NCBI GenBank assembly: GCA_051251855.1
Contig: JBPOGI010000002.1
Span: 480,001-544,000 of the forward strand
Length of the DNA stretch: 64,000 bases
Direction of reading: 5' to 3'
Source of the DNA: Roseibacillus sp.
GTDB lineage: Bacteria > Verrucomicrobiota > Verrucomicrobiia > Verrucomicrobiales > Akkermansiaceae
A program made the position numbers and the translations under genes. Shown here one piece after another: positions 1 to 64,000 of this stretch (position 1 is its first letter; every line of letters begins with the position of its first letter). The notes under the pieces were generated by a model that ran no database searches, had not been told where the DNA came from, and saw nothing but the letters and a program-made list of their open reading frames with translations.

Positions 1-162
1 AAGTATTCCCAGCAGGTGGGTTGGTTCACCAGTCTGGTCTCCAAAGCGGATACATTGAAGCCTCTTCAGAAATTGTTAGAACGCCACTCCGCGAAAGAGG
101 TGAGAGTGGTATCGATGAGCCAGGGCCAGAAGCAAAGTCGTTTTATTGCTTGGCGATTCTGA
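1..162 (+). CDS. rlmF: 3' end of 23S rRNA m6A1618 methyltransferase (partial, runs off the window start)
   Basis: Frame 1 translates to KYSQQVGWFTSLVSKADTLKPLQKLLERHSAKEVRVVSMSQGQKQSRFIAWRF*. WFTSLVSK and QGQKQSRFIAW match the RlmF C-terminus. Confidence 0.85.
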   Translation, partial: KYSQQVGWFTSLVSKADTLKPLQKLLERHSAKEVRVVSMSQGQKQSRFIAWRF

Positions 163-212
163 GGTGAGCTGAATGTTTGTGCTTCTGCCTGATTTCCGCT
201 AATAAATCGGAA

Positions 213-1496
213 ATGCATAATTCCGAACATACGGTCTCGCGCCGCAATGCCATTAAGAGTCTGGCCGCGATGGCAACGGTCTCCTTTACCCCTCGTCACA
301 TTCTTGCAGCGCCGACGGCGCCGAGCAATCAGTTGACCCGAGCCATTATTGGCTGCGGAGGGATTAGCAAGGCCCATCTCGGAATGCCCGGTAAGTTGCT
401 CGCGCTCTGCGATGTGGACTCCAATCACTTAGCTGACCGAATGAAGCAGGTTCAGGATGGCGGTAACAGGGATGTAAAAGGCTATCATGATTTTCGGGAG
501 ATCATTGCTCGCGATGACATCGACATCATTCATGTTGCCACGCCACCGCATTGGCACGCCGAGATGGCTATCGAAGCAGCCAAGGCTGGCAAAGCGATTT
601 GGGGTGAAAAGCCGATGAGCCGAACTATTGGGGAAGGGATTGCGATGAAGAAGGCCATCGCCGACGCGGGCGTCGCCTTTCGGGTCAATACTTGGTTCCG
701 CTTCCAGAGAAACTTCTACGGTATGGGCACCTCTGCCCGCCGGGTGCGCAAGGCGGTGATGGGGGGTCTGTTAGGTGATGGTCCCTACAAGGTGACTCTC
801 AGTGGCGTGACTGGCTTTGATTGGAAATTCCAATGGTCGGGTCGGACTGACCTCACCGAGAAAAAAATTCCAGCGCACTTCGATTATGATTTCTGGCTGG
901 GACCGGCTCCTCACAAGCCCTATCACCCTCACCGTACTCACAGTACTTTCCGCGGTTATTGGGACTATGATGGCGGTGGTTTGGGCGACATGGGCCAGCA
1001 CTATTTGGATCCGGTTCAATACATCTTGGGCAAGGATGATGAGCTCCCAATCTCAGTGGAAATTGATGCCGATAAGCAAGACGACGATGCCGTCGGTAGC
1101 TGGCGTCGTATTACTTTCACCTATGCCGATGGCACCCAAATCGTTCTCGATGGAGAGAACAAGGACAAGGAGGCAGCCTTTATAGAAGGGCCCGAGGGGA
1201 AAATCTTTAAGGACTTTGAATCGGATATCACGGGCTTTGCTGAGAAGGTTGATGCATTGCCCGAACCGCCGGACCAAGTGACGGATTTTCATGTAGCTAT
1301 CAAGGAGAAGAAGAAGTTCGCGCTCAATGAAGAGAACGGCTTCAACTCTTGCTGCCTGGTGAACCTGGGTAAGATAGCCCACCGCGTTAATGGCAACTTG
1401 GAGTTCGATCCCAAGGCCATGAGAATCACGAACAATGAGGAGGCCCAAGCGCTCATTCATCAGGCCGCGCGTGAAGAGTGGAAACTGAAGGGGTAG
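213..1496 (+). CDS. Gfo/Idh/MocA family oxidoreductase with Tat signal
   Basis: SRRNAIK twin-arginine motif, IIGCGG Rossmann motif, ATPPHWH, EKP, WLGPAP, DMGQHYLD. The start is moved to the ATG at 213. Confidence 0.9.
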   Translation: MHNSEHTVSRRNAIKSLAAMATVSFTPRHILAAPTAPSNQLTRAIIGCGGISKAHLGMPGKLLALCDVDSNHLADRMKQVQDGGNRDVKGYHDFREIIARDDIDIIHVATPPHWHAEMAIEAAKAGKAIWGEKPMSRTIGEGIAMKKAIADAGVAFRVNTWFRFQRNFYGMGTSARRVRKAVMGGLLGDGPYKVTLSGVTGFDWKFQWSGRTDLTEKKIPAHFDYDFWLGPAPHKPYHPHRTHSTFRGYWDYDGGGLGDMGQHYLDPVQYILGKDDELPISVEIDADKQDDDAVGSWRRITFTYADGTQIVLDGENKDKEAAFIEGPEGKIFKDFESDITGFAEKVDALPEPPDQVTDFHVAIKEKKKFALNEENGFNSCCLVNLGKIAHRVNGNLEFDPKAMRITNNEEAQALIHQAAREEWKLKG

Positions 1497-1664
1497 CTCG
1501 TCCTGTAGTTTTTACAAGGCTCTGGCCCACGGTGGTCTGGTCTGAGAAGGGCCCCAGCGGTTGCGGTAAAAGGCTGGGAGTTGCGCGGAGGGAGAGTCGC
1601 AGAGGAAATGGGTTGAAATCGAGATTGCGAATTTGAGGAGTTATTCGGGCAGCAACGATTTGCC

Positions 1665-3857
1665 TTACTCGAGGGGTATTCCGACAAGGTCTGCTTGGAA
1701 GCGGTAGAAGATTTTAGGAGTGGCGGGGGATGGGCTGATGTTGTTGTCGAAGATGACGATGCTGGTCCCCGCGTTGATAAAGGTGTCGACTCCGGGAGCG
1801 ATGAAGTCGGGCCCGTCGTCAGGGTTGGCAGAGCGGAAGATTTCGACCCAGACTTCGAGGTTGGTTGAGCGCTCGATGATTGAGATTGCTTCCCCAGCGG
1901 CTTCGAAGTTGTAGCCGAATTCGAGGGTGGGGTGGTCGTTGTTGGCGAATTCGAATTGGAGATTTCGAAAGTGATCAGGGTCGGCAACTGCGGGGTCGGT
2001 GCCGAGGGTGAACTCAATGCCGAAGGGGCTGCCGTCATTGTCCAAGTCGGTGAGCCAGATGGAGGGGTAGTCCACGTCGCTAGGATTATTCCAGTTCGGG
2101 GCTTCAGTGGCTCCGATGTCCGGGGTGGAGGTGCCGTCATTGTCTCCGTCGAGCGAGCGAGCAAAGCCACGCTGGTCAGTTGCATTGTTAGGGGTGTTAT
2201 CCGCCACATCAATGGCAGGGGAGCCGGGGAGTGGGATCATGGTCTGGGTGGAGCCGCCATAGTCGCCGAGGGGGGAGAGGTTTGGGTTTGCTAAAATAAG
2301 CCCGGGCGTGCCAGTTGTGATTGAGTCTTGGCCCGAGAGACTGGAGAGGATGCTGTTTCCTGTAATGGAGGCCGCAGATCCACTCCCCAATTGGCTTAGG
2401 TCGACCCAACCCAGTCCAGTGTTTTCGGCCAGGATGGAATGATTCAAAGTCACGAGCGCAAGGCCCCCATTGGAGAGGCTGGAAATGCCGCCGCCAGTCG
2501 AAGTGGCCGAATTTTCAGCAATGGTGCAGGCATCCAAATTGAGGGTGACGCCGCCATTGCTGCCCAGAATGTAAATCCCGCCGCCAAAAGTTGAGGAGTT
2601 TTTGGAAAGGGTGCAAGAGTCGAGGTTGATAGTCGCATCTCCATCGTCGCTGCCGTTGATGTAGATGCCACCCGCGCGAGATTCGGAGTGGTTCTTTGAG
2701 AGCGTGCAGGAATTGAGGTTGAGGGAAGCGTTTCCTCCATTGGGGCTGTCAATAAAGATCCCCCCTCCGGTAAAGTTGGCCCTGTTCCCCGAGAGGGTGC
2801 AGGAGTCGAGGCTAATGGAAGAGTTAGCGAGAGGTCCGCCAGAGTAGATTGCCCCTCCATGGTTGGAAGAGTTGTCAGAGAGAACACAAGCGTTCACCTC
2901 GAAACTTGCAGGGCTGCCGGGTTCTGAGCCTCCGCCGTTGTTGTAGATTCCGCCTCCGCTGGATTCTGCAAAGTTGCTCGAGAGAAAACAGTCATTGAGG
3001 ACGATGTTCGAACTCCGATCGTTGAAATCCAGGGTGTAGATTCCTCCCCCGCGCAGAGCATTATTGGAGGTGAGGATGCACGAGTCCAGAGTGAGGCTGG
3101 CGTTGGCATTTCTGATGGCACCCCCATTGTCTGCGGAATTGTCGGAAAGGGTGCAGGACCTCAGGTGAAAGGTCGCGTTGCCGGTAGTAGAGCCCTGGTT
3201 ACTAATGCCGCCTCCCGAGTGGAAAAAGTCTCCAAGGAATGAATTTTCAGACAGGACACACGATTGTAGATTGGCGGTAGAGTTACCGTTCGAAAAGCTG
3301 AGGTTATAAATGCCGCCACCATCGACCCGTGCAAAATTTTCGGAAATTGCGCAGTCATTCAAACTGAGGGAGGCAATGCCATCAATGCCAGAACCTTGGT
3401 TACAAATGCCTCCGCCGCTGCCCCCAGTGGAATTGCTTGATATCGTGCAATGACTCAGGCTGAGAGTTGCATTTTCATTAAAGATGGCGCCACCGTTGTC
3501 CTCGTCCCCGGGCGACAAGAAAACTGTGTTTCCACCTGTGAAAGTGAGGTGGGAGATTGAGGCGTTGGCTCCTTCTTCAATCTTTAGAACTCGCGAATTC
3601 CCTCCCGCATCGAGTGTGATCCCGAGACTGTTAGCAGTGATTTCGATCTCAACACCGGCGGGGACGGTGAGCTGGCTTTCAAGGTCAATGGTTCCTCCGT
3701 CGAGAGTGGCGTCAAAGGTGATTTCAGTGGGTGCGGCTATGGTGGCAGATGCCAGAGCTTCTCGTAAAGTGCCGGCCCCATCATCGGCCAGGGAACTGAC
3801 GATAACTTGAGAATGAAGAATTGAGGTTGAGAACGCGATGAGAAGCAAGGTCTTCAT
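1665..3857 (-). CDS. Secreted beta-helix protein with GG(A/G)I repeats, a choice-of-anchor Q-like region and a C-terminal FYR domain
   Basis: Signal peptide; VSSLADDGAGTLREAL (CSLREA-like); many GG[AG]I[YF]N...LS.N repeats; LGDYGG.TQT...PGSPAID...DQRG...DIGATE. Confidence 0.8.
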   Translation of the reverse strand: MKTLLLIAFSTSILHSQVIVSSLADDGAGTLREALASATIAAPTEITFDATLDGGTIDLESQLTVPAGVEIEITANSLGITLDAGGNSRVLKIEEGANASISHLTFTGGNTVFLSPGDEDNGGAIFNENATLSLSHCTISSNSTGGSGGGICNQGSGIDGIASLSLNDCAISENFARVDGGGIYNLSFSNGNSTANLQSCVLSENSFLGDFFHSGGGISNQGSTTGNATFHLRSCTLSDNSADNGGAIRNANASLTLDSCILTSNNALRGGGIYTLDFNDRSSNIVLNDCFLSSNFAESSGGGIYNNGGGSEPGSPASFEVNACVLSDNSSNHGGAIYSGGPLANSSISLDSCTLSGNRANFTGGGIFIDSPNGGNASLNLNSCTLSKNHSESRAGGIYINGSDDGDATINLDSCTLSKNSSTFGGGIYILGSNGGVTLNLDACTIAENSATSTGGGISSLSNGGLALVTLNHSILAENTGLGWVDLSQLGSGSAASITGNSILSSLSGQDSITTGTPGLILANPNLSPLGDYGGSTQTMIPLPGSPAIDVADNTPNNATDQRGFARSLDGDNDGTSTPDIGATEAPNWNNPSDVDYPSIWLTDLDNDGSPFGIEFTLGTDPAVADPDHFRNLQFEFANNDHPTLEFGYNFEAAGEAISIIERSTNLEVWVEIFRSANPDDGPDFIAPGVDTFINAGTSIVIFDNNISPSPATPKIFYRFQADLVGIPLE

Positions 3858-3983
3858 GATTGAGAAAAGAAGGGTTTAATTATTGGAATATTCTATCTGA
3901 TTCATTGTTTCTGAACCTTAGGTTGGAGCGAGGAAAAAATGCCTCGAACCAAAACTTGAAAGTCTCGCTGCAGTTTCTTGCCC

Positions 3984-4018
3984 AAAAAAACGGCCTTCGG
4001 GGTCTCCCGAAAGCCGTT
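3984..4018 (-). terminator. Rho-independent terminator after the thioredoxin-like/SHD1 gene
   Basis: Minus strand AACGGCTTTCGGG-AGAC-CCCGAAGGCCGTT, with the 3' arm running into a T7 tract, about 25 nt past the stop at 4043. Confidence 0.8.
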
Positions 4019-4042
4019 ACTAGTTGAAAATGCGGTTGCTAT

Positions 4043-4744
4043 CTACTCGGTCATTTCTTTGAGGAGAGCTTGGCTGTGGTCAGACAAGTTCTCGAGGGGA
4101 TAGGTGGTGTTCTTTCCATTGGCGAGTTGAAAGACGACGTTGAGATCATCAACGGAAACGACAGCGGCGGTGATGGTCTTGCCTTGGACGTTGGTCCAGG
4201 CGCGGCTCTCGATGAGGAGGCTGTTCTCTGAATTTTCAGAATACCTTTCATCGGTCTCTACCGCGGTAACTTCACCATGGAGGAGGGAAGGGTCGTCTTT
4301 AATCTGCTTTCTCACTTCGCGAACCAGCTTTTTGATAGAGTCGCTGGTGGCGTTGTCTGCACTGAATCCTGCGATGGGCTTGGTGCCGTCCGTATTGGTG
4401 ATGACCACAAAGGGAAGCAATTTTTTTGGTCCCTGAATGACCTTGGTAAGTTCGCTGGGGATGCGCCCGTGACGAGCTGTGTCTTTCGACTTTCTATCGA
4501 TAAGGACAAAGACACCTGTGGACTTAAATGCATCGAAAGTCGCCGAACCGACGACAAAGGATTTTCCTCATGCAAGATCCAGTCATGTATCGACGAAGAT
4601 GAGGGGCTTTTCTTGTTCCGTGGCGTAGGCTTTGGCTTCTTCGAGCTCGGCAAGAGGATAGGATCTACGCGGAATATCTAGTTCTGCAAAGGCAGAGATA
4701 GAAGCCGCGGCCGAGATGAATAGCAGTGTGGCTAATGATTTCAT
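4043..4744 (-). CDS. Exported thioredoxin-like + SHD1 domain protein with two in-frame UGA codons (putative selenoprotein)
   Basis: ORFs 4583..4825 and 4043..4420 are in one frame: MKSLATLLFISAAASISAFA...EEAKAYATEQEKPLIFVDT-UGA-LDLA-UGA-GKSFVVGSATFDAFKSTGVFVLID...LLPFVVITNTDG...SRAWTNVQGKTITA (SHD1-like). UGAs are at 4585-4583 and 4570-4568, with no other stop in frame. Confidence 0.7.
4539..4555 (-). promoter_or_regulatory. SECIS-like hairpin downstream of the UGA pair
   Basis: Minus strand GTCGTCG-GTT-CGGCGAC (7 bp including one G-U, G-initiated loop). The stem starts 12 nt after the second UGA. Confidence 0.55.
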
Positions 4745-4847
4745 CTCTTTCGTTATGAAATCATTTTTGATTTCAGCAAGAAAAAAGAAGAGGCTGACTG
4801 AGGGGTGGTCAGTGAGTTGCAGCACCTAGAAAAAGGAAAGAGGAGGG

Positions 4848-5741
4848 TTAGCGGCTAAAGAAGGCGAGCATTTGCCAGCCGAGGGCGAAGATGAGGAGGT
4901 GGGCGCCGGCGAGGGCGAGTTGACCGTTGAGGGCGGGGGAGGGGCCGTTTTCTTTTACGGAGCTGACCACGCGGATGGCGGGGAAGGCGAGAATGAGGAC
5001 CGCGAAGAAGATGTCGGTGAGAGGAGGTTCTCCTAGTTGAACTTTTCGCGCGATGTAGAAGGAGACGATGGCGATAAGGTATTCGATGCGGAGAAGGTTG
5101 GAGGCTTTTTCGAAGCCCCACTGCACGGCGAGGGTGCGTTTGTTAGATTTTTCGTCTTCTTCGATATCGCGCAGGTTGTTGATGGTGATGAGGACGGCGG
5201 AGAGGCAGCCGACGGTGAGGCCGAGCCAGGCGGCTGCAGGGAGGAAGAGTCCGGTTTGCACGAAAACGGTTCCAGTGACCGCGATGAGGCCGAAGAAGAG
5301 GACGACAAAGATTTCGCCAAGGCCGAGATAGGCGAGGGGGAAGGGGCCGCCGGTGTAACCGTAGGCAAGGAAGAGACTGGGAATGCCGATGGCGAGAATG
5401 ACCCAGCCTCGGGCGGCAATGAGGGGCCAGGCGCAGAGGGCGGCAGCTACGAGAAAGAGAGTAGCAAGGAGGTAGACGTTCTTTCGCGAGAGGAGGCCGT
5501 TGGCGGTGACGCGGGTGGGCCCGAGGCGGTCTTCGGTGTCAGCTCCTTTGGCGTCGTCGATGGCGTCATTGAAGAAGTTGGTAGCGATTTGAATGCAGAT
5601 GGCGCTGCCAAGAGTGGCGAGAGCGAGGATCCAACTGAAGGAGTCGGTCGCTTGCCAAGCGAGGACACAACCGACCCAGACGGGAACGATAGCAGCAGGA
5701 AGGGTCTTGGGGCGGGCGGCGAGGAGAAGAGGCTTGAGCAT
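4848..5741 (-). CDS. menA: 1,4-dihydroxy-2-naphthoate prenyltransferase
   Basis: LAARPKTLPA, QIATNFFNDAIDDAKGAD...RLGP.R, YTGGPFPLAY.GLGE, INNLRDIEED...KRTLAV; multi-TM. The ORF-track N-terminal extension comes from a REP, so the start is set at ATG 5741. Confidence 0.93.
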   Translation of the reverse strand: MLKPLLLAARPKTLPAAIVPVWVGCVLAWQATDSFSWILALATLGSAICIQIATNFFNDAIDDAKGADTEDRLGPTRVTANGLLSRKNVYLLATLFLVAAALCAWPLIAARGWVILAIGIPSLFLAYGYTGGPFPLAYLGLGEIFVVLFFGLIAVTGTVFVQTGLFLPAAAWLGLTVGCLSAVLITINNLRDIEEDEKSNKRTLAVQWGFEKASNLLRIEYLIAIVSFYIARKVQLGEPPLTDIFFAVLILAFPAIRVVSSVKENGPSPALNGQLALAGAHLLIFALGWQMLAFFSR

Positions 5742-5753
5742 GGGTGCGTGCAA

Positions 5754-5887
5754 GGAGCATGGACATTCTTGTCCATGAATCAATAGAATCACGCTGGAGC
5801 AGCGGCGTTTATTGCCGCCGAACCTTTTGGACGATTGCAGCGCTGGGCGGCAGTAAAGGCCGCCCCTCCGTAGGTTGTCCCTGCTCC
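5754..5887. repeat. REP doublet (family B), with a family A REPIN nested inside
   Basis: Left arm GGAGCATGGACATTCTTGTCCATG (5754-5777) and right-arm remnant TGTCCCTGCTCC (5876-5887) match the intact doublet at 10412-10476. Confidence 0.6.
5796..5869. repeat. 74-bp REPIN-like palindromic element, family A copy 1
   Basis: GGAGCAGCGGCGTTTATTGCCGC...GCGGCAGTAAAGGCCGCCCCTCC; 64/74 identical to 7849-7922 by hand count. Confidence 0.85.
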
Positions 5888-5909
5888 ATTCCTGAGCGGC
5901 GAGGACTGA

Positions 5910-7271
5910 CTATTGAATGAGGCGGGTCTTGGGGTATTGGGCCTGCCAACCGAACCAGAAGGATTGGTGGGAGGGGTAACGAGGGAGGGTTTGGTCTGAT
6001 TTTTCGAGCTTTAGGGAGTTTTCGGTGAGGGTCCAGTTTTGACCGTCTTGGTCCTGCAACGTTTCCCAGCCATCCCATTTTTTGAAGACTTGGCCTGAAG
6101 TTTGATAGACTCTGCTCTCACCTTGAGGGGTTGTGATGATGACGATTTCGTCGCTTCCAACTTTGGTCGAGAAGAGAGGGGTCTTCTTGAGGAATTCGGT
6201 GTCGATGGCGACTGCGGAGTTGGGTTTATTGTTTCTCAGTGCAACAATTTCGCGCTTGTTGGGGAGTCTCTTATCAAGCTGAGGCACTTGGAACATCAGT
6301 CGGTCGGTTTCGAAGTAGCTTTCATAGGCCGCGCCTTCGTCGTAGTCTCTTTGGTGGCCAGTTTCTAAGGAAAGAGTAGTTGTTTTGGGGTGTCGCTTCT
6401 TCCAATCGCCCCAAGTGGTGGTGACCACGCTTCTTCGCTCGAGGGCGATGTCTTTGTCAACGAGGGGTCCGATAACGGGCTTGCCATGCAAGGTGCTCCA
6501 AAGTGAGGAGGTTGCTTTATCATACATGAGCTTGTTCGAACGATAGAGAAAGCCACTGGTCCCGAGTTGATGGAGGGTGCCTTTGTGTTGTGTTTCATAC
6601 AGAACCACAGTGCCACAAAGCGTTCAGTAGACGCCGGCGAGGGGGATGCCTTGGATGGTGTCGACGAACATCTCGTGCCAGGCGAGAATGCGCTTGGGGT
6701 AGGCGCGCGCTTCGCCTTCAACCTCAATGCCAAAGACGACGTCGCTGTCAGCTAGGTAGTCGGCGGAAGCTACTGAAATCATTCTGGGGTTTCGAAGGGG
6801 AGGAATTCCGTCTTGGAGAACTCCTCCCCAGACAACTTCGTCAAGCCGGATGATGGCTTTGTGTTTGTTGTCGAAGTAGTTTGCGAATTTTGGGTCTATC
6901 CGTTGATAGAGTTCTGATTTGAAAGAGGAATAGTTTGGTGAGGTTTGGTAGTCTTGAGACCAAAGCCAGTTTTTCCAGGCATCGCGGTCGTCGCCGAAGC
7001 TTTCGTCAGTTTGGGCGTGGAGGAAATCAAAGAGCTTTCGTGCGAGGAGTCGATCGCGGTTGAGACGCTGTGTTTCAAGAATCATGGGGACCTGAGCGGT
7101 ACTCCAACGGGCGGCGAGAGACTTTTTTGCCTTGTCCCACTGGTAGGGATCATCAGCGAGGCCTAGATAAAGGTCTGCGATGGGAGCGTTGGTGGTTTTG
7201 GCGTCTTGAGAGGGCGAGCAACTGACCAACAGCAGTAAGGTCGCGCTCACAAGAGGGGGAATCGGTCTCAT
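5910..7271 (-). CDS. DUF3179 family lipoprotein with in-frame UGA (Y-U-T-L-C), putative selenoprotein
   Basis: ORFs 6624..7271 and 5910..6608 are in frame across TGA 6626-6624 (...LAGVY-UGA-TLCGTVVLYE...). Family motifs: WGGV.QDGIPPL, ARAYP.RIL.WHE, SGFLYRSNKLMYD.AT.SLW, TTWGDWK..HP, FWFGW. Lipobox LVSC. Confidence 0.85.
6581..6620 (-). promoter_or_regulatory. SECIS-like hairpin downstream of the DUF3179 UGA
   Basis: Minus strand: lower stem CTTTGTG/CACAAAG, then TGTG/CACA, then TTC/GAA closing a UGUAU loop that starts 22 nt after the UGA. Confidence 0.6.
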
Positions 7272-7394
7272 AGTTTATAGGACGCTCTGGAGTTTGTTTT
7301 CATTCCCCGAAAAGATGAAGGCGAGAAGGGCGGAAGCGGGAGGGGTTGACATTGCGGGCTTGGGCCTCAGGTTGCGATCGGCGCAGGCCATTTA

Positions 7395-7844
7395 ATGAGT
7401 AATTTTGACTTGCGGGGGAATCCTGCCTTTCCCTGGCACAATGACGACAACAATCCGTGCACTTCTTGTGGAGCCTGTTGTGCCCACTTTCGAGTTTCTT
7501 TCTATCAGGGAGAGAGTGCGGAGTCTCCTTGGGGGACGGTGCCGGCGAAGTTGACTGAGTCGCTGACTCACCATCGTCTATTTATGAAGGGGACGAATCA
7601 GAAGAAGCCGCGTTGTGTGGCGTTGCACGGTGAGATCGGAAAGTGTGTGGGGTGTTCGATTCATGCGGAGCGGGCTTCGGTGTGCCGGGAGTTTCCGCCG
7701 TCGTGGGAGAATGGTGTGCATAATCCGGACTGTGATCGAGCAAGAGCAGCGCATGGGATGTTGCCGTTAGAGAATCCGGAGATTGTTCCCTTCGAGCCTG
7801 ATGATCTACCGACGGGGCCGGTGTTGCCGAAGAGAGCGGCGTAG
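7395..7844 (+). CDS. YkgJ family cysteine-cluster (CxxCxxCC) protein
   Basis: CTSCGACCAHFRVSFY, RCVAL.GEIG, CSIH..RASVCREF. Confidence 0.88.
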   Translation: MSNFDLRGNPAFPWHNDDNNPCTSCGACCAHFRVSFYQGESAESPWGTVPAKLTESLTHHRLFMKGTNQKKPRCVALHGEIGKCVGCSIHAERASVCREFPPSWENGVHNPDCDRARAAHGMLPLENPEIVPFEPDDLPTGPVLPKRAA

Positions 7845-7848
7845 AGGT

Positions 7849-7922
7849 GGAGCGGCGGCCTTTATTGCCGCTGGAGGTTTTGGACGATTGCAGTGGTGGG
7901 CGACAGTAAAGGTCGCCCCTCC
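7849..7922. repeat. 74-bp REPIN-like palindromic element, family A copy 2
   Basis: Same length and orientation as 5796-5869; fills the gap between two convergent stop codons. Confidence 0.85.
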
Positions 7923-7923
7923 G

Positions 7924-8619
7924 TCAATGGTAGCGGTAGCCGGCTCCGTGGACGGTTTTGATGACTTCGGGGTCGGCGGGGTCGGGTTCGATCTTTTTGC
8001 GCAGCTGGGAGATGTGTTGATCGAGAGAGCGGCTGTTAGGGAAGTAGTCCATACCCCAGGCGTGATTATAGAGCTCGTCGCGGGTGATGACTTGTGAGGG
8101 ACGGTCGTGGAAGAGCTGCAGGATTTTTAGGTCGCGGAGAGAGAGTTGGATTTCTTCTTCGCCGCGAAAGGCGCGGAGTTCGGCGGGGAAGACTTGAAGG
8201 GGGCCGAGGAGGAAGTTGGTGCCGAGAGAGGGTTTCTTTTCTAAGAGACGAGTACGGCGCAGGATGGCGCGGATGCGGGCGAGGATCTCGCGGACACCGA
8301 AGGGTTTGGCGACGTAGTCGTCGGCACCGAGTTCGAGTCCGACGACGGTGTCGATTTCTTCGGACTTGGCGGTGAGGAAAAGGAGGGGGACTTGGGCGTC
8401 TTCGCGGCGGATGCGCTTACAGACTTCGTAGCCATCGAGCTCGGGCATCATGACGTCGAGGCAGACGAGGTCGGGTTTTTCGGCTTGGAAATGTTCGAGG
8501 GCTTCGCGTCCGTTAGAGGCGGCGATGACTTGGAAGCCTTCTTGGGTGAGAATACGCACAAGGGCTTCACGGGTGTGGTGGTCGTCTTCGGCGACGAGGA
8601 TTTTGACGGAATCAGGCAT
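7924..8619 (-). CDS. OmpR/PhoB family response regulator
   Basis: ILVAEDD, LDVMMP, LTAK, GADDYVAKPF, winged-helix end IKTVHGAGY. Confidence 0.95.
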   Translation of the reverse strand: MPDSVKILVAEDDHHTREALVRILTQEGFQVIAASNGREALEHFQAEKPDLVCLDVMMPELDGYEVCKRIRREDAQVPLLFLTAKSEEIDTVVGLELGADDYVAKPFGVREILARIRAILRRTRLLEKKPSLGTNFLLGPLQVFPAELRAFRGEEEIQLSLRDLKILQLFHDRPSQVITRDELYNHAWGMDYFPNSRSLDQHISQLRKKIEPDPADPEVIKTVHGAGYRYH

Positions 8620-10216
8620 CGAGAGAATTGGTTTGCAGTGGAAGAAGGAGTCGGAAGTGAGCGCCGGTGTCGGAGGGAAGGAGGGTGAGGTCTCCGTTCA
8701 TTTCCTGAGCAAGGGCGCGGGCGATGGAGAGGCCGATACCGGTGCCGGAGACTCCTTCGGTGAGTGAGGAGTTGAGGCGGGTGAAGGGCGTGAAGATCTT
8801 GCTGTGGGCTGAACGAGGAACGCCAGGGCCTTGGTCGGTGATGTCGATGGCAAGTTGGTTGCCTATCGGTTGGGTGGAGAGATGTGCGCTTTTGCCGTCG
8901 GCGGCGTATTTTTCGACGTTTGAGAGAAGGTTGCCGATGACTTGTTCAACGGCGTCGGGGTCGGCGAGGATAGTTAGGTTAGGGGAGAGCTCGGTAGTGA
9001 TGGTGATGCCGGCGAGGTCGAGGGATGGCTGCCAGTGCTTGAGACAGGAAGTGAGGAGGTTTTGGGAGTCGAGGGCTTGGGGATGGAGTTGGAGCTCGCT
9101 GCGGTCGGCTCGGGCAAAGGAGAGGACGTTGTTGATGAGGCGGGAAAGGCGGCTGGTTTCCTCGTTGACGACTTGGAGGGATTGCGCGGCAGGGTGATCG
9201 TTGTCGTCGAGGTCGTGGGTGGCCATCTCGGCGTAGAGGCGGATGTTGGTGAGGGGCGTTTTGAGTTCGTGACTGACTTGGTTGACGAAGGAGACGCGGC
9301 GAGAGGCTTCGCGCAGGGAGCGATTATTTTCGCGATAGAACCAAAAGGCGATGACGAGGAAGGCGGCGGCGAGGCCGAGGAGGTTGAGTAGGACTGAGTG
9401 GGGGAGTTTGTTGGGACTTTGAGAAATACTAGGGGAGTAGTATTCGAGGTTCCAGGTTTCCAAGGGTGGAGAAAGGATCAGGGCGAGGATGGGCGCTTCG
9501 TCTTCGGCAGGCGTGTGTTCGCCCCACTGATAGAGGGTCTGGCGGGTGGCGCTGCTCAAGATGATGCGGGCGTCAGGGAGGGAGGTGCTGGTGGGGAGGG
9601 AACCGATGAGACGGGCGAGGAAGGCCGGGCGGTTGATTTCAGAGCCGAGGACTTGGCCGTTGGAGAGGCGCATCCAGTGAAGGAGGTGGACGTCGTTGTC
9701 GTGGAACCAAGCGTGCCAACCAGTCTCCCGGGTGGTGGCGTCAGGGCGAACGATGTTGGTACTGCGACTGGCCTTTTGTCCTAGGACGGCCTTTTGGAGG
9801 CTGGGTGGAGGGCTGGGATAGGATGACTCCGAGACGCCGGTGAGCTGGATTCCTGATTCCCAGATGCTCTTTGTGCGGGCGAGGAAGGCCTGTGCGCTGG
9901 GGTTAGGTGAGTTGGCGGCGGGGAAGATGAGTTGGTTAGCGGGGTCGAGCAGAAAGGAATGAGCGACGAGGGGAGAGGAGATGTTAGCGGGCTGGCTAAG
10001 CGAGAGGTCGTAGGCTTGGAGCAGTTCTTGTTCGAGAGTGAGAAGTTGGTCTTGGAAGCTGCTATCGATGTCGTTGAGTTGTTGGGTGAGAAGGGTGTCG
10101 AGTTGTTGGTTGGTCTTGGTTTGTTCGCTCTGAGACATTTGGAAGCCCAAGTAGGCAATCAACCCTAAAGTGAGGATGATGAGCAGGAGAAAGGCGATGA
10201 GAGGGCGGGTCTTCAA
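8612..10216 (-). CDS. Membrane sensor histidine kinase
   Basis: Two TM segments; H-box VSHELKTPLTNI, N-box NLLSNVEKYA, G boxes DQGPG and GTGIGL. Overlaps the response regulator start. Confidence 0.93.
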   Translation of the reverse strand: MKTRPLIAFLLLIILTLGLIAYLGFQMSQSEQTKTNQQLDTLLTQQLNDIDSSFQDQLLTLEQELLQAYDLSLSQPANISSPLVAHSFLLDPANQLIFPAANSPNPSAQAFLARTKSIWESGIQLTGVSESSYPSPPPSLQKAVLGQKASRSTNIVRPDATTRETGWHAWFHDNDVHLLHWMRLSNGQVLGSEINRPAFLARLIGSLPTSTSLPDARIILSSATRQTLYQWGEHTPAEDEAPILALILSPPLETWNLEYYSPSISQSPNKLPHSVLLNLLGLAAAFLVIAFWFYRENNRSLREASRRVSFVNQVSHELKTPLTNIRLYAEMATHDLDDNDHPAAQSLQVVNEETSRLSRLINNVLSFARADRSELQLHPQALDSQNLLTSCLKHWQPSLDLAGITITTELSPNLTILADPDAVEQVIGNLLSNVEKYAADGKSAHLSTQPIGNQLAIDITDQGPGVPRSAHSKIFTPFTRLNSSLTEGVSGTGIGLSIARALAQEMNGDLTLLPSDTGAHFRLLLPLQTNSLDA

Positions 10217-10288
10217 GTGGGTGGGAGTTTAGGGGAAAAGAGGAGAGGTGGAAAGATTTGGTTGGATTGGCGTGGTTGGGTTTTTTCG

Positions 10289-10343
10289 ACGCAGAGCCGC
10301 AGAGAGCGCAGAGTGAACACAGAGGACGGACCGATGTGGTTTT
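10289..10343 (+). repeat. Short direct-repeat cluster (CGCAGAG units) with GGACCGATG tail, family D copy 1
   Basis: ACGCAGAG-CCGCAGAG-AGCGCAGAG-TGAACACAGAG-GACGGACCGATGTGGTTTT; related to 14691-14747. Confidence 0.6.
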
Positions 10344-10380
10344 GAGTTTTCTTATTCTGCGAGGAAACGAAGTTAAGGTG

Positions 10381-10408
10381 AAAAGCCTGCTCGGGGGAGC
10401 AGGCTTTT
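10381..10408. terminator. Bidirectional hairpin terminator downstream of the VWA gene
   Basis: Perfect inverted repeat AAAAGCCTGCTC-GGGG-GAGCAGGCTTTT. Confidence 0.75.
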
Positions 10409-10411
10409 GAT

Positions 10412-10476
10412 GGAGCAAAGACATTCTTGCCCTTGGGTTTCGATTCTTTGCTCAGGGACAGGAATGTCCCTGCTCC
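10412..10476. repeat. REP doublet, family B (intact)
   Basis: GGAGCAAAGACATTCTTGCCCTTG...CAGGGACAGGAATGTCCCTGCTCC as an inverted pair, abutting the VWA stop codon. Confidence 0.75.
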
Positions 10477-10477
10477 C

Positions 10478-11812
10478 TTAGTCTTTCGAGCGGTAGCCGG
10501 AGTTTCCGCTGACTTTTTCGTTTTGGCGCTGGGTCATGGCTTTGCGTTTTTCTCCCCAAGCGGCGGTGTCCACTTTTGCGTAGTCATCAATATTGCGAGT
10601 GGCTTCTTTGGCAAGCTCTTCAGAGGACCATTTTGTGGCGTTTTCTTTAAGATAGAGAGAATTGCCCATAAGGACATCTTTAGCTTCCTGGACTTTTCCT
10701 TCGTCTCGAAGCTTCACGGCGGCGAGGTTCTTTTCGTTGGCGATGAAGTCAACGACCGCGACCATCACGTCGCGATTGGCGGACTTCTCCACAAGGGCTT
10801 TGTCGTTGGTGATGCGAGCGACAGATTGAGTAGCCGCCTTTGCGGTCTCGTTCTTACTGAGGTCGAAGTAGCTCACCTCGGTATTGGCGATGAGTTGGTC
10901 TTGTTCGCCTTCCAAGGATGGGGTCTCCACTTCGAGGAGGAGGAACTTGTCTTGCTCGGCATAGAGCTGGTTGAAGGTCACGGTGACGGTTTGGCCCACG
11001 ATGTTGGATGTGCGTCCCAAGGAGCGCACGGGGCGAACGCCTTCGGCGAGTTCGACTTTGAGGGTGATATTCTGAGCCACCACGGAGAGCATGCCGCCGA
11101 GTTCTTGGTCGAAGACTTGGGCGAGTTCGCCAGGGGTCTGTACGAAGGAGTGATTGCCGTCGGAATTGAGGGCGAGCTTGTTCATGAGGTCTTCGTTGTA
11201 GCCGTTACCGAGACCGATGGTGGTCACTGAAATGCCTTCCTTGGCGAGAGAGGTTCCGAGTTCACCGAGTTCCTGTGGGGATTGAGGTCCGATGTTGGCT
11301 TGGCCGTCGGAGAGAAGGATGACGCGATTGATGGCTTCTTCGTTTTTGAACTTACGCAGTTCTTCTGCTCCTTTGGCGACGCCTGCGAACAAGGCGGTAG
11401 AACCACGAGAGGTGATTTTGTCGATGGCGTCGTAGACGAATTTCTTGTCGGTGAGCTTGGTGGCAGGGACAAGGACTTCGACGACGTTGTCATAGGAGAT
11501 AACGGAGACGGTATCATTGCTCTGGAGTCGGGCGATGGCGATTTTGGCAGCGTCGCGAGCGCGGGCGATTTTTTCGCCGCTCATCGAGCTGGAGCGGTCG
11601 AGGACGATGGCGACGTTGATGGGGGCGCGTTCCTCAAGGGTGGGTGCTTCTCCGCCGGTGACGCTGACTTTGAGGTAGGAGGTTTGCTTTTCACCGGAAG
11701 GAAGGAGGGGGTGGCTAAGCTCGCTTTGGAGGCCCAGAGGGGCTTGTCCTTTTGCGAAGCTGAGGGCGGGTGCGGTAAGAACCGCGAGGGTAGTTAGAAG
11801 TTGTTTTTTCAT
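10478..11812 (-). CDS. Secreted von Willebrand factor A domain protein (YfbK-like)
   Basis: Signal peptide; MIDAS VLDRSSSM, GST, ILLSDGQANIG, TTIGLG..YNEDLM. Confidence 0.9.
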   Translation of the reverse strand: MKKQLLTTLAVLTAPALSFAKGQAPLGLQSELSHPLLPSGEKQTSYLKVSVTGGEAPTLEERAPINVAIVLDRSSSMSGEKIARARDAAKIAIARLQSNDTVSVISYDNVVEVLVPATKLTDKKFVYDAIDKITSRGSTALFAGVAKGAEELRKFKNEEAINRVILLSDGQANIGPQSPQELGELGTSLAKEGISVTTIGLGNGYNEDLMNKLALNSDGNHSFVQTPGELAQVFDQELGGMLSVVAQNITLKVELAEGVRPVRSLGRTSNIVGQTVTVTFNQLYAEQDKFLLLEVETPSLEGEQDQLIANTEVSYFDLSKNETAKAATQSVARITNDKALVEKSANRDVMVAVVDFIANEKNLAAVKLRDEGKVQEAKDVLMGNSLYLKENATKWSSEELAKEATRNIDDYAKVDTAAWGEKRKAMTQRQNEKVSGNSGYRSKD

Positions 11813-11865
11813 AAGTTGGCAATTTCGATTGCGCTCTTAAGGAAGCAGACTTTGACAGGGAAAGG

Positions 11866-11903
11866 GTCAGGGGTCAGTCAGGAGTGTGTAAGAGTTTTGT
11901 CAG
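11866..11903 (-). promoter_or_regulatory. Four tandem half-sites with 11-bp period (OmpR/PhoB-type box)
   Basis: Plus-strand GTCAG at 11866, GTCAG at 11877, GTAAG at 11888 and GTCAG at 11899, upstream of the VWA-HK-RR cluster. Confidence 0.6.
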
Positions 11904-11955
11904 AAACTGTGCAATTGTCTTTGAGCTTCAGACAGGGTAGCCTCCTCGGCTAGCT

Positions 11956-12633
11956 ATGAAAATTCTGATAATCCTCTTCGTTTTGGCCTCTGCTGTGGAG
12001 GGAGTGACCATTTTTAGGGACCGCGTTCTTGTCGGGGGAGGGCTCTTTGGTGATTTGGGAACGCTCGGTTTGACCGTGCAACATTCATCGAATGGTGACG
12101 AGGGATACGATTCCACTACCTTCCGGATGGCAAATCCGTTTTCGGAAATACCCACCCTTTTCGGGCCTGATGATCCTTTTCCCGTGAGCTCAAGGACGAG
12201 CTTATCAGCAGTCGAAGATGGTTGGACCATTGGGTTGGGGATTGATTGGGTGCAACCTTCGTCAGGAGCTTTATTGACGAAGGACAATTTCTTCGATCAT
12301 CCGGTTGTGCTGCGAACTGATTTTTTTCCTGCCACCATCAATAAGATTAATCTCCTTGGCCGAGATTCGTTGACCCTCGGGTTTCTGACAGCTGGAGGAG
12401 ATGTTTCCTTTGGTTCTCCTGGGGGAATTGGTTGGGTGACGTTTGATGTAGAGCCATCGATGGGTGATGCGGCCCTCAGTGGTCCGCTGCAACTGAGCTA
12501 TGTTGACTCGGCTTGGATTCCTGCAAACTATGGTATTTTTGCGGGGACTCTGGTTGTGGTTCCTGAGCCTAGCGGATTGATTTTGACGGGAGTGGGTTTG
12601 ATTGTTGCAGCATATAGGAGAAATAGAAGTTAG
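11956..12633 (+). CDS. PEP-CTERM sorting domain protein
   Basis: Signal peptide; C-terminal VVPEPSGLILTGVGLIVAAYRRNRS. Confidence 0.85.
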   Translation: MKILIILFVLASAVEGVTIFRDRVLVGGGLFGDLGTLGLTVQHSSNGDEGYDSTTFRMANPFSEIPTLFGPDDPFPVSSRTSLSAVEDGWTIGLGIDWVQPSSGALLTKDNFFDHPVVLRTDFFPATINKINLLGRDSLTLGFLTAGGDVSFGSPGGIGWVTFDVEPSMGDAALSGPLQLSYVDSAWIPANYGIFAGTLVVVPEPSGLILTGVGLIVAAYRRNRS

Positions 12634-12697
12634 CTGGTTTTCTGGGGAATTGAACGATTGTTTGCAACTTGGGGAGGGGCAGGAGGTTTGAGCCTAA

Positions 12698-13765
12698 ATG
12701 AAATGGATTGTATTGGCGCTAGTGGGGACTGGATTTTCGAGCGGTCAGGTTCCTTTCGAGAGATTGGACAAGAATGGTGATGGCTTGATTCAGAAGGAGG
12801 AGTTGCCTGCAGGATTGCGGAAGAACTTCGAGCGGGTGGACAGCGATGGGAGCGGGGGGATTTCCAAGGAGGAGCATGAAGCGGTGACTCGGAGGCGGGG
12901 AGGGCCTCATGAGATTGAGGGGGTAACGGTGATTCGTGATGTCGATTATGTGGGGGAGGGCAATCAAAGACAGATGATGGATTTCTATCTCCCTGAGAAC
13001 GAGGAAGATTTGCCGGTGATTTTGTGGGTGCATGGCGGGGCTTGGAAATCAGGAAACCGCGGCGGAATCAATCGCGTAAAATCATTCTTGGAGGATGGGC
13101 GCTATGCGGTGGTTTCGATTGGGTATCGACTGACTGATGAGGCGCAGTGGCCAGCACAGATTCATGATTGTAAGGCGGCGGTTCGCTTCGTGCGCGCAAA
13201 TGGTTGGAAGTATGGGCTAGACCCTGAGCGCATCGCTGTGGTGGGAAGTTCCGCGGGAGGACATTTGGTGGCGATGCTGGGGCTGACCGGAGGGGATGCT
13301 GAATTGGAGGGGGAACTGGGGCTTCATGTCGGGACATCCTCGAAGGTGAGTTGCGTGGTCGATTTCTTTGGTTCGAAGGATCACACGGTGATGGATGAGC
13401 AAGGGAGTCGAATGGACCATGGGTCGGCGTCTTCTCCGGAGGGTCTGTTAGTGGGTGGCGCAATTGCCGAGAATTTAGAGAAGGCGCGAGAGTCTTCGCC
13501 GATCTATCATGTTTCGAAAGGTGATGCTCCAATGCTGATTTTTCACGGGACAAAGGATCCGCTGGTGCCTTACCAGCAGTCGGTGGACTTTGAAAAGGCG
13601 TTTGAAGCAGAGGGTGGGGACGTGACTTTAGTGACGATAGAAGGTGGCGGCCACGGAAAGGGTTTTCCGGCGGAGGTGGAGAAACTCTTTGGGGATTTCC
13701 TAGAGAATGCGTGCTATGGGGGCGAGCACGAAATCATAGACCATACGCTGAAAGCGATTAGGTAG
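12698..13765 (+). CDS. Secreted alpha/beta hydrolase (esterase) with N-terminal EF-hand-like pair
   Basis: DKNGDGLI and DSDGSGGI loops; HGGAW, GSSAGG nucleophile, HGTKDPLVP, GGGHG. Confidence 0.9.
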   Translation: MKWIVLALVGTGFSSGQVPFERLDKNGDGLIQKEELPAGLRKNFERVDSDGSGGISKEEHEAVTRRRGGPHEIEGVTVIRDVDYVGEGNQRQMMDFYLPENEEDLPVILWVHGGAWKSGNRGGINRVKSFLEDGRYAVVSIGYRLTDEAQWPAQIHDCKAAVRFVRANGWKYGLDPERIAVVGSSAGGHLVAMLGLTGGDAELEGELGLHVGTSSKVSCVVDFFGSKDHTVMDEQGSRMDHGSASSPEGLLVGGAIAENLEKARESSPIYHVSKGDAPMLIFHGTKDPLVPYQQSVDFEKAFEAEGGDVTLVTIEGGGHGKGFPAEVEKLFGDFLENACYGGEHEIIDHTLKAIR

Positions 13766-13798
13766 GCTCTCCTTTCTGAATGCCGCAAGATGCGTCAG

Positions 13799-14617
13799 CT
13801 ACGGGACGCGGGGAAATTGGGTAAAGTCGGGAGCGCGTTTTTCGATGAAGGCGTTTTTGCCTTCTTTGCCTTCTTCAGACATATAGTAGAGGAGGGTGGC
13901 GTTGCCGGCGAGGTCTAACAGGCCCATCTGACCGTCGCAGTCAGCATTGAGAGCGGACTTGAGGCAGCGGAGAGCGAGGGGAGAATGGGCGAGCATTTCG
14001 CGACACCATTTGATGGTTTCTGCTTCGAGCTCGGGGTAGGGAACAACGGTATTGACGAGGCCCATGTCGAGGGCTTCTTGAGCGTCGTATTGGCGGCAGA
14101 GGAACCAGATTTCGCGTGCTTTCTTTTGGCCGACGATGCGGGCGAGGTAGCTGGAGCCGAGACCGCCGTCGAAGGATCCGACTTTGGGGCCGGTTTGGCC
14201 AAAGCGGGCGTTGTCGGCGGCGATGGTGAGGTCGCAGACGATGTGGAGGACGTGGCCGCCGCCGATAGCGTAACCGGCGACCATGGCGACGACGGGTTTG
14301 GGGAGGGAGCGGATTTTTTTCTGAAGGTCGAGGACGTTGAGGCGGGGGACGCCGTCTTCGCCGATGTAGCCGGCGTGGCCGCGCACTTTTTGGTCACCGC
14401 CAGAACAGAAGGCTTTTTCGCCCTCGCCAGTGAGAATGATGACTCCGACGGAGGGGTCTTCGTGGGCCATGTCGAAGGCGGAGAGCAGCTCGCGCACGGT
14501 TTGGGGGCGAAAGGCATTGCGAACTTCGGGGCGGTTGATTGTGATTTTGGCAATCGCGCCTTCGTCGGTGGTTTCGTAACGGATGTCTTCGAATTCGGCT
14601 TTGGTGGTCCAGCTCAT
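13799..14617 (-). CDS. menB: 1,4-dihydroxy-2-naphthoyl-CoA synthase
   Basis: [60 protein letters not shown]. Confidence 0.97.
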
Positions 14618-14690
14618 TGGTAGGGAGACTATAGCGGGAATTTTGGTGCTGTCTAAGGGGTTTTGAGGACGTGACGGGGTTGGATGAATT

Positions 14691-14747
14691 CACCGCAGAG
14701 TCGCGGAGGACGCTGAGAGTCGCAGAGGGATGGACCGATGGGTTTTT
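14691..14747 (+). repeat. Short direct-repeat cluster, family D copy 2
   Basis: CACCGCAGAG-TCGCGGAG-GACGCTGAG-AGTCGCAGAG-GGATGGACCGATGGGTTTTT; a related GAAGG-N4 cluster follows at about 14820-14845. Confidence 0.55.
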
Positions 14748-14935
14748 AAGAGGAGAAAGGGAGGGAAAAGAGGCCGGACCGGGATGATTTTTTTTGAACC
14801 ACCGCGGGAGCGGGGCGCGCAGAAGGAAGCGAAGGTAACGAAGGACGGGGTTGGTGGTCTTCGTGGAAAGAGCTGAGGCTTGATGGACTTTTGTTTTTGA
14901 GTTTTTGAATGGGGTGAGTCCGGTTAGTTAAGGGG

Positions 14936-15556
14936 GTGGCTTTGACTGGATTTCCTTTGCTTGAGAGTGACCTAGCGCGGACGGTGCGGGAGGCGGCTTT
15001 GGATTATGAGAGTTTTGGGGCGCTGATTCGGGCGTGTGATTTGCGGCGTTGTCGGGGGATGTGTTGTCATGATGGGGTGTTTGTGGGGGCTGAGGAGCGG
15101 GAGGTGATGTCGGAGGTTTTGCCGGGGCCGCACTTTGAGCAGCGTGGAGGGCGTTGGAAGACGCGGACTGTTGCGGCGGGAAAAGAGGCGTTGGGAGAGG
15201 GCTTTCCGGGACATTTTCCGAAGACACGGTGCGTGTTTCTTGACGGGAACGACTATTGCGGGTTGCAGAGTCGAGCGATGGCGGAGGGAAAGCATCCCTG
15301 GTTCTGGAAGCCGTTTCCATGTTGGCTGCATCCGCTGGGATTTCGGAGGGGAGAGGCGTCTGATAGGCCGATTCTGTCTTTGCCTACTTTGGGAGAGGAC
15401 CCGGCGGCAGGAGAGGACTATCCGGGATTTGCGTCGTGCACGACTTGTGGGAAGGCTGATTCAGAAGGGGAGCCGGCTTGGAAGGTGTTAGAGCCGGAGC
15501 TGAGGTTCCTCTCGGATATCAGTGGGCGGGATTTGGTGGCCGAGTTGAGGGGGTGA
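14936..15556 (+). CDS. DUF3109-like cysteine-rich protein
   Basis: CDLRRCRGMCCHDG, CVFL, CGLQ, WKPFPCWLHPL pattern. Confidence 0.65.
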   Translation: MALTGFPLLESDLARTVREAALDYESFGALIRACDLRRCRGMCCHDGVFVGAEEREVMSEVLPGPHFEQRGGRWKTRTVAAGKEALGEGFPGHFPKTRCVFLDGNDYCGLQSRAMAEGKHPWFWKPFPCWLHPLGFRRGEASDRPILSLPTLGEDPAAGEDYPGFASCTTCGKADSEGEPAWKVLEPELRFLSDISGRDLVAELRG

Positions 15557-15570
15557 GCTGAGGAGATGTA

Positions 15571-15773
15571 ATACCACTCCGAGTTTCAAAAGAGACAAAT
15601 GATACTTTTTCGGCTTTTGGAATTTGCGCTTTGCAACAGCTGGAAAAGGCCGGGCGCTTTTCCGAAATAGCAGCGTTTTTCCTCGGTCATGGTGCTTGCA
15701 CCATTCCCTCGTCATGCCTTGCTTTTTCAAAAAATCGCACCGGCATTTATCTCTTTTGAAACTCTACTTGGTA
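15571..15773. mobile_element. MITE of about 203 bp with IS630-like ends and TA flanks
   Basis: Left ATACCACTCCGAGTTTCAAAAGAGACAAATG (15571-15601) vs reverse complement of 15744-15774 ATACCAAGTAGAGTTTCAAAAGAGATAAATG (26/31). TA at 15569-15570 and 15774-15775. No credible ORF inside. Confidence 0.75.
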
Positions 15774-15851
15774 TAAGTTGTTTGGTTTTTACGGACTCGG
15801 ACTTTTGGGTGGACTGAAGATCCGCGCTCCTGTTGTGCGAGCCTGGTCCTA

Positions 15852-18191
15852 CTACTGGGTGAGCTCTTTGATGGTCTTGAGCTTTTCCTTGGGCTCTTCT
15901 TCGGCTTCGATAACTTTGATGGTGTCTTCGAGCAATTTACGCCATCTGGTGTCGCCCCCACCTTTGAGGGTGGCGGCTGCTTCTTTGACCGGTTGAAGAT
16001 GCTCTTTGGCGTGTCCTTTGTATTTGAGGACCAGTCTAGCAGCGAAGGGCAGGCGGCTGTTTTTGCCCCAGCCCATATCAGATAAGATGGCGGTGGAGGC
16101 GATGACTCCTTCTTCGAGGTTGAGAGCGGTGAGGGTTTCGGCACAGGAGACTCTGAGCTTGTTGGCGAACATGATGTTACCCTCGGGTAGCTGGAAGGCT
16201 TGCTCATAGATTCCGGGGAGGAGAGGGTAGAGTTCTTTCTCGGGTAGGTATTGGAGCCCCATTGCGATGCGGGATGAAACAAGGGCGTCTTCGTCCGCGA
16301 GAAGGATGTTAACGGCGGCGATGGTTGCTTTGCGGTCTTTAGGGGCATTGAGTAGTTTTCCTACTGCTTGAGAAGAAACGCCCAGGGGGAAGAAGGTGTT
16401 ACCGATGGCTTGGGTGAAGATGGGGGCTTCGGCTTTGTTTTTAGCGAGGTGCTTGAAGACTTCTTCCAAGGCGCGGGGCTTGTTTTGTCCGGCGAGTTTG
16501 CTGATGGCCACGACTTGGACGGTGATGTCTTTGTCGGCCAGCAGAGGGACGACTTGCTCAAACTTTTTACTTGAGCGAATGGCGGCAATGCGGTCGAGGG
16601 GATTGGTTGAGCTGAGGGTGGCATCTGTTTTCAGTTCGACCTTCCGACGTCGCAATTCGCGGGCGCTCGCGTTGCGCACGATGGGCGACCAAGAGGAGAG
16701 GCATTGGCGCAGATATTCCACGGAGGCATAGCGGTAGTTGATTTTTCCAGCTTCGATGGATTCCGAAATTTCGTTGGCGGTGAGTTGGGGCACGTTGCCA
16801 ACGTCGCGTCCGGTGATGCGGAGTTTTTTGAGAGGGAGGGCGAAGTGGAGGAGGTAGGCTCCGGGAGTTTTCCATGAATGATGAGGACTGTTGCCGCGCT
16901 GGCGGGGATAGCCTTGGTAGGGGAAGCGGTATTCGGAGTCGCGAGCGAGGTCGTAGTACCAGCCGAATTCTTGCAGCCAAGAACCGGTAGCGGCGGGTCC
17001 GGCTAGAGAGACGGCAGGAAGGGACCAGAGCATGTTGAAGAAGTTGCCTGTATGGCCTTGTTCGCGATCGGCGCCGTAGGCTGCGATGGCGGTGCGGGTG
17101 TAGTAGCGGCAAGCAGCTTTGTCGTTAAGCAGACTGTAGAAGATAGCTGCGGCAGAGTTTTTGCCGTTGTCGTCGTGGCCATATTGCAGGTTGGGAGGGC
17201 CGTCTCCATAGGGGATGGCACCCATGCCGATATGTCGGCGAAAGAAGTTGGCGGCGAGCTCGATGCTTTCGTCGAGTCCGGTGAAGGAGATTCCGCATTC
17301 GCGGGCAAGAACGAGGGAGGTGGCGACGGGGACACCCACGGCATTGACGGCGCCGTATCCGTTCAAGCGGTCGGTGTCGGGGTTGACGAAAGTGTGACCC
17401 CAAGTGCCGATGGGGCCTTGTCCTTCGACGAGGCGGCCGGTGAGACGGCGGATTTCGGGGAGGACGTCAGGGTCTTTGGTGAGGAGGTAGTATTCGCAAA
17501 GGAAGATGTTGGCGAAGGAGTAGTGCCAGCAGGCGAGAGAGATGTTGGGGCCCAGCGGATTGGCGAAGGTTTTGTGGGCGTGTTCCGCGATGGCTTCTTC
17601 GTAGGAGCGGTCACCGGTGGCGAGAAGAGCGAGGGCGTTTATGTGGCTGTCGATGGAGGGGCGGCCGAGGCCTCGTGCCACAAGAGCGTCGCATCCCTCT
17701 TGGAGAATTTTTTCGGATTTGGGACAGTCGAACGGAGCGGTGGGTGAGAAGGCGGGAAGGTGCTCTAGTTTAATAGCGATTGTTTCGGTCTCTCCTCCTC
17801 GAAATCGGAGTAGCTTCAGCTCGCCAGAAGGAGAAGCTTCCGCAGGGGAAATGGCTTTGGCAAAGGCGATGCGGGCATCACTTTCGAAAGGAGTTTCGCC
17901 CAAACCGACAATGACATCTCCTTTTTGCAGAAGGCCTTTGGAGGGACCGTCAGGGGAGACTTTGGTGATGAGAATCTGGCGACTCTGTCGAGTCGTGCCC
18001 GGGGCTCCGTCGGCGCTGACTTGGACCCAGCCTCGTGCTCCAGTGGGGCCGAGAGTCCAGTCGTGGGAGGTGTTTTGAGGGAGAGAGGCGCCCTGGGTAA
18101 AGTCGAGAAGCTTGGAGGATACTTCAGGGTCCTTGGCGTTAGCAAGGAAGGTGAGGCTGAGAGAGAAGGCGAGAAGGAGTGAGTGGTTCAT
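15852..18191 (-). CDS. DUF6288 domain protein with PDZ-like N-terminus and HEAT-like C-terminus
   Basis: Signal peptide; DWTLGPTGARGW, RQILITKV, GDVIVG, GAIPYGD, HDDNGK, GHTGNFFN. Confidence 0.75.
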   Translation of the reverse strand: MNHSLLLAFSLSLTFLANAKDPEVSSKLLDFTQGASLPQNTSHDWTLGPTGARGWVQVSADGAPGTTRQSRQILITKVSPDGPSKGLLQKGDVIVGLGETPFESDARIAFAKAISPAEASPSGELKLLRFRGGETETIAIKLEHLPAFSPTAPFDCPKSEKILQEGCDALVARGLGRPSIDSHINALALLATGDRSYEEAIAEHAHKTFANPLGPNISLACWHYSFANIFLCEYYLLTKDPDVLPEIRRLTGRLVEGQGPIGTWGHTFVNPDTDRLNGYGAVNAVGVPVATSLVLARECGISFTGLDESIELAANFFRRHIGMGAIPYGDGPPNLQYGHDDNGKNSAAAIFYSLLNDKAACRYYTRTAIAAYGADREQGHTGNFFNMLWSLPAVSLAGPAATGSWLQEFGWYYDLARDSEYRFPYQGYPRQRGNSPHHSWKTPGAYLLHFALPLKKLRITGRDVGNVPQLTANEISESIEAGKINYRYASVEYLRQCLSSWSPIVRNASARELRRRKVELKTDATLSSTNPLDRIAAIRSSKKFEQVVPLLADKDITVQVVAISKLAGQNKPRALEEVFKHLAKNKAEAPIFTQAIGNTFFPLGVSSQAVGKLLNAPKDRKATIAAVNILLADEDALVSSRIAMGLQYLPEKELYPLLPGIYEQAFQLPEGNIMFANKLRVSCAETLTALNLEEGVIASTAILSDMGWGKNSRLPFAARLVLKYKGHAKEHLQPVKEAAATLKGGGDTRWRKLLEDTIKVIEAEEEPKEKLKTIKELTQ

Positions 18192-18207
18192 GAGAAAGAT
18201 TAAAGAG

Positions 18208-18243
18208 AAAGAGCCCAAGAAGCAGATACTTCTTGGGCTCTTT
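18208..18243 (-). terminator. Strong hairpin/terminator between the beta-strand repeat gene and the DUF6288 gene
   Basis: Perfect 15-bp inverted repeat AAAGAGCCCAAGAAG-N6-CTTCTTGGGCTCTTT, followed on the minus strand by a pyrimidine tract. Confidence 0.75.
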
Positions 18244-18271
18244 GTATTGGGTTTCCTAAAATATGTCGATA

Positions 18272-20623
18272 CTAAGGCATGCTAACGGAGAGTCTCACGA
18301 AGACTTTCTCAAGGGTCGCGGGGACGCTTGAGGTCGTTACGGTGACGGTTTCGTAGCCAGTAGCAGCGGCAACTGGTGTGCCAGGAGTAATTGTGACGGT
18401 GTTGGCTCCATTGGCAACTCCACTGGCGGTCCAATCGCCATCGAGGGTGGTGGACCATTCGTAGGTTGCGGTGATGTCCGAGTCGTCGACAGGACGGTCG
18501 TGGGTAAAGACGATTTCGCCAGCTCCTGCGGCGCTCTCGACGCACAATGGCGAAGTCGAACTGTTGGCTACGGTAGGGTCGCTATTGAAGAAGTAATACT
18601 CTAAGCCATTAGCAATGCCGTCGCTGTCGTCGTCATCGTTAAATCCGCCCGTGAGACGAGCAAAACCTGCGGACCAAGCTGCATAGGGGCCACTGGCAGC
18701 GCCTGCGGTGTAATCGAGAACGACGTCGGTTCCCACCACATTCAAAGCCCAAGTTCCGGTTCCGGAAGTGAAGCCGGAAGAGTCGAGGGTGATTTGGGAC
18801 GGAACGAGGGTAGGGGTGCCACCAATAGTGGCGACGATGAAGCTGGCATTGCTTTCTGTGAAGTTGGCAAGAGCGGCTTCTTCGATGACGATGTTGAGGC
18901 TGCTGGTAGTGTCGAGAGTGACGTCTCCGGTGACTGCCAGTTGCGTGAAGCCTGTTCCTGCAGCACCGGTCCAGTCGGAGACTTCCCAGTTGAAGGTGGT
19001 GTCGCTGCCTGCACCTGCGGTGAAGGAGGCGGCGGTGGTGGCTTCGTCAATGGTGAGGGAGGCGTCGTTGGTGACGTCTCCCACAATGCAGGCTCCTAGC
19101 GAATTACCGATGCGAAGAGTTCCCGCGTTGATGTCTACCGAGCCAGTGATTGCGACGGTTCCAAGACCGATGGCTCCGTCTCCGTTTTTGACAACATCCA
19201 GGTTACCTCGATCATCAGCTACGGTGACTCCAAAGGCGGAACCGAAGTTGAACTCCTCGTCAACTGCGGGGTCATCGGCAATATCAAGAATCACGGTGCC
19301 GGTCTCGGTCGGGATACCAGGGGAAGTCGCGGTATCATAGTTGATGACTTGGCGGATATTGTTCGCTGCTGTGCTGAGACCGGTGAGAGTTTGGGTGAAG
19401 CCGTTGAGCACGAAGAGAGAGCTGCCGCCGCCTCCAATCGTTAAGATGGTGTCGTCAGGAAGGGCTTCATCGATTCCCAAGCCGATGCGTCCACGAAAAA
19501 TTTGGGTATTGCCAGTGTAGTCGTGAGTATCGCTTGTTAAAATAAGGCCATTGGCATCAGCTCCTTGAGCGCGGCCGAGTTGTAAACCGCCGGTTCCGGT
19601 GATCGTGCCTCCGTAGCTACATGGCGCTCCCGACATCACAATAATGCCTACTTTGTCTTCATCAACACCACCATCCAAGGTGATGCCTCGATTGGATTCG
19701 AGGGAGGGAACATTGACGAGCTTCAATTCACCTCCTTCGCGCAGTATGATGTTGTCGGGATCGACGGTGGCAGGGACTGCCCCGAGTGCCGCATCTGCTG
19801 ATAAAATTTGAAGTTCGCTTCGGTTGGTGGAGCTATCGACGATGACGCCTCCCGAGAAGGTGTTGGCGGCATTGTTGAGACGAACAAAAAATCCGTTGTG
19901 GGAGATGACATGGAGGGTTCCGTCGCCGCTGACGATTCCGTTCAAGTTTGAAAAACGATTAAACCGGTTGCCGAATCGAACGATCCCAGCTCCCAGTTCC
20001 CAGTTATTGAAGTATCCTTGGCTTGAATTACGCTCATGGACATAGGTGCTATTACCAGCGAGCTTGACAGTCCCAAATTGACCGATGGTGGCCGCGTTGC
20101 CTCTCACTGTTGTGGCTTCGGTGACATCGAGAGTGGCTCCTGCTGCGATCCAAGGTGCGTCATTGGGCTTCTCACCCGTGTCGAAGACGCCTGCGCCCAC
20201 GATGGTCAAGGTGTCTCCGGTGGCAATGGAAAGAGGAGTGTCGTTGGTTTGATTGTTCACGAACTCGATCTCGGTCCCGCCCGTGTTCCAAGTGGCGCCA
20301 CCGGCCTTGATTGTGATGAGTCCAAGATTGTCGGTGACTGATTGGAGGGAGAGGAGCCCTGCGGTGGAAAGGTCGCCCACGGTGACTCCGCCATCAGCGA
20401 CATCGACAAAGGCTCCAAATGCGTCGGGGAAAATGGCTTCTTGGGCCCCGGTGTTGTCCCAAGCGACCTCGGGAGCGCTGCCGTCGTCGTCCCAGTTGAG
20501 GGAGGTGAGATCCCAGAGGATATCGGCATCTGGGAGCCAAGTGAGTTGGGCGGAGGAAGAAACGGTCACAGCTGCCAAAATGGCACCTGTCTTCAGGAGA
20601 AGAAAAGGACGGGTAATTTTCAT
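18272..20623 (-). CDS. Secreted autotransporter-associated beta-strand repeat protein with C-terminal FVR domain
   Basis: Start MKITRPFLLL; repeats LNNAANTFSGGVIV, LILTSDTHDYTGNTQI, VVKNGDG; C-terminal DDDDSDGIANGLEY...YEWSTTL..W...KVFVRLSV. No beta-barrel is recognisable. Confidence 0.75.
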   Translation of the reverse strand: MKITRPFLLLKTGAILAAVTVSSSAQLTWLPDADILWDLTSLNWDDDGSAPEVAWDNTGAQEAIFPDAFGAFVDVADGGVTVGDLSTAGLLSLQSVTDNLGLITIKAGGATWNTGGTEIEFVNNQTNDTPLSIATGDTLTIVGAGVFDTGEKPNDAPWIAAGATLDVTEATTVRGNAATIGQFGTVKLAGNSTYVHERNSSQGYFNNWELGAGIVRFGNRFNRFSNLNGIVSGDGTLHVISHNGFFVRLNNAANTFSGGVIVDSSTNRSELQILSADAALGAVPATVDPDNIILREGGELKLVNVPSLESNRGITLDGGVDEDKVGIIVMSGAPCSYGGTITGTGGLQLGRAQGADANGLILTSDTHDYTGNTQIFRGRIGLGIDEALPDDTILTIGGGGSSLFVLNGFTQTLTGLSTAANNIRQVINYDTATSPGIPTETGTVILDIADDPAVDEEFNFGSAFGVTVADDRGNLDVVKNGDGAIGLGTVAITGSVDINAGTLRIGNSLGACIVGDVTNDASLTIDEATTAASFTAGAGSDTTFNWEVSDWTGAAGTGFTQLAVTGDVTLDTTSSLNIVIEEAALANFTESNASFIVATIGGTPTLVPSQITLDSSGFTSGTGTWALNVVGTDVVLDYTAGAASGPYAAWSAGFARLTGGFNDDDDSDGIANGLEYYFFNSDPTVANSSTSPLCVESAAGAGEIVFTHDRPVDDSDITATYEWSTTLDGDWTASGVANGANTVTITPGTPVAAATGYETVTVTTSSVPATLEKVFVRLSVSMP

Positions 20624-20785
20624 GGTTTGATTGGTTTGAGAGCTGATTTTGGCTGGAAATCGTTGCGTCCGGACAAACATTCTCAAATGTTCAACCCTAT
20701 TAAAGCACTGTTTCTTTACAGCTGAAAAAGATTCTTTTCCGCCCTTGTTATTTCTCGTCTTCGCCAATGAGGCGATACTCCTACT

Positions 20786-22852
20786 TTAGGGAGTTCTAAC
20801 GACGTTTTCGATTTCTATAATTTTGAGATGTTTGGGGAGTTGGGTGAGCTGCTCTATCGAGAACTGGTCTTTGAATACAATGAGCTCTTCGAGGTTCTCC
20901 AATTCGGCAAGAGGGGTTAAGGTTGCTTTGGGACCTTCTCTAATATCAAGCCGTCTGACGGTGATGCCGTGGAGTTGCTCGTAGTTCCGTAGATTAGGGG
21001 CGCGGAGGGTGAGCTCGTTCAAATCAAGCAATCGAAGAATGCAATGGCTGGGGTAGGCTGAGTTGAGGTGGGGCACTCTCGGGCGATAGAGGGTGAGAAT
21101 CATTCCGCCTGCGATGCTGAGCGAGCGGGTGTCGGCATCAAATACCCATTTGCCCTGAGTCCATCGGGTATTCGCGATGCGGAGAAGACGCTCAATGATG
21201 CGAGCTGTTTGTCGGGGAGACTCTCGCTTGAGACTGTCATAGATGACGATCTTTTCCATAAAGGGGGAGCGATCCTGCTTCGAGGGAGAGTCATCTGGTA
21301 AAACGGCTAACTCGTCGAGCAGGTTGATGAGGTCATCGGGAGATAAAAGCCCATTGGGTTGGAGGAGCGGGGCGTATTTGGAAGCCAAGGCACGGAGGTC
21401 TCCCTGTTCTCCTTCTCGAACCTTGTAGAAGGCTTCCACGTCATGGAATTTTTGCTGTAGGAATAAGGTGTAGCCTTTGACGGTCCAAAGGCGATTGGTC
21501 GGGCGGGGGTCCTCGAGGAGGGCGCGGTCCATCGTGGCCATGGCATTCTCTAAAGCAGTGAGGCTGATAGCTTCGTCCATGATGAGGTTGTCGAGGATCA
21601 GGAGGGTGCCATCCAAGACGCTTTCGCTCTGGCGCTCGATGAGGGCGGAGGAGAACTGCCGTTCGTTTCGAAACTTGGTGAGAGAATCAACGGCTTCGTG
21701 GCGAGCGATATCAGCTTGCGCTTTTTCTTGGCGAGCAATAAGGAGCGCTTCCTTGGACTTTTCCAGGGCAACGGCCTTTTCTTGATAGCTCACCCCCAGT
21801 TTTTGGGTGAACCAAATGGCGAAACCAAACAGGATGAGGAGTGAACCTGCTGAGATGAGCGAAATGACTCGATTGCGTTGATAGAATAAGCGCGCTTCTC
21901 GGATGAGACCTGCTTCCTCGACTTTAGGGCTGCGTCCCATGAGGTGTAATAAGACGTCGTTGAGCAGTTCTTGGGTGCTTTCGTAGCGGTCTTCGGGCAG
22001 GGGTGCACAGGCTTTGCTAATAATGGCGGCAAGGGCAGGGGACTCGGGAGGATTTTTCTCGCGTTTGCTAGGAAAAGAGAGGGTGGTGAGCTCGTAGAGG
22101 AGGCACCCGAGGGAGAAGATATCGTTTTGAACTTTCTTGGGTGCTCGGTGGTGTTCTTGTTCGGGGGCCATGTAGCCGGGAGTCCCTTTGATAGGGGGAT
22201 CAACTTGGCCTCCATAGAGGTCGGGGTCGAGGAGCGCCTCGGAGAGATGTTCTTCGCTGTCCCCTTGAGCGATTTCTCCCATGCCCCAGTCGCAGACTTG
22301 CACTTCCCCGAAGAGACCGATTTGAATGTTTTCGGGTTTGAGGTCGAGGTGCAAGACGTGTCTTGAATGGGCGTAGGAGAGGGCTTCGCAGATTCTTGTG
22401 AAAATGGTCAGCCTTGTGGGGAGAGGGTAATCGCTTCGGCTCTTTTCTTTTTTAAGGGAAGAGAGAATCTTACGGAGGGATTGTCCGCGCTTGAACTCCA
22501 TGGTGAAGTAAGGGCGGTCGACCTCATCGATTCCCATATCAAAGAGCTTGATGATATTGGGGTGGTCAAGTCGTGCCGTAATGTGCGCTTCGCGAAGAAA
22601 GGCATCGTAGCGTTCGTGTCGGAACCCTTCTTTGGGACGGGCAAGGGCGACGGTGCGCTCCATCTGCTGGTCTTGGACGCGGAAGACTTCCTTCATGCCT
22701 CCAATGCCGATAGAATCCCAGCCCGTGTAGCGGACTTTGCTGTCTTTGAGAGATTGGTAGAGGGGGCTGAGGTCAAGAGCGGGCTCCTTGGCAGGGACCT
22801 CTTGGTCGGCGAGGTTATAAAGGTCGCGAAATTGTGAGGATTGTGTGGGCAT
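20786..22852 (-). CDS. Membrane Ser/Thr protein kinase (Hanks type, WNK-like lysine placement) with LRR-like C-terminus
   Basis: GIGGMKEV, VALAR, FLREA, HPNI, HLDLKPENI, DWG, GTPGYMAPEQ, DIFSLG; one TM segment; start overlaps the sigma stop (TGATG). Confidence 0.9.
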   Translation of the reverse strand: MPTQSSQFRDLYNLADQEVPAKEPALDLSPLYQSLKDSKVRYTGWDSIGIGGMKEVFRVQDQQMERTVALARPKEGFRHERYDAFLREAHITARLDHPNIIKLFDMGIDEVDRPYFTMEFKRGQSLRKILSSLKKEKSRSDYPLPTRLTIFTRICEALSYAHSRHVLHLDLKPENIQIGLFGEVQVCDWGMGEIAQGDSEEHLSEALLDPDLYGGQVDPPIKGTPGYMAPEQEHHRAPKKVQNDIFSLGCLLYELTTLSFPSKREKNPPESPALAAIISKACAPLPEDRYESTQELLNDVLLHLMGRSPKVEEAGLIREARLFYQRNRVISLISAGSLLILFGFAIWFTQKLGVSYQEKAVALEKSKEALLIARQEKAQADIARHEAVDSLTKFRNERQFSSALIERQSESVLDGTLLILDNLIMDEAISLTALENAMATMDRALLEDPRPTNRLWTVKGYTLFLQQKFHDVEAFYKVREGEQGDLRALASKYAPLLQPNGLLSPDDLINLLDELAVLPDDSPSKQDRSPFMEKIVIYDSLKRESPRQTARIIERLLRIANTRWTQGKWVFDADTRSLSIAGGMILTLYRPRVPHLNSAYPSHCILRLLDLNELTLRAPNLRNYEQLHGITVRRLDIREGPKATLTPLAELENLEELIVFKDQFSIEQLTQLPKHLKIIEIENVVRTP

Positions 22853-23499
22853 CAGTCGGTGGAGTTCTCCCCAAGTTCCTCGAGGTCTTTCTTTAACTGT
22901 TGGATTTCGCGTAAGAGGACGGTTTTGACTCGGTGCTTGAGAATGTAGACCGTGTTGGTCTTGATGCCGAGGGTTTCGGCGATGTGCTCTACGGTCTGCC
23001 CGTCCAAGGACATTGTGAAAACCTCGATAGCGTGCCCAGAGAAGACGAGGCGGGCTCTGTCCATCGCAAGTTCAACCACGTATTGCTGCCACTCTTCTTC
23101 GACCCTCTTTTCCAGCCCGGAGTCATCGGAAAGCATGTTCGCTTGCTGGGATTGCTCGTCATCAAAACTGGGCCCCGTTGGTTGGCGGTTACGAGAGCGG
23201 ATAATGTTGAGAGCGGTATTGCGAATGAGACGCGCGAACCAAGTTCGGAAGAGGGCGCGCTCGGGGTCACGCTCGTAGGTGTGGAGCCCTCGCCAAAGTT
23301 TGAGGAAGACTTGTTGCTTGGCGTCCTCCAAGTCAGCACCGCGAAAGCTCATGGAGAGAAGGACCTTTGATACGAAGGGCTCATAGTAGCTGAGTAGCTC
23401 CTCCCAAGCGGGGTGGTTCTCGTCTTCGCGTGCACGCTGGAGGAGGCTGACCCGAGTCAGCAGGCCTTCGTTGGCCGATTGTTGGGAAGCTTGAGACAT
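22852..23499 (-). CDS. ECF sigma factor of the kinase-associated PVC type
   Basis: TRVSLLQRAR...AWEELL..Y, DLEDAKQQVFLKLW, FRTWFARLIRN, EEEW, HTH IAETLGIKTNTVY. Confidence 0.9.
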   Translation of the reverse strand: MSQASQQSANEGLLTRVSLLQRAREDENHPAWEELLSYYEPFVSKVLLSMSFRGADLEDAKQQVFLKLWRGLHTYERDPERALFRTWFARLIRNTALNIIRSRNRQPTGPSFDDEQSQQANMLSDDSGLEKRVEEEWQQYVVELAMDRARLVFSGHAIEVFTMSLDGQTVEHIAETLGIKTNTVYILKHRVKTVLLREIQQLKKDLEELGENSTD

Positions 23500-23729
23500 G
23501 GGTTGTGAAAACCACGATACTTGCTAGGGAAGTATTTTGTGGCTTTGCTAATCCATATTCTATGCCGCTCAGGAGGGAGGGAAAGCGAAAAGCTTGGAGC
23601 TCTCTCTAGTGCCGTGAGGTTTCGGAACAGGTTGGTCCCATCATTCTTCAGCTCTTGCCAGATGCGTTTTTCTTGGGATTCAGAAGATGAGGATCCTCAA
23701 GATCTTGTTGAGCGTGGAGTCACCACTTC

Positions 23730-23864
23730 TTAGGGGGAGCGCTCTTCAACCTCCGAGATTACGGAGTCAGGAGTGCTTAAATGTTCCATTTTCTCGTCAG
23801 ACTTGGTGGCAAGCGAAAGCGAACAGAAAAAGCCGCTGATAGCGAAGAGGCTGAAGAATTTCAT
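23730..23864 (-). other. Possible small secreted peptide or gene remnant (44 aa)
   Basis: MKFFSLFAISGFFCSLSLATKSDEKMEHLSTPDSVISEVEERSP*. Signal-peptide-like start, but short and with no family motif. Confidence 0.3.
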
Positions 23865-24061
23865 AGTGGGTGCGTTGTTAAGGCAGAAAAGGGGAGTTTC
23901 GCGGGATGCCTGTTGAAGGTATTCTTGCTGTGTGTGAACTACTCCCCACTTCTATCACCAATTGAGCAGCTCGTGGGCCAGAGTGAGGTGTTTGAACTAT
24001 GAGAAATCTGATGAAACCGAGTGAGTTTCGTGAGCGGATTTCATTTCAGGGATGGGGTGTT

Positions 24062-24391
24062 TTACCCTTCGTCTTTGAGGAGTTCGGCGACCGCTTGTGA
24101 GATGCGGAGGCGATGCATTTTATAAAGTCCGAAGGCAAGAATCGTGATGGCAAGAATCCAAGAGGCAACGTGGTAAGCGGCTCCACTGGGGACCTCACTC
24201 ATTGAGGGTGGCTGCGCTTTGAGTTGGGAAAGTTGTGCTGCGATTCGCAAATTGATCACGGTGATTGTCGCTCCTATGAAGGTCAGGAACGCGAGAGGCC
24301 AAAAAGCTTTGGCACGATGAATTCCGATTAAGATTCCCAAGGGGAGCCCTGCGAGAAGAAGGACTTTGAAGGATAGTTCGAGCAGAGCCAC
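24062..24391 (-). CDS. Small hypothetical membrane protein (about 3 TM)
   Basis: Three hydrophobic segments; starts 6 nt after the upstream stop. Confidence 0.6.
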   Translation of the reverse strand: MALLELSFKVLLLAGLPLGILIGIHRAKAFWPLAFLTFIGATITVINLRIAAQLSQLKAQPPSMSEVPSGAAYHVASWILAITILAFGLYKMHRLRISQAVAELLKDEG

Positions 24392-24397
24392 TGAATA

Positions 24398-24793
24398 CTA
24401 CAGGCGGACAAGTTCGAGGGTCTCGGGGATGCCGCCTTTTTTGATTTCGACTTTAAAGGCATATTTCTGCTCCCGCTCAATATTGACCGTGTTCAAGGTG
24501 TTGGGAACGACCACAAAGATGTGTTGGTCGCTGCCACGATCATCGACGCGGAGATGGACAAACTTGCCGCTGTCTTGAGGCCGGATGGCGTGGACTTGGC
24601 CTTCGACGGAGTAAACGTTGCCTCGCAATGAGTTGGCGTTGTTACGAAAGGCGTCGACGGGGAGAGGGGGAGCGGTGAAGCCGGCGGGCTTTTTATTGAG
24701 AAAAAAGAAGCCTCCACCGAGGAGAATGACCACGGCGGCAATGATACCGATGGTGGTGGCGGGACTTGATTTAGAAGATGCGCGGCGAGCCAT
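24398..24793 (-). CDS. Hypothetical membrane-anchored protein (OB-fold-like)
   Basis: N-terminal TM IGIIAAVVILLGGGFFFL, then a beta-rich domain NANSLRGNVYSVEG...NIEREQKY. Confidence 0.7.
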   Translation of the reverse strand: MARRASSKSSPATTIGIIAAVVILLGGGFFFLNKKPAGFTAPPLPVDAFRNNANSLRGNVYSVEGQVHAIRPQDSGKFVHLRVDDRGSDQHIFVVVPNTLNTVNIEREQKYAFKVEIKKGGIPETLELVRL

Positions 24794-24959
24794 GAGCTGA
24801 GTATGGGGACTGAATGAGAATTAATGAACAGAAATCTTAAGGCGTGTTCGAAAAGCTGATGCTACTGAAGAGGATATTTGGAAGGCTCGGTTCAGACAAT
24901 TGCTCCATCGACCAAAAAAAGAGAGTGACCAATGTAACTACATTAAATATACTTTCGTG

Positions 24960-25667
24960 ATGGGGGAGAAAATTGCCGCTTTTTTGTTTGTCGTTGCGCT
25001 TGCGAAAGTGCAGGCAGCCACATTCGTTTTAGATTCATTTGATTCAGGTTCTTTTTCTTTGTCGGAAAGTGGTCAACATTTCGACAGTGATCGTATTGGA
25101 AGTCCTCTTGGATTCAATCGAGACGTGAGAATTAGAAGTGGGCTGGCAACACCAGGGACTTCCATGATGAGCGTCCTCAATTCCAGCACCGACACCTTGT
25201 CATTGAATTTTAATGGTGAAAGCGAGTCTTCAATTCGACCTTTAGACTTTCGGGTTTCTTATAAGATAGGAGAGCCTTTTAGCCTATTAGGTTCAACGGC
25301 ATTCGAATTGGATTTGAGTGCTTTTTCTGGTGCAGGGTTTCTTGTTGTTGAGCTTGGTGGTGGGGACACTGGTTTCTACGGACCGAATGCAAATCGCATT
25401 GCATTGAATGGCCCGGGAACTCTAACAGTGCCTTTTAGTGAATTGAACTTTTCACCCGGAAGCACGATTGATTCTTTTTCATCGACGCGTTTTGTTTTTG
25501 AAGCAGAGAGCGAACAATTTTCTCTTACCCTCGATGAAATTCGAGTGGTTCCCGAGCCATCGAGCTTTCTATTTCTGAGTCTTGCTGGGCTCTTTGGTGT
25601 CACCAAACGTTTACGTTGTTCATCGTCCTCCGAGAAGAAAGATAGTGAAGCGGCCGCGCCAAACTGA
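24960..25667 (+). CDS. PEP-CTERM sorting domain protein
   Basis: Signal peptide MGEKIAAFLFVVALAKVQA; VVPEPSSFLFLSLAGLFGVTKRLR plus a short extension. Confidence 0.8.
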   Translation: MGEKIAAFLFVVALAKVQAATFVLDSFDSGSFSLSESGQHFDSDRIGSPLGFNRDVRIRSGLATPGTSMMSVLNSSTDTLSLNFNGESESSIRPLDFRVSYKIGEPFSLLGSTAFELDLSAFSGAGFLVVELGGGDTGFYGPNANRIALNGPGTLTVPFSELNFSPGSTIDSFSSTRFVFEAESEQFSLTLDEIRVVPEPSSFLFLSLAGLFGVTKRLRCSSSSEKKDSEAAAPN

Positions 25668-25680
25668 ACCAAATTCATTC

Positions 25681-27396
25681 TTAGTCCCAACGAGGTTTCT
25701 GGAGTCCGATAAGAGCGGCAGCGAGGCCGATGACGAGGTGAGCGATGAGGAGGAATTGGCAGGTGTTGGCTGGAGAGAGGGTGGTCTCGGTGACGGCTTT
25801 GATGGCGTTGAATTTGTCTTGGTCCAAGGAATCGACGGCTCCCGACCAAGCCCAATAGGCGGCAATGAAGGGGCGGGTGAAGGGCTCGATGGCGACTGGG
25901 AGGGCAAGCACAGCGCCGGAGAGAGGGAGCTGGAAGCCGACGAGGTAAATCGATAGTAGGGAGGCTTGCTCGGCGTTCTTGGCCAAAGATGAAATGCCGA
26001 GGCAAACGGCGGTCATGGCGGCATTGACGAGAACGAGGAAGGAGAGGTGAGCCATAAAGTCGCCCTTGAACTCCCAGAAGAGCTCGACGAAAAAGCCCAT
26101 CCAGAGTGATTGGATGAGAACGATAATGCTGAGGAAAATGAGTTTGGAGGCCAAATAGGCGGGAGGGGAGAGGCCGCCGAATTTTTCTTTTTCGAAGATG
26201 TTACGCTCGGAGGCTACTTCGCGGGCGGCGTTGTTAGAGCCCATGAGGCAGAGGAGGACCACTTGGAACATGATGATGCCCGAGTTGGCGGAACCGACCT
26301 TGAGGCGAGACTCGCGAACTTCGGCGCGGTTGATGAGCTCCTCGATTTTGTTTTCCTCCATGCTGTTAGAGAGGCGCTGGGTTTGTTCGTTGGCGCGGGG
26401 GGAGAAGAGGGAGACGAGGAGGGGGAAGCCAATGATGAGGGCGAGTTGGAGAATGATTTGGCCTCGGTCGCGGAAGAAGATTTTGGCGCGGCGGGAGAGC
26501 AAGGTGCTGGTTTGGGTGAAGAAACCGGGAGTTCGGACTTTGGGAGTTTCGTCGGCTTCCTCTTCTTCGCTTTCCTCTTCCTTGGCGGGATCCAAGTGAG
26601 CCAGCATCTTGTTCTCGTATTGCTCGCGATGCTTACTCCAGGAAGACTGCCATTTTTCAGAGGGCTGCTTGGAGAGGGCGGGGTAGATTTCTTCGGTGTC
26701 TTCGACCGAGAAGTAGTGGGTCACTCCGGAGGGCGGGCCGTGATAGGCGACGCGGCCTTCATGCAGCACGAGGAGGGAGTCGTAGAGCTCCAAGTGGGCC
26801 AAGGAATGAGTCACCGAGATGACGGTGCGGTCGTCTTTGCGGGAAAGAGCATGCAGAAGGTGAACGATTTCGCGTTCGGAACGCGGATCGAGTCCGGAGG
26901 TGACTTCGTCACAGAGGAGGAGCTTGGGGGAGGAGACCAGTTCCATGGCGAGGCCGAGTCGTCGCTTTTGTCCGCCAGAAAGAACTTTGACGGGGCGGTC
27001 GGCGATTTCGGAAAGACCGGTTTCGGCAAGAATGCGGTCGAGGCGCTGGTCGAGTTCGCCGGTGGACCGTGAGTTGATGCGCAGGCGAGAGGCGGCTTCA
27101 ACGGATTCGTCGACGGTGAGTTCGTCGTAGGCGACGGAAAATTGGGGGACGTAGCCGATTTCGTGGGCTTCGAAGTCTTGCTCCTCCGCCAAATCGCGTC
27201 CCTGATAGGCTAGGGAGCCGCCGGTCTCGGGGTTGATGCCGGCGATGGTCTTGAGGAGGGTGGTCTTTCCGCAGCCCGATGGTCCCACGATGGCCATGAA
27301 GTGACCGGACGGGATTTTGAGGGAGATTTTGTCGAGCAGGGGATGCTCCTCACCATCTTTGGTGATGTGGAAAGAGAGGTCTGAAAGTTCGAGCAT
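25681..27396 (-). CDS. Fused ABC transporter ATP-binding/permease (NBD-TMD, ABCG-like)
   Basis: Walker A GPSGCGKTT, LSGGQ, LLLCDEVTSGLD, VTH; C-terminal ABC2-type TM domain with AREVASER. Confidence 0.9.
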   Translation of the reverse strand: MLELSDLSFHITKDGEEHPLLDKISLKIPSGHFMAIVGPSGCGKTTLLKTIAGINPETGGSLAYQGRDLAEEQDFEAHEIGYVPQFSVAYDELTVDESVEAASRLRINSRSTGELDQRLDRILAETGLSEIADRPVKVLSGGQKRRLGLAMELVSSPKLLLCDEVTSGLDPRSEREIVHLLHALSRKDDRTVISVTHSLAHLELYDSLLVLHEGRVAYHGPPSGVTHYFSVEDTEEIYPALSKQPSEKWQSSWSKHREQYENKMLAHLDPAKEEESEEEEADETPKVRTPGFFTQTSTLLSRRAKIFFRDRGQIILQLALIIGFPLLVSLFSPRANEQTQRLSNSMEENKIEELINRAEVRESRLKVGSANSGIIMFQVVLLCLMGSNNAAREVASERNIFEKEKFGGLSPPAYLASKLIFLSIIVLIQSLWMGFFVELFWEFKGDFMAHLSFLVLVNAAMTAVCLGISSLAKNAEQASLLSIYLVGFQLPLSGAVLALPVAIEPFTRPFIAAYWAWSGAVDSLDQDKFNAIKAVTETTLSPANTCQFLLIAHLVIGLAAALIGLQKPRWD

Positions 27397-27547
27397 GATG
27401 TCTGTTCTGGAGGAACGATGACTGAGGGAGAGTTCTTTGAGAACAGTTTTTGTTCGCAAAATGGACAATCGCTTACTTTTGCGATTGCGAAGTTATGAAG
27501 GTCCCGAACTACGTGGGATTTGGAGTGACGCTCGTTCTCTTTTTTAA

Positions 27548-27766
27548 GGGCACCTCCGGTAACCTGCGTTTTCACGACGCGAGCATTTTTTCTCAAGGCA
27601 AGGCGCGAATCGGACGTGGATGAACATCCTCGTTCGATAAGCAACGAAGCCTTGAGGAAAAAGGCGAAGCGGCCCAACGGGCGGACCTGCTGAGTCATCC
27701 GGTGCAACCGCAAGTTTTCAACTCAAACTTCAGTCCGCGTGGAAACTCGGGTTGCCGGAGGTGCCC
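27548..27766. mobile_element. MITE of 219 bp with 29-bp TIRs and TTAA flanks (IS5/IS1182-like)
   Basis: Left GGGCACCTCCGGTAACCTGCGTTTTCACG vs right (reverse complement) GGGCACCTCCGGCAACCCGAGTTTCCACG (25/29). TTAA at 27544-27547 and 27767-27770. Inner inverted repeat CTCAAGGC...GCCTTGAG. Confidence 0.8.
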
Positions 27767-27800
27767 TTAAGAATGCGTGATTATTTGGAGGGTCCTTGCC

Positions 27801-27827
27801 GCGTTAGTTTTCTCTCTTGAAGGCAGT
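27801..27827 (+). promoter_or_regulatory. Putative ECF promoter motif, copy D
   Basis: GCGTTAG-TTTTCTC-N8-GCAGT; same spacing as the three minus-strand copies. Confidence 0.55.
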
Positions 27828-27906
27828 CTTAAGTACCGGCCTCATTACTCTCTAGGGTGATGGGGTGAACGACTGAGCGAATAAAGAACCCAAAATTGCA
27901 GCGAAA

Positions 27907-30582
27907 ATGACAAAAAACCTACTCATCGCGGGCTTCACGGCCCTCACGATCGGTGCCGCGAATGCACAGACCAACATTATCGGGGACGATCCCGGCACAG
28001 GTGCCGCCCTTACTGAGACGGCCGGGACAACCGGAATTGGAAACGGAGACTTTCAGGCTTTGGTTTCAGGCACGGCCGCAACCTTCGATAACTCGGTCGA
28101 TTGGTTTAATGCGAGCGGTGATGAAACGGCGACTTTTACTTCGACCTCTTTATTGGGAGGGGCTCGTCCCCCCAATGGCACCCGAGGCGCGATAACAAGT
28201 CGAGATGTCAAGCAGGTCAATAGCACCGGCTATACCGTGACGGCGGTGGGAGAAATTTTTTCCTTAACGTATGACTTTGGTGCGGGTGGGAACTCCTCAA
28301 ATTGGGATGCGTCTACGATTCACCGCACCTTTCTCTTTACCTCAACTGCAGCAGTCGATGGCGCTTTCGATTGGGCGACTCAAGGGACTTTGGTAACGGA
28401 GAATTTGTTTGAAGCGAATCGGACCTCACCTGTGCACGGGCAGTGGTGGACGCCGGTGGTCTTCGATGGCTTTTACGTGACGACTGCAGCAGATGTGGGG
28501 AACACCCTCTACTTTGGAATGGAGTTTGTAGATGCCGATAATGCCAATAACGGAGGGAGTGGCCGGGTGGACTTGATTCATCTGTCGGTGGCGGCACCCA
28601 TCTCGGCTCCCACGCTCACGGTTGTTACTCAGCCTGCTGATATTGTCCTGCTGAATTCGGAGACCTCGGGGACGAGTGACTTTACGATTCGGAATGATTC
28701 CGCAGCGAGCACTTTGACGGTAAACTCTTATAGCGGGCTCACGGGTGGATTCAGTGTCACCAGTCCGGCTGTTCCCTTCAGTGTAGCGCCTGGTGCGACT
28801 CAGGTGATCACGGTTCAGTGGGATAGCGCGGTGGCTGCACCTGAGGTTTCTGAGACCTCGACATTAACCCTGAATAGCAACGATACCGCGAACCCTGCCG
28901 TCGATGTTTCGGTGAGTGGAAGTTTTGAGAGTTTGATGAATGTCATCGTCCAGCCTGCAGACATTGTGGTGGCCAGTCCGGATACGACGGGAACTTCTAT
29001 CTTCGAGATTGAGAATAACTCCGACACGACGACTCTCACCTTGAGTTCGATTGGGATCACCGGAGGAACGGGATTTAGTATTACCTTTCCAACCATCCCG
29101 TTTGATCTTCTACCCGGAGAAACTCAGGAAATTGATGTCACTTGGGATAGTGCTGCCGCTGGAGCAGGCGCAGTGGAGAGCGCGACTTTGACTCTCAATA
29201 GCAATGATAAGTTGGTTCCTGCCACTGAGTTGCTCGTCAATGCGCAGATTGAAAATGTGATTAGTATTCTTTCTGAACCTGAAGCCATTCCGGTTGTGAG
29301 TCCGGCGACCACGGGGACTCGTGACTTTACGATTCACAATCAATCGGACAGTTCGACTTTGACGGTCAATTCCTTCTCTGGTCTCACTGGAACGGGTTTT
29401 TCGGTCACCCCTACAGCGCCCTTCAATGTGGCTGCGGGTGCAGATCAGATCATCACTGTAGAGTGGGATAGCGCCTCGGCTGCGACGACGAATTTGGAGT
29501 CAGCAGTCCTGACGATCAACAGCAGTGATGCCGCCAGCCCTGCGGTTGATGTCCCTGTCGATGCCGGTTTTGCTGACTTTTATAGTTCTGCTCTTTCGAA
29601 CGGAGACTTCGAGACTGCCGGAACGGACCTCGCTCCTACTTGGACTGATGCGTTTGCCGATTGGGTAGAAGTGACGAATGGATTCGGAGACCCGATGGAT
29701 GTGCAGGCCGGTGGTCCACTCGTGACTGGGGTGGGAACGACTTCGGCTTATCTCTTGGGAGTGGTCAAGGGAGTTACCGCACGGGGTTCCATCATCGAAA
29801 ATGATGTGGTCAGTTCGCTCTCGAACTTCGAGATAGCTGCTGACTTTGCCATTAGCGGAACGGGAAATTTTAATCGTCGTCTCAATGTCATCATCAGTTC
29901 TCTGGGGGGAGGTGAGAACGTCAACATTCGGTACCAGAATGGCATCTTTCAGGTGCGTGACCTTTCGCCCTCGGGTTGGAGCACAATTATTGAGCAATCC
30001 GAAATCTTTGGAGGTGCAGGTCTTGAGTCGTCAGTTGATGACGATGAAGATGGCAGTCTGGATGGAGTGAACGACCTTAAGGTGATCTACAAGCTCAAGC
30101 TGACCGGGAGCGGATGGGGGACATCCAATCCTTACATGGTCTTGGATATTCTGGATGATACTGGAACACTCATTGCAAGCTCTGGGCAGTTTAAGCATTG
30201 GTTCCAAGATAATGCTCCTGCCGAGATTGATGACAAGTTGGACCGAGTTCAGTTGAGTGCAGCGTTTAGTAGTGCTCCTTCTTCTTGGTACGACAATGTG
30301 GTGGTCAGTGGATTTGAGATCAATCCTCCTGTCGCGCCAGCGGGCGATATCGAAATCACTGCCTGCTCCTTCGATCCTGTTACTGGTGCAGGTTCTATTA
30401 CCTTCACTTCGGTGGACGCGGTGAACTATGAGGTGCGTGCCTCGAGTGACTTAGAGGCAGATTTGTTCAGCTCCAACTTGGTGACCTCTGGACCTGGCAC
30501 TGGCACCTCGACGACGTTGACCTTCACCGATGTCCCACCAAACGGACAGACCCAGCGCTTCTACCGTGTTGAGCAACCCTAG
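27907..30582 (+). CDS. Large secreted protein with three choice-of-anchor D-like Ig repeats and a C-terminal FYR domain
   Basis: Signal peptide; three repeats of P.(D/A)I....F.I.N.S...TLT.....G.GFS.T....PF....G..Q.I.V.WDSA......LT.NS.D; ends YEVRASSDL...QRFYRVEQP. Confidence 0.8.
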   Translation: MTKNLLIAGFTALTIGAANAQTNIIGDDPGTGAALTETAGTTGIGNGDFQALVSGTAATFDNSVDWFNASGDETATFTSTSLLGGARPPNGTRGAITSRDVKQVNSTGYTVTAVGEIFSLTYDFGAGGNSSNWDASTIHRTFLFTSTAAVDGAFDWATQGTLVTENLFEANRTSPVHGQWWTPVVFDGFYVTTAADVGNTLYFGMEFVDADNANNGGSGRVDLIHLSVAAPISAPTLTVVTQPADIVLLNSETSGTSDFTIRNDSAASTLTVNSYSGLTGGFSVTSPAVPFSVAPGATQVITVQWDSAVAAPEVSETSTLTLNSNDTANPAVDVSVSGSFESLMNVIVQPADIVVASPDTTGTSIFEIENNSDTTTLTLSSIGITGGTGFSITFPTIPFDLLPGETQEIDVTWDSAAAGAGAVESATLTLNSNDKLVPATELLVNAQIENVISILSEPEAIPVVSPATTGTRDFTIHNQSDSSTLTVNSFSGLTGTGFSVTPTAPFNVAAGADQIITVEWDSASAATTNLESAVLTINSSDAASPAVDVPVDAGFADFYSSALSNGDFETAGTDLAPTWTDAFADWVEVTNGFGDPMDVQAGGPLVTGVGTTSAYLLGVVKGVTARGSIIENDVVSSLSNFEIAADFAISGTGNFNRRLNVIISSLGGGENVNIRYQNGIFQVRDLSPSGWSTIIEQSEIFGGAGLESSVDDDEDGSLDGVNDLKVIYKLKLTGSGWGTSNPYMVLDILDDTGTLIASSGQFKHWFQDNAPAEIDDKLDRVQLSAAFSSAPSSWYDNVVVSGFEINPPVAPAGDIEITACSFDPVTGAGSITFTSVDAVNYEVRASSDLEADLFSSNLVTSGPGTGTSTTLTFTDVPPNGQTQRFYRVEQP

Positions 30583-30715
30583 ACGATGAGATGCTCGATT
30601 CTTGAGTAGCGGTCATCTTTGTGAAAGAGCCCGCTATTCTTTTTTCGATTTTCCCCCTAACCTTACTTATTCGATTGTTAACATCCAGTAGCTCTTAGGA
30701 GCTTCTTCATTACCC

Positions 30716-33700
30716 ATGAGTTTTAAAAATATGACCTTGCTGATGGCTGCCATTGGCCTCTTTTCAGCACCTCTGCACGCCACGACCTTTTATGAAGATA
30801 GCTTCGCTGGGGCGACGATTTCTCCGGTTTGGAATACCATCACCGGGAGCCCTGTGACGCTTGATGACCCTAACGACCAGTTGGATTATGCGCACACAGC
30901 GGGAACCGTGAGGAGGTTTCTCAATTATAATTCAGGTTTCACGAACAAGACGGGATACCTGAAGGTTGCGATTTCGAACTTCTCTGGCTCGCCCTCAATT
31001 TGGGTGGGGTTTGTGGGGCCAAGTCCTGGTAATAATGCGAACTATGTCAGCACTATCATTACGGGGGCAGGGACCTATGAGCTCTTTTTCAATAATACCA
31101 CGGGAGCTTTGGCTTTTGACAACGGAGCGGGTTGGACAGGGACGCTTGCCTCAGGGACGGGTCTATGGAGCACTGATGGTGGAAGTTCGTCGTCAGCGCT
31201 GACTATCGGGGCAAATATCGCTCTGGACGGCAATGTCTTTGGATTCGGTTTTGCGAACTTCGGCAATGGTTCGGTCTTTCCCTCTTCTTCCTTTAGTGTC
31301 GATTCCATTCTCGTCGATGACTCCTTAGTGATTACGGCGCCCGGCAACACTGCGCCGACAGTTTCCATCAGCGCTCCCGCTGATGCCACCACTGTATCCT
31401 CTGGAACGAACGTGACCTTTAACGCCTCGGCGAATGATGCGGAAGAGGGAGAACTGAGTGCGAATATCACTTGGAATTCCAGTCTCGATGGAAGCTTGGG
31501 CAGTGGAGCGAGTGTGAGCTCCGCCAGCTTGTCTAACGGGGTGCATACGATTTCTGCAAGCGTCACCGATAGTGGTGCATTGAGTGGCTCAGATTCGATT
31601 ACGTTGACGATCTCGATCGCAGGGGATTCCCCAGTGGTGAACATTACCGCTCCTTCGAGTGGAACGACGGTAGGAGCGGGCAGCGCCATTAATTTCTCGG
31701 CGACGGCGACCGATACCGAAGATGGGAATCTAGGTGCGAGCGTGACCTGGAGCTCAAGTCTCGATGGGAGTTTGGGAACGGGGGCCAGCATTAGTACCAG
31801 CTCCTTGTCTGTGGGGACGCATACCATTACTGCGGCGGTGGCTGATAGTGATACGCTGACGGGGAGTGACGCCATTGCGGTGACGATTTCGGTCTCTGGC
31901 GCTCCTCCCGTGGTCACGATTACTGGTCCGGCGGATGCGACCACTTCATTGAAGGGAGCGAGCATTACCTTCACCGGAACAGCTGTTGATCCTGAGGAGG
32001 GAGATATCGCTTCGAGTCTGACTTGGTTCTCGAATGTAAATGGCGAGCTTGGCACGGGAGCGAGTCTCGATGTTTCTCGACTGTCCTTTGGAACTCATCT
32101 CATCACGGCGAAGGCGATTGATAGCGCAACGCTTTCCGATGAGGACTCCATCACCGTGACTATCTACGCGACTCCCGCAGCCGGCGCGCCTCGTCCTAAC
32201 GTCATCGTTATCATCTGTGATGATGCGGGCTATGCCGACTTCAGCTTTATGGACGGCTTGAGCGGAGAGACTTCTCAAGTGCCGACCCCAAACCTCGAAG
32301 CCTTGGCCGCTCGCGGGGTGACTTTTGCGAAAGCCTATGTCGCGGCCAATTGCCAACCGACGCGTGCGGCGATGATGACCGGGGCTTACCAGCAGCGAAT
32401 CGGTAACGAGAGTGTTGGGAATAACCACTTCTTGCGTTCTCAGGTTTTTGAAGGGATTCCGGTAGACCGAGAGACCATTTGGGATCGGATGAAGGCTCTG
32501 GGCTATCGTACGGGAGCGATTGGTAAGTGGCATTTGGGGCAGATCGAAGACTTGGCACCCACGGCCACGACCTTGGGTATGTTAGGGAATCGTCCTCAGA
32601 ACCAGGGCATTGATGAGTTCTATGGCTTTTGGCACGGCTCGCGGAACTATACGGTGGGAACCTACAATCAGAATGGTGTTAGCGACCCCAATCATGTGCT
32701 GCAGATTCGCTACCTTAGGGAGGCATTCATTCATCCCGATGGAAGTAAGAGCGATACCGTGGTGGAGTATGATAAGTTCGTCAATGTGCCGTCTGCTCCC
32801 AAGTATATGACCAATATTCTCGGTGATTATGCCGAGCAATTTGTGGCCGATCATTATGATGATCCGGAACCGTTCTTCCTCTACGTCTCTCATCCGGCGC
32901 CGCACAAGCCTTGGACCAATGAGTCGCCAGACTACAACGACCCCGCGATTACGGGTCTGACACCTAACAACCGTCGTCAGGTGGCCTCCATGATGATCAC
33001 GATGGATAAGGAGATTGGACAGCTGATGGACAAGCTGGAAGACCCCAATGGTGATGGCAATACCTCCGATAGTATCACTGATAATACTCTCGTCGTTTTC
33101 GTGAATGACAATGGGGGAGTTGCAGGAATGGAGAGCGGAGTGAACGGAACCGACAACGGAAAGTTGAGAGGCTTCAAAGGTTCGTCCTTTGATGGCGGGA
33201 TTCGGGTTCCGATGATTTTTGCAGGAGCGGGAGTTGACCCTGCTCAGGAAGGCTCCGTCTACCATCGCCCAGTGCATGGGATCGACATTCTGCCCACCGC
33301 GGTTGCGCTCGCAGGAGGGACTATCGATCCCGTGGCAGACGAGGTCGATGGCACGAACATTCTCCCATTCATCAATGGGGTGAGCGCGGGCGATCCGCAC
33401 GATGTCATCGTCCACAAGTGGCGGGGATCCTTCGCGGTGATTCGAGGAGATCATAAGCTGCAAAATAGTCGCAACGTGAATGCCGCCCCCCAGTTCTATG
33501 AGCTTTACCGTTCGACGAATGGCAGTGTCGATATCGACCCCGGCGAGACCAGCGATTTGATAGGGAACTCCGCGAACGATGCTCTCGTGGAGCAGCTGAA
33601 GCGTGACTTAACGAACCATGAGGCCTTCTTCGATAAGCCGCGGTATGCGATTCTTGCTAATACTTTGGAAACGGAGCCCATTAACATTTTTGACCATCAC

Positions 33701-34843
33701 GTCTTCCGTCCCGGGCTTAATAACGATTGGTCTGGGAATGCCGATGTTGCAGTCGATCCCGTCACTGGGACGAGAAACTGGTATGAAGCGGGAACCACAA
33801 CCGCGAGGTTCCTCTTCAACACCGATTCTTTTGCGGGAGCCATTCTCGAGTTTCCGGTTTTCAATGCCGACTACACCGCCAATAACGACTACCGCCGCAA
33901 GACGGGCATGGAGTATATGCTCAACAAGATGATCTTCAGCGGTGACTACGCGGAGACTGTGAATCACGAGGCCACTCTTCCGGGATTGCCCGTGATTTTC
34001 ACCAATGACTTAGATGGCATCGCCCCGACTTTGGCGGTTGAAGCGACCCAATCGGCGAGTGGGACCTTTTGCTTCAATCTCGATCTCGATGTCATCATGT
34101 ATCACGACCTCACCATCACCGGAGAGGGGGATTCGGTGCTCAAGATTGGGGGAGAGGTCTCGGAGTATTTCGAGAGCCGCGGCTTGAAGAAGGAAGGATC
34201 CTCGAACGCTGAAGTGAACGGCGCGCGTAGCTACTCAGGGGACACCACTTTGGATGGCGGTTCACTGACTTTGGGGCAGGCGAATCCGAATGACGAGGCT
34301 TCGGCCGTCTCGATTGCCGCAGGAGCGACGCTGAATCTGACTTACTCGGGCACAGACACGATTGATAAGTTGTTCATTGGTGGCGTTCAGCAAGCGGCTG
34401 GGGTCTATGAAGCGGTGGGTAACCCTGGAAGCGGGACTGAGCTTGCTCAGATTACGGGTTCAGGAACCTTAACGGTAGTGTCCGAACCCGTCGTCACCGG
34501 CTATCAGCTCTGGCAGGATCAGAATGCTTCTGGTGCACCTTTCACGGGTGACCACGACTCTGATAGTGTGCCGAATGGTATCGAATACTTCATGGGGGAG
34601 ACGGGGAACTCTTTCACTGTGATCCCTTGCTTGGATGCCTCAAGGAGTGTCCTTTGGCCCATCGGCGCTAACTACGTGGGGAGTTATGGCCCTGACTTTT
34701 TTCTGGAGACGTCTCCTGACCTGCAAGGTTGGAATCCCGTTGCCATTGGCGATGTCACCCTGATTCCGGGAGTTTCACTCGCTTACACCTTGCCGACGGT
34801 CTCGAACGCAAATTTTCTCAGGCTGGCGGTGAATCCCGATTGA
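30716..34843 (+). CDS. Modular secreted sulfatase (three Ig-like repeats + S1 sulfatase + beta-strand repeat + C-terminal FLR domain)
   Basis: RPNVIVIICDDAGY, TPNLEALA, CQPTRAAMMTG (CxPxR), IGKWHLG, NDNGG, LRGFKG..FDGGIRVP. Confidence 0.9.
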   Translation: MSFKNMTLLMAAIGLFSAPLHATTFYEDSFAGATISPVWNTITGSPVTLDDPNDQLDYAHTAGTVRRFLNYNSGFTNKTGYLKVAISNFSGSPSIWVGFVGPSPGNNANYVSTIITGAGTYELFFNNTTGALAFDNGAGWTGTLASGTGLWSTDGGSSSSALTIGANIALDGNVFGFGFANFGNGSVFPSSSFSVDSILVDDSLVITAPGNTAPTVSISAPADATTVSSGTNVTFNASANDAEEGELSANITWNSSLDGSLGSGASVSSASLSNGVHTISASVTDSGALSGSDSITLTISIAGDSPVVNITAPSSGTTVGAGSAINFSATATDTEDGNLGASVTWSSSLDGSLGTGASISTSSLSVGTHTITAAVADSDTLTGSDAIAVTISVSGAPPVVTITGPADATTSLKGASITFTGTAVDPEEGDIASSLTWFSNVNGELGTGASLDVSRLSFGTHLITAKAIDSATLSDEDSITVTIYATPAAGAPRPNVIVIICDDAGYADFSFMDGLSGETSQVPTPNLEALAARGVTFAKAYVAANCQPTRAAMMTGAYQQRIGNESVGNNHFLRSQVFEGIPVDRETIWDRMKALGYRTGAIGKWHLGQIEDLAPTATTLGMLGNRPQNQGIDEFYGFWHGSRNYTVGTYNQNGVSDPNHVLQIRYLREAFIHPDGSKSDTVVEYDKFVNVPSAPKYMTNILGDYAEQFVADHYDDPEPFFLYVSHPAPHKPWTNESPDYNDPAITGLTPNNRRQVASMMITMDKEIGQLMDKLEDPNGDGNTSDSITDNTLVVFVNDNGGVAGMESGVNGTDNGKLRGFKGSSFDGGIRVPMIFAGAGVDPAQEGSVYHRPVHGIDILPTAVALAGGTIDPVADEVDGTNILPFINGVSAGDPHDVIVHKWRGSFAVIRGDHKLQNSRNVNAAPQFYELYRSTNGSVDIDPGETSDLIGNSANDALVEQLKRDLTNHEAFFDKPRYAILANTLETEPINIFDHHVFRPGLNNDWSGNADVAVDPVTGTRNWYEAGTTTARFLFNTDSFAGAILEFPVFNADYTANNDYRRKTGMEYMLNKMIFSGDYAETVNHEATLPGLPVIFTNDLDGIAPTLAVEATQSASGTFCFNLDLDVIMYHDLTITGEGDSVLKIGGEVSEYFESRGLKKEGSSNAEVNGARSYSGDTTLDGGSLTLGQANPNDEASAVSIAAGATLNLTYSGTDTIDKLFIGGVQQAAGVYEAVGNPGSGTELAQITGSGTLTVVSEPVVTGYQLWQDQNASGAPFTGDHDSDSVPNGIEYFMGETGNSFTVIPCLDASRSVLWPIGANYVGSYGPDFFLETSPDLQGWNPVAIGDVTLIPGVSLAYTLPTVSNANFLRLAVNPD

Positions 34844-34879
34844 GATTCGAGCCGCCAGCGCTTTTAGAAATTTTCCCTA

Positions 34880-35620
34880 CTAGTGTTTTTCATCAGCAGT
34901 TGCGACGAAGGCCTCGTCTCTTAAGGCGAAGTTGTCCGCGTTGAAGCTATCAACGGGAGCATCGACGGTGCCGCCGTTGTTGACCCAGATGCCGAAGCCT
35001 TCCAGAAGAGTGCTTCCCTCCGAAGTTGCGAGAGACTGAATGAGGCGGACCCCATTGACCCAGACGTCGACTGCTTTGCTATCGAGGGAGGTGTCGCTAT
35101 ATTCCACCGTCGCATCAGTCATGTTGACCACAATATCGAAGTGAAGTGCGGTGTCCTTGGCGAGAGCTTGTCCAAGGATGAGATTACCGTTCTGGTTGAT
35201 GTCTACGTAGGCTAGGTTTTCTTTGTCGCCATTGAGGGTGACTCGGACCCAGCCATCCTTGCAGCCTTCAGATTCGGCATAGAAGTCGAATGAGAGAGTG
35301 GCAAGCGGAAGACCTTTCTGTTTGTTGTTCACAAAGGTCCAGGCATCTCCAAAGCCCTGCATTTGGAGCCACTTGTTGTCAGCTCCGAAGGGGGTTCCGG
35401 TATTGCGGACTTTATAAGAACCTGCGCCGGCACCTGACCAAGGACCTACTGGCTGAGTTGGTTCAGCGGGGGCGTCAGTGCCCTCGGGGTTGGCCGTTGC
35501 GGAAGGCTGCACCAGAGCTTGGGCGACCTCAAATTTTTCGAAATCCTCGGACCAGATGAGATCGGCGAAGGAGACTTGAGTGAGAGGAAGGGCAATAAGG
35601 ATCGGGAGTGTTTTTTTCAT
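34880..35620 (-). CDS. Secreted hypothetical protein (beta-sandwich-like)
   Basis: Signal peptide MKKTLPILIALPLTQVSFA; WSEDFE start and DNF end typical of jelly-roll modules. Confidence 0.7.
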   Translation of the reverse strand: MKKTLPILIALPLTQVSFADLIWSEDFEKFEVAQALVQPSATANPEGTDAPAEPTQPVGPWSGAGAGSYKVRNTGTPFGADNKWLQMQGFGDAWTFVNNKQKGLPLATLSFDFYAESEGCKDGWVRVTLNGDKENLAYVDINQNGNLILGQALAKDTALHFDIVVNMTDATVEYSDTSLDSKAVDVWVNGVRLIQSLATSEGSTLLEGFGIWVNNGGTVDAPVDSFNADNFALRDEAFVATADEKH

Positions 35621-35644
35621 GAGAGTTTGGTTGGCGTTAACAAG

Positions 35645-35673
35645 AAAAAAGCCGACCCGGCTGAGTCGGCTTT
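35645..35673 (-). terminator. Rho-independent terminator after the PEP-CTERM gene
   Basis: Minus strand AAAGCCGACTC-AGCC-GGGTCGGCTTTTTT. Confidence 0.8.
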
Positions 35674-35700
35674 GGAAAGTTGAGTTTGTCGAGAGAAGGC

Positions 35701-36465
35701 CTAGCGACGGCGGCGAGTCAAACCGAGAAGTCCGAGTCCGAGGAGAGCTACTGAGCTTGGCTCGGGGATAGGAGTCACTTCAAGAGTGACCAAATCGATA
35801 CGGGGAAAGGGGTTGTTGCCGGTAGGGTTTAGAAGTTCGATACCGAAGTAAATGGTCTCGCCAATGTCACCCGCTGTGGAGGTGTAGAGGCTGTTGGCAG
35901 TTTCGGTGCCTGCTACCAAACGGTCCAAGTCGAACGAGGCCGAGGCGAGTCTGGTGATATTGGCCAAGGCGGTGGTTCCATCAACGGCGGCAGGTGCGGT
36001 GAAGAGGAAGATAGTCACGGTCTCGTCGTCAAGGTTGCCGTTGCCGGGGGCATTGGTATCGGCATCACCATAACCAGCGGCACCACCAGTGGCTGCCAGA
36101 AAAAGGGAGGCGTCGAAAACCTCACCAGCCGCTCCAATGGTGTAGCCAGTGGTGTTTGCTGCTTCATTGCCGACGCTGAGGAAGGCGCCTTGCTTGGGGT
36201 CGTGTGCAGGGTCAGGGCTGAGGTTCAGTTGGTTTGCTGCACCAAAGCTGGTAGGGTTTTCACCCCCGCCGATATTTACCCAATTAGCGACGTTATCAAA
36301 AGGAGCAGTGTTGCCGCCGCCGTTGGGGTAGGCGGTCGTGGCTTGGAAATCGGCATTGCCTGTCGATCCCCCTAAAATAACAACTGCGGAGGCAGTTTGT
36401 GAGAGCGCAGCTAGCGTGATGAATAAACTTGGGACGACAAGTGGTCTGAGATTGTTCTTTTTCAT
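35701..36465 (-). CDS. PEP-CTERM sorting domain protein
   Basis: Start MKKNNLRPLV; ends IPEPSSVALLGLGLLGLTRRRR. Confidence 0.92.
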   Translation of the reverse strand: MKKNNLRPLVVPSLFITLAALSQTASAVVILGGSTGNADFQATTAYPNGGGNTAPFDNVANWVNIGGGENPTSFGAANQLNLSPDPAHDPKQGAFLSVGNEAANTTGYTIGAAGEVFDASLFLAATGGAAGYGDADTNAPGNGNLDDETVTIFLFTAPAAVDGTTALANITRLASASFDLDRLVAGTETANSLYTSTAGDIGETIYFGIELLNPTGNNPFPRIDLVTLEVTPIPEPSSVALLGLGLLGLTRRRR

Positions 36466-36511
36466 GGGTTGAGTGTTTTCAGCAGAGAAATGGGCCTCCA
36501 CTTTGGGTAAC

Positions 36512-36538
36512 ACTGCCCGAGGTGGAAAAATGTAACGG
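36512..36538 (-). promoter_or_regulatory. Putative ECF promoter motif, copy C
   Basis: Minus strand CCGTTAC-ATTTTTCC-N7-GCAGT. Confidence 0.55.
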
Positions 36539-36707
36539 GGTAGTTCCTAAAAAATCGTTTTTCTGCTCTCATCGGCGACTTTTCCGCCTTTTTGATGGCA
36601 AAAGAGAGTGAGAGAACTCTTCTACGAACTTTTTCAAGGCCAGCTGAAAAAGCCCCTGAATTCTCCGTGAAGAATGACGGCACAGCGAGCCGCTGTTCCC
36701 TGCTGGT

Positions 36708-38792
36708 TTAATGAGGACTGTAGAGACTTTCGCCTATTTTTCGGCTTGCCTCGATGAGCTCGGGATAGGGCGTGTCGGCGGTATCGGTGAAGCCGATTTG
36801 GTAGTTTTCGCCGTCCCATTGACGACCGGTGGTGGGGGAGTCGCAATATTGGAACCAGTGGCACCCGACAATGTTGGGGTGGGCGAGGCTGTCGGTGACG
36901 TACTGGGTGAAGGCTTGCGCGCGTTCGGTCTGGTTCGCGACCGGAACGAGGCCGGTGTGGAGGAGACCGCGGTCGAGGGCACCGAAGTGAAACTCGCCAA
37001 TGATGATGGGCTTGTTGCCTGCGAGGTCGAAGGTAGGGAGCGCTTCGCCAAGATAGCGAACGTAGGCATTGAAGCTAACGACGTCACAGCGACGGGCGCA
37101 GGCTTGCACGGCTTGATAATTGGCGGCGTTCTTCATGAAGCGGCACCCGAGGTAGAGATGGTTGGGAGCGTGCTTGTCGAGGGCTTCGTCGATGGAGCGG
37201 AAGTATTTGTTGGCGATTTTTGCGACAAAGGTTTCCAAGTCGACGCGCGCAGGTTCAATGGCGGGTGGGGTGGTGCTTTCGGCCAGGGCTTCCCACGAGG
37301 GATGGTCGGTTTGCCAAGCGGTGTTGAGGTGGGCGATGTCGGGGTATTTCCTTTGAAGGTCGGCGAGGAAGACCTTCTTGGCGGTTTGGGTCGCTGGGCT
37401 CTTAAGAGTGCCGAGGGCGAGTTCGGTGGTGTCTCCCCAGGAGAGCTCGTTGTCGACAAAGTAGCCAATCAGCCACGGGTCTTTGGGGCGGCCCATTTTC
37501 GTTTCGCGAAGAAGAAGGCGTTCGAGGCTGGCTTCGAAGTCAGGATGAAAGACGTCGAGGAAGGGGCCCCAATAGCCTGAGGAGCCTTCGATGATGGGGC
37601 CTTCGGGTTTTAAGAAGGCGACGTAGGGAGTTTTTCGCAAAGGAAAGAGCTTGGGGTTGGACCAGCAGCCGAGGGTGTTGATGCCCCAATTCGGAAGGCG
37701 TCGCGCGGAAGTGTCGAGAAACTTGCGTTCCCAATCCTCGCCATACTTTCGCATGATGTTGTAGCGTTGAAATTGGAAGACGCGGCAGTTTTTGTTGTAG
37801 AAGTGGTAGCTGGGAAGGTTGGGGGTCCAACTGGAGTAGAAAGGATCGTGTTTGGAGTCGTACGGGGGAAGTTGCTCGAACCATTTTTCGCGTTCGGTGA
37901 TGATGGTGCCTGGTGAGAAGCCGACGTTATCGATGCCGAGGGAGAAGAAGGGTTTGCCTTCGGGGTCAATGAGGGTCCACTTGTCTAGATGGTTGGCAAC
38001 GCGGAAGAAACCGGTGGCTTCGTGTTGAAGGCCTTCTTGGTGACCGCCGTATTGATTCCACGAGGTAGGAGGGGAAATGGTGGCGAGGTCCATGGCTTCC
38101 TGGAGGGCTTGCACCTGCATTTGCTTTAAAGAGAGGGTTTTTCCGGGCCAGTCGCGGTGCTTGAATTGGCCGAACTGGTCAAGCAAGGGAAAGACTTCTC
38201 CTTGAGGTTCAGCTACTGTTTGCGGTTGCCCGGCAAGGGTCATGGGGCCGATCAGAAAGGCGCGGGGGACTTTGGATCCTTGGAGGAAAAACTTGAGGTG
38301 AGAGATGTGCTTGAGATGAAGCGAATGGGGGTCGAAGAAGGGGATGCCCATCATGCCTGCGAAATCCTTGGCGGATAGTTCTGAAGGTAAGGTGTGCTCG
38401 ACGAAGGGAACGGTGATGGTGCTGGATTGGCCAATCGCGAGGTCGACTTGAAACTGACGCTTGATGAGGCTGTTGGGTTTTCCGGGGAGTTGGCTTTCCA
38501 AGACGCAATAGATACGGGCCGGGTGGTGGCCGGAGTTGGTGATGGGGATGGTGAGTTGGCCGTGTTCGGAAAAGTCAAAACCGTCTTCGGGTGCGAAGGT
38601 GAGAAAGGGCCAGTCGTGGTCGGTGCCGACGGCCACGCGGAGAGAGGGGCCTGAACTACTATTGATGCAGTAGCTGGTGACGCCTTGCTGTTGGAGGTAG
38701 GGGAGGGAGGTGTTGGGCTCGAAGGAGGGAGCCTCTTTCATCTGGGCGAGAGCGAAGGAGGTTAAGGAGAAGAGAGGGAGGAGGAATCTCAT
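36708..38792 (-). CDS. GH50 family beta-agarase-like glycoside hydrolase
   Basis: Start MRFLLPLFSL; LLDQFGQF, TGFFRV..W.LIDPEG, WGINTLGCWS, PWLIGYFVDNELSWG, PNHLYLGCRF, IIGEFHFGALDRG, DGENYQIGF. Confidence 0.88.
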   Translation of the reverse strand: MRFLLPLFSLTSFALAQMKEAPSFEPNTSLPYLQQQGVTSYCINSSSGPSLRVAVGTDHDWPFLTFAPEDGFDFSEHGQLTIPITNSGHHPARIYCVLESQLPGKPNSLIKRQFQVDLAIGQSSTITVPFVEHTLPSELSAKDFAGMMGIPFFDPHSLHLKHISHLKFFLQGSKVPRAFLIGPMTLAGQPQTVAEPQGEVFPLLDQFGQFKHRDWPGKTLSLKQMQVQALQEAMDLATISPPTSWNQYGGHQEGLQHEATGFFRVANHLDKWTLIDPEGKPFFSLGIDNVGFSPGTIITEREKWFEQLPPYDSKHDPFYSSWTPNLPSYHFYNKNCRVFQFQRYNIMRKYGEDWERKFLDTSARRLPNWGINTLGCWSNPKLFPLRKTPYVAFLKPEGPIIEGSSGYWGPFLDVFHPDFEASLERLLLRETKMGRPKDPWLIGYFVDNELSWGDTTELALGTLKSPATQTAKKVFLADLQRKYPDIAHLNTAWQTDHPSWEALAESTTPPAIEPARVDLETFVAKIANKYFRSIDEALDKHAPNHLYLGCRFMKNAANYQAVQACARRCDVVSFNAYVRYLGEALPTFDLAGNKPIIIGEFHFGALDRGLLHTGLVPVANQTERAQAFTQYVTDSLAHPNIVGCHWFQYCDSPTTGRQWDGENYQIGFTDTADTPYPELIEASRKIGESLYSPH

Positions 38793-38838
38793 GAGATAGC
38801 GGCAAATGTCTTTAAAGGGTGAAAGGTTAACAAGGGAT

Positions 38839-38959
38839 ACTGGGAGCGCTGGTCTTTGACCGGCCCCACTGCCCGAACAAAAGCTTCGAGGTTGAACAAC
38901 CGGAACGGTGGGGCCCCGACTGTGTCGGGGGAACCCGGTCGCAGACCGGCGCTCCCAGT
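38839..38959. repeat. REP doublet, family C
   Basis: ACTGGGAGCGCTGGTCTTTGACCGG...CCGGTCGCAGACCGGCGCTCCCAGT as inverted arms, each itself palindromic, with internal hairpins. Confidence 0.75.
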
Positions 38960-38973
38960 GGACGCTCCTAGGC

Positions 38974-40464
38974 TTAGGCGAGCATTTCCTTAATGACGTG
39001 TCCGTGGACGTTGGTGAGGCGGCGTTCGAGGCCGTTGTGGTAGTAGCTGAGGCGCTCGTGGTCGAGACCCATGAGGTGGAGGATGGTGGCGTTGAAATCG
39101 TAGATTTCCTTCGGTTCCACGGCGGCTTTGAAGCCAAATTCGTCGCTTTCTCCAAAGCTGAAGCCCTTCTTGACGCCGGCTCCCGCGAGGAAGCAGGTGA
39201 AGGAGTCGGGGTTGTGGTCGCGGCCGGTGCCATTGCCCTGTAGGAAAGGCATGCGGCCGAATTCGGTGCACCAGACTACGAGGGTGTCTTCCATCAGGCC
39301 ACGCTGCTTGAGGTCGGCGATGAGGGCGGCGGTGGGTTGGTCCATGATTTCGGCCTGCATGGCGTGGGTCTTCTCGATTTCGGAGTGAGAGTCCCAGTTG
39401 GTGATACCGTTTCCTCCCGAGGGGTCGGAGCCGTTGAAGAGTTGGACCACGCGCACTCCTTTTTCTAACAGGCGGCGTGCGAGGATGCAGTTTTTGGCGT
39501 ATTCGCGCTTGAGGGTGGTGCCGCTGTCGGTTCCGTAGGCGGCGTGCACGGAGGCGGGTTCACTCTCGAGTTCCATCATTTCGGGGACGGAGGTTTGCAT
39601 CTTGCCGGCGAGTTCGTAGCTCGCAATGCGGGCGGCGAGGTCGTTGTCGCCGGGGTAGAGTTCGAGGTGATTGCTGTTGAGACGCTTGAGGACTTCGGCG
39701 GTGGCCTTGTCGTCAGCGTGGGTCATGGAAAGAGGGCGCGCGAGGTTGGCGGGAGGGTTCTTGGCGTTGAAATCGGTTCCTTGGAAGGAAGCGGGGAGGA
39801 AGCCGTTGCCGAAGTTGTTCTTACCCGAGCGCGCCAGACCACGCGGGTCGTTGATGGCGACAAAAGCGGGAAGGTCGGAGTTGAGAGAACCGAGCGCATA
39901 GGTGGCCCAGGAGCCAAAGGAGGGGAAGCCTTCCATGGTGAAGCCGGTGTTGAAAAAGTTCTCGCCTTGGGGGTGGGCGCTGGTCTGGGTGGTGAGGGAG
40001 TGGATGAAGCAGAAGTCGTCGACATGCTTGCCGAGATGAGGAAGAAGCTCAGAGGTCATCTTGCCCGACTGACCACGTGGCTTGAAGTCCCAGAAAGGCT
40101 TGGCGATGTTGCCGGTGGGGCCTTCGAAGGTGACTTCGGGAATGCCGGGAGGCTTTTGGCCGTGGTATTTGTAGAGAGCTGGTTTGTAGTCCCAGGTGTC
40201 GACATGACTGACGGCACCGGGGCAGTAGACGATGAGGACGCGCTTGGCTTTAGGTTCAAAGTGGGAAGGTCGAGGCGCGTAGGGTTGATCGGGATCGATG
40301 GCGGGTCGCACCGGAGGTTTGCCGGTGAAATTGAGCACGTCTTTCTCGGCGGCGAGGAGTTGAGCGAGTCCCAAGCCACCCAAGGTCAGGCCCGAGTTGC
40401 GCATGAAGTTCCGCCGGTTCAGGAGTTGGCGTCCTTGCGGGGAGATGTTTTCGGATTCGTTCAT
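38974..40464 (-). CDS. DUF1501 domain protein (Tat-exported)
   Basis: LNRRNFMR Tat motif; PKAKRV...GAVSHVDTWDYKP, PSFGSW..YALG, ARRLLEKGVRVVQ, WDSH, DLKQRGL.EDTLVVW.TEFGR.P, GRDHNP. Confidence 0.93.
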   Translation of the reverse strand: MNESENISPQGRQLLNRRNFMRNSGLTLGGLGLAQLLAAEKDVLNFTGKPPVRPAIDPDQPYAPRPSHFEPKAKRVLIVYCPGAVSHVDTWDYKPALYKYHGQKPPGIPEVTFEGPTGNIAKPFWDFKPRGQSGKMTSELLPHLGKHVDDFCFIHSLTTQTSAHPQGENFFNTGFTMEGFPSFGSWATYALGSLNSDLPAFVAINDPRGLARSGKNNFGNGFLPASFQGTDFNAKNPPANLARPLSMTHADDKATAEVLKRLNSNHLELYPGDNDLAARIASYELAGKMQTSVPEMMELESEPASVHAAYGTDSGTTLKREYAKNCILARRLLEKGVRVVQLFNGSDPSGGNGITNWDSHSEIEKTHAMQAEIMDQPTAALIADLKQRGLMEDTLVVWCTEFGRMPFLQGNGTGRDHNPDSFTCFLAGAGVKKGFSFGESDEFGFKAAVEPKEIYDFNATILHLMGLDHERLSYYHNGLERRLTNVHGHVIKEMLA

Positions 40465-42053
40465 GGTGCGATGATTTCGGTGAGGCGTTTGGAAAGTCTG
40501 GCGGCTACATCGGGATTCTCGGCGACCACGTTCTTTGTTTCGGTGGGGTCGCTTTGATGGTCGAAGAGTTCGGCGAAAATCGGGGGCGCGGCCTTGTCGC
40601 GGTGGTCGCGCCATTCCACGAGACGGTAACGAGGAGTGCGAAGGGTGTAACCCATCAGGTGATTCTCAAAGAGGTCGCGGTCCCACTTGTCGCCCATCTG
40701 AGCAATGATGCCGTCTTCCACTTCTTTAATAAGAGGACCGAAGAAGGTTTCGCGCATCTCGTCCGAGAGGGGATTGGCGGCCCACTCGCGCAAAGCGGGG
40801 TTGGGGAATTGGGAGACGGCGGGATGATTCCACTTCGCGGCGGGGTCCTCTAACAGAGGAGTGAGGCTACGACCTTCGAGGTGATCGGGAGTCGAGGTTT
40901 GGGTCAAATCGCAGAGGGTGGGGAAGATGTCGAGAAGCTCTACGGTAGCGCCGGAGCTGACTCCGGGTTCTTTCATGGCAGGCGTTCTGATGATGAAGGG
41001 AACGCGGGTTGAGATTTCGTAGTTGGTGGCTTTGCCCCAAATGCCCATCTCGCCTAAGTGCCAACCATGGTCTCCCCAAACGATGACGATGGTGTTGTCG
41101 GCGGCCCCGGACTCTTCGAGAGCAGCCAGCATTAAGCCCACCTGAGCATCGACGTAGCTGACGCAAGCGAGGTAGGCATGGAGAAGGGTTTTGCTGAGGT
41201 CTTCGTCGAAGTCGCCTTCCTTGGGAATACCCTGGCGGGTGCGAAGTTCGAAGGAGGCGTGCAGTCCCATGGTGGCTCCGCCTTGGGGAGGAGTTGATTG
41301 GGTTGAGAGGGGAAGGCTGTCGCGATCATAGAGGTCCCAATACTTTTTAGGGGCCACGAAGTTGAGATGAGGCTTCTTGAAACCGAGGGCGAGGAAGAAG
41401 GGTTTTTCGTCCTCGGCGACGATGTCTTTGAGAGCGGCAATCGCGCCGAGGGTGTTGTAGCCATCGCCGTAGACATGGTCTTCGACGTCGGCGCATTCGT
41501 AGGCGGGACCGCTGGAGAGGCCTCGCTTGGCGGCTTCGCCATACTTCTCAAACATCTCCTTGAACTGCTGGTTCCTGAGCTTGAGGTTTTCGGGCAGCGC
41601 GAATCCTTTGGGTTTGGGGAGGCCGAGTTTCTTGAAGGGAGCGGAGCGAGTCCATGCGCCGGCTTCGTCAGGATCGGTTCCTTGGTGGAAGATTTTTCCA
41701 GTGAAGACGGTTTCGTAACCATTGTCTTGAAAGTGCTGTGGGATGGTCAGCATGTCGGGGTTGAGATCCCGGAACTTGACGAAGTTGTGGGTGATGCCGT
41801 TGGTGTCGGGGCGTGTGCCGGAGAGCAGGCTGGTGCGCGAGGGATGGCAGATGGCCTGTTGGCAGTAAGCGCGTTCAAAGAGGCGGCCTTGGCTGGCCAG
41901 CTTGTCGAGATGGGGGGACTGGGCAACAGGAGAACCGTAGCAACCGAGCTCGGGGCGGAGGTCGTCGATGGCGATGAAGAGAATGTTGGGCTTCTTCTCG
42001 GCAAAAAGAGGAAGCGCGACGATGAGAGCGAAGAGAATCGGGAGTGTTTTCAT
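40461..42053 (-). CDS. Sulfatase (iduronate-2-sulfatase-like)
   Basis: KPNILFIAIDDLRP, AYCQQAICHPSRTSLLSG, GKIFH, GFKKPHL, WGDHGWHLGE, W.K; ATGA overlaps on both sides. Confidence 0.93.
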   Translation of the reverse strand: MKTLPILFALIVALPLFAEKKPNILFIAIDDLRPELGCYGSPVAQSPHLDKLASQGRLFERAYCQQAICHPSRTSLLSGTRPDTNGITHNFVKFRDLNPDMLTIPQHFQDNGYETVFTGKIFHQGTDPDEAGAWTRSAPFKKLGLPKPKGFALPENLKLRNQQFKEMFEKYGEAAKRGLSSGPAYECADVEDHVYGDGYNTLGAIAALKDIVAEDEKPFFLALGFKKPHLNFVAPKKYWDLYDRDSLPLSTQSTPPQGGATMGLHASFELRTRQGIPKEGDFDEDLSKTLLHAYLACVSYVDAQVGLMLAALEESGAADNTIVIVWGDHGWHLGEMGIWGKATNYEISTRVPFIIRTPAMKEPGVSSGATVELLDIFPTLCDLTQTSTPDHLEGRSLTPLLEDPAAKWNHPAVSQFPNPALREWAANPLSDEMRETFFGPLIKEVEDGIIAQMGDKWDRDLFENHLMGYTLRTPRYRLVEWRDHRDKAAPPIFAELFDHQSDPTETKNVVAENPDVAARLSKRLTEIIAP

Positions 42054-44806
42054 GGCAGGAAGGCAAACTCGTTAGAATTGATGAGGCTGCGGCAGACGAT
42101 GAGGAGTTCGAGGTCCTTGGTGACTTCGAGTTCATCGGCGGTTGGAGCGCGGGCTAGGAGAAGTTCAAAGGCGCGTTTGACTTGCGCTTCTTTGTCGTCA
42201 CCTGCTTCGGCGATGGCGCGGTCGGCGAGGTGTTGGGACTGGTCAATGACGAAGGGACTGTTCATCAAGTTGAGCGCTTGCAGCGGGGTGGTCGATACCG
42301 GGCGCTTGTCGCGAACTTGGCCGCAGTCGGGAAAGTCGAAGGCGGTGAAAATTTGGTCGTCTACGCGGCGCATGCGCTCTTGGTAGAGCATGCGACGCCA
42401 GGTTTGGGGGCCGTAGTTATCGACGACTTCCCATTGGGAGTAGGTCTTCTTGACGTTGTGAATCCGGAAGCTGCGGCCTCCGATGGTTTCATCGAGTTTG
42501 GCGGAGGCTTTAAGAATGCTATCGCGAATGACTTCGGCCTCCACGCGGCGGGGAGGAAAGCGCCAAAGGAAATAGGCTCCGGCGTCTTTGGTCATGGCGA
42601 CCGATTCGGGGGTGCTACTGCGTCGGAAGGCTTGGGTGTGGACGAGCATGCGGATGAGGTCTTTGATGGACCACGCTTGAGCGTCTTCGTTGGTGGGTTC
42701 GATGAATTCCGCAGCCAACCAGTCAAGGAGTTCGGGGTGAGAAGGGGGAGCGCCAGCGAGGCCGAAGTCGCTTCCGGTGGGGACGATGCCTGAGCCGAAG
42801 ATGTGATGCCAAACGCGGTTGACCATCACACGGGAGGTGAGAGGGTGTTCGGGTCGAACAAGCCATTGCGCATAGAGGAGGCGACGTTCGGATTCGGGAG
42901 TGTCGTTGTCCATGCCGAGTTCTCCCTTGAGGACTTCGAAGCCCGCCGGAGGGACGATGTCGCGTGGGGTTTCAGGGCTGCCGCGAAGGAGGACCTTGGT
43001 GACGACCGGTTTGATGAACTGGGCGATGAAGCTGTGCTGGGGTCCTTCTTCCTCGAGTTGCGTGAGAAGTTGCTGCAGTTCGTTCGAGGCTTTTTTCAGG
43101 TTTTGATTTTGATTGAGGCGACGTCGCGCGTCTTGGCTGCTGGCGATTTCACTCCAAGTGTCGTTTTCTTGGGGGACGAGGATGGTGATGGCGGGGAAGT
43201 AGCCCGTGTTCTTTTTCTCGAGGTAGTCGGTCTCGAAGTAGTATTCGCGATTGCTGCTGAAGTTGTAGCGATTGATTTCAACGGGCTCGGGGAAGCGGAT
43301 TTCTACCCAAGGTTTCTCTTGGGTCTCGGGGTGAGAGGTTCCTTTCCAAATGTTGGTGCCGTATTTGCCGTCGTTGGCCTTTTCGACTTCGCCGTTTGGC
43401 TTGACCATCAAAGGGTCGGTGACGAGTTGGGTGCCGTGCAAGGCGAGGGCGAGGTTTTTGGAAGGATTGTTGGGCCCGAAGATTTCGATTTCGTCGATGA
43501 AGACGTTCTTGGCTTGGAATTGGACTCGGATGCGGTCGGTTTTGGTGACGGGGAATCTCAATTCCGTGAATCCGCCTCGGTTTTCTTCCCAGACTTGGGC
43601 TTCCTCAGCCAATTGACGTCGCAGAGGCCAGATTTTCGAACGGATTTCCTTGGCGCGGACTTGCTTGGGATGGTCCTCATTGAATTCGGGGTAACGGCCT
43701 CCGAATTCGACTCCCTGCAAGATGGCGGAGAGCGAGTAATAGTCCTGAATGGTGATGGGGTCGAATTTGTGATTGTGGCACCGAGCGCAGCTGACCGTGA
43801 CGCCGAGAACGGAGGCCCCCAAGGTGTTGATCATCTCGTCGAGGCGGTCGGCGCGGGCTTGGCGCTTGGCCTCGGGTTGTTGGCCGACGGTGGCGGCAGG
43901 GACGTGGGGTCCGGCGACGAGGAATCCGGTGGCTTCGCCGACGCCGAGTTGGTCACCAGCGAGTTGTTCGGTGACGAATCGGTTGTAAGGTTTGTCTTCG
44001 TTGAAGGAGCGAATGAGGTAGTCGCGGTAGACGAAAGCGTTTTTGCGATAGAGGTTGGCTTCGGAGCCATTGGTCTCGGCCCAGCGAATGACATCGAGCC
44101 AGTGTTGGGCCCAGCGCTCGCCGAAATGATTGGAAGCGAGAAGGCGCTCGACGGCTTGGGAATAGGCTGCGTCGGGATTGGAGGCGAAGTGTTCCTGGAA
44201 GGATTCGATTTCCTCAAAGGTGGGCGGGAGTCCGGTGAGAGTGATGGCGAGACGGCGGAGGAGGGCCTCGGGTGCGGCGGGTTCGTTGGGGAAGAGTCCC
44301 TTTTCGGCGAGCTTGCGATTGAGGAAGGCGTCGACGGCTTGGGAAGTGTTAGAGAAACCATCGGGCACTGAGGGGCGCACGACGGGTTGGAACGACCAGT
44401 GGTCGGAGCCGTCATCGAGAGTGGCATCCATCTGCCCAGGCCAATCGGCCCCTTCTTCGATCCATTGTTTGATGAGGGCGACTTGTTCGGCACTCAGGGG
44501 GTCGCCTTTGGGGGGCATTTGATAGTCCGGATCCTTGGGCTCTTGAATGACCTCCATGAGGAAGCTTTTGTCAGGATGGCCGGGGACGATGCCTTTGAGT
44601 CCAGAGTCGCCTCCTTTGAGCATGACGGGGCGCTGATCGACCCGGAAACCGGACTTCACTTTATCCTCACCGTGACAATCGCTGCAGTTTTCCTCGAAAA
44701 TGGGCTCAATCTGGCTCTCGAAGTCAATGGGCTCTCCGCAAATGGAAGACGTTCCAACGCTGAACGCCAAGGCGATCCACGGGAGAAATTGAGAGGGACT
44801 GCGCAT
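42050..44806 (-). CDS. PSD1/planctomycete cytochrome c protein (DUF1549 + DUF1553) with inserted discoidin-like module
   Basis: CSDCH and CARCHNHKFDPI heme motifs, MPP, WIEEGA.WP, HWSFQP, GERWAQHWLD, HPLTSRVMVNRVW, PSHPELLDWLA, PLQALNLMN, NSNEF. Confidence 0.93.
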   Translation of the reverse strand: MRSPSQFLPWIALAFSVGTSSICGEPIDFESQIEPIFEENCSDCHGEDKVKSGFRVDQRPVMLKGGDSGLKGIVPGHPDKSFLMEVIQEPKDPDYQMPPKGDPLSAEQVALIKQWIEEGADWPGQMDATLDDGSDHWSFQPVVRPSVPDGFSNTSQAVDAFLNRKLAEKGLFPNEPAAPEALLRRLAITLTGLPPTFEEIESFQEHFASNPDAAYSQAVERLLASNHFGERWAQHWLDVIRWAETNGSEANLYRKNAFVYRDYLIRSFNEDKPYNRFVTEQLAGDQLGVGEATGFLVAGPHVPAATVGQQPEAKRQARADRLDEMINTLGASVLGVTVSCARCHNHKFDPITIQDYYSLSAILQGVEFGGRYPEFNEDHPKQVRAKEIRSKIWPLRRQLAEEAQVWEENRGGFTELRFPVTKTDRIRVQFQAKNVFIDEIEIFGPNNPSKNLALALHGTQLVTDPLMVKPNGEVEKANDGKYGTNIWKGTSHPETQEKPWVEIRFPEPVEINRYNFSSNREYYFETDYLEKKNTGYFPAITILVPQENDTWSEIASSQDARRRLNQNQNLKKASNELQQLLTQLEEEGPQHSFIAQFIKPVVTKVLLRGSPETPRDIVPPAGFEVLKGELGMDNDTPESERRLLYAQWLVRPEHPLTSRVMVNRVWHHIFGSGIVPTGSDFGLAGAPPSHPELLDWLAAEFIEPTNEDAQAWSIKDLIRMLVHTQAFRRSSTPESVAMTKDAGAYFLWRFPPRRVEAEVIRDSILKASAKLDETIGGRSFRIHNVKKTYSQWEVVDNYGPQTWRRMLYQERMRRVDDQIFTAFDFPDCGQVRDKRPVSTTPLQALNLMNSPFVIDQSQHLADRAIAEAGDDKEAQVKRAFELLLARAPTADELEVTKDLELLIVCRSLINSNEFAFLP

Positions 44807-44816
44807 CTAAAAGATT

Positions 44817-44843
44817 ACTGCCATTCCTCGGAAATACTATCGG
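44817..44843 (-). promoter_or_regulatory. Putative ECF promoter motif, copy B
   Basis: Minus strand CCGATAG-TATTTCC-N8-GCAGT, 10 nt before the ATG at 44806. Confidence 0.6.
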
Positions 44844-44877
44844 CTTTAAAGAGAAATTCTTTGGGGAAAAGGGGAAG

Positions 44878-49902
<5,025 letters not shown>

Positions 49903-49906
<4 letters not shown>

Positions 49907-50454
49907 GCTGTTTCTTCGGGGCTGAGAATTTTCTTTTCCACGCACTTTTGGAGTTGGGCGCGAAGGCGCTTGAGGCGCATGTAAAAAGCGGCGGCGGTGG
50001 AGCCGGATTCTTCGGCCATTTCCTTGACCTTGATTCCGGACGTGTAGGCCATGGTGAGGAACTTGCGTTGTTGTTCGGTCATGGTGCGGAGGCAGACTTC
50101 GAGGGCGCGATGTTCGGCGCTGCGTTCATCGATTTCGTTCATGCCTTCGGCGGCCATAAGGTCGAGGATGTCTTCGCGAAAGACGAGGCGATCGCGGGCG
50201 ATTTTTCGGCGGTAAGCGAGGGCTTCGAAGCGGGCAATGACGCAGGCCCATTTCATGAAGTGGGTCTCGGGGTCGTATTGGTCGAATTTTCGCCAAACAA
50301 CGAGAGCGGTTTGTTGGAGAACGTCGTCGGCGTCGGTTTGGGTGGGAAGGAGGGAGCGAATGAAGCGCCGGAGGTCGGGCTCGTGGGTGGTGAAGACCCT
50401 GACGAACTCCTCGTAGTGATCGGGGGATTCGGCTGCTGACGAGGTTTTTGACAT
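49903..50454 (-). CDS. ECF sigma factor, Rhodopirellula/Verrucomicrobium family (TIGR02989-like)
   Basis: F...FT.HEPDLRRFIRSLLP, ADDVLQQT...WRKF, F.KWA..IARFE, AL..CL, L.RLR..L.KCVE. Confidence 0.92.
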
Positions 50455-50466
50455 CTTCAAGATACT

Positions 50467-50493
50467 ACTGCTGCGGACGGGAAAAACTCACGG
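50467..50493 (-). promoter_or_regulatory. Putative ECF promoter motif, copy A (autoregulatory)
   Basis: Minus strand CCGTGAG-TTTTTCC-N8-GCAGT, 12 nt before the sigma ATG. Confidence 0.6.
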
Positions 50494-50563
50494 ACAGAGT
50501 TCGGCTGGGGCCATTTTTTGGTTGTTTGGCTAAACCTTTGCCTCATTTTGGGCATTGATAGAT

Positions 50564-51097
50564 ATGGAGGAGGCCGACGAAGATGAACAGGAGTTTGTAG
50601 CGCTCTTGACCGCCCATCAGGGGCCGCTGTTGGCGTATATCCGTTCGTTGATGCCGGGATTCTCGGGGGCGACCGATATTCTGCAGCAGGCGAATATCAT
50701 TTTGTGGCGTAAGCGGGAGACCTTTGAACTGGGAACGAATTTCAAGGCCTGGTCGTTCACGGTGGCGCGGAATATGGTTTTTACGCAGCGAAGAAAGCTG
50801 AAGAAGGATTCATGGCTGGTTTTTGATGAGGATTTGGCGGAACGGTTTGCGGAAGAGTTTGATGAAGACGATGAGAGTTTGGATCGGGCGCACCGAGCCT
50901 TGTCACAGTGCGTGACGAAGTTGCGGCCTCATGACTTGGAGCTTCTGCAAAAACGCTATGCGGAGAATGTGGGGCTGGACAACTACGCGAAAGATCTGAA
51001 TCGCAGTCCTGGCACGCTGAAAGCTCGTCTCTTTAAAATTCGGGCCAATCTTCGTCGTTGTATCGAGCGACAACTTGAGACCCCTGTGCAACAGTGA
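50564..51097 (+). CDS. ECF sigma factor, Rhodopirellula/Verrucomicrobium family (TIGR02989-like)
   Basis: FVALLTAHQ..LLAYIRSLMP, DILQQANIILWRK, GTNFKAW, AL.QC..KL, LFKIR..LRRCIE. Confidence 0.92.
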   Translation: MEEADEDEQEFVALLTAHQGPLLAYIRSLMPGFSGATDILQQANIILWRKRETFELGTNFKAWSFTVARNMVFTQRRKLKKDSWLVFDEDLAERFAEEFDEDDESLDRAHRALSQCVTKLRPHDLELLQKRYAENVGLDNYAKDLNRSPGTLKARLFKIRANLRRCIERQLETPVQQ

Positions 51098-52530
51098 AGC
51101 AAGAATTGAAAAACGAAGAGTTGTTGCAGTCTCTCTTCGATGGGAGCTGCAGTGAAGCCGAGGTGAAGGAAGCGCAAGAGTTGCTTCGTTCGGATAAGAA
51201 GTGGCGGAAAATTTATTTGGAGTATAGCCGTTTGCATCATTCGCTTTGTGAGCGTTATGAAGGAGGGGAAGAGAAGGTGGTTGTGGGCGAATTCTCCGAG
51301 TCATCGGGATGGGACTGGAAGCGGTTCGCGATGATTGCAGCGGCGCTGGTGTTGTTGGGAGTGTTGGTAGTGTTTTTGATGAGGCCAGATGAGGGGGAGT
51401 CCACTTTGGTGGAATATGGCCCCGAATCGCGTGGCGTGATTACTCATGGCAATGGTTCGACGGAGAAGGAGACCCTGTTTGCGGGGTCGACTTTGAAGTT
51501 GGATCGTGGTGCGGTTTCGTTGATTTTTCCCACGGGGGTTTCAGCGTTGATTGAGGGGCCTGCGTTGTTGGAGATGCGGGGGGAGAACGCGCTTCATATG
51601 AAGAAAGGGCGAGGCTTCTTTAAGGTGCCGGAGGGGGCTGAAGGTTTTACTTGTACGACCGAGACCTTGGAGGTCGTCGATATGGGGACGGAGTTTGGAA
51701 TTGTAGCGGGCCGGGAAGATGAGGTTCATGTCATTAGCGGGAAGGTTCGTCTTCGTCCCAAGGATGGCTCGAGTGATTTTCAGACGTTCGATATTGGGCA
51801 AAGTCTGGCTTGGAGGGATTCAGCACTGGCGCTTTCGGTGCCGCCTCGTGATTTTGCTTCTGACTTTGCGGGAAGGGTGACCATTTTTGCAGATGATTTT
51901 GATGAGCCGGATGGGACGGAGTTAGATGGGAAGCGGCCTGATTTGGGTGATGGTCGTTGGAAGGTAACCGTGGGGAACGCAACGATTGAGAATCAGATTT
52001 TTGATACTGCGGGCGCTTATCGAAAGGCGGCTTATGTTTCTATCCCGCCAGTGTTGAACGAGTTGAGCCACGTGTTGCTTTTGACAATCGAGGCGGAGAC
52101 TTCGGAGTCGGCAATGCATACCCCTGGATGGGCGGGGGTGAGTCTTTATACCGGAGATGAGGAGCGTATTTTTGTGGGGGATCCGAATGGTCAGGGGATT
52201 AGTTGGGGGCTTCATCCCGCGGGATGGCAGGCGCAGAATGCGTGTCCCGACCTGTCGGGGGCGACCATTGTGACCTTGCGTTATGATTATCGAACGGGGT
52301 TGACGGAGCTTTTTGAAGGGGAATCGACGACAGGAGAAGCGCTGGCGTCGGAGTGGATTGCGCCTTATTTGGTTTTTGACCGCTTGCGCATTGCGAATGG
52401 AAGTCAGTTGGATGCGGCGCTCGATGCGGGGCTGGAGTCGGAGGCTCTTGATAGGACGCAGAAGGTGGATGTGCGCAGTGATATTGCGATCCGCAGTTTG
52501 CGGCTGGATGTTCTTAATTCGGAATCGTAG
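51094..52530 (+). CDS. FecR-domain anti-sigma factor
   Basis: LFDG N-terminus, TM, FPTGV..LIEGPA, VPEGAEGF, VVDMGTEFG, VHVISGKV; GTGA overlap with the sigma stop. Confidence 0.88.
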   Translation: MKQELKNEELLQSLFDGSCSEAEVKEAQELLRSDKKWRKIYLEYSRLHHSLCERYEGGEEKVVVGEFSESSGWDWKRFAMIAAALVLLGVLVVFLMRPDEGESTLVEYGPESRGVITHGNGSTEKETLFAGSTLKLDRGAVSLIFPTGVSALIEGPALLEMRGENALHMKKGRGFFKVPEGAEGFTCTTETLEVVDMGTEFGIVAGREDEVHVISGKVRLRPKDGSSDFQTFDIGQSLAWRDSALALSVPPRDFASDFAGRVTIFADDFDEPDGTELDGKRPDLGDGRWKVTVGNATIENQIFDTAGAYRKAAYVSIPPVLNELSHVLLLTIEAETSESAMHTPGWAGVSLYTGDEERIFVGDPNGQGISWGLHPAGWQAQNACPDLSGATIVTLRYDYRTGLTELFEGESTTGEALASEWIAPYLVFDRLRIANGSQLDAALDAGLESEALDRTQKVDVRSDIAIRSLRLDVLNSES

Positions 52531-53867
52531 TGGTGAAGCGAGTGAGGGTTGTCTTGTTGCTCGCTTTGGGAGTTCATTTGGTGCTCTTTGGGAGGGTGCT
52601 TGCTCAGCCGCCAGTTATTGCTCAGCTCTTTGACTGGAGTTTTGCCGAAATCTCGGAGGTGCTTCCAGAGTTGGAGGCGGTGGGCTATTCGCACGTTCAT
52701 GTTTCGCCGGTGCAAAAGAGCGTGGAGAATGGGCGCTGGTGGGGGAAGTATCAGCCGCTGGATTTTCGTGAGATTGAGGGTCCGCTTGGAAGTCGTGAGG
52801 AGTTGGTCGCATTGGCTGCGAAGGCGCGGGAGCATGGTATTACCTTGGTGGTGGATGTGGTGTTGAATCATATGGCGGGTTCTCCCCATGTGACGGTGAC
52901 GCGCGGGCGCTTGGTGGAGGCAGACTTTGCTGATTTTTCGAAGGAAGATTTTCATCCCTTTGCTCCGATTCATGATTGGAGTGATGAGAGGCAGGTGCGC
53001 AACCGTTGGCTGTTTGGGGCTTTGCCTGATCTGAAAACGGAGTCGGAGTCGGTGCGGAAGAAGTTGACCGCGCATTTGTTAGATTTGCAGAGCTGTGGGG
53101 TGGGTGGCTTTCGGGTGGACTCGGCGCGGCATATTCCGCCGGAGGATTTGAAGGCGATTTTCGCGGAAGTGGAGGAGCCCGGGCTGGTGGTGGGTGAGAT
53201 AGCGGAATGTTCTTTGCCGGTGTTCGAGCCTTACCTAGAAGAGTTGCCCGAGATGGCGTTCTTTGATTTTCCGCAGTTGGCCCAAGTAGCGGCCTGCCTG
53301 AGGGGAGAGGGGCCGATGAGTGACTTGTTGGAGGAGGGTGAAATTGGGCGAGAGTTGCCTCCTTCGGCTTCGGTGAGACTTTTGAGAAATCACGATTTGG
53401 ATCGTGGGGAAGCCAAGCGTGGTGAGGGAATTGATGATGCGAGGTATCGTGTTCCTGATGATGGTTGGCAGATTGGATATGTCGCTTTGTTTGGGGTGGG
53501 TCAGGGGATTCCGTATGTTTTCGTGGATCAGGTGAAGGCAAAGAAGCTTGTGGGCGAAGAACATGCCTTTGACCGTGAAGGTTTGGGGGAGGGGATAGCG
53601 TTCTTTCGCCGCCATTTTGGAGAGGAGACGCGGGCCTTTTGGTCAACCAAAGAAGTTTTGGCTTGGACGATTGGTGATGCGGCCGTTGTGGTTTTGAGTC
53701 GTGGGGGTAAGGTGAAGGTTGAGTCCTTCGCGTTGCCAAGATTGCAGGAGGGCGTCTATCGCGATGTCTTCTCGAGTGAAGAAGTGCGGGTCGTTGAAGG
53801 CGGCGTGCTCACCTTGCCGCCTTTGGATTCGATGCGAGGTTACGCTTTCGAGCTTATTGATTCGTAG
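52530..53867 (+). CDS. GH13 alpha-amylase family protein
   Basis: Signal peptide; VSPVQ, WWGKYQPLD, VDVVLNHM, LPDL, GFRVDSARH, GEI, RNHD. Confidence 0.9.
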   Translation: MVKRVRVVLLLALGVHLVLFGRVLAQPPVIAQLFDWSFAEISEVLPELEAVGYSHVHVSPVQKSVENGRWWGKYQPLDFREIEGPLGSREELVALAAKAREHGITLVVDVVLNHMAGSPHVTVTRGRLVEADFADFSKEDFHPFAPIHDWSDERQVRNRWLFGALPDLKTESESVRKKLTAHLLDLQSCGVGGFRVDSARHIPPEDLKAIFAEVEEPGLVVGEIAECSLPVFEPYLEELPEMAFFDFPQLAQVAACLRGEGPMSDLLEEGEIGRELPPSASVRLLRNHDLDRGEAKRGEGIDDARYRVPDDGWQIGYVALFGVGQGIPYVFVDQVKAKKLVGEEHAFDREGLGEGIAFFRRHFGEETRAFWSTKEVLAWTIGDAAVVVLSRGGKVKVESFALPRLQEGVYRDVFSSEEVRVVEGGVLTLPPLDSMRGYAFELIDS

Positions 53868-54319
53868 CGAATCACTGAGAAGTCGTTTTCTTCGAGTAGA
53901 ACCTCCGATTGTTGGAAGAGATGTTCGTATTCGGGAAAGTAGGTGTCGCCTTCGTAAGCAGTTTTCACTTTGGTGACGAGGAGTTCATCGAGAAGAGGGA
54001 GAAACTGAAGGTAGATTTCGGCGCCACCGATGATGTAAACGGGGTCGGGCTGTTCGATTTCTAGATCGCGCAGTTCTTGGGGGGCATGAATGACGGTGAC
54101 TCCATCGGCCTGCCACGATGAATCGCGGGTGAGGACAATGTTTTGTCGTTTTGGTAGCGCGCGTCCAATGGACTCGAAGGTCTTGCGACCCATCACGATG
54201 GGGTGGCCGCTGGTGGTCTTTTTGAAGAAAGCGAGGTCTGCGGGGAGATGCCAAGGGAGGTCGCCGCCCGCACCGATGAGTCGGTTGGGGTCGTGGGCGA
54301 CGATTGCGGTCAAATGCAT
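53840..54319 (-). CDS. folA: Dihydrofolate reductase
   Basis: IVA...NRLIG..GDLPWHLPADL.FFK, VMGRKTFESIG, LP.R.NIVLTR, IIGGAEIY, EGDTYFP. Confidence 0.96.
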   Translation of the reverse strand: MHLTAIVAHDPNRLIGAGGDLPWHLPADLAFFKKTTSGHPIVMGRKTFESIGRALPKRQNIVLTRDSSWQADGVTVIHAPQELRDLEIEQPDPVYIIGGAEIYLQFLPLLDELLVTKVKTAYEGDTYFPEYEHLFQQSEVLLEENDFSVIRYESISSKA

Positions 54320-54409
54320 GGGCTATTCATGACGACAATGTGTCTTTTGAGCACGAAATTTCTGAGTTTTGAATTGGAGCGCTGTGGCTGAGTTGCGAGC
54401 CTCCTCTTT

Positions 54410-54733
54410 GTGACGGAGTTAGAGGGACGAAAGCCGAAGGCGGGGACGCGCAAATACAACGTGTGTTTGGCTGTCTGTGTGGTCTTCGGGATTGCCGCTG
54501 CCGCGAGGGAGCTCTTTGGGGAATCACTGGCTCTCTCGGTGATGGCTTTATTCTATGGAGCAGTGGTGGGTGCTGTTACCTACGTCTTTAGTCTTTGCGT
54601 GATGGTCTTGTTGGGAGGGACTTTGCGCGGACAGTTCGGGAAACAGGTCTCGAATGGCCTTTGCTGGATTCTCTTGGTCGCTACTCCACCCTTGGCTTGG
54701 CTGGTGGCGAGCGTGACTTCGGCCAGATTCTAG
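54410..54733 (+). CDS. Small hypothetical membrane protein between thyA and folA
   Basis: Three hydrophobic segments; fills the thyA-folA gap on the opposite strand; start uncertain. Confidence 0.5.
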
Positions 54734-55539
54734 ACTGCTACCGGAGCCTTGATGTGAGGGTGAGGATCGTAGTCGGTGAGCGTGAAGTCCTCGAAAGTGA
54801 AGGCGTCAATGTCGGTGACGGCAGGATTGAGGGCCATCGTTGGCAGGGGACGAGGCTCGCGGGAGAGCTGTAACTTGGCCTGCTCCAAATGATTTGAGTA
54901 GAGGTGGAGGTCGCCAAAGGTGTGCACGAATTCGCGCGCTTCGTAGCCGCAAACTTGAGCGACCATTTGAGTGAGCAGAGCGTAGGAAGCTATATTGAAA
55001 GGAACGCCTAAAAATAAGTCTGCGGAACGTTGGTAGAGTTGGCAGGACAGGCCCGGTTTTTCGCTGCCGATATCGTGGACGTAGAACTGGAAGAGGAGAT
55101 GGCAGGGAGGAAGGGCCATTTCGTCGACGAGACCGACGTTCCAAGCGGAGACGAGGTGACGCCGGGAGTGAGGGTTGTTTTTGAGCTGATCAATTAAGCG
55201 GGTGACTTGATCGACTTTGCTGCCGTCGGGCTTCGGCCAAGAGCGCCATTGTTGGCCATAGACGGGGCCGAGGTCGCCGTTTTCGTCGGCCCATTCGTCC
55301 CAGATTTTGACTCCGTTTTCCTTGAGGTAGGAGATGTTGGTGTCTCCTTTGAGAAACCAGAGAAGCTCGTGAATGATGGAGCGGAGATGGAGCTTCTTAG
55401 TCGTGACACAGGGAAACCCCTCTCGCAGATCGTAGCGTGTTTGATGGCCAAAAACGGACAGGGTGCCTGTACCCGTCCGGTCGGTGCGGGATTCGCCGTG
55501 ATCGAGGACGTGCTGCAAGAGGTCAAGGTAAGGACGCAT
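54730..55539 (-). CDS. thyA: Thymidylate synthase
   Basis: [56 protein letters not shown]. Confidence 0.98.
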
Positions 55540-55662
55540 GATGAAACTTGGTTGAGCCTAGAAATTGGAGAGGGGGAGTCGAGACGAGAGTTGTCATGCT
55601 TTGTCTTGGGGTGGACTCGGTGTCAACTTTCCCCTAGGGTCTCGCCCGAGGGAATTAGTTCG

Positions 55663-56574
55663 ATGAACAAAAAGCCCTTAGAGTCCCCACGAATCATGGA
55701 AGAATCGGAAAATAGAAGACCAAAGAAGAAGTTAGTCACTTTGTTGATGGAGATTGTGGTTTTGCTCTGTGTAGTAGCGATTTCGGGGGTTTTGGGATGG
55801 TTTATTGGCCGAGGGGAAGTGAAAAATCTGCGAGCGGTAACCCACCAGCTTGAACAGGAGCGCCGGACGGCTGCAGAGTTGAGGCAAGAACGAGCTGAGC
55901 TGCGGGAAGACATGCGGGTTTTGAAAGAAGGGGGCGTTGAAAAACAAGAGACAGATGTCGACCGTCTTATTGCTCGCAAGGAACTGGAGTGGAACCGTCG
56001 CTTAAATCAGATTCGCATTGAGGCCGAAGTTGAGAAGGTGAAGCGGGTTGAAGAATTGGAACGCGAGGTTCGTTTGCTGAAAATGGATGAGCGCATGAAA
56101 GAGCAGATGGCTCAAGGAGATGACTCGGAGGTTCCTGACGGCCTTGCGCAAGGACTCACGCCGAGAGCACGCCAAGTTTGTGCCGAAATGCTGGAGTGGG
56201 AGGGGTTGGAGTCCGATGCGTTGACAGCAGCGAGAGAAAAGCTTTCAAGGGAATTGGGTGCGCGCTCGTTGGTTCGTGTGAAATTTGGGAGCGGTAGTGC
56301 TCATGTGGGAAGCGATGATTTAGATGCTCTCAAGATTGCGGTAGCCGACACGAAGGACTACGCGCTTCTTTTGGCCGTTGGTTTTGCCGATACAGGAGGA
56401 GATGAAGAGTTGAATCGCGAGCTGGGGAGTCTCCGTGCGCGCAACACGGCAGACTCTCTACAAGGTCTGATTCGTCGAGGACAATTGGTCGAGTCGGTCT
56501 ATCTCGGCGAAACAGCTCGCTTCGGAGCCAAAGCCGAGAATCGAGCGGTCGAGATTTGGGAGCTTGAGCGGTAA
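55663..56574 (+). CDS. Membrane-anchored coiled-coil protein with OmpA-like C-terminal domain
   Basis: TM segment, long E/R/K-rich coiled coil, then F.SGS, VGFADTGG...N..L...RA, GE, NRAVEI. The ORF-track upstream extension is antisense to thyA. Confidence 0.8.
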   Translation: MNKKPLESPRIMEESENRRPKKKLVTLLMEIVVLLCVVAISGVLGWFIGRGEVKNLRAVTHQLEQERRTAAELRQERAELREDMRVLKEGGVEKQETDVDRLIARKELEWNRRLNQIRIEAEVEKVKRVEELEREVRLLKMDERMKEQMAQGDDSEVPDGLAQGLTPRARQVCAEMLEWEGLESDALTAAREKLSRELGARSLVRVKFGSGSAHVGSDDLDALKIAVADTKDYALLLAVGFADTGGDEELNRELGSLRARNTADSLQGLIRRGQLVESVYLGETARFGAKAENRAVEIWELER

Positions 56575-56624
56575 GGTGAGAGAAGGCCTTGTTTCACAAG
56601 GCGCTCTCTAACCACGTCCCTGTG

Positions 56625-58307
56625 CTAAGGATTCTCAACTTCGAATTCATAGATTCCCGACTGGACGAGGATATCCTTACGTCCGTTCAGGTCCTGCATA
56701 AATTGGCAGCCAGCTGCGTCATCCAGAGACTTTCCTCCTTCGGTTACCACTGCTTTTTCGTCGCCGGGGAGTGAAATCACCCCAGTGGTGTTCGGTGGGA
56801 TCGTAACTTTCGCGTTGAGACCCTTCTCGGTAGTCTTCCAATGAATTGCGAGTTGACCGTATGGAGTTTCGTGGTGGGCCTTCACTTCGGTGATGGAGCC
56901 GTCTTTAGGAATGAATGGTGAGATGCGGCTCGTCTTAAATCCGGGGGCTTGATTGATGAATCCCGCTAAAAAGCTCATCATCCACTCCGAGGTGCATGCG
57001 AGCGCTACCTCGGAAGGTCCTGCGCCTTCTTTACCAAAGCTCTTTGCTAGCTCCACTGCCTGTTCGTGGTGGTCAGTCCAACTGAGAACGGGGAGGACAG
57101 CAGAGGTTCCGTAGATTCCAGCTTTCAATCCTTCTTTTTTAAGTCGTTCGGCCAGTTTATCCGCAATGGGCTGTTTCGCTTCTGGGGGAAGTAGACCAAA
57201 ACGTAGGGCTAAAATTTGTGCTGTTTGTGATTTTTCCGTCAAATTGCCATCCTGATCAAGAAAGCTCTTTTGGAATCCTCTCGCTGTCCGGCCATACCAT
57301 TCTTTGTGCTGGATGATGTAGGGCAGATGGCCAATTGCGGTGGCCATTTCTGAGAGTATTCTGCAATCGAGGGCGAAGAAGCAGAGGGAAAGAAATTCGG
57401 GAGAAGTGGGGTCGTCCAAATGTCCGAAATCACCTCGGTCTTTACCAAATGTCTTTCCTGAAAAGTCGGGGTCGTTTCGTTGAATCGCTCCTACGTGGTC
57501 CACTGCTGCTTGAAAGACATTTTCTACAAGGGATATGTCTCCATCCAATTGCCAAAGTGCAAAAGGAATCACTATCGCGGCATCGGAGTGACCGGAGGCA
57601 GGCTCGGCAAATTCAGGATCCCCAGCAATGGTCGGGAAGGTCTTGTCTTCGTTTGCTGCAGCAACGAACTCTTTGACCCAAGGATTGTAGTATTCATTCA
57701 GTTTCGCTTGGAATGCATAGCCTCTGGCTGTCAGTTGCAGTGGTGCTGCAGCGGGCAGTTCTTCGGGCTCGAAGGAGGGTGGGGTGGTGAGGTTCTTCTT
57801 TTGATTGGTTACAGTGGCTTTAAAGAGTGCGTTCAGTACGGGATCAGAGGAGGAAAAGTTACCGATAGGCTGTGTGACTTTTTTCGCCTCACCCTCAGCG
57901 CCTCTTGGCTCTTTTGATATTGAGAACGGGGCGGGAGCACTCCAATTCCCGAGCTTACCTTCGATATTAGAGAGTCGAACTTTCCAATAGTAGGTTTGCT
58001 CACTCTTGAGCTCAGGACCGCTGTATTCAACAAGGTGCGATTGAGGAGAGTCGGTCTGCTTCGAATCCCAAATCAAATCTCCGTCGGACTTGATGGCCTC
58101 GGCGTCTTTTCCCAAAAGGATGTGGTAACTCTTCTGCAATTGGCCGCGACCCTCGCTTTGGACCTTCCAAGAAAATTGAAGTGAGGGTTTCTCATCTTGC
58201 CATCGGACTTGAGATGAAACAGAAGCAATGTTCATTTCACCGATTTTTTGTCCGTGGACCGTGGAGATGAAGGTGAGAATGAGGAGGAGAAGCTTAGGTC
58301 GATTCAT
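56625..58307 (-). CDS. Alpha-L-rhamnosidase (GH78)-like protein with degenerate catalytic motifs
   Basis: N-terminal FSW...Q.SY.I...WDS...Y.G..L...YYWKVR; SSDPVLN.L; SQTAQILAL.FGL; PGFK...I.P; TPYG.L...W; VTIPPNTTG; SG.YEF. Confidence 0.75.
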   Translation of the reverse strand: MNRPKLLLLILTFISTVHGQKIGEMNIASVSSQVRWQDEKPSLQFSWKVQSEGRGQLQKSYHILLGKDAEAIKSDGDLIWDSKQTDSPQSHLVEYSGPELKSEQTYYWKVRLSNIEGKLGNWSAPAPFSISKEPRGAEGEAKKVTQPIGNFSSSDPVLNALFKATVTNQKKNLTTPPSFEPEELPAAAPLQLTARGYAFQAKLNEYYNPWVKEFVAAANEDKTFPTIAGDPEFAEPASGHSDAAIVIPFALWQLDGDISLVENVFQAAVDHVGAIQRNDPDFSGKTFGKDRGDFGHLDDPTSPEFLSLCFFALDCRILSEMATAIGHLPYIIQHKEWYGRTARGFQKSFLDQDGNLTEKSQTAQILALRFGLLPPEAKQPIADKLAERLKKEGLKAGIYGTSAVLPVLSWTDHHEQAVELAKSFGKEGAGPSEVALACTSEWMMSFLAGFINQAPGFKTSRISPFIPKDGSITEVKAHHETPYGQLAIHWKTTEKGLNAKVTIPPNTTGVISLPGDEKAVVTEGGKSLDDAAGCQFMQDLNGRKDILVQSGIYEFEVENP

Positions 58308-58514
58308 TGATGCCTTGTGTTCGCTTTTGAAAGTCGATTCGTCAAGTCGCTACCGAGCTCGAGAACAAGATTTGAAAGCGAGGCTTTGTTGTCAGAGTCT
58401 GAGTTCTTCTCAGCCAGAGATCTTTATCAACTAGATGATAATCAATCGCGGTGTTCTTTTTTGTAACGAAAGATTAAATTCGCAAAGAGCTGTGACTTCG
58501 TTCACTACAACCTT

Positions 58515-59594
58515 ATGTCGAAATACTCTATATCTCTTCTAAAGAAACTCACCGAGGCCCACTCAGTTTCTGGATTCGAAGACGAAGTGCGCGTAATTTT
58601 TAAGGATGAACTCTCGCCTCACGGCGCAATAGGCTACGATCGTTTAGGCTCCATCTATTGCCGTGCGTCTCAGTCTCAAGAAGGGCCTCGTATTCTTGTC
58701 GCAGGCCATATGGATGAGGTGGGTTTCAGGGTGCAGGCCATCAATCCGGCAGGGTTTCTCACCTTTGTGCCAGTCGGTGGGTGGTGGGGTCATAATCTCT
58801 TGGCTCAACGCGTGGAGATTAAGACTAGGTCGGGTCGTAAAATAACGGGAGTCGTTGCGTCTAAACCACCTCACTTCTTGACTCAGGCCGAGCGTGCGAA
58901 GGTGCAGGAACTTGATGCTATGTTTATAGATCTGGCTGCTGACTCGGCCGAGGAAGTAAGCGAGTGGGGGATTCGGGTCGGAGATCCTGTGGCTCCCGTT
59001 AGTATGTTTCAAGAGACCGCTCACCCAGAGCGCTTTTTAGCCAAGGCTTTTGATAATCGCATTGGAATGGCTGGCGCCATTGAAGTTGGAGGTGAGCTAT
59101 TGGGCTCGCACCCGAATCTTTTCGTTGCTGGAACGGTGCAGGAGGAAGTTGGTCTTCGGGGCTCCCGAACTCTCGCTAACGAAGTTAAACCTGATGTGGC
59201 TATTGTCCTTGAAGGACCGCCAGCCGACGACACACCAGGACAAGACCTTTCTATGAGCCAAGGTATTCTTGGTGGGGGAGTGCAAATTCGGCTACATGAT
59301 CCGAGCGCAATTATGAATCCTCGCTTAGTTGATCTTGCGCTTTCGCTAGCTGAGTCAGAGGGAATCAAGCATCAGGTGACTGTTCGTCGCAGTGGCGGGA
59401 CCGACGCAGGAGGATTTCATCTCTCTAACAACGGAGTGCCCTGCATCGTGCTTGGTGTTCCCGCTCGCTATATTCATTCTCACAACGGAATTATTGAGCT
59501 CAGCGACTATCGGGCAATGGTAAATCTTACTCAAGAATTGGTGAAAGCTCTTACTGTCGATGGAGCCAAGTCACTAATAAACTATTCACATTGA
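58515..59594 (+). CDS. M42 family metallopeptidase
   Basis: SGFE, AGHMDEVGF, VGGWW, KAFDNR.G, TVQEEVGLRG, GGTDAG, RYIHS. Confidence 0.93.
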   Translation: MSKYSISLLKKLTEAHSVSGFEDEVRVIFKDELSPHGAIGYDRLGSIYCRASQSQEGPRILVAGHMDEVGFRVQAINPAGFLTFVPVGGWWGHNLLAQRVEIKTRSGRKITGVVASKPPHFLTQAERAKVQELDAMFIDLAADSAEEVSEWGIRVGDPVAPVSMFQETAHPERFLAKAFDNRIGMAGAIEVGGELLGSHPNLFVAGTVQEEVGLRGSRTLANEVKPDVAIVLEGPPADDTPGQDLSMSQGILGGGVQIRLHDPSAIMNPRLVDLALSLAESEGIKHQVTVRRSGGTDAGGFHLSNNGVPCIVLGVPARYIHSHNGIIELSDYRAMVNLTQELVKALTVDGAKSLINYSH

Positions 59595-59796
59595 GGGCCT
59601 TTAAACGGTGAACTTCCTTTTTAAGCTTTGCTCGGTTATTGGAAAAACGACCGTCATTTTCCCTGAATATGAACTAAAGAAAGGTTAACTATCTGTTAGT
59701 GCGCGCCTTTGCATTCTGTGTAACTATTTTATTTTTAGTGTTTTACGGGATTTTTGAACTCCTGTTGGGAATTCCTTTTTTTCTCGCCTAACACTG

Positions 59797-59835
59797 AAAA
59801 AAAAATTGACCTAGTTGTGCTTCGGTAGCTACAGT
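59797..59835 (+). promoter_or_regulatory. Putative sigma70 promoter with upstream A-tract
   Basis: A9 tract, TTGACC (59806-59811), 18-nt spacer, TACAGT (59830-59835), 80 nt upstream of the ATG at 59916. Confidence 0.4.
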
Positions 59836-59915
59836 GACAGCGGATTGCCTGCGGAATACAAATAAGACCACCCAAGTCCGAAAATCATTTCGGCAAAAAC
59901 TTACGAAAAAACATC

Positions 59916-60905
59916 ATGAAAATGACAACATTAAAATCAGTAGCTATCGTCGCTGGACTTGCGTCCTCCGCGTTTGGCCAGGCAACGTCCCCAGTTGTGG
60001 GATACGAAACCATCTCCCTCCTCAATGATTCTTTCAATCTAGCTGGCGTGAGACTTCACGGCAAAGCTGCTGTTGAGAGCTCATTCACTAGTTCTACCGA
60101 CACAACTTTGGTCGACTCTTCAGCCCCATTTGGTGCTCTTGACGCTGGCACAACGTATGTTGTTGAGTTGGCTGACGGTTCTTTCATTACTGCTCTTGGG
60201 TCAGATTTTTCGGCAGACACTTTGACAGTAGCCGCTGGCGGTTTGACTGGCATGGAGCAAGGTTTCACCCTTCGGACCGCAAGCACGCTTGATTCTGTCT
60301 TTGGCGCCGCCAACACCGCAGGACTTACCTCCTCTACCACAGGTAACCCCGTCGGGACTGATAAAGTTTGGGTCCCCAATGGCACTGGTGGTTTTACTCA
60401 GTATTTCCATGCAGATGTTGCCAATTTCGGCACGGGTTGGGTTGAAGTCGGAACTACCACTTTCGTGGGCGATTCCGTTGTTCTCGAGCCAGGCGTAGGT
60501 TTCTTCATCGTTACCGAAGGAACTGCTTCTCCCGCATCGGTTGTTATCTCAGGTGCTGTGAAAACAAATCCTACGATGTTTAGCGTCAATCAAGAGTTCA
60601 ATTTGTTGTCCAGTGAGTATCCTGCGGGATTGACTCTGGATGAGTCTGGGCTTTCTGCTTTTGTCACTGCCTCTACTACAGGTAACCCTGTCGGAGCAGA
60701 CGCCGTTTGGATTCCCAACGGAACAGGCGGATTCACTCAGTATTTCTTCGCAGATATTCCAAATTTCGGCTCTGGCTGGGCTCAGGTCGGGACCACCACC
60801 TTCGTCGGTGATACCGTAGAGTTGACATCTGGTTTCTATCTCGTAGACACTGATGGTTCGGGTGGAGGTGCAATCAGCGCCCCATCTTTTTACAGCTCCC
60901 TCTAA
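59916..60905 (+). CDS. Secreted protein resembling the verrucomicrobial TIGR02597 family, with an internal duplication
   Basis: Signal peptide, then ATSPVVGYETISL; TLDSVFG; two copies of STTGNPVG.D.VW.PNGTGGFTQYF.AD..NFG.GW..VGTTTFVGD. Confidence 0.65.
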   Translation: MKMTTLKSVAIVAGLASSAFGQATSPVVGYETISLLNDSFNLAGVRLHGKAAVESSFTSSTDTTLVDSSAPFGALDAGTTYVVELADGSFITALGSDFSADTLTVAAGGLTGMEQGFTLRTASTLDSVFGAANTAGLTSSTTGNPVGTDKVWVPNGTGGFTQYFHADVANFGTGWVEVGTTTFVGDSVVLEPGVGFFIVTEGTASPASVVISGAVKTNPTMFSVNQEFNLLSSEYPAGLTLDESGLSAFVTASTTGNPVGADAVWIPNGTGGFTQYFFADIPNFGSGWAQVGTTTFVGDTVELTSGFYLVDTDGSGGGAISAPSFYSSL

Positions 60906-60940
60906 ACTTTGTCTTTTAAGTTCACAATTCTATTAAAAAT

Positions 60941-61525
60941 ATGAAATACACACTATTAACATTGATTGCTTCCGCAGGTTTTGCGTCTGCAGTCTTAAAC
61001 GTTAGCACCAACGGTGCTAATGGAATGTCGATGCTTACCAATGCTGGAACCCCCATCGCTGATGGCACAGGGTTCGCTGCTGTTGGAACATGGGCTGGCG
61101 GTCCAGTTACTGGAATTCTTTCTCCAGCTGAGTTGGCTGCAGGCTTTACTTTGGCTCCTGATGGTCAAGGCGAGTCTATCGTTCCTATTGTAACTGCAGT
61201 TGGTTTCACCAGTTCTGTTGTTGGTACTTTCAATATCCAGAATGTTGACAACGCTGCTGCCGGAACCGGCGGTGTCGTTGACCTCTTGGTATTTGTTGGG
61301 CCTTCGATTGATCTTGCGACCGAGGCATTCATCTACCGTTTAGATGGAACTTCTTTTCCTGAAGGTGCTGCGAACGTCAACATCGCTCAATACGAAGGAA
61401 CAGGTGGAACTGTTATCTACGGCCGAAGCGGTACTCAAGCTGCTTTGACTGTCATTCCTGAGCCTTCATCTGTGCTCCTCGGTGGACTTGCTCTCCTTGG
61501 TGGGCTTGCTCGCCGTCGTCGATAG
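60941..61525 (+). CDS. PEP-CTERM sorting domain protein
   Basis: Signal peptide; ends VIPEPSSVLLGGLALLGGLARRRR. Confidence 0.92.
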   Translation: MKYTLLTLIASAGFASAVLNVSTNGANGMSMLTNAGTPIADGTGFAAVGTWAGGPVTGILSPAELAAGFTLAPDGQGESIVPIVTAVGFTSSVVGTFNIQNVDNAAAGTGGVVDLLVFVGPSIDLATEAFIYRLDGTSFPEGAANVNIAQYEGTGGTVIYGRSGTQAALTVIPEPSSVLLGGLALLGGLARRRR

Positions 61526-61551
61526 TCGATTGTAAGTTTACTACTGATTTT

Positions 61552-61586
61552 AAGCCGCCTGTCTCCTTGTGAGTCAGGCGGTTTTT
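61552..61586 (+). terminator. Rho-independent terminator
   Basis: AAGCCGCCTG-TCTC-CTTGT-GAGT-CAGGCGGTTTTT. Confidence 0.75.
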
Positions 61587-61921
61587 ATGTGTACTTGAGG
61601 GATGCTTCTTAAGCTTTTTAATTTTGCAGAGAAGAAAATTAATTTGGATTACAAGGAGTTGTGAAAGTTAACGAAGTAGGGGTTACGAGGAAATGATTGG
61701 TCCTGGGTTCAAGAGGTAGAGCTAAAGAGCTTAGAAGTAGCGACCAATGAATCACGATATTCGACGACTTCTAAGGGGATCTTGAAAGAGGTGGTTTGTG
61801 GAGGAAATCTCCCAAGCTACATTTTAAACAGAGTCATTCAGAACGGACTGTATCTTATAAATTTTTTTCTATGGTTAATTGGAATTCAATTGGCTCTACG
61901 TTTTTTGGTTCTAAGATAATC

Positions 61922-64000
61922 ATGGAAATGGTCATAGTTTATCGAAATTACGCCCGTCACTATCGAACTCTCTTAGCGCTTGGAGCACTTTTAAGCTACC
62001 AGCTGGTCCGTGGAGAACTTCAATTTGTTGATGTGACGGCTGCTGCAGGAATTACCCACGTCTATGATGGAAGTGGAGAAACGGGAGTAACCCTAGATAG
62101 CCAATGGAGGATATTTGCTGGTGGAGCGGTTGCCGAAGATTTTGATGGTGATGGATGGATTGACATCTTCGTGCTTCAGTCACCGGGTGTTTCCTCACAC
62201 CTTTACATGAACAATCAAGATGGCACTTTCACGGACTTGGCGAGCGTGAAGGGCGCCAATCTTACAGGTCAATTTTATGGAACGGCTGCTGCCGACTACG
62301 ACAGAGACGGTGACATCGACATCGTCGCTACTTCAATTGATTCGCAGCATGTCCTCTTGGTAAACGATGGCTTTGGCAGTTTCGCAAAAGTCGAGGGGAT
62401 GTTTCCCAAGCCTGTCTCTCGTGGTTCAGGCGTGAGTTGGGCTGATTTGGACAACGATGGTCTGTTAGAGGTGGCGATAGGGACATGGTCCAATGACAGT
62501 GATTCCACTCTGAATATCTATCATAACGAGGGGGCTGGACAATTGACTCTGCGGCAGTCCTATGTTCGCAACTGGATTTTTAGCCCTCACTTTGTGGACC
62601 TAGATTTAGATGGTGATCAAGATTTAGTTTCCGTGGCGGATTTTTCTTCGACAACAACATTACTGAATCGGAGGGGCTTGCTCTACCCTCATGGAACGAG
62701 CGACGTTCAAAATGGAATGGGGGTGGCTTCGGCCGACCTTAATCATGATGGAGCGGTGGATTTATTTATCTCGTCGATCAGAGACTACGCCCCCCCGTTT
62801 CAAAGTACTTGGGGAGCGACAGGAAATCGCCTTTTACTCAATGATGGAGAGGGTGATCTTTTAGATCACACGACATTATCAGGGACGAGAGATGGGAATT
62901 GGGGATGGGGAAGCGTTCTCGCCGACCTCGATAACGATGGGGATCATGACCTTTTCCATGTAAACGGATATCCTGCAACAGTTCTAGATCCGAATTTTAC
63001 GACTCAATTTGATCAAGAACCGGCGAGGCTCTTTGAGAACAATGGAGACCTCACCTTTACGGATGTTGCCGCAGCAGCGGGAGCGACAGCGTTGAATCAA
63101 CAAGGGCGTTGCGCCATTGCTTTTGATTTCGATCGAGATGGAGACCAAGATTTGTTTATCCACAACAACTCTTCGGTCACCTCCAATGGTTCTGAGCCAA
63201 TTCTTTCCGCGGGGACTCCTGTTCTTCTGCGGAATGAAAGTAATACCGGAAACCATTGGATAAGTGTTTCCTTGGAGGGGAAGGCTCTTCCGCATCACTC
63301 GCATGGAATGGGCGCTCGTATTGCGGTAAGGACAGGAAGCAAGACCCAAACACATCAAGTGAATGCCTCTACTGGCTATAATGGTCATGGACCTAACAGG
63401 ATAGCACATATTGGAATCGGCTCCTTGTTGTCGATTGATGAGCTTTTGGTCACTTGGACTACCGGTGATGTGACAGTGATTGGTTCTCCACCTATCGATA
63501 CTGATTTTGTAGTCGCGAGTCCGCCTGGGGAGCTCAATCAACGCTCATTTTCCTTAGGGCAAACCTTGGAGGGTAATGTTCCTGTATCCGAAATTCCAAG
63601 CGGAGGTTCTGTGGCTTGGTCTTACCAAGGTACGTCCTATTCGAACCCCTGTTCAATTCCTATCGCGACTGCGGGTGATTTTGAGCTGGTTTCCAAAGTT
63701 TATGATTCGATGGCGAACTTAGTTCGAGAGGATCGATTTCCAATTGAAGTGGTTGATTCGGCGATATCTCAGCATACGGTAGCTAGGCTTTGGAATGAAG
63801 AAAACCTCGATGCGATTCGAGTCGATTTTCCTGACCCCACGAAACATGCTCGCAATCTGTTTCATACTTCCGTGGCGATGTGGGATGCTTGGGCTTTTTA
63901 CGACTCCAGCGCGGCTGGATATTATAGTTTAGATAAAGTGAGTGGCTCGTGGACTGTCGAAGAACGAAATTCGGCGATCAGTTATGCTGCTTATCGGGTT
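61922..64000 (+). CDS. Partial CDS not in the ORF track: FG-GAP/CRTAC1 repeats + ASPIC-UnbV domain + start of a vanadium haloperoxidase-like domain
   Basis: The frame is open to the window end by manual translation: QFVDVTAAAGI; seven D[FYL][DN]xDGxx[DE] repeats; WGWG; NHWISVSLEG...GMGARI...HIGIG...VTWTTG; then HTVARLWNEENLDAIRVDFPDPTKHARNLFHTSVAMWDAWA...AISYAAYRV. Alternative in-frame starts at 61871 and 61928. Confidence 0.82.
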   Translation, partial: MEMVIVYRNYARHYRTLLALGALLSYQLVRGELQFVDVTAAAGITHVYDGSGETGVTLDSQWRIFAGGAVAEDFDGDGWIDIFVLQSPGVSSHLYMNNQDGTFTDLASVKGANLTGQFYGTAAADYDRDGDIDIVATSIDSQHVLLVNDGFGSFAKVEGMFPKPVSRGSGVSWADLDNDGLLEVAIGTWSNDSDSTLNIYHNEGAGQLTLRQSYVRNWIFSPHFVDLDLDGDQDLVSVADFSSTTTLLNRRGLLYPHGTSDVQNGMGVASADLNHDGAVDLFISSIRDYAPPFQSTWGATGNRLLLNDGEGDLLDHTTLSGTRDGNWGWGSVLADLDNDGDHDLFHVNGYPATVLDPNFTTQFDQEPARLFENNGDLTFTDVAAAAGATALNQQGRCAIAFDFDRDGDQDLFIHNNSSVTSNGSEPILSAGTPVLLRNESNTGNHWISVSLEGKALPHHSHGMGARIAVRTGSKTQTHQVNASTGYNGHGPNRIAHIGIGSLLSIDELLVTWTTGDVTVIGSPPIDTDFVVASPPGELNQRSFSLGQTLEGNVPVSEIPSGGSVAWSYQGTSYSNPCSIPIATAGDFELVSKVYDSMANLVREDRFPIEVVDSAISQHTVARLWNEENLDAIRVDFPDPTKHARNLFHTSVAMWDAWAFYDSSAAGYYSLDKVSGSWTVEERNSAISYAAYRV

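Follow-up and report, generated by a model that had tools for sequence, protein, structure and literature searches.

Several kinases have moved the catalytic lysine out of strand beta3, and the swap is already known in WNK and POMK. In WNK1, Lys233 occupies the position of the third glycine of the Gly-rich loop, the beta3 Lys is missing, and the alphaC Glu and catalytic residues are kept; the swapped lysine of WNK is catalytic (PMC1821047). POMK (SgK196) has undergone the same relocation, with Lys91 at the start of beta2 and a Ser in beta3, and its lysine proved catalytic by mutation and rescue: K93G kills activity, and K93G/S108K brings it back (PMC5142810). In the microbial, kinase-like CAK-chloro proteins, the positive charge has moved from position 72 to position 55, with Arg55, Met72 and loss of E91; they belong to the choline/aminoglycoside kinase group and are not Hanks-type (Kannan et al. 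2007, PMC1821047). The seven bacterial pseudokinase families of the bSTK atlas (ActPs1-3, GLW, CP1, DYD and DLHK) have likewise lost the VAIK lysine. In the parts of the atlas that describe them, none combines a Gly-loop Lys with intact HxD, DxG and alphaC Glu, and the names Planctomycetes and Verrucomicrobia are absent from the main texts of both atlas papers. We found no paper on the family described below or on such a swap in a bacterial Hanks-type kinase; the atlas supplement may include the family.

Pairs of ECF sigma factors and kinases are also on record. EcfP/PknT and EcfK/PknS (ECF43) consist of an ECF sigma factor and an adjacent membrane Hanks kinase, with no anti-sigma gene. ECF43 sigmas have a phosphorylated Thr in place of the acidic sigma-2.2 motif, and PknS has a canonical GxGGMG loop. 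In PVC bacteria, the genes of ECF59, ECF217, ECF61 and ECF62 (planctomycete) are accompanied by a membrane kinase gene at position +1. The passages of PMC7826278 on ECF217 give neither a characterized member nor a conserved promoter, and the sections of its text and supplement devoted to these groups do not mention a lysine swap.

The locus and the active site of its kinase

The locus analysed here lies in a 64-kb window (the whole stretch of DNA under study) and comprises the following features.

22852..23499, minus strand: ECF sigma factor, 215 aa (Pfam Sigma70_r2, 2.6e-13; TIGR02937 above cut-off)
20786..22852, minus strand: Hanks-type Ser/Thr receptor kinase, 688 aa (ORF, Pfam, structural match to PknB)
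20693..20720, minus strand: candidate ECF promoter TGTAAAG-N18-GTT, roughly 70 nt upstream of the start of the surface-protein gene
18272..20623, minus strand: predicted secreted/surface protein, 783 aa, PATR-repeat-like (feature score of 0.91 to PF12951 clusters in Atlas)
18208..18243, minus strand: intrinsic-terminator-like hairpin of 16 bp with a U-tract, separating the genes of the surface protein and of DUF6288
15852..18191, minus strand: DUF6288 protein (PF19805, 7.2e-117) with a weak PDZ match

Like the kinase-linked ECF sigmas of PVC bacteria, this one is followed at +1 by a membrane kinase gene, with no separate anti-sigma gene found beside it at the locus. The stop codon of the sigma gene overlaps the kinase start (TGATG), consistent with the translational coupling proposed in an earlier note on this DNA. 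The surface protein gave no match in a Pfam search.

Within the kinase, the features that matter for catalysis and topology are as follows.

22691..22708, minus strand: Gly-rich loop G49-I-G-G-M-K54 (K54 codon 22693-22691), Lys in place of the third glycine
22640..22651, minus strand: beta3 V68-A-L-A71, in which Ala takes the place of the canonical VAIK lysine
22589..22591, minus strand: alphaC Glu88
22328..22351, minus strand: catalytic loop H168-L-D-L-K-P-E-N175, non-RD
22283..22291, minus strand: D188-W-G190, Trp at the WNK1 Leu369 position (chloride pocket)
21812..21868, minus strand: the one predicted transmembrane helix, at residues about 329-347 (hydropathy 2.24)
20789..21679, minus strand: domain predicted to be extracytoplasmic, residues 392-688, with a short LRR after TPR-like helices

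The kinase domain scores 117 bits with PF00069 (cut-off 31.7), and its fold matches that of PknB with a Z score of 28.2 and an rmsd of 1.9 over 241 residues. In the alignment to PknB, K54 falls on the third-Gly site (GFGGMS) and A71 on the VAVK lysine; alignment to PpkA sets TIAIKE opposite TVALAR, so that A71 corresponds to K and R72 to E. In the AlphaFold2 model (mean pLDDT of 84), beta2 begins at residue 54, and residues 66-73 form a single unbroken strand. Together, the alignments uphold the earlier assignment of K54 to the third Gly and of Ala to the beta3 Lys. The other features of bacterial Hanks-type receptor kinases, namely the alphaC Glu (E88), HxDxKxxN (HLDLKPEN), DxG (DWG) and APE, are all found in the sequence as previously noted, with the VAIK lysine alone missing.

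The predicted architecture, with an N-terminal kinase, one transmembrane helix and an outer domain, matches that of bacterial receptor kinases, and 216 of the 227 long homologues have exactly one hydrophobic segment after the kinase domain. The outer domain was modelled with a pLDDT of 91.9 and a pTM of 0.90. Its structural matches have middling Z scores (7-8.6), the best being 8.6 for TPR-like chains and 8.2 for LRR chains, and Foldseek returned nothing at E <= 0.001. The single transmembrane helix of the earlier note therefore stands, but its LRR-like outer domain is LRR-like only in the last half, with TPR-like helices before it.

The locus kinase departs from WNK kinases in beta3 (Ala for Cys), in the catalytic loop (HLD for HRD, whose arginine is R348 in WNK1) and in having DWG in place of the D368-L369-G370 that binds chloride in WNK1. 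Moreover, it is a receptor in the membrane whose outer domain is of the TPR/LRR type, and its nearest listed sequences and structures are of the PknB type. POMK, in contrast, lacks the alphaC Glu, has altered HRD and DFG motifs, all of which this family retains, and is a glycan kinase.

Conservation and origin of the lysine swap

K54 is present in all 120 best homologues (query included), none of which has a Lys at position 71. In a second set of 120 listed homologues, one of them a fragment, all 119 with residues at these sites have K54 without the beta3 Lys, and so do the 107 swapped domains among representatives at 50% identity; the sets of 120, 119 and 107 overlap in part. The beta3 Lys is found in none of 239 close homologues. 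Of 101 kinases collected with their loci, 99 allowed both sites to be read. The lysine is confined to the loop in 73 of these and to beta3 in 26; no kinase has both lysines and none lacks both. Among 81 domains from metagenome loci, the corresponding numbers are 15, 63, 0 and 2. A sequencing or alignment artefact is ruled out, since the swap is found across the whole family, which comprises at least 107 sequence clusters at 50% identity. The remaining catalytic residues are almost as constant: E88, H168, D170, K172, N175, D188, G190 and E231 are each found in 107/107 swapped representatives, and the alphaC Glu and the non-RD HLD also in 67/67 swapped loci. One decayed paralogue (L035) has retained K54 and lost K172 and D188.

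In a tree computed with columns 54 and 71 masked, the 72 swapped rows make up one side of a branch (SH-aLRT of 97), which implies one change. This clade adjoins canonical bacterial HLD/DWG kinases and is nested in ordinary bacterial kinases; the tree comes from a quick search, was midpoint-rooted and left out WNK sequences. The covariation of GxGxxK with loss of the beta3 Lys, put forward earlier as a test, thus holds but amounts to one ancestral event, because the swapped kinases form one clade, and it provides no repeated independent evidence. The swap is fixed in one clade of kinases of Verrucomicrobiota, Lentisphaerota, Kiritimatiellota and Planctomycetota; the genome tallies scored few candidates per genome and are to be read as 'found in', never as 'absent from'. 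WNK kinases are absent among the best 60 sequence matches and among the structure matches listed, with PknB on top. Thus, the earlier proposal of an origin among bacterial kinases agrees with the position of the clade, and the WNK-like layout likely arose independently in this family.

The sigma factor and its candidate targets

The sigma factor exceeds only the superfamily cut-off of TIGR02937. It retains the acidic sigma-2.2 motif D56-L-E58-D59-x-x-Q62 (DxED), unlike ECF43 sigmas, and among 53 aligned sigmas an acidic residue (D/E) is found at position 56 in 48, at 58 in 48 and at 59 in 52. The EcfP mechanism is therefore not applicable, and any phosphosite should lie elsewhere. T15 and S/T18 are invariant (51/51 each where present) and are candidate phosphosites on the basis of this conservation; they could instead be structural, and the same motif also occurs in related sigmas beside canonical kinases.

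Of the 67 swapped loci, 33 encode a related sigma directly upstream of the kinase and a further 14 encode one at another place in the locus, versus 0/26 for canonical kinases at equal score, which supports the earlier link between kinase and sigma. The starts overlap or are at most 15 nt apart in 24 of those 33. No sigma is found nearby in 11 of the 67 loci with full flanks (9 more have short flanks), and therefore the swap does not depend on sigma control. Complex prediction for sigma and kinase gave 0.32, compared with 0.01 for the best control, with at least 75% of contacts agreeing between runs and a partner pLDDT of at least 76. The corresponding mark was reached by 116/157 solved complexes and 2/215 mismatches, but both of these mismatches, and no more than 18 of the solved complexes, reached it with scores of 0.60 or lower, so that the prediction weakly backs the pairing. 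The sigma is rather probably the partner and substrate of the kinase.

The candidate promoter is the sole match to its pattern in the 64-kb window, although the site itself helped define the pattern, which was chosen by eye from k-mer output and, once two loci had been examined, relaxed by a single letter. Using a matrix built from the sites of other genomes, it ranks fifth in the genome. The motif is enriched downstream of the kinases: it occurs on the sense strand in 5/27 held-out loci (two of them near-identical) and on the antisense strand in none, with a background of 8/3593 genome windows (about 0.2%). In the wide sample, the strict pattern lies downstream in only 4/61 swapped loci, three of which are training loci. 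Blind k-mer and gapped-word counts in 36 downstream and 39 upstream flanks yielded A/T runs only, a sigma-70 consensus scan gave 2 sites for 3.0 expected, and the metagenome scan contained no close subclade members. We infer that the sigma recognizes TGTWDAG-N17/18-GTT and that the surface-protein gene is likely its target. The earlier proposal that the pair controls the downstream genes is thus borne out in part, by the promoter-like motif of the surface-protein gene; for DUF6288, the hairpin and U-tract in between make co-regulation doubtful.

Alternative readings and significance

The near invariance of the remaining catalytic residues makes the kinase likely to be active, as the earlier note had claimed, and catalysis very probably runs through K54, which is predicted to hold the ATP phosphates. 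An ATP-binding pseudokinase, in which K54 merely steadies the nucleotide and the signal is a conformational change, would account for Ala in place of the beta3 lysine, the usual inactivating change, and surveys demanding the K-D-D triad would score the family as non-functional (PMC11032199). This is unlikely, as the catalytic Asp, the HxDxK lysine, the Asn, the DWG Asp and the alphaC Glu are kept in every swapped representative, whereas the known bacterial pseudokinase families without the VAIK lysine mostly lack these too (bioRxiv 10.1101/2025.01.12.632604). That R72 or K74 is the catalytic base through a one-residue shift of beta3, with K54 incidental, might be suggested by Lys or Arg at position 72 in 221/239 close homologues. 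However, in the wider sample Arg or Lys is found there in only 26/67 and 55/107, with Thr, Glu, Ile, Val, Gln and Met frequent, and the modelled beta3 strand is unbroken. Both residues vary while K54 is constant, and we reject them as substitutes, as the earlier note had; this reading is extremely improbable. A WNK1-like chloride or ion sensor using the pocket vacated by the beta3 lysine is hardly more credible. The free space in WNK1 was proposed to admit chloride (PMC7606576; PMC4718504), and many named carriers are marine bacteria. Nevertheless, the equivalent of Leu369 is Trp (W189) in 67/67 loci and 107/107 representatives, and even Phe there (L369F) abolishes chloride sensing in WNK1 (PMC7606576); the kinase also already owns a separate outer domain. 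WNK-type chloride sensing, raised speculatively before, is thus unlikely.

A further possibility concerns the role of the kinase rather than its chemistry: active through K54, it would serve chiefly as an anti-sigma that holds a ready sigma at the membrane, possibly via its conserved N-terminal helices (Y12 in 209 and P30 in 238 of 240), until signal-triggered autophosphorylation frees the sigma with no need for sigma phosphorylation. Since the acidic RNA-polymerase-binding motif of the sigma is intact, it probably requires negative control, and its neighbours include no separate anti-sigma gene; the overlapping starts suggest 1:1 synthesis, and the complex prediction gives weak support. Conversely, the kinase-linked ECFs tested so far undergo direct phosphorylation, at a site also outside sigma-2.2 in EcfK (PMC13147305), and the sigma carries invariant Ser/Thr residues. 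We therefore regard the anti-sigma role as rather unlikely, although less so than a pseudokinase. Our preferred reading, to which as a whole we give a probability of about 0.6, is that the TPR/LRR outer domain would sense a signal, probably glycan-related, and that the swapped kinase, active through K54, would bind and phosphorylate the sigma encoded upstream, outside sigma-2.2, for instance at T15 or S18. Once phosphorylated, the sigma would drive transcription of secreted-protein genes nearby, from TGTWDAG-N17/18-GTT.

It is conceivable, at slightly under even odds, that active receptor kinases of independent WNK geometry, DxED ECF sigmas and the TGTWDAG-N17-GTT motif form an undescribed transmembrane signalling system of glycan-degrading PVC bacteria. 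In such a system, sigma control would differ from that of EcfP and would proceed by N-terminal phosphorylation or by release from a kinase acting as anti-sigma. Kinome surveys based on the K-D-D triad would overlook the family. If active, it would join WNK and POMK as a further independent case of an active site built on a beta2 lysine; among bacterial Hanks-type kinases, it would be the first found. With its near-canonical background, the family would allow one to ask cleanly what makes the lysine move and whether relocation by itself is enough for chloride sensing, which the Trp predicts it is not. In Verrucomicrobia, Lentisphaerae, Kiritimatiellae and Planctomycetes, the pair may also provide a candidate regulator and promoter for the genes of secreted proteins and of glycan degradation.

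Relocated lysine in a sigma-linked receptor kinase

The kinase gene lies directly behind an ECF sigma factor gene, as the earlier note stated, and the stop and start codons overlap (TGATG):

23499..22852, minus strand: ECF sigma factor gene, 215 aa
22852..20786, minus strand: kinase gene, 688 aa

The Gly loop of the kinase reads G49-I-G-G-M-K54 and its beta3 region V68-A-L-A71-R-P-K74. In the alignment with PknB, K54 lines up with the third-glycine position and A71 with the VAVK lysine; the PpkA alignment agrees with this register, the residue facing R72 being non-basic. In the AlphaFold2 model, K54 is the first residue of beta2 and a single strand spans residues 66-73, with PknB as the top structural match (Z 28.2, rmsd 1.9, 241 residues). 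One hydrophobic helix (peak at 329-347) fits the single transmembrane segment proposed previously. The outer domain, modelled confidently (pLDDT 91.9) and with middling structural matches (Z ≤8.6), is predicted to contain a short LRR, as claimed, together with TPR-like helices. The nearest named homologue, a Roseibacillus persicicus protein, is 79% identical across the kinase domain.

The proposed WNK-like swap is conserved. All 120 of the 120 best homologues, counting the query, have K54, and at position 71 they carry Ala (115), Thr (4) or Asp (1) but never Lys. A second search with a 46%-identical paralogue as query gave K and A in 119/119 sequences covering the site, one fragment being left out. 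Among 189 kinase domains of the 150 best 50%-identity representatives, 107 have the loop Lys only, 78 the beta3 Lys only, 3 neither and none both, with 1 unscored. All 107 loop-Lys representatives retain E88, H168, D170, K172, N175, D188, W189, G190 and E231, so the alphaC Glu and catalytic motifs are intact as described. The anticipated covariation also emerged from the genomic loci, with 73 loop-only and 26 beta3-only kinases (99 of 101 ORFs scorable), and 81 kinase domains from metagenome loci include 15 loop-only, 63 beta3-only and 2 with neither; these homologue, representative, locus and metagenome sets overlap partly. Three of the 18 kinase-like ORFs of the Roseibacillus sp. genome are swapped.

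A tree of 112 kinase domains was built by quick search with both diagnostic columns removed, midpoint-rooted and without WNK. A single branch (SH-aLRT 97, one change) sets all 72 swapped rows apart, next to canonical bacterial kinases with shared HLD or DWG, and no reversal was seen in this sample. The swap therefore arose once, among bacterial kinases as proposed, and the perfect covariation amounts to a single event. Based on this nesting and on the PknB-type best matches, we infer that it is independent of WNK. Swapped kinases occur in Verrucomicrobiota, Lentisphaerota, Kiritimatiellota and Planctomycetota. Their spread is patchy, with carriers in at least 50/401 genomes of the Roseibacillus family, at least 3/301 class genomes drawn and at least 6/101 genomes of a second family, few candidates being scored per genome.

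Several other features were observed. The hinge lysine K121 (window 22490-22492) is shared by most sigma-linked members (231/240 close homologues, 91/107 representatives) and is not conserved among scored canonical kinases. Many canonical DWG-type relatives (representatives P0245-P0253 and similar) have two kinase domains per chain, each with a beta3 Lys. The Gly loop reads G-G-E-K in a mainly Kiritimatiellota subgroup (loci L028, L030, L031, L037, L038, L039, L043 and L050), in which the sigma gene lies downstream in a tail-to-tail arrangement, on the opposite strand.

Sigma factor pairing

Of 67 swapped loci, 33 have a related sigma gene directly upstream, 10 have one on the opposite strand and 4 have one at another place on the kinase strand; 11 loci with full flanks have none, and 9 cannot be judged. 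In 24 of the 33, the sigma and kinase genes overlap or lie within 15 nt. The pairing in itself is ordinary, because the Roseibacillus sp. genome also has related sigmas ahead of canonical kinases, and it resembles that of the kinase-linked ECF59, ECF217 and ECF62 (excerpts of PMC7826278). EcfP is described as devoid of an acidic sigma-2.2 motif until phosphorylated (part of PMC8999054), whereas the swapped-locus sigmas retain an acidic D-x-E/D-D-x-x-Q there. Ser/Thr is conserved in them at T15 and S/T18 (51/51 where present), S/T86 (46/53) and S/T183 (53/53), and EcfK provides an example of activation through sites outside sigma-2.2 (excerpts of PMC13147305).

Co-folding of kinase and sigma with ATP and Mg scored 0.32 versus 0.01 for the best control, with contact agreement between runs of at least 75% and partner pLDDT of at least 76. 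The co-folding mark is reached by 116/157 solved complexes and 2/215 mismatches, those at 0.60 or under comprising just 18 solved complexes and both mismatches. The prediction lends weak support to a complex.

In the second swapped pair of this genome, the sigma gene (contig C11, about 63757-64380; L002:8758-9380, minus) is interrupted by two in-frame stops within the first 60 codons, making it a pseudogene or an assembly error, and the kinase ORF beside it is intact. Five Lentisphaerota swapped kinases (L051, L057, L059, L060, L072; about 370-430 aa) lack a neighbouring sigma; the two genes ahead of them are presumably clpP and clpX, judging from N-terminal motifs. In the 48218-52527 region of the window, two ECF sigma genes that differ in type from this one diverge (49906-50460, minus; 50555-51094, plus), and behind each lies what we take to be an anti-sigma factor gene.

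Promoter-like motif and putative targets

The following elements are found downstream of the kinase gene:

20720-20693: candidate promoter motif ahead of the 783-aa PATR-like surface-protein gene
18243-18208: 16-bp hairpin with U-tract between the surface-protein gene and DUF6288

The suggested control of downstream genes is thus plausible for the surface protein, but the hairpin intervenes before DUF6288. The motif was first seen as TGTWRAG-N17/18-GTT in the printed flanks of the window and a few other loci; with T at position 5 in two further loci, it was fixed as TGTWDAG-N17/18-GTT before later tests. After 10 loci were dropped (own, pattern-setting, duplicates of seen loci or flankless), it occurred within 300 nt after the kinase on the sense strand in 5/27 held-out loci, including one near-identical pair, and antisense in 0/27. 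Upstream of the sigma it points away in 2 held-out loci and towards the sigma in none. The background was 8/3593 windows, and the nominal P near 1e-6 overstates the enrichment because kin are not independent. In the wide sample the strict pattern lies downstream in only 4/61 swapped loci, so it is not family-wide, and in 0/16 canonical loci.

A matrix derived from 17 sites, all from other genomes, was used to score the Roseibacillus sp. genome. Of its 25 top sites, 11 were intergenic, among them the first seven, compared with an intergenic share of 12%; the window motif ranks fifth, and several top sites precede large predicted secreted proteins. Five strong copies (C9:69687(-), C11:52422(+), C7:17363(+), C1:1136768(+), C7:317902(-)) lie 35-228 nt before genes for mostly secreted-looking proteins of 1178-1712 aa and may belong to a regulon. 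Which sigma reads the motif is inferred from position. Of 43 neighbours of swapped loci picked by hand, many encode sulfatases, glycoside hydrolases, esterases or lectin-like domains. Because this was a selected set and such genes abound in these genomes, a glycan signal is no more than a suggestion.

Catalysis and mechanism

Strict retention of the other catalytic residues, together with the WNK and POMK precedents, makes catalysis through K54 probable. WNK uses a lysine at the same place (part of PMC1821047), and POMK cannot do without its beta2 lysine, whose return to beta3 restores activity (part of PMC5142810). The active site may work by analogy with these enzymes, but the HRD arginine and chloride leucine of WNK have no match here, and we do not file the kinase as a WNK. 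An ATP-binding pseudokinase would fit A71, a classic inactivating change: VAIAK of CDK7 in PDB chain 8gxq_HI, which seems to be a kinase-dead construct with this lysine changed to alanine, matches VALAR position for position. A decayed second copy at L035:8939-10008, split in two ORFs, keeps the loop lysine with K172 and D188 lost, which also counts against activity through K54. Nevertheless, the conserved catalytic residues of intact members render a pseudokinase improbable. A register shift in beta3 is barely credible: position 72 is basic in 221/239 close homologues but in only 26/67 and 55/107 of the wider sets, and was rejected as a substitute lysine for that reason.

The chloride sensitivity raised speculatively before finds no footing. 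The WNK1 chloride site adjoins Leu369, and L369F abolishes sensitivity (excerpts of PMC7606576 and PMC13397483); the equivalent is Trp in every scored swapped member, so WNK-type sensing is unlikely and a chloride sensor a very improbable reading of the system. Release of the sigma in an anti-sigma-like manner, with no sigma phosphorylation, is conceivable but doubtful.

Seven pseudokinase families are named in excerpts of a bacterial kinase atlas (bioRxiv 10.1101/2025.01.12.632604) and of its review, and none of them, as described there, matches the swapped one; a PVC kinome study classed only K-D-D kinases as functional (excerpts of PMC11032199). No description of the family was found in searches of open full-text papers. 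Most likely, with a probability of about 60%, a ligand sensed by the outer TPR/LRR domain would activate the kinase, which would hold ATP by K54 instead of a beta3 lysine and phosphorylate the docked sigma at a site outside sigma-2.2, and the phosphorylated sigma would then drive transcription of adjacent secreted-protein genes.
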